A stretch of 39,189 nucleotides of DNA from Blastocatellia bacterium (GTDB lineage Bacteria > Acidobacteriota > Blastocatellia > Pyrinomonadales > Pyrinomonadaceae), in contig JANNON010000320.1 in NCBI GenBank assembly GCA_031399105.1, positions 1-39,189 of the forward strand, written 5' to 3'. The notes below the pieces were generated by a model. The model was not told the DNA's origin, did no database searches, and saw only the letters and a list, made by a program, of their open reading frames with translations. This document shows, piece after piece, positions 1 to 39,189 of this stretch. The translations under genes were made by a program, and so were the position numbers. Positions within the stretch are counted from its first letter, which is position 1. The number at the start of each line of letters is the position of its first letter.

Positions 1-17
1 TGCTAATCGTAACCACT

Positions 18-1238
18 GTGCTCGCAGTACTGATAGTTGCTGTGGTCGCCGCCTGGTTGTTTTTCCGATCGAATAAGGCTGGCGCCGGTCGCCCCGTACC
101 TGCTCCACGCAACATCTCATCAGAGCAGCCGGATGCGGGTACGCCGGCAGCTCCGGTTGAGACGACACTAACTCTAGCGCCCGAGATGGTTGATCGTGCG
201 GGCATCAAGATCGAGGCGGTAGGCGAACAGCTGGCGGAGGCTAATACCGGTGGTCAGACTGCGACGGGCGTGGTTCGGGAAAATGCTTATCGCACGACGC
301 CGGTTGTGTCTCTGGTTGGGGGTATTGTGCGGCGCGTGAATGTCGAGTTGGGCGCCAGCGTTAGACGAGGGCAGACTCTTGCTGTGGTATTTAGCAACGA
401 GCTGGCGATGGTTCAATCCAGTTACCTTACGGCGTTTGCTGGTTTGGAAGAGCATCACAAACATCATGTGCGCACAATCCGGCTGTTGGAAATCGGTGCT
501 GCCAGCCGGGAGGAGTTAGAACAGGCCACGACCAAGTTAAAGACAGCGGAAGCCGAGGTCGCTTCGCAGCGGCAAAAGCTACTGTTGTTTGGTCTGAGCC
601 AGAGACAGGTGAGTGGGCTCAAATCATCATCACAGATCAGCTCGGAGGTCTCTCTGCCTGCTCCCAGCACAGGAACGGTCATTGCTCGCGCTGCGAATCC
701 GGGAGAAGTAGTAGAAGCCAACAAAGAGATTCTGCGTATTGCCGATCTCTCAAGCGTTTGGGTTGTGGGTCAGGTCTATGAAAAGGACCTTGGGAGAATC
801 CGGGTTGGGAGCGGCGCTAGCATTACCGCTGAAGCTTATCCCGGGAGGATCTTTCGCGGGCAAGTCTCCTACGTGGATCCCACTCTGGATACGGCCACGC
901 GCACGGGGCAGGTTCGCGTTGAACTGGCAAACCCCGGTCAGCAGCTGAAGATTGGGATGTATGTGAACATCGCGTTTGCCACCGTGGGCGGTGCCGAGTC
1001 TACTGCGCCGACTGTGCCAACGGCTGCGGTCCAGAACATCAACAACCAGCAGGTGGTATTTGTGGCGACGAAAGAGCCAAACGTATTTGTGATGCGGCCA
1101 GTCCGACTTGGCCCAGAAGTCAACGGCCGGTACCCGGTTGTGGAGGGTTTGGCTGTCGGAGAGCGCATCGTCACTGAGGGCAGCTTTCTGTTGCGGGCTG
1201 AGTATCTGAAGACGGCTTCTGCCAATCATTCGCACTGA
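18..1238 (+). CDS. RND-efflux periplasmic adaptor (membrane-fusion protein, HlyD/CzcB-CusB-like). The 5' end may lie upstream of the window.
   Basis: 406-aa ORF with an N-terminal hydrophobic anchor (LAVLIVAVVAAWLFF). It has a coiled-coil hairpin segment (EELEQATTKLKTAEAEVASQRQKLLLFG). The C-terminal half is of beta-barrel/membrane-proximal type (VWVVGQVYEKDLGRIRVGS, VRVELANPGQQLKIGMYV). There is no in-frame stop between base 3 and the GTG at 18. Confidence 0.85.
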   Translation: MLAVLIVAVVAAWLFFRSNKAGAGRPVPAPRNISSEQPDAGTPAAPVETTLTLAPEMVDRAGIKIEAVGEQLAEANTGGQTATGVVRENAYRTTPVVSLVGGIVRRVNVELGASVRRGQTLAVVFSNELAMVQSSYLTAFAGLEEHHKHHVRTIRLLEIGAASREELEQATTKLKTAEAEVASQRQKLLLFGLSQRQVSGLKSSSQISSEVSLPAPSTGTVIARAANPGEVVEANKEILRIADLSSVWVVGQVYEKDLGRIRVGSGASITAEAYPGRIFRGQVSYVDPTLDTATRTGQVRVELANPGQQLKIGMYVNIAFATVGGAESTAPTVPTAAVQNINNQQVVFVATKEPNVFVMRPVRLGPEVNGRYPVVEGLAVGERIVTEGSFLLRAEYLKTASANHSH

Positions 1239-1390
1239 GTGCAATTTGGGACACGCCCGCCGCACAAGGGCGTTGGAGTTACCTTTTGATTTTCCGACAG
1301 TCAGCAAACCGCGCGGGCCCCTATCACCTTTTGGACCACCTAACAGCCACCCAATCCAGAGTGCATAAGCGGACGCGCAGATAACGCCAG

Positions 1391-1541
1391 CCCTCCGCCC
1401 TACACGCAAAACAGTTAAGTTGCTAGGCTTCCTGAGTTGCGTGCCACCCATGTTTCGTTCGTTTGCCATTCCTTCCCCATACTCTCCGGTTTTCTACCCG
1501 AGTGCTGGTTTTTCTGGCACGTATTGGCGACCTGGGAAAAA
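1391..1541 (+). repeat. Copy U1 of a ~150-170-bp repeat family. It has a degenerate CCTCCGC core, a GTTAAGTT box, a TTCC(C)CATTCCTTCC box, and TTCTGGCACGTATTGGCGACCTGGGAAAA.
   Basis: Aligns by eye with 1620-1783 and 22102-22253. Shared blocks are cctccgc, (g/t)taagtt, agttgc-gccacc, ccattccttcc, tccggttttcta and ttctggc(c)acgtat(t/c)ggc(c/g)ac(t/c)tgggaaa. Confidence 0.6.
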
Positions 1542-1590
1542 TGAGTCCTGCCGGGTTGAATCTGTGAGGTGTTGAGAGAATACGTATTAT

Positions 1591-1635
1591 TGGTGGAGCA
1601 GAGGAGGTCGAACTCCTGGCCTCCGCATTGCGAAC
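1591..1635 (-). repeat. tRNA-Ala 3'-half fragment (att-type direct repeat, copy A). It is not a functional tRNA.
   Basis: tggtggagcagaggaggtcgaactcctggcctccgcattgcgaac matches the 3' 46 nt of the tRNA-Ala gene at 37387-37462. The only difference is one missing G in the T-loop. The sequence then diverges, and there is no 5' half. Confidence 0.85.
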
Positions 1636-1783
1636 CGGACTCTCGGCAAAGACGTAAGTTACTGCCTTTTCGAAAGTTGCAGCCACCAAGAGATTTCAAG
1701 GTTTTCCGGTTCTTCCCCATTCCTTCCCGTTGCATATACTTCGCGTGCAGTTATTTTTGGCCACGTATTGGCCACTTGGAAAC
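1620..1783 (+). repeat. Copy U2 of the ~160-bp repeat family. It starts at the CCTCCGCATT core of tRNA fragment A and ends in TGGCCACGTATTGGCCACTTGGAAA.
   Basis: Same block order as U1 and U3. Its first ~45 nt (cggactctcggcaaagacgtaagttactgcctttt) are also shared with 2921-2957. Confidence 0.6.
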
Positions 1784-1875
1784 TGATCCACACCAGAGCG
1801 CTTGAGATACCAATTTGGCATCCCAAAGATGTCATCGCTGGCAACTCGTCCATGGAGGCGATTGAAGAATTCTTA

Positions 1876-2216
1876 TTAGAGTGAATCGGCGCCTAATCCT
1901 TCCATTTGACCTTTAGTTCTCATTTGCTGCCAGGCAAGCGCTTTCCGCAGGGGCATCATCTCCACAGCTATTCGCTTTAGGTTCCTGGGTTGTCTTGGTT
2001 TTGCTTTGGCTCGCGCCCGGGCCGCAGCAGCTTGGTTGTCCAGTGGAGCGCCGCTGGCTGCATAGCGACCCACGACGTGTGGACCACGCTTAAACTGATG
2101 GTGCCATCGAGATGCTCGTAGACCTTTACATTGTAGCCGGCCAACGAGTAGCGCCACTTCGTCTTCTCGATTTGCAAGACGCGATTGTCATAGCTGACCG
2201 TGTTATCACGCGCCAC
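1876..2216 (-). pseudogene. C-terminal fragment of a DDE transposase (ISNCY/IS1202-like, assigned from memory of the motif pattern). It appears frameshifted.
   Basis: ORF 1977-2216 reads RDNTVSYDNRVLQIEKTKWRYSLAGYNVKVYEHLDGTISL. This fits the C-terminal pattern 'R.V.nD..v.y.nr..Q....a...V.V.E..dG.i.i'. A Lys/Pro/Arg-rich tail continues in a second frame (1876-2157). No N-terminal or catalytic part is present. Confidence 0.4.
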
Positions 2217-2236
2217 CGCTCGTTCATGCTGCAGGG

Positions 2237-2600
2237 CAACACAAAGTCGAGAGCGCGATTGCCCGAATGCGCCAAGTTGAATTTGAGTTGCGTTGACTCG
2301 TTAGCGAAAGGTGCCAGGCAAGGCTTCCCATATTTACTGTAGTCAAATTCAATATCACCTGGATCAGTGCGAAGATATTTTCCTAGGGTGATCCGTAAGT
2401 ATGCTCGAGCAACCATAAACCGATTGCGGTCACTTCGGAAATGAAATCTATCCGCCCTTACCCGCTCGTCGGGAGAAAGCAGCTGGCGAAGTTGTTCTAC
2501 GTGGTTCGCGAAGGATCGATAGGCATGAGCCAAACCTGAACATCATCCGGCGCCAGTGTGGGCCACTCAGGTGGACTAGACCAGGTTGAAACTGCCATCC
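2237..2600 (-). pseudogene. Sfp-type 4'-phosphopantetheinyl transferase, N-terminal half only. It is frameshifted and truncated.
   Basis: LLSPDERVRADRFHFRSDRNRFMVARAYLRITLGKYLRTDPGDIEFDYSKYGKPCL...LKFNLAHSGNRAL is the classic PPTase N-terminal half. The preceding GLVHLSGPHW piece lies in another frame. The similarity ends abruptly at the transposase fragment. Confidence 0.55.
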
Positions 2601-2734
2601 TTGACGATTGACAACTGAATATTGAATTTCGAGTACAGAGCCAAACACTTCAGTTCTCGATTCACGTGAGGAGTAGGATGGGTGAGCACAACCACCGAGC
2701 TAATAGAGCTGATCAGGGGCCAATTCGCAGCTGC

Positions 2735-2757
2735 CCTCCGCATTGCGAGTGCGGAGG
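2735..2757. repeat. Perfect 8-bp-stem hairpin built from the att core: CCTCCGCA-TTGCGAG-TGCGGAGG.
   Basis: Read directly from the sequence. The left arm plus loop reproduce cctccgcattgcga of the tRNA-Ala anticodon arm. The right arm is its exact complement. Confidence 0.7.
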
Positions 2758-2877
2758 CATGTTTATAAGAGCCCGTCCCAAACGGTTCAATCCGGCGAGA
2801 AAACATTTCACATTTTGACACTTGGAAAATGAAAAGCAATAAAGGTTAGCGCCGTAAATATCTGATAACGTGAGTGT

Positions 2878-2957
2878 TGGGGGAGAAGAGGGGATCGAAC
2901 CTGACCTCCGCATTCCGAATCGGACTCTCGGCAAAAACGTAAGTAATTGCCTTTTCT
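2878..2957 (-). repeat. Degenerate tRNA 3'-half-like fragment (copy B) plus the first ~40 nt of the U-type repeat.
   Basis: tgggggagaagaggggatcgaacctgacctccgcattccgaatcggactctcggcaaaaacgtaagtaattgcctttt. It has a T-arm-like GATCGAAC, an exact CCTCCGCATT core, and then the same extension as 1636-1672. Confidence 0.55.
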
Positions 2958-3406
2958 ATGAAGCGGTTTCAACGGGGTTGAGTCTGTTGCGCTATGAAAG
3001 TTCTGCCTCGACCAATTCACTCACGGAACCTCGCATAGGGATACGCTGACCATTCGCGTTCTCGTGAGCTGGCGGTTGAGACTTGAGGCCTTCAATCTTT
3101 CGTGCCTGGTAACCGTTAATCTCATATCGCGAGCGCAAAATAATCATTTGGTTTCTCACAATCTTGAAACGAAGTAATTGACCGATTTACTCAAACACTT
3201 TAGGCTTTGCATGTTCCAGTTGTTGATGAGAGCCTACTCCGGCTCGTGTTCTTCGCGAGAGTTCCTCTCCATAAGCCATTTCTTTGTCTCTGGAAAGAAT
3301 TAAGGTAAAGAGCTGACGCCTAAGGAAAGCTCTTTTAGAGCTTCGGAGCTGATCCAGTCTCATGGTTCAGCTCAAGTCTTCCAACTTTATATAACAGCTG
3401 AGCCAA

Positions 3407-6400
3407 GTGTTCAGAAACCGAGATCACAATCACTCCTCATCCTCTGAAACTGTTCCTCTGAAGAGTCAATCGGTAAGGTCGGATGCGGTTGCTAACAGTG
3501 CGGGTGTGGCGCGCGCACCTTCTATCACGCTGCCCAAAGGTGGTGGGGCGATAAGGGGGGTTGGTGAGAAGTTCGCCGCCAATCCGGTAACCGGGACCGG
3601 ATCTTTGACAGTACCCCTAGCGACCAGCCCGGGCCGGTCAGGCTTTGGCCCACTACTTTCGCTGGCTTACGACTCGGGTGCGGGCAATGGGCCGTTTGGA
3701 TTTGGCTGGAGTCTTTCACTGCCGGCCATTACTCGCAAGACAGACAAAGGACTACCGCAATACCGGGATGCGGAAGAATCTGATGTCTTCATTCTCGCGG
3801 GTGCTGAGGATTTAGTGCCATTTCTTCAGGCAGATGGCAAACGCTTTGAGGATGACACAAGTGCCCCAGGTTATACGATCCATCGCTACTGCCCGCGCAT
3901 TGAGGGACTCTTCGCGCGCATCGAGCGCTGGACCAGGCAGGCGACGGGGGATACTCACTGGCGCTCCATCAGTCGTGACAACATCACCACGATCTACGGT
4001 AAAACGTTGGAGAGTCGCATCAGCGATCCAGTTGATCACCAACGCGTCTTCACCTGGCTAATCTGCGAAAGTTATGACGACAAAGGCAACGCCATCGTTT
4101 ACCGGTACGCGGCGGAGAACGATCAAAACATCGACCGTTCGCTGGTCAACGAGCGGAACCGAAAACGATCAGCCAATCGATACCTGAAGCGCGTTCAGTA
4201 CGGAAATCGCGACTCAAGATTGATCCAGCCCGATTTGACTTCAATGAAATGGCTGTTCGAGGTGGTCTTCGATTACGAGGAGGGCCACTACGAACCGCTG
4301 GCGCCCGACCAGCACTTGGCGGAAGGCGAACAGCATCAGCTCGCCCGAGCGGCCGCATCCTCGGCGCAGCCATGGTCTGTTCGCCCCGACCCGTTCTCGT
4401 CGCATCGTGCAGGATTCGAAGTCAGGACTTATCGACGCTGCCGGCGCGTCCTGATGTTCCATTTATTCGATGAGTTGGGAAGCGAGCCATATCTGGTGCG
4501 TTCCACCGAGTTCGAGTATGCCGACCTCGATTATTCGCAGCCTACTCCAAGCGACGACGAACTGACGCACCGCGGCAGCACGCGCTTCGCATCGTTTATC
4601 AGCCGAGTTATCCAATCGGGCTTCGTGCGTGATGACAACAAACTGGTCCTTGAGCGTAACGGTGTCAGCTATCAGACCTACCTAAAGAAAACCCTGCCGC
4701 CTCTTGAGTTTGAATATAGCAAGGCAAACATCCAGAACGACATCCGCGATATGGATCTCGAGAGCCTGGAAAACTTGCCCGTTGGGTTGGACGGCGCAAA
4801 CTACAAGTGGATTGATCTGGACGGCGAGGGCCTATCCGGAATCCTGACCGAACAAGCGGACGCCTGGTTCTACAAGCTAAACTTTGGCGGGGGCAGATTT
4901 GGACCGCTCAAAGTAGTTGCAACCAAACCTTCTCTCGCCGATTTGCGCAGCGGACGGCAAGAACTCCTGGATCTGGACGGCAACGGACAGTTGAACCTTG
5001 CCAGTTTTGCCGGCCCGAGTCCGGGCTTTTACGAACGAACGCCCGACGAAAACTGGAAACCTTTCAAAGCATTCGCTCAGCTACCCAATATTCGCTGGGA
5101 TGAACCGAATCTGCGTTTCGTGGATCTAAACGGTGATGGTCACGCAGATGTCTTGATCACTGAGAACGAAGTGCTCACCTGGTACCCTTCGTTAGCAGAG
5201 GGCGGCTTTGATTCGGCCCGACACGTCCGCAAGCCTTTTGATGAGGAGCGAGGCCCGCGTTTGGTGTTGGCCGATGGGACTCAATCAGTCTATCTCGCCG
5301 ACATGGGCGGTGATGGTTTGACCGATCTCGTGCGGGTACGGAACGACGAGGTGTGCTACTGGCCCAATCTGGGCTATGGCCGTTTTGGAGCAAAGGTCAC
5401 GATGGACAACGCTCCTCACTTCGACCTGCCCGATCAGTTCAATCAGAATCGCATTCGCCTGGCAGACATCGATGGTTCGGGAACTACCGACATCATCTAT
5501 CTTGGTCGCGACACTGTTCAGCTGTACTTCAATCAGTCCGGCAATCGCTGGAGCTCTCCGCGCAGACTGAGCCAGTTTCCTCATGTGGATAATCTTTCCT
5601 CGGTGACGACTGCGGACTTACTCGGCAACGGCACCGCGTGTCTGGTCTGGTCGTCGCCCTTGCCCGGCGACCTGCGGCGTTCGTTACGGTACATAGACCT
5701 GATGGGCGGGCAGAAGCCTCATCTGTTGATTAAGTCGGTCAACAACCTCGGGGCTGAAACCCAAGTCCACTATGCGGCATCCACGAAGTTTTATCTCGCC
5801 GACAGGCTTGCCGGAAAACCCTGGACTACAAAGATTCCATTCCCGGTCCACGTCGTCGAGCGTGTTGAAACCTACGACCACGTCAGCCGCAACCGCTTTG
5901 TCACCCGCTACGCCTATCACCATGGATACTTCGACGGCGTCGAACGCGAATTTCGCGGATTCGGTATGGTGGAGCAGTGGGATGCGGAGGAGTTCGGGGA
6001 TTACGTTTCCGGCGTGACGGAATTCGAAGGCGGACAGGAGCTCGCCCCGGAGTTTTACCAGCCGCCTGTGCTCACGCGCACGTGGTTTCACACTGGCGCA
6101 TACCTTGACGGTCACAGGATTTTGCATGGGTTGCGAGATGAATATTACTTGCAACAGCAGCAACTTCCCGAAGCTGTACTGCCCGCAAGTCTGGATGCAG
6201 AAGAACTCCGTGAATGCGTGCGGGCGTTGAAAGGCTCGCCACTGCGGATGGAAGTCTACAGCTTCGACGGTACGGCGCACGAGCAGCATCCGTTCACAAT
6301 TGTCGAAAACAATTACGAAGTTCAACTGATTCAACGTCGTGGAGAAGCGAGACACGCGGTCTTGATGCCGCTCGGTCGTGAGTCTGTCACCCTTTACCAC

Positions 6401-9400
6401 GAGCGCAATCCTTCGGACCCGCGAATCGCTCACAGCTTCAGTCTTGAATACGATCTTTACGGCAACCTGCTCAAGTCCGCTTCGGTCGTGTATGGCCGAC
6501 AGACGACCGATACGACGCTGCCGCTCACAGTAATAGAAGATCAGCAGCGCATGTATGTCAGTTACACGGAGAACGATTTCACGACAGACATAGCTTCAAT
6601 AAATCCTACGACGCCATACCGGCTGCGAGTGCCCTACGAGTCGCGCAGTTACGAGATAACGGGCATCCGAACGGCCTTCGACTTGTTTACCTTTGATGAG
6701 ATCAAGAGCCAGATCGCTGGAGCAGAAGCGATTGCGTATGAAATCATCGCCGACGGTGTGACTCAGCAAAAGCGATTACTGTCGCAAGGCCGCATACTCT
6801 TTCTCGACAACAACCTGAACCCCCTGCCGTTAGGACAGAGAGATACTCTTGGACTATCGAGCCAAAGCTTTCAACTAGCACTCACGCCGGAAGTGGTAGC
6901 CGCGCACTACGCGGGCAAAGTAAGCGACGCGGATCTGACCGCAGCCGGTTACGTGCAATTCGCCGGAGATGCGAACTGGTGGATACCGTCCGGGACATCG
7001 ATTTATCCGGCTAATCCACACCAGCATTTTTATATCCCAACTGGCGCGACAGACCCGCTGGGCGTCGAGACGATTGCGACGTTTGATAAGTACGACCTGC
7101 TTAGAGAGAGTGTGCGGATACAACAAGCCGCTTGGAGCGAAGTGACGGCGACCAACGATTACCGCGCGCTCGGCCCGGTGATGATGACCGACCCGAACAA
7201 GAACCGTTCTGCCGTGGAGATAGATGCCTTAGGGCAGGTAGTGAAGTCCGCGGTGATGGGTAAAGAAGGCTCGACGGACGGCGACACGATTGACGATCCG
7301 AGCACGCGAATGGAGTACGAGCTATTCAACTGGATCGAGCATGGCAAACCGAACTTCGTCCATACTTTTACACGCGAGCAACACGGGGCGTCGAACCCAC
7401 GTTGGATGGAGAGTTACGTCTACTCCAATGGCGGCGGCGGCGTCGCCATGGTGAAAGCTCAGGCGCATTCGGGTTTAGCTCTACAGGTGGATGAAGAAGG
7501 CAACGTGTCGGAAGTGTATGCCGATCAGCGCTGGGTCGGTAACGGGCGTACGGTACTGAACAATAAAGGGAAACCAGTCAAACAGTACGAGCCTTACTTC
7601 AGCGTCACGCATGAATATGAAGACGAGCAAGCCTTAAGCGAAATCGGTGTCACGCCTCTCCTCGACTACGACGCATTAGGGCGAAATATTCGCACAATCT
7701 CACCGAACGGGACGCTGGCGCGGGTTGAATTCAACCCGTGGATGCAAAGGGTATTTGACGGAAATGACGCGGTTACCGAAAGCCACTGGTACGCGGAGCG
7801 AGGCAGCCCCAACCCGGCGGAAGAAGCCGAGCCGTTGAACGACCCCGAGCGCCGCGCCGCATGGCTGGCGGCGAAGCACGCAGGTACACCCGGCGTTTTT
7901 CATCTCGACAGCCTCGGGCGACCGGTGTATGGCATCTCGGATTACGGGGGTGGTCTGACTGCGACGGCGCGTACCGAGAGCGATTTGACCGGGCGGTTTT
8001 TCAAAGTCTTCGATCAATTCCAACGTGAGGTAGGCAACGGGTTCAGCAGCATGACCGGCATACCGGTATGGAGCGAGAGCGCGGAAAAGGGTCGCCGGTG
8101 GATGTTTCCGAACGTGCTCGGGGCCGTCGTCAAGGCATGGGATGAACATGGACGGGAGGTGCGGGTCGAGTACGACAACCTGCACCGTCCGCTTAGCACC
8201 TTCGTGAAGGAATCTGGGAAGGCTGAGGTCCTGGTCAACTATTTATTGTACGGAGATCGCCACCCGAACGCCGAACAACTGAACCTGCTCGGTGTCGCGC
8301 ATTTGATTTTCGATCAATCGGGTATGGTCCGCGTGCCTGAGCTTGATTTCAAAGGCAATCCCAAAAGCGCAGAGCGCATCCTGGCGCGAGATTACGAAAA
8401 TTACATAGATTGGACGAAGGTGGCCGGCCAGCCCGACTACAACACCGTTCAAATAGCAGCGGACACGCTCCTTGAAACCAGTGAGGTTTTTACCGCCAGT
8501 TCCGTTTACGATGCGCTGAATCGTCCGACTCGTGTGACGCTGCCTGACGCGACCGTCATCGTGCCGACCTACAACGAGGCGGGCTTCCTGGACACCCTTC
8601 AAGCTCAACCACGTGGACAAGGTGTCGTCATAGAATTCCTGAAAGAGCAGGATTATGACGCTAAAGGCCAGCGACAGTTTGCACGATATGGCAACGATCT
8701 CTATACCAGATACTTTTACGATCCGAAGACCTTCCGTTTGACCCAACTCCTGACCTATCCATCCGGCACTGATCCAGAGACTAACGGCCTGCAGAATTTG
8801 CGGTATACCTACGATCCGGTCGGCAATATCACCCAGGTTCGTGACGACGCACAACAGACTTACTACTTCAATAATGCGGTCGTGAAGCCAGAATCTCGCT
8901 ACGAGTATGACGCTCTTTATCAGCTAGTGCGTGCGACTGGGCGAGAACATGCGGGCGGGATGAACGACGCAATCCGTGATCACGGAGCCCTCTCTGCTCA
9001 TCCACAGTTACCTCATCCAAACCATCTTCAGGCCGTACGAACTTATACCGAAGACTATGAGTATGACGTGCTCGGCAATCTCCAAACGTTGCGGCATCGC
9101 TTCAAAAACCAGGCGGGAATTGGCGCAGGTTGGACGCGCCGTTATCAGTATGCCTATGAGGGTAATGCCGCGAACAGTACCAATCGCTTGAGCGCGACGA
9201 GTGAAACAGGCGACCTGGACGATGGCCCCTACAGCGCAACATACGACCATGACGTCTACGGCAACATGACGCGCATGCCGCACCTGGCCGCGCTTGATTG
9301 GAACTTCATGGACCAGTTGCGGCAAGTCGACCTGGGTGGCGGCGGCACCGCCCACTACGTCTACAACGGAAGCGGGACACGAATACGCAAAGTCATAAAT

Positions 9401-26104: not shown

Positions 26105-26890
26105 ATGTCCCAATTCCAGCGTTACATTGGAATCGATTACTCTGGAGCCGAAACACCGACTTCTTCATTGTCGGGTCTGCGAGTTTACGAGGCCGATCAA
26201 CACCGCCTACCTGATGAAGTGCCGCCACCACCAAGCCCTCGGAAATACTGGACCCGTCGCGGCATTGCTGAATGGCTGCGCGAACAGCTATTGAGGTCCG
26301 AACCAACGATCGTTGGAATTGACCATGCGTTCTCGTTTCCATTGCAGTACTTTGAGATGCACGGATTGCCGTTAGACTGGCCCAGTTTTCTTGAGGACTT
26401 TCGACTCCATTGGCCAACTCATGAAGATCACACCTACGTGGATTTCATTCGTGATGAGTTATGCGGCAATGGACGTGGACGAGCAGGTGATGCATGTTGG
26501 TTCCGATTAACGGAGCGATGGACAGCAGTAGCCAAGTCGGTCTTTCGGTTCGACATCCAAGGCGCAGTCGCAAAGTCGACCCACGCCGGTCTGCCGTGGC
26601 TTCTCTATCTCAGGCAACATGGTGAAGATCGAATTCACTTTTGGCCGTTCGACGGCTGGGATATTCCGACAGGAAAATCGGCTGTCGTTGAGGTGTATCC
26701 TTCGCTCTGGATGCGACGCTTTCCGAATGACGGACAGCGGAACGCGGATCAGCAAGCTGCTTACGCTGTGACGGCTTGGTTACGGCGTGCTGACCGCGAC
26801 GGTTCGCTCACACGTTACTTCCATCCGCCTCTTGACCCAAGTGAGCAATCGGTTGCCCACGTCGAAGGTTGGATTCTTGGAGTAGTATGA
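26105..26890 (+). CDS. Hypothetical protein, possibly RNase-H-like fold (DUF429-like). The assignment is weak.
   Basis: 261-aa ORF. An N-terminal IGIDYSGAE strand motif is followed by IVGIDHAFSFP, VVEVYPSLW, DQQAAYAVTAWL and a terminal EGWILGV. This pattern is reminiscent of DUF429/RNase-H-fold proteins, recalled from memory only. Confidence 0.6.
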   Translation: MSQFQRYIGIDYSGAETPTSSLSGLRVYEADQHRLPDEVPPPPSPRKYWTRRGIAEWLREQLLRSEPTIVGIDHAFSFPLQYFEMHGLPLDWPSFLEDFRLHWPTHEDHTYVDFIRDELCGNGRGRAGDACWFRLTERWTAVAKSVFRFDIQGAVAKSTHAGLPWLLYLRQHGEDRIHFWPFDGWDIPTGKSAVVEVYPSLWMRRFPNDGQRNADQQAAYAVTAWLRRADRDGSLTRYFHPPLDPSEQSVAHVEGWILGVV

Positions 26891-26983
26891 GGTTATGCAG
26901 AGGAATCGCGTCAGTTCTAGAGTATGAAATATCTAGCCGGTATGGTGATTCTTCTTCCGAAGACATGGTGAAGGTACATATTG

Positions 26984-27484
26984 ATGGAAGGACTCGAAAA
27001 GAGAAAGACCCGAGATCCCGTTTCAGAAGTGCGGTTGGAACTGGAAAAGACTGACATACCGCATGATGTCTTACCGAGGGGCGATAAGGGCGAACGTCTG
27101 ATCCTGCCTACTCATGCACGACTCTTAGTTCGTGATGAAGGCCTCAGGGTTGAGATGATCGTTCGAGATCCAGAAGATGAGTATTGGCCGGATTTTGACT
27201 ATGAAAACCCGCCTATTGCGTTTATCCATCTACCCAAAGAGGAAATTCTCCGTCTAATTGTTGGAGGACGACTCTACGGAAGGGGATCATACCCCACCGC
27301 GATTCTTGTTATCAGCGATCCTGGCGACGTAGTAGATTCACTCTCGTTAACATTTGCATCGACAGATCCCAATAACCCTGAATATTGGACTAAGGCACTT
27401 GCAAAGATGTTACGGGAGCGATTAAGCGTCGAAATCGAAGCTGTTAATGAGCCTCCTGACGACGAGCCCTACATCCCTTTCTGA
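26984..27484 (+). CDS. Hypothetical protein with no recognisable motif and an acidic C-terminus.
   Basis: 166-aa ORF counted from the ATG at 26984 (a TTG lies at 26981). GAAGG lies ~10 nt upstream. It is on the same strand as the preceding gene and 93 nt downstream of it. Confidence 0.55.
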   Translation: MEGLEKRKTRDPVSEVRLELEKTDIPHDVLPRGDKGERLILPTHARLLVRDEGLRVEMIVRDPEDEYWPDFDYENPPIAFIHLPKEEILRLIVGGRLYGRGSYPTAILVISDPGDVVDSLSLTFASTDPNNPEYWTKALAKMLRERLSVEIEAVNEPPDDEPYIPF

Positions 27485-27693
27485 GCAACGAGATCAGTGT
27501 CACGGCACACTTGAAGGATTGTATGTTCGGCTGCCCCTTACAAGACTTGCCAAGAACAGGCAATCGCTTCCGAGCGAGTTGGAATAGTTAACAGACTGGG
27601 CTACTTCTTTGAGGCGAGTGTTTGTTAAGACACGCGTGGCTGAAAAACATTACGGGAGAAAGCGCTCTTGAACTCCTCACGTACCAGGCCAGG

Positions 27694-30051
27694 CTAGAAG
27701 GGAGCTGTCCCATCGTCGTCATCGTCACCTGCCGCAAGCGGTTCGACCTCCGCAGGAACCGCTTGTTCCACCACTGCGGGTTGGAGTGGCTCTTCAACCG
27801 CTTTCCATTGCTTATTCAATTCCTCGCTAGCTTTTTTCTTTGCAGGATCTTCTGCGATCTGAAAGATCACAGGACGTTCACTCTTGATGCCCTTGCCAAA
27901 ACCGATCGCTTGAAATCTCTTCAGATTAGGTATGGCTGTCACATGCGTTGTATTGAAAACATTGGCTAAGTATCTGAGGCCAGTTTCATCATACATCGCA
28001 AAGGACAGAACTGTGTTGCACTGCGAAAGCAATGTTTTGCTAACAAGGGCAGTTCTTTGAGAAATCAATAATAAGCCAACTCCATATTTTCGCCCCTGCA
28101 ATGCGATCTGGGCGGTGCGCCCCAAAACCGATTCTGTTTCACTGCGATCATATCGTCCATACACATTCATTTCTGGCACGACGGTGTGAGCTTCCTCCAA
28201 TACGATTAAGACACGGCGCGCACGTCGATACTTTCTCGCCCAATCAAAGATAGATGACAAATACATTTCCGTGATACGAAGAGTTGCACGGCTGTTCGCA
28301 ATGTCGTCAAGCTGAAGTATGCCGAGTGCTGCGTGTTCTGGCTCAAGGAATAATCTCACTTCCTCTTCAATTTTTGGTTTCAATTCATCAATCGCTTCCT
28401 TGAGTGCGGCCTTTTCTTTTCCAGCCGCGAATTCGCCGGTTTCGACATCAAAGATCTTTTGATTAAGTCTCTCAGAATCTTCTTCCTCAAGCCCCATTAT
28501 TTCGGGATTAAGGTCCTTGAGTCGCTGCTCGTATTCAGCAGTCAGATCGACGCAGAAGACCTTAAAACCGCGCTGAAGAGCAAAGCGGATAATATCGTAC
28601 GCAAGCTCGGTCTTTCCTGTGCCAGTTACGCCGAGAATTGCAGTGTGATATTCAGTCAGATCATTCAGATTCGCGCCGATTGCTATCTTGGAGTGTGGAA
28701 GCGTTCCTATAGCAAATTCCTCCTCACCAAGGTTGGTCGTTAGTTCGGTTGATTCGCTCACAAGAAAGACCGGGGAGTTCATTGCGGGAAGCCATCCGTA
28801 CTTCAGAAATCCGCGACTTGAATCGAAAACTCCGAGCTGTTCGGCCGAGGCCAGGTGCCGTCCCAGCGGATTTTGAGAGAAACTCTCCTCATCGGTGGCA
28901 GCATTTATTATTTGGTAATAGATCCTTGCGGGTTTCGAATCCTCGGTCTGCAAGATTGAAACAAGCATACCTTCTCTTAGTGTCGCATTCGAGGAAACTT
29001 CGAACTTGATTTGAGGTATTGTTGAATTCTCAACGACAAATCCAATTAGCTCACCTCCGTCTTCACCACCGCATAGTTCCAGCATCACGTCGGCTTTCTT
29101 TCGGCCAGAAGGGTTCAAAAAAACCTGGCCGGGTTTGGCGCCTTCCATTCTCTCTGCCAGCTCCGAATGGCATATGCCAGTTCCCACCAACTCTGCATCC
29201 TGAGTCTGAACAAACAATGGAAGTACTTCTACATGCTTCGAGTTTGCCAAACACGCCGCATGAAGATTCTCTCGATCCCAACTCTCTGCTGACCTAAGCC
29301 TAACTCTCAAGATACCTGGTGAGTCGATTCGCAGAATTTCACCGATCGATTTGCTTTTTGGATCTTTTGACTTCGCCGCTCGAAAATCGCCAATGAGATG
29401 GAGGACCAACTCAACAGGGCGCAGGAAAATTAGAATTGACCAGGCAAATAACAACCACAGTTGTTGAATCGGCGCGTCCTGATAAAAACCAAGGATTGAA
29501 ATTAGAACAGCCGGCGTGAAGATAATTGCGCCTTGCCCGAATCGTTCCGCAACCCTATAGGTGACCCGCGAGAAATATAAATGTGTCGGACCTGCATCGC
29601 GATCAGTTCGATGCAAGAAAATAGCCGCCACACCGACCACGCTTGTGAGACCTGCGACGCTAAGTGCGAGCCACCTAAATAGATTCAGTTGGGACTGACC
29701 TTGGGCTATCGCAGTCGGGTCGGTTACTCCAAGTTGCAACGCCGCCGCGGCGCTTCTTGCAACCGCATCCCTGGGTTTGACGAAAAATGGCGCGGATAGA
29801 CGAGTGAAAAACCAGAGCGCGATTGAACTAAAAAACCAGAGGCTCTTTCCGCCGCTTGGAGGAATCCACACACCAGTTATGAGTTTACACACGACCAACA
29901 AGGCCGCGATGTAGATCGCGAGCACTAAAACCCGTTCCGGGAGCTTCAGATAATCTTTCACAATTCGTTTCCCCTGTACGAGCGTCAGCAACAGACTCTT
30001 AAAGTTGATCGGAGTAAGGCACGATTGACTGACACTATGCCCAAGGCCCAT
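27694..30051 (-). CDS. Membrane-anchored HerA/FtsK-superfamily ATPase (DUF87-like). It has an N-terminal multi-pass TM domain and two HAS-barrel-like segments.
   Basis: Walker A is AILGVTGTGKTELA (nt ~28611-28640). Walker B is RVLIVLEEAHTVVPE (~28186-28212). The HerA-type C-terminal block is IALQGRKYGVGLLLISQRTALVSKTLLSQCNTVLSF. Hydrophobic segments include VLVLAIYIAALLVVCKLITGV, SLWFFSSIALWFFTRL, WLALSVAGLTSVVGVAAIFL, AIIFTPAVLISILGF and LWLLFAWSILIFL. The tail is acidic (AAGDDDDDG). The ORF is open up to a TTG at 30258, with an ATG at 30204. I prefer the ATG at 30051 because the upstream 69 codons look non-protein-like and would overlap the divergent gene. Confidence 0.85.
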   Translation of the reverse strand: MGLGHSVSQSCLTPINFKSLLLTLVQGKRIVKDYLKLPERVLVLAIYIAALLVVCKLITGVWIPPSGGKSLWFFSSIALWFFTRLSAPFFVKPRDAVARSAAAALQLGVTDPTAIAQGQSQLNLFRWLALSVAGLTSVVGVAAIFLHRTDRDAGPTHLYFSRVTYRVAERFGQGAIIFTPAVLISILGFYQDAPIQQLWLLFAWSILIFLRPVELVLHLIGDFRAAKSKDPKSKSIGEILRIDSPGILRVRLRSAESWDRENLHAACLANSKHVEVLPLFVQTQDAELVGTGICHSELAERMEGAKPGQVFLNPSGRKKADVMLELCGGEDGGELIGFVVENSTIPQIKFEVSSNATLREGMLVSILQTEDSKPARIYYQIINAATDEESFSQNPLGRHLASAEQLGVFDSSRGFLKYGWLPAMNSPVFLVSESTELTTNLGEEEFAIGTLPHSKIAIGANLNDLTEYHTAILGVTGTGKTELAYDIIRFALQRGFKVFCVDLTAEYEQRLKDLNPEIMGLEEEDSERLNQKIFDVETGEFAAGKEKAALKEAIDELKPKIEEEVRLFLEPEHAALGILQLDDIANSRATLRITEMYLSSIFDWARKYRRARRVLIVLEEAHTVVPEMNVYGRYDRSETESVLGRTAQIALQGRKYGVGLLLISQRTALVSKTLLSQCNTVLSFAMYDETGLRYLANVFNTTHVTAIPNLKRFQAIGFGKGIKSERPVIFQIAEDPAKKKASEELNKQWKAVEEPLQPAVVEQAVPAEVEPLAAGDDDDDGTAPF

Positions 30052-30258
30052 TTGCGAGTCAAACCCATTACATTGACCTCTTCGACGACCGCGCCACCGG
30101 TACGAAAATCGCGTTAACGACGGCAACTCGCCAAAATACGCACCTGAAGCCAAGTCCGTGAATGCGGCATAATGGTGTTTCGGTATTAGACTGACACGAC
30201 TCATTATGACCAACGCGGCAAAGGTGTGCACATGTACCGCGATTTGGAGGTTCGACAA

Positions 30259-30789
30259 ATGCTTTTTGGGAATCCAATATTTGAAATAGCGGTCTATCGA
30301 AAATCACCGCGCGAATTAGAGGCTGAATATGACACCGCATTGACGAAGCATCTTCGGTCGTTGGAACCTCAATATCCATTGATCCAAATCGATAGCGCGA
30401 AGTACCAGGGCTTGCGGTTCATTCGCAATCAATTTTGGGAGCAGCACGGTGAGCCATATCCGTATAATCAAGCAGTAGGCTGGGTTGTTCTATTTGCGAT
30501 GCGAGATCAGGTGTTTGCTGAATACTATAAAATCACAGAAAAGAGACTGACTCGAAATTGCAGACGACATCGAGTCAAAGGGCAAGGAAGGTGTTTTGCG
30601 ATTCCTCTTGCCGGGAATGAAACAAGCAAACAGATCATCGCCGAGATCACTGAAGAGTTGCGCCTGCTATCTGCCGAGAGTCCATTCAAAGGACGCTATG
30701 TCGATAGGGCGGCTTTTACACGCATCGCTTCTTATATTAATTGGAGGAAGTTGATCAGAGAGAGTAGTTCGGCTGTTGTCACGTCATGA
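30259..30789 (+). CDS. Hypothetical protein (176 aa). It is the first gene of the plus-strand operon that runs divergent from the HerA-like gene.
   Basis: The ORF is open from a GTG at 30226. The ATG at 30259 is preceded by GGAGG with an 8-nt spacer. I recognise no motif. Confidence 0.65.
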   Translation: MLFGNPIFEIAVYRKSPRELEAEYDTALTKHLRSLEPQYPLIQIDSAKYQGLRFIRNQFWEQHGEPYPYNQAVGWVVLFAMRDQVFAEYYKITEKRLTRNCRRHRVKGQGRCFAIPLAGNETSKQIIAEITEELRLLSAESPFKGRYVDRAAFTRIASYINWRKLIRESSSAVVTS

Positions 30790-30822
30790 CACTCGCACCG
30801 TCGAAAGTAGATGTAATCTCTT

Positions 30823-31367
30823 ATGACTGACAGACCTATTCCACCAGAGCATGAGATTGCCCGTGAAGCACAGCATCAGGTTGAGGGTAAACTGAGACCT
30901 CGCATTCCAACACGCCTTGGTGAAGGCGATGATTATGGCTTGATGCATTTGTACAGCATGTAATTCCCGGTCTCCCGTCAATCAGAACAAATCTGCTATT
31001 TGGTTTACAGGTGAAGGGAAGCGGGAAGGAGTTTGCATCGACTCATAGTGAGACGCTTAGAGTTGCTCATCTTTTGGACTGGCAAACATCACAGACCGAA
31101 GTGATTGTTGCGGTTCATTCAGTTGCCTCAGGTCAAACGCGCTGGCGAGGGTCTCGGGACATAGCACAAGAGCTAGATCTGATACGCCCCGAGTGGAGGA
31201 GCCAGATGACCGTGAACGCTCCCTTTCGTGAAACGGACGAGAGGACCGGAGAGGAACTTCACGGTTGGCTAAGTCGAACCATTGAGCGCGTTGCCGATGC
31301 ATTCGGGCGGCAAGGATCGCCTCCACAGATCGCTACGCTCTGTTCTACTTACAGAGCTTTACCATGA
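30823..31367 (+). pseudogene. DUF4365-like PD-(D/E)xK nuclease-domain gene interrupted by a frameshift near 30938.
   Basis: Frame 1 reads MTDRPIPPEHEIAREAQHQVEGKLRPRIPTRLGEGDDYG and then stops 8 codons later. The frame of ORF 31011-31367 is open from 30933. It continues LDAFVQHVIPGLPSIRTNLLFGLQVKGSGKEF. Joined, this gives DDYG-LDAF...LQVKGS, i.e. the DYGxD...QxK signature. Confidence 0.6.
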
Positions 31368-31443
31368 TTACGCCTGGACCGGTCAGCATGGAGGTTTAGC
31401 TGAGTCACCCGGAGGGCCGGCAGTTGGAAGGTTTGTAACGGGA

Positions 31444-32550
31444 ATGCAGTGGGAGAAAGGGGAGATCGACGATCGGGCGGTACTCGCTTCTCGTGTGCTT
31501 ACGGGAGCACTAATGCTTTTTGAGCAAGTCTTTTTTCCCGCAGAGTTGCTCTATGCGGCCGTAGGCAGTTTGGGCGCGGACCTCTTTGATCAGCTTCTCT
31601 CGAATGAGCGGGTTGTACCAGTCATACTGCCAAGCCAAGATTTGGCATTCGTGACAGGAAGTGAGGAGCGTGGCGACCTCTACTTCTTCGACGTGAATAT
31701 GCTTGAAGTACAAGACCGTGGCCTTTCAGCGATACGGAAGAAGTATGGCCTGACTAGTTCGTTCGCTATGAGGGTCAAACAGGCTACGCGAAAGCTTGAG
31801 TTACCAGACCGAACCACAAAAGAGCTTCTAGAAGTATCCAAGCTGGACTATATCCGCGAACTCGTTGGACTCGGAGCACCACGAGCACAATCGAAGGAAC
31901 CTAGCTGGGCAGCTGAAAGGCTGCTCCGCATTGGGAATGTCGTGAAATTCTACTCGATGGCGGAATTACTTTCCGTCGACATCGTCGAGTTTGAGCCTGG
32001 CCTGGCACGGCTCGCCCTTGCAAGGTGGGGCAGCCACGTGCGCTTCCATCGCCTCTATCAAGCACTCGATGAACTTGAAGCGACGCTACGCGCCTCCGCT
32101 CTTCCTGACATGGGTCTATTGGCGGCTCAAATCGGAGTACGCCGATGCGTGGAGATCTCCGAATCCAAGGAAGGTGAAGACCTTCGGTCATGGTTTTGGA
32201 AGGCTGCCGGCGAGTCAATCTCAAAGACAGGCACTTTTGAAAACGAGGTCGCCAAGGCCATTAGATCCCTGTGTAATTCAGACATCCCGTTACCAGCGGA
32301 ATTTCTTATTGGTTTGAGTGCCGAAAGCGGCTCAACGGCTGAGGGCTGGGCTTCGAGAACCGGAGGAAAACTTGCGTTACAGAGGCAGAAGCAATTCAGC
32401 GCAAAGCGGCTCCGCCGCGAATTGCAAAAGAGGCGCATTCCTGAACCCGCCTTATTGGATCCCTGCATCTGCGATAGCGGGTTGACGTTCGCTTCTTGTT
32501 GCGCAAAGGTATTTGATAACGAGGCGTACCGAACCGGCACCTCGGAATGA
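31444..32550 (+). CDS. Hypothetical protein with a C-terminal SEC-C-type Cys motif.
   Basis: The ORF is open from 31273, with a TTG at 31282 and an ATG at 31297. The first start after the upstream stop is the ATG at 31444. The C-terminus DPCICDSGLTFASCCAKVF matches the CxC-SG-x5-CC SEC-C metal-binding pattern. The 5' end is uncertain. Confidence 0.7.
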   Translation: MQWEKGEIDDRAVLASRVLTGALMLFEQVFFPAELLYAAVGSLGADLFDQLLSNERVVPVILPSQDLAFVTGSEERGDLYFFDVNMLEVQDRGLSAIRKKYGLTSSFAMRVKQATRKLELPDRTTKELLEVSKLDYIRELVGLGAPRAQSKEPSWAAERLLRIGNVVKFYSMAELLSVDIVEFEPGLARLALARWGSHVRFHRLYQALDELEATLRASALPDMGLLAAQIGVRRCVEISESKEGEDLRSWFWKAAGESISKTGTFENEVAKAIRSLCNSDIPLPAEFLIGLSAESGSTAEGWASRTGGKLALQRQKQFSAKRLRRELQKRRIPEPALLDPCICDSGLTFASCCAKVFDNEAYRTGTSE

Positions 32551-32604
32551 TGGGGTGACTTGGCTTTCCTTCCAACACCGGTCGATGAGGATCTACGTGG
32601 AAAA

Positions 32605-33321
32605 ATGAGCAACGACGACTCGGTTAACTTAGATGAAGTTATTGTTACCGGATTAGAGCCTCGAACTTGGTACGCATTTGTCCAGGGTCAGCTTGAGCTA
32701 CTGCGCGGTCATGTTCAAGAACGGGAGCAGCAAATTGATGAATCCGTAAAGGCTTATGAAAAGGGGAGAAGGGGTACGGATGTCGAACAGAGTGATGATG
32801 GGTATCCAATTGTAATCCTGGAAGAATATAGCGGAATTGAAGGTCCCCCCAATGAGCTAGAGGACATTTTCAAATACTATTATCCAAATCTACAACGGCG
32901 AAGCATTTTGATTGTCTTGTTTTCATTTTTGGAACATCAGCTAGATCAACTGTGCCAGCTATTTGCCAAGGAGCAACGGTTAAAGATCATTCACACAGAT
33001 TTGAGGGGCAAAGGTATTGATCGGACGCGCCTCTATTTACAAAAGGTCATAGGTTTACGCCTCGATGGTTCTCACGTATGGCAGGAAATCAAGCGAATTC
33101 AAAAAGTAAGAAATGTAATTGTGCACAACGATGCGAAGTTGGCCGGTGCCGACAAAGACCTCACCGAATACGTCCAAAGAACAACTGGGCTGTCTCGAGT
33201 TAGCAACTCGTACTATGACGGCGACATGGATGAAGTCGACATTCTGGATGGATATTTGCTTCACGTGCTTGAGACAATTGATTCGTATTGCGGTGAAGTG
33301 AATAAGGAAATCACGTCGTAG
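32605..33321 (+). CDS. HEPN-superfamily protein (predicted RNase) with an Rx4H motif.
   Basis: 238 aa counted from the ATG at 32605; the ORF is open from a TTG at 32560. The C-terminal helical domain is RRSILIVLFSFLEHQLDQLC...WQEIKRIQKVRNVIVHNDAKL. It contains R-N-V-I-V-H (Rx4H) in the context typical of Abi/RiboL-PSP-type HEPN domains. Confidence 0.7.
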   Translation: MSNDDSVNLDEVIVTGLEPRTWYAFVQGQLELLRGHVQEREQQIDESVKAYEKGRRGTDVEQSDDGYPIVILEEYSGIEGPPNELEDIFKYYYPNLQRRSILIVLFSFLEHQLDQLCQLFAKEQRLKIIHTDLRGKGIDRTRLYLQKVIGLRLDGSHVWQEIKRIQKVRNVIVHNDAKLAGADKDLTEYVQRTTGLSRVSNSYYDGDMDEVDILDGYLLHVLETIDSYCGEVNKEITS

Positions 33322-33322
33322 A

Positions 33323-34393
33323 CTATCGTATCGCCTCGACATTCGCCCTGAGCTTATTTGCTAACTCGCCAAACGTAAGAGCATCTCGCGGCTCGGGTGT
33401 TTGGAGGTTCCCGCCAAAGGTCACGGAAAAGTGCCATTTCTTTAATGAGAAGAAACTCTCTCTGTCTGATTCACTCAGTTTTCCCATTTGAAACAGGGCA
33501 TTGGCAACTTCACTTGGATTGTCGCCCTCCCCCGTTTGCATTAACAATTGGTTCCTCGTTCCGGCGTCGAGAATGGCTCTGACAAGTTCGTTCCACTTCT
33601 CGGTTATTGCCTGACGAGGCGACAGTGTGGCAAGTTCACGGAACTGGTCATCAGCACGATCCTGGCTTCGCCGTATGACACCTCCTGTGATTACCTCCAA
33701 GAGACCATCGACCACAGTTTGAATTCCGTCGCTCCATTTGAGCGCCACCACGTCAGCTAAAAGCAAAAACTGATCCCGAACGTCCTCTAAGTTAACATCG
33801 TACCAAACCGGAAGGATTACTTTCTGGCTTGCGCTCTGTTTTTGAGCGAGCGCTTGTAGTTCACGTTTGGGCCAGTCCTTTCGAAAGAATGCGGGCGATA
33901 GTATGACAACGCCAAACTTAGATTTGCGTAGCCCAAGATCGATTGAAGACATTAACGAGTCTCCAACCTTCAAGGCGAAAGTGTCATACCACACCGATAG
34001 TCCCGCTTTCATGAGAGCCCTAGAGAGCGGTTCTGCGACTGCTTCTTTGTCTTCCGTAGCGTGCGAGATAAAAACATCCCACGACTGGAAATCGGCACTG
34101 TTGACGTCGGGCGGCTGCAAAGCGGGAGTCGTGACAGTTTGAGAAAGGTGTGAGTGGATTTTCAGAATATAGTCCATATCCGCCAACAAAGTTCTAAGGT
34201 AACGACTTGGAATATGGCCTTTGATTAATCCATTCCCTGTGTCGGTTGGGACGCCAGGGAGTTCGCGTACTGGTAAGTCAGCAAACAGCTCTGGATCAAT
34301 TAGCCTGAATTCATCGCGTAGCGCGGCATATCGGTTAAAGAATTCCAGAGTAAGGTCAGCGCTGTAATGCAAATCAGACCAATCGAAACTCAC
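33323..34393 (-). CDS. TIR-domain protein with unknown flanking domains. The ORF as drawn starts at a GTG, but the frame is open for 47 more codons up to an in-frame TAG.
   Basis: The TIR core is WDVFISHATEDKEAVAEPLSRALMKAGLSVWYDTFALKVGDSLMSSIDLGLRKSKFGVVILSPAFFRKDWPKRELQAL...VILPVWYDV. It includes the W..E catalytic-Glu context. GGAGA lies 5 nt upstream of the GTG. Confidence 0.85.
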   Translation of the reverse strand: MSFDWSDLHYSADLTLEFFNRYAALRDEFRLIDPELFADLPVRELPGVPTDTGNGLIKGHIPSRYLRTLLADMDYILKIHSHLSQTVTTPALQPPDVNSADFQSWDVFISHATEDKEAVAEPLSRALMKAGLSVWYDTFALKVGDSLMSSIDLGLRKSKFGVVILSPAFFRKDWPKRELQALAQKQSASQKVILPVWYDVNLEDVRDQFLLLADVVALKWSDGIQTVVDGLLEVITGGVIRRSQDRADDQFRELATLSPRQAITEKWNELVRAILDAGTRNQLLMQTGEGDNPSEVANALFQMGKLSESDRESFFSLKKWHFSVTFGGNLQTPEPRDALTFGELANKLRANVEAIR

Positions 34394-34534
34394 GGCGTCT
34401 CCGACTTGATCTCTTAGGGCTGATAACTTTGCGAGCGCACGTTTTCGATTGGTTGCCGCTGTAGCTTGGGACGCGACTGAGCCCTTTTCCGCCAGCCAGT
34501 TTAGCCGCCGACGGACCAGAGCTAAGTGGGAGAC

Positions 34535-39189: not shown

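Follow-up and report, generated by a model that had tools for sequence, protein, structure and literature searches.

The window analysed here, a 39,189-nucleotide stretch of the genome of a Blastocatellia bacterium (contig JANNON010000320.1), contains a 15.1-kb island integrated at a tRNA-Ala gene and marked by an integrase, the tRNA-Ala and 50-nt att repeats. Among its cargo is a gene for a HerA-type ATPase with a predicted membrane module, hereafter membrane HerA, and the window also carries the defence genes DRT8, AbiEi/Eii and a TIR gene of the PDC-S66 type. An Rfam scan of positions 22000-39189 returned the tRNA alone. The features of the locus are the following (residue numbers refer to membrane HerA).

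26984..27484, plus strand: convergent 166-aa ORF, ending DDEPYIPF, tail-to-tail with membrane HerA
27694..29961, minus strand: CDS of the putative membrane-embedded HerA ATPase, 755 aa, most likely GTG start at 29961, stop codon at 27694-27696
27697..27816, minus strand: disordered acidic C-terminal tail, residues 716-755, ending DDDDDGTAPF (AlphaFold2, alignment)
27817..28719, minus strand: RecA-type HerA ATPase with helical insert, residues 415-715 (Pfam, PADLOC, NCBIfam, Foldseek)
28081-28098, minus strand: beginning of the QGRKYG...SQRT block
28186-28212, minus strand: Walker B, LIVLEEAH
28606-28635, minus strand: Walker A, LGVTGTGKTE, residues 443-452
28762..29052, minus strand: beta-barrel 2, the true HerA HAS-barrel, residues 304-400 (AlphaFold2; alignment to 9c1m and 8wiv)
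29107..29349, minus strand: extra beta-barrel 1, residues 205-285, segment starting IGEILRIDSPGILRVRL (AlphaFold2 strands at 205-282)
29362..29961, minus strand: N-terminal membrane module, residues 1-200, eight predicted helices (hydropathy, insertion energies, AlphaFold2)
29962..30258, minus strand: 5' leader and shared intergenic region, the 99 codons counted earlier as coding
30259-33321, plus strand: divergent operon, proteins of 187/176, 422 and 253 aa, intergenic region of about 300 bp
33323-34393, minus strand, as membrane HerA: PDC-S66-type TIR protein gene

The ORF listing of the window contains, as originally called, a minus-strand frame of 854 codons at 27694-30258 with a TTG start. 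Nevertheless, the coding sequence most likely begins at GTG 29961 and encodes 755 rather than 854 residues. Specifically, an AGGGGA Shine-Dalgarno-like motif lies 8 nt upstream of this GTG, the full-length homologues (715-761 aa) align from it over 95-100% of the 755-aa protein, no similarity is found in homologues upstream of residue 1, and the 854-codon version would run into the 5' end of the divergent gene; the first 99 codons of the longer frame are thus probably, indeed almost certainly, untranslated. Because the homologue alignment and the Shine-Dalgarno-like motif place the start at GTG 29961, the N-terminal domain, hydrophobic as first described, shrinks from the claimed ~250 to about 200 residues. 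A sigma-70-like site is present in the 5' leader at 30062-30034, and a scan of the gene flanks for promoters and terminators gave a result no better than chance.

The protein is arranged as a membrane module followed by an extra beta-barrel, a HAS-barrel, a RecA ATPase and a disordered acidic tail. The original assignment of the motor to the DUF87/HerA type is borne out by several independent comparisons: the Pfam DUF87 model PF01935, present in all listed homologues, matches at 41.1 bits against a gathering cut-off of 23.2 (E 2.8e-10), the PADLOC HerA models match at up to E 8e-26, NCBIfam HerA_antiphage matches at E 1.7e-21, and Foldseek retrieves the S. solfataricus HerA structure 4d2i at E 3.1e-20, as well as 8xau, 8zis, 8wld and 9x1m at probability 1.0. 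Residues G444, G447, G449, K450, T451, E589, E590, R624, K625, Q635 and R636 are invariant in 115 sequences. On profile, fold and motif conservation, the gene product is a genuine HerA-clade ATPase of the FtsK-HerA superfamily with intact catalytic motifs. Upstream of the motor, the confident AlphaFold2 model (pLDDT 86) contains two consecutive beta-barrels at residues 205-282 and 304-400, in agreement with the original description of two barrel-like segments, but their proposed origin by duplication did not hold: in an hhalign profile-profile comparison barrel 1 and barrel 2 matched at a probability of 1.5% (E 0.034, not significant). Barrel 2, together with the Walker A region, aligns with the HAS-barrel of the solved antiphage HerAs 9c1m and 8wiv and is the only barrel to do so, and a sequence search of the PDB with barrel 1 returned no match. 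In PADLOC-DB v2.0, only partial HerA and mad8 matches to the ATPase half were found, leaving residues 1-400 uncovered.

The N-terminal module is predicted to be integral to the membrane from its hydropathy, the positive-inside pattern of the family and its predicted helices, which upholds the transmembrane character on which the original prediction had staked itself. By Kyte-Doolittle hydropathy and approximate insertion free energies, the helices at residues 11-29 and 98-116 are strongly hydrophobic and those at 43-61, 141-159 and 168-186 marginally so; the predicted insertion free energy is below 0 in two segments and 3-4 kcal/mol in three more, and the minimum in the soluble part of the protein is 7.4 kcal/mol. 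The loop at 119-143 carries on average 4.2 K+R, a positive-inside pattern that extends across 115 members of the family. The module is modelled by AlphaFold2 with a pLDDT of 88.7; even distant members are still about 34% identical over it, and W42, P63, R96 and P182 are invariant, a degree of sequence conservation that appears to exceed the needs of a passive anchor. A Foldseek comparison of its fold with the PDB and BFVD gave a best match of only E 0.18, and in a search of representative genomes the module occurred only at the N-terminus of this HerA architecture. The shorter matches to the module are mostly collinear with the membrane-HerA family and look like gene fragments; about 36 of them carry an unaligned C-terminal stretch, and the 7 stretches that were scanned yielded no clear alternative domain and one weak histidine-phosphatase match. 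One membrane-module protein of 1273 aa also has a C-terminal extension to which no domain was assigned.

At the opposite end of the protein, the Asp-rich tail described originally is present (DDDDDGTAPF), with pLDDT below 50 from residue 732 onward. An acidic stretch followed by [IVM]PF forms the C-terminal end in 30 of 194 full-length members, and the -PF end resembles, at the level of its residues, the C-terminal tip of SSB, whose SSB-Ct motif is DDDIPF (PMC5872125). The convergent 166-aa ORF, which ends in IPF itself, sits 209 bp past the HerA stop codon, which makes it a close neighbour in addition to the divergent operon, described originally as the only one. Each of the three contigs in which this ORF occurs (the window, L091 and L092) has it tail-to-tail with membrane HerA, while the outer flanks of the pair vary among them, and no other neighbour recurs with homologues; one HerA of 91% identity lacks it. 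Its product has no match in Pfam, NCBIfam, PADLOC or the PDB, and its pattern of occurrence marks it as a putative lineage-restricted accessory partner of membrane HerA.

The same full-length architecture is found at at least 319 loci in species-representative genomes of many phyla, CPR bacteria included, and the family is widespread yet sporadic. Cultured organisms with a homologue include Marinobacterium sedimentorum OS208, Microbulbifer hainanensis, Ruegeria sp. R13_0, Bradyrhizobium spp. and Flexilinea flocculi TC1. Of 82 homologue loci, at most 8 share any one neighbour family, there is no conserved partner gene, and even homologues of 78-91% identity differ in their neighbours. Judged qualitatively, the neighbourhoods are typically rich in defence and mobility genes: the nearest neighbours include RM, capP/CBASS, TIR, SIR2, transposases and integrases, and further genes nearby include DRT, AbiE, PDC-S65 SIR2, PDC-S66 TIR and bSEFIR. 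Among the annotated loci, one contains CBASS, one DpnII, and one Abi_C together with TIR, the last on an element that also encodes MobA and a T4SS coupling protein; a Bradyrhizobium plasmid locus carries a restriction enzyme, Abi, Fic and NERD, and other annotated neighbours are a PD-T4-6-like kinase, RT and Fic. Some homologues are surrounded by housekeeping genes, and no defence gene can be recognised in their vicinity. The defence setting proposed originally is thus supported, and the homologues are not part of T4SS or ICE transfer modules, since T4SS or relaxase genes occur near only 1 of ~90 loci, where MobA/MobL is accompanied by its own coupling protein. Relatives are carried by 9 of 72,556 plasmids, and no phage-encoded relative was found. 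A full-text literature search found no description of the family.

The view of membrane HerA as an orphan stands in part. As predicted, the window has no partner gene on the same strand and the family no obligate effector gene, but the 166-aa partner accompanies the window's sub-lineage and a few members abut an effector-like gene. In two Bradyrhizobium loci, a PDC-S65 SIR2 gene overlaps the HerA stop codon by 4 bp; in L054 the stop is followed after 16 bp by a PLD nuclease gene, and in L082 after 108 bp by a bSEFIR gene; and in the homologue P0098 a TIR gene with a TIR domain of 51% identity abuts the start codon. In the members abutted by TIR, SIR2 or PLD, the membrane module therefore cannot be the sole effector. 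PDC-S65, PDC-S66 and bSEFIR are, on the other hand, catalogued by PADLOC as single-gene candidates, so these partners may be mere island neighbours.

Among characterised systems, the closest relatives are SIR2-HerA (Nezha) and DUF4297-HerA, which have in common with membrane HerA a HerA-clade ATPase built from a HAS-barrel, a RecA core and a helical insert as well as a location in defence islands, and which supply its best-scoring profiles and structures (HerA_antiphage, PADLOC HerA, 9c1m, 8wiv, 8xau, 8zis). Unlike them, membrane HerA lacks an obligate SIR2 or DUF4297 partner, and the ORF list, Pfam and PADLOC revealed no SIR2 or DUF4297 effector gene flanking it in the window. It scores far below the equivalogs (HerA_antiphage 76 versus 800 bits; HerA_antiphage_2 63 versus 850), has about 300 extra N-terminal residues, namely the membrane module and the second barrel, on the effector-docking face, and, by prediction, is integral to the membrane. 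HerA-NurA, the DNA end-resection machinery of archaea, Deinococcus and Thermus, resembles it in fold (4d2i) and, by analogy, in the logic of a hexameric dsDNA translocase; in contrast to that repair operon, membrane HerA is predicted to be membrane-embedded, is sporadic and accessory in distribution and has no NurA gene in the window or at the homologue loci.

FtsK/SpoIIIE, TrwB/VirD4 and Streptomyces TraB carry a ring motor of the same superfamily behind an N-terminal transmembrane segment and set a precedent for placing a motor on one axis with a membrane assembly, and to our knowledge the characterised membrane-integrated members of the FtsK-HerA superfamily (FtsK/SpoIIIE, TrwB/VirD4, TraB, CedB, EssC) are substrate translocases. 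Membrane HerA differs from FtsK/SpoIIIE, TrwB/VirD4 and TraB in belonging to the HerA clade, in having a HAS-barrel, in the different, unmatched fold of its membrane module and in its setting, which involves no T4SS, relaxase or division genes. PF01580 FtsK_SpoIIIE and the gamma DNA-recognition domain are both missing from its Pfam matches, T4SS-DNA_transf is unmatched, and TrwB_AAD_bind reaches 17.9 against a cut-off of 20.5 over the Walker A region only. The archaeal CedB/CedD and TdtA are likewise HerA-like motors that act on DNA at the membrane. CedD is the third-best NCBIfam match (E 5.5e-13), confined to the P-loop region, and the scores fall far short of the Ced equivalogs (CedD 48 versus 600 bits; CedB 18 versus 700); moreover, Ced requires separate membrane proteins, whereas the membrane-HerA family is bacterial and stand-alone. 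TdtA of Thermus is a membrane-associated HerA required for DNA donation (PMC5365140), but it has no transmembrane segment and works in an operon with NurA and a restriction enzyme. Overall, in the comparison with HerA, FtsK and coupling-protein families the HerA models score far best and the transfer families stay below their cut-offs; on this and on the lack of conserved transfer neighbours, a coupling protein or ICE transfer module was rejected.

The reading that we prefer, tentatively and at somewhat less than an even chance, is that of an autonomous HerA hexamer docked at the membrane, which would target invading DNA and serve either as a conduit for it or as a pore that aborts infection. 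The fusion of a HerA motor to a membrane module, as lone cargo of anti-phage islands, makes it a good candidate for a one-protein defence at the membrane. The other readings differ in what the module does and in whether further proteins take part. One of them, possible though on the unlikely side, is an abortive-infection pore in which the HerA ring would only sense foreign DNA and an ATP-driven change would open the six-fold module as an ion leak, so that the depolarised cell dies or arrests and no DNA crosses. The membrane module indeed occupies the position held by the SIR2 or DUF4297 effector of the solved HerA defence complexes, the gene is autonomous and located in defence islands, and CBASS, Pycsar and retron systems repeatedly use fused transmembrane effectors in place of NADases or nucleases. 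However, the typical small transmembrane segments of such effectors are poorly conserved, whereas this module is large (~200 aa, eight helices) and well conserved; it is kept at loci where a TIR or SIR2 gene abuts the HerA gene, the additional barrel ring has the look of an extended conduit, and Foldseek matched no pore-former fold in the PDB and BFVD. Those abutting genes lend some weight to a reading that we consider unlikely, namely a membrane sensor or scaffold that would act via separate factors such as the TIR protein encoded at 33323-34393, host nucleases or helicases recruited by the -PF tail, or the 166-aa protein. The SSB-like tip of 30 of the 194 members and the constant pairing with the 166-aa ORF agree with it, but TIR, SIR2, PLD or bSEFIR partners occur at only ~5 of 90 loci, three plus-strand genes part the TIR gene from the HerA gene in the window, the 91% identical HerA does without the 166-aa gene, and most members have neither tail motif nor partner.

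Less probable still, and very unlikely in our judgement, is a DNA-transfer or uptake device of the mobile element that, like a coupling protein, TraB, TdtA or CedB, would pump element or host DNA across the membrane. The combination of a membrane anchor with an FtsK-HerA superfamily motor, the integrated island, the few conjugative plasmids with relatives, the TdtA precedent and weak P-loop-level matches to TrwB_AAD_bind, TraC, VirB4 and CedB/CedD are consistent with such a role, against which stand the confinement of all these sub-cut-off matches to the Walker A region, the scarcity of relatives on plasmids and their absence from phages, the near-absence of T4SS and relaxase genes and the lack of a DNA-recognition domain and of a consistent integrase link. 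The original suggestion that membrane HerA serves as sensor or motor subunit of the divergent operon is favoured by proximity and the shared intergenic region only. Neither the genes nor the 187/176-, 422- and 253-aa proteins of this operon have a relative in any of the ~90 homologue loci, those with 78-91% identical homologues included, and the proteins are missing even from L091 and L092, which keep the 166-aa partner; nor is the 176-aa/DUF4365/SEC-C/HEPN set, whose retention was to be looked for, found beside any homologue. Since there is no co-occurrence, this reading is effectively refuted, with next to no probability left to it, and the operon was rejected as a partner.

As for the preferred membrane-docked hexamer, membrane HerA would assemble into a six-membered ring as other HerAs do. 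The N-terminal barrel face, which binds NurA, SIR2 or DUF4297 in the solved HerA complexes, would here be fused to the membrane modules, with the second barrel ring linking the HAS-barrel face to the six copies; such a fusion would set the motor channel perpendicular to the inner membrane. The motor may then load onto invading DNA near its entry site, and ATP hydrolysis would thread the DNA toward the membrane module, acting as a conduit or gate, with the result that the foreign DNA is immobilised or expelled. Were the gate to become stuck open, the membrane would leak and the infection would abort. The SSB-like tail and the 166-aa partner could be lineage-specific regulators or docking elements. 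A more elaborate version, unlikely in its entirety, envisages a single-protein immune device with a new type of mechanism. In it, an ATP-driven membrane conduit of new fold, fused to the HerA hexamer, would seize the injected DNA of phages or plasmids at the inner membrane and either pump it back out or block its entry, tuned by an SSB-tip mimic that plugs the channel or borrows host SSB-binding enzymes.

In the defence systems known so far, a HerA ring has a separate SIR2 or DUF4297 effector as its partner, which it assembles and activates. The membrane-HerA family appears to swap this effector for a conserved membrane module of its own, and it moves as one gene among the defence islands of many phyla. 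The SSB-like tail and the tail-to-tail 166-aa partner provide handles on its regulation. If protective, the family would add a compact one-gene system to bacterial defence and offer a tractable model of how a DNA motor is coupled to the membrane, be it for the expulsion of DNA or for a gated pore.

The membrane HerA gene (a HerA-type ATPase with a fused N-terminal membrane module) lies in an integrated island of 15.1 kb at a tRNA-Ala gene, which is defined by the tRNA gene, a 50-nt direct repeat of its 3' half that brackets the element and a tyrosine integrase. All the defence genes of the window, membrane HerA included, are cargo of this island. The whole cargo consists of AbiEi/AbiEii, a reverse transcriptase of the DRT8 type, membrane HerA, two unknown ORFs, a divergent three-gene operon and a TIR protein; these boundaries and contents make the HerA gene the cargo of a mobile defence island.

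Features of the island and its surroundings in the window
3407-11095, plus strand: 2562-aa TcB/TcC-like protein with SpvB and TcdB mid domains
11163-21923, plus strand: 3586-aa TcA-like protein with VRP1, PA14, neuraminidase-like and TcA_TcB_BD domains
22303-22352 and 37386-37435: 50-nt direct repeat of the tRNA-Ala 3' half, 88% identical
22672-24255, plus strand: DRT8-type defence reverse transcriptase (PADLOC E 1.6e-113)
24409-26036, plus strand: AbiEi (DUF6088)/AbiEii toxin-antitoxin pair, downstream of DRT8
26984-27484, plus strand: 166-aa ORF, convergent with the HerA gene
27694-29961, minus strand: membrane HerA as adopted, 755 aa, GTG start at 29961
30259-33321, plus strand: divergent three-gene operon (176/187-aa, 422-aa and 253-aa proteins)
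33323-34393, minus strand: PDC-S66/ThsB-like TIR protein
36299-37372, plus strand: tyrosine integrase
37387-37462, minus strand: tRNA-Ala

The two giant Tc-toxin component genes stand just outside the island. An exact 18-nt repeat, AGTGACGAATCGGTGACA, occurs just inside each island end (22493-22510 and 37322-37339), two 25-nt AGTTTCGAGTTTC-type repeats are found next to the tRNA gene (37479-37546), and a short ORF, 35963-36199, may encode an HTH protein of the excisionase type.

The ORF as first called runs from 27694 to 30258 on the minus strand (854 codons, TTG start). The protein is taken here as 755 aa because the alignment of homologues of 715-761 aa begins at GTG 29961 with 95-100% coverage, an AGGGGA motif lies 8 nt upstream of this codon, the 99-codon N-terminal extension has a counterpart in none of the homologues, and the 854-codon version would run into the divergent gene at its 5' end. 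Translation of the first 99 codons is very unlikely.

DUF87, the central domain of HerA, scores above the Pfam threshold in the window protein, and PADLOC HerA models match its ATPase half with E-values down to 8e-26. The top NCBIfam matches are the two models named 'anti-phage-associated helicase HerA'; CedD and archaeal HerA come next, and every score lies far under the equivalog cut-off. Moreover, a profile of 115 family members matches only HerA chains in the PDB (9c1m, 8wiv, 8xau, 8ziq, 8yho, 9x1l, 4d2i, 8j4u), and the confident AlphaFold2 model from this alignment (pLDDT 86.3, pTM 0.71) retrieves only solved HerAs with Foldseek (best 4d2i, E 3e-20). All 115 sequences retain the Walker A (GVTGTGKTE), the Walker B (LEEAH) and the GRKYG...SQRT block without change, and the window ATPase is predicted to be active.

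Domains of membrane HerA in the AlphaFold2 model
Residues 7-198: eight helices
Residues 205-282: barrel 1, a beta-barrel
Residues 304-400: barrel 2, a beta-barrel
Residues 415-715: RecA-type ATPase with a helical insert
From residue 732: disordered tail

The HAS-barrel of HerA falls on barrel 2 in the PDB alignments, and barrel 1 is a domain additional to it. The original prediction saw here a duplicated HAS-barrel; a duplication is not demonstrated, because the barrel 1 profile has no significant similarity to barrel 2 (hhalign probability 1.5%) and matches none of the PDB sequences significantly.

In the membrane module, hydropathy in Kyte-Doolittle windows and a scan of approximate insertion free energies (Hessa scale) mark two strongly hydrophobic segments (residues 11-29 and 98-116, <0 kcal/mol) and three marginal ones (residues 43-61, 141-159 and 168-186, 3.3-4.4 kcal/mol), with a scan minimum of 7.4 across the other 550 residues. 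Loop 119-143 is strongly basic throughout the family (mean K+R 4.2), as is a stretch beyond residue 180, consistent with a predicted N-in/C-in topology with the motor in the cytoplasm, two full membrane spans and a pair of short helical hairpins. The module is conserved more than a simple anchor would require: it shares about 34% identity with the 40 most distant members, versus 54% for the ATPase, and W42, P63, R96 and P182 do not vary. The motif SAPFFxPPRD is almost invariant in the family. Modelled alone, it is predicted confidently (pLDDT 88.7), and no structural relative was found in the PDB (best E 0.26) or BFVD (best E 0.18). A HMMER search of the full library with the module alone gave 248 representative clusters, with matches at the N-terminus or at most about 100 residues from it, and the complete proteins that carry it measure about 700-760 aa. 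Most shorter matches follow the family alignment collinearly up to their last residues and resemble fragments of the gene; about 36 shorter proteins have an unaligned C-terminal stretch, and the seven scanned gave no clear alternative C-terminal domain, one having a weak histidine-phosphatase match.

At the other end, the window protein terminates in DDDDDGTAPF (codons within 27697-27730). An acidic run followed by [IVM]PF closes 30 of the 194 full-length members, across the identity range of the family (e.g., DDDDIPF, EDYDDIPF, NEDDIPF), an ending that is the hallmark of the C-terminal tip of SSB, DDDIPF (PMC5872125). Elsewhere in the family the last residues are an acidic run plus F, and several alphaproteobacterial members have GP[KR]IT.[LF] there. 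The disordered tails thus carry clade-specific short motifs at the extreme C-terminus, which suggests that they may serve docking or auto-inhibition.

Scanning 185,579 species, each represented by a single genome, gave 319 confirmed loci. The 80 that were fetched come from Verrucomicrobiota, Planctomycetota, Alpha-, Gamma- and Deltaproteobacteria, Chloroflexota, Acidobacteriota, Gemmatimonadota, Firmicutes, Spirochaetota, Ignavibacteria, Cloacimonadota, Actinomycetes and several CPR lineages. Plasmids seldom carry a relative (9/72,556), and the 50,697 phage records contain none. Several homologues are split or truncated (L064, L076, L078, other Bradyrhizobium plasmids and L090, on plasmid p155_2 of Bradyrhizobium sp. 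155, where the gene is annotated as two, a DUF87 protein and a hypothetical protein), which fits frequent decay of an accessory gene.

When ORFs were called and all neighbours clustered at 82 loci, no conserved neighbour emerged: every neighbour family occurs in at most 8 of them, and essentially no two loci share the gene next to HerA on either side. The proposal that membrane HerA is the motor of the divergent operon is unsupported, because the flanking proteins of the window, those of the operon included, were found in none of the homologue loci fetched first and the contigs of the closest homologues (91%, 79%, 78%, 65% and 63% identity) carry other neighbours. The operon matches no catalogued system and is missing from all homologue loci; its 422-aa protein has a C-terminal SEC-C motif and its 253-aa protein a weak HEPN-like (RTasHEPN) match, and it is a candidate defence cassette in its own right.

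The association of membrane HerA with defence is qualitative. In batch scans, its 146 nearest neighbours form a heterogeneous mix with some housekeeping genes, enriched in the methylases and specificity subunits of type I and II RM systems, in capP-like regulators (M78-peptidase/HTH) and in TIR, SIR2, transposases and integrases. Among the annotated contexts are CBASS-like genes, DpnII/MboI, TIR with DUF5131, a Bradyrhizobium plasmid with a restriction enzyme, an Abi protein, Fic and NERD, another locus with RT, Fic and a PD-T4-6-like kinase, and an element with Abi_C and TIR that bears MobA and its own T4SS coupling protein; two contexts resemble housekeeping regions. AddAB-like helicase-nuclease pairs (UvrD and PD-(D/E)XK) directly adjoin the gene in at least four loci (L011, L018, L042 (Hyphomicrobiales) and the contig of homologue P0007), which may reflect synteny within a lineage or else a connection with the processing of DNA ends.

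A same-strand neighbour at tight spacing is present in about a quarter of the loci and differs from one to the next. Some are effector-like: a DUF1883-TIR gene abuts the HerA start codon in L085/L086, two Bradyrhizobium loci have a SIR2 gene with a 4-bp overlap of the HerA stop, and a PLD nuclease and a bSEFIR protein occur in L054 and L082, respectively. All of them belong to families that PADLOC enters as single-gene systems or candidates (PDC-S66, PDC-S65, bSEFIR), and they may simply share an island with HerA instead of acting as its subunits. The TIR gene of the window, on the HerA strand 3.4 kb upstream and separated from it by three plus-strand genes, encodes a TIR domain 51% identical to that of L085 (9230-10000), whose membrane HerA is 44% identical; it could be the remnant of a TIR-HerA pair or a mere co-resident of the island. 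The sole neighbour recurring with the HerA gene of the window is the 166-aa ORF, which matches no known family, belongs to a family of four clusters among 5.8 billion proteins and is tail-to-tail with a membrane HerA in every one of the three contigs where it occurs (the window; L091, 8001-8498, with a HerA 81% identical; L092, 2706-3206), with differing outer flanks. Its C-terminus, DDEPYIPF, echoes the HerA tail. The gene is missing beside the HerAs 91%, 79% and 78% identical to that of the window; it is an accessory confined to its lineage rather than an obligate partner.

For membrane HerA, the analysis thus shows the domain architecture, catalytic motifs that are intact, the membrane character, independence of any conserved partner and a setting in defence islands and mobile elements. 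Like all solved HerAs, it would be hexameric. The docking site of the partner in HerA-NurA and SIR2-HerA is the N-terminal barrel layer (PMC11472057). In membrane HerA this layer continues via the second barrel into the membrane module, so the ring axis would be perpendicular to the membrane and the six modules would form a coaxial assembly. The characterised membrane-integrated FtsK-HerA ATPases are, to our knowledge, substrate translocases. We tentatively prefer, at somewhat less than even odds, a membrane-docked motor that would engage invading DNA near its entry site and thread it toward or through the membrane module.

A close rival, which we regard as rather unlikely, is an abortive pore triggered by ATP. 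It is improbable that membrane HerA serves as a scaffold, either for separate effectors or for host enzymes that it recruits; a DNA-transfer function for the mobile element is more doubtful still. The threading motor remains our preferred reading.

Public annotations name these proteins 'DUF87 domain-containing protein' or 'ATP-binding protein', no model in PADLOC, Pfam or NCBIfam covers the whole architecture, and searches of full-text papers turned up no description of the family. Membrane HerA is probably best classed as a HerA-based candidate defence that differs from known HerA-based defence in being stand-alone and in its fused membrane module, which has no known fold.
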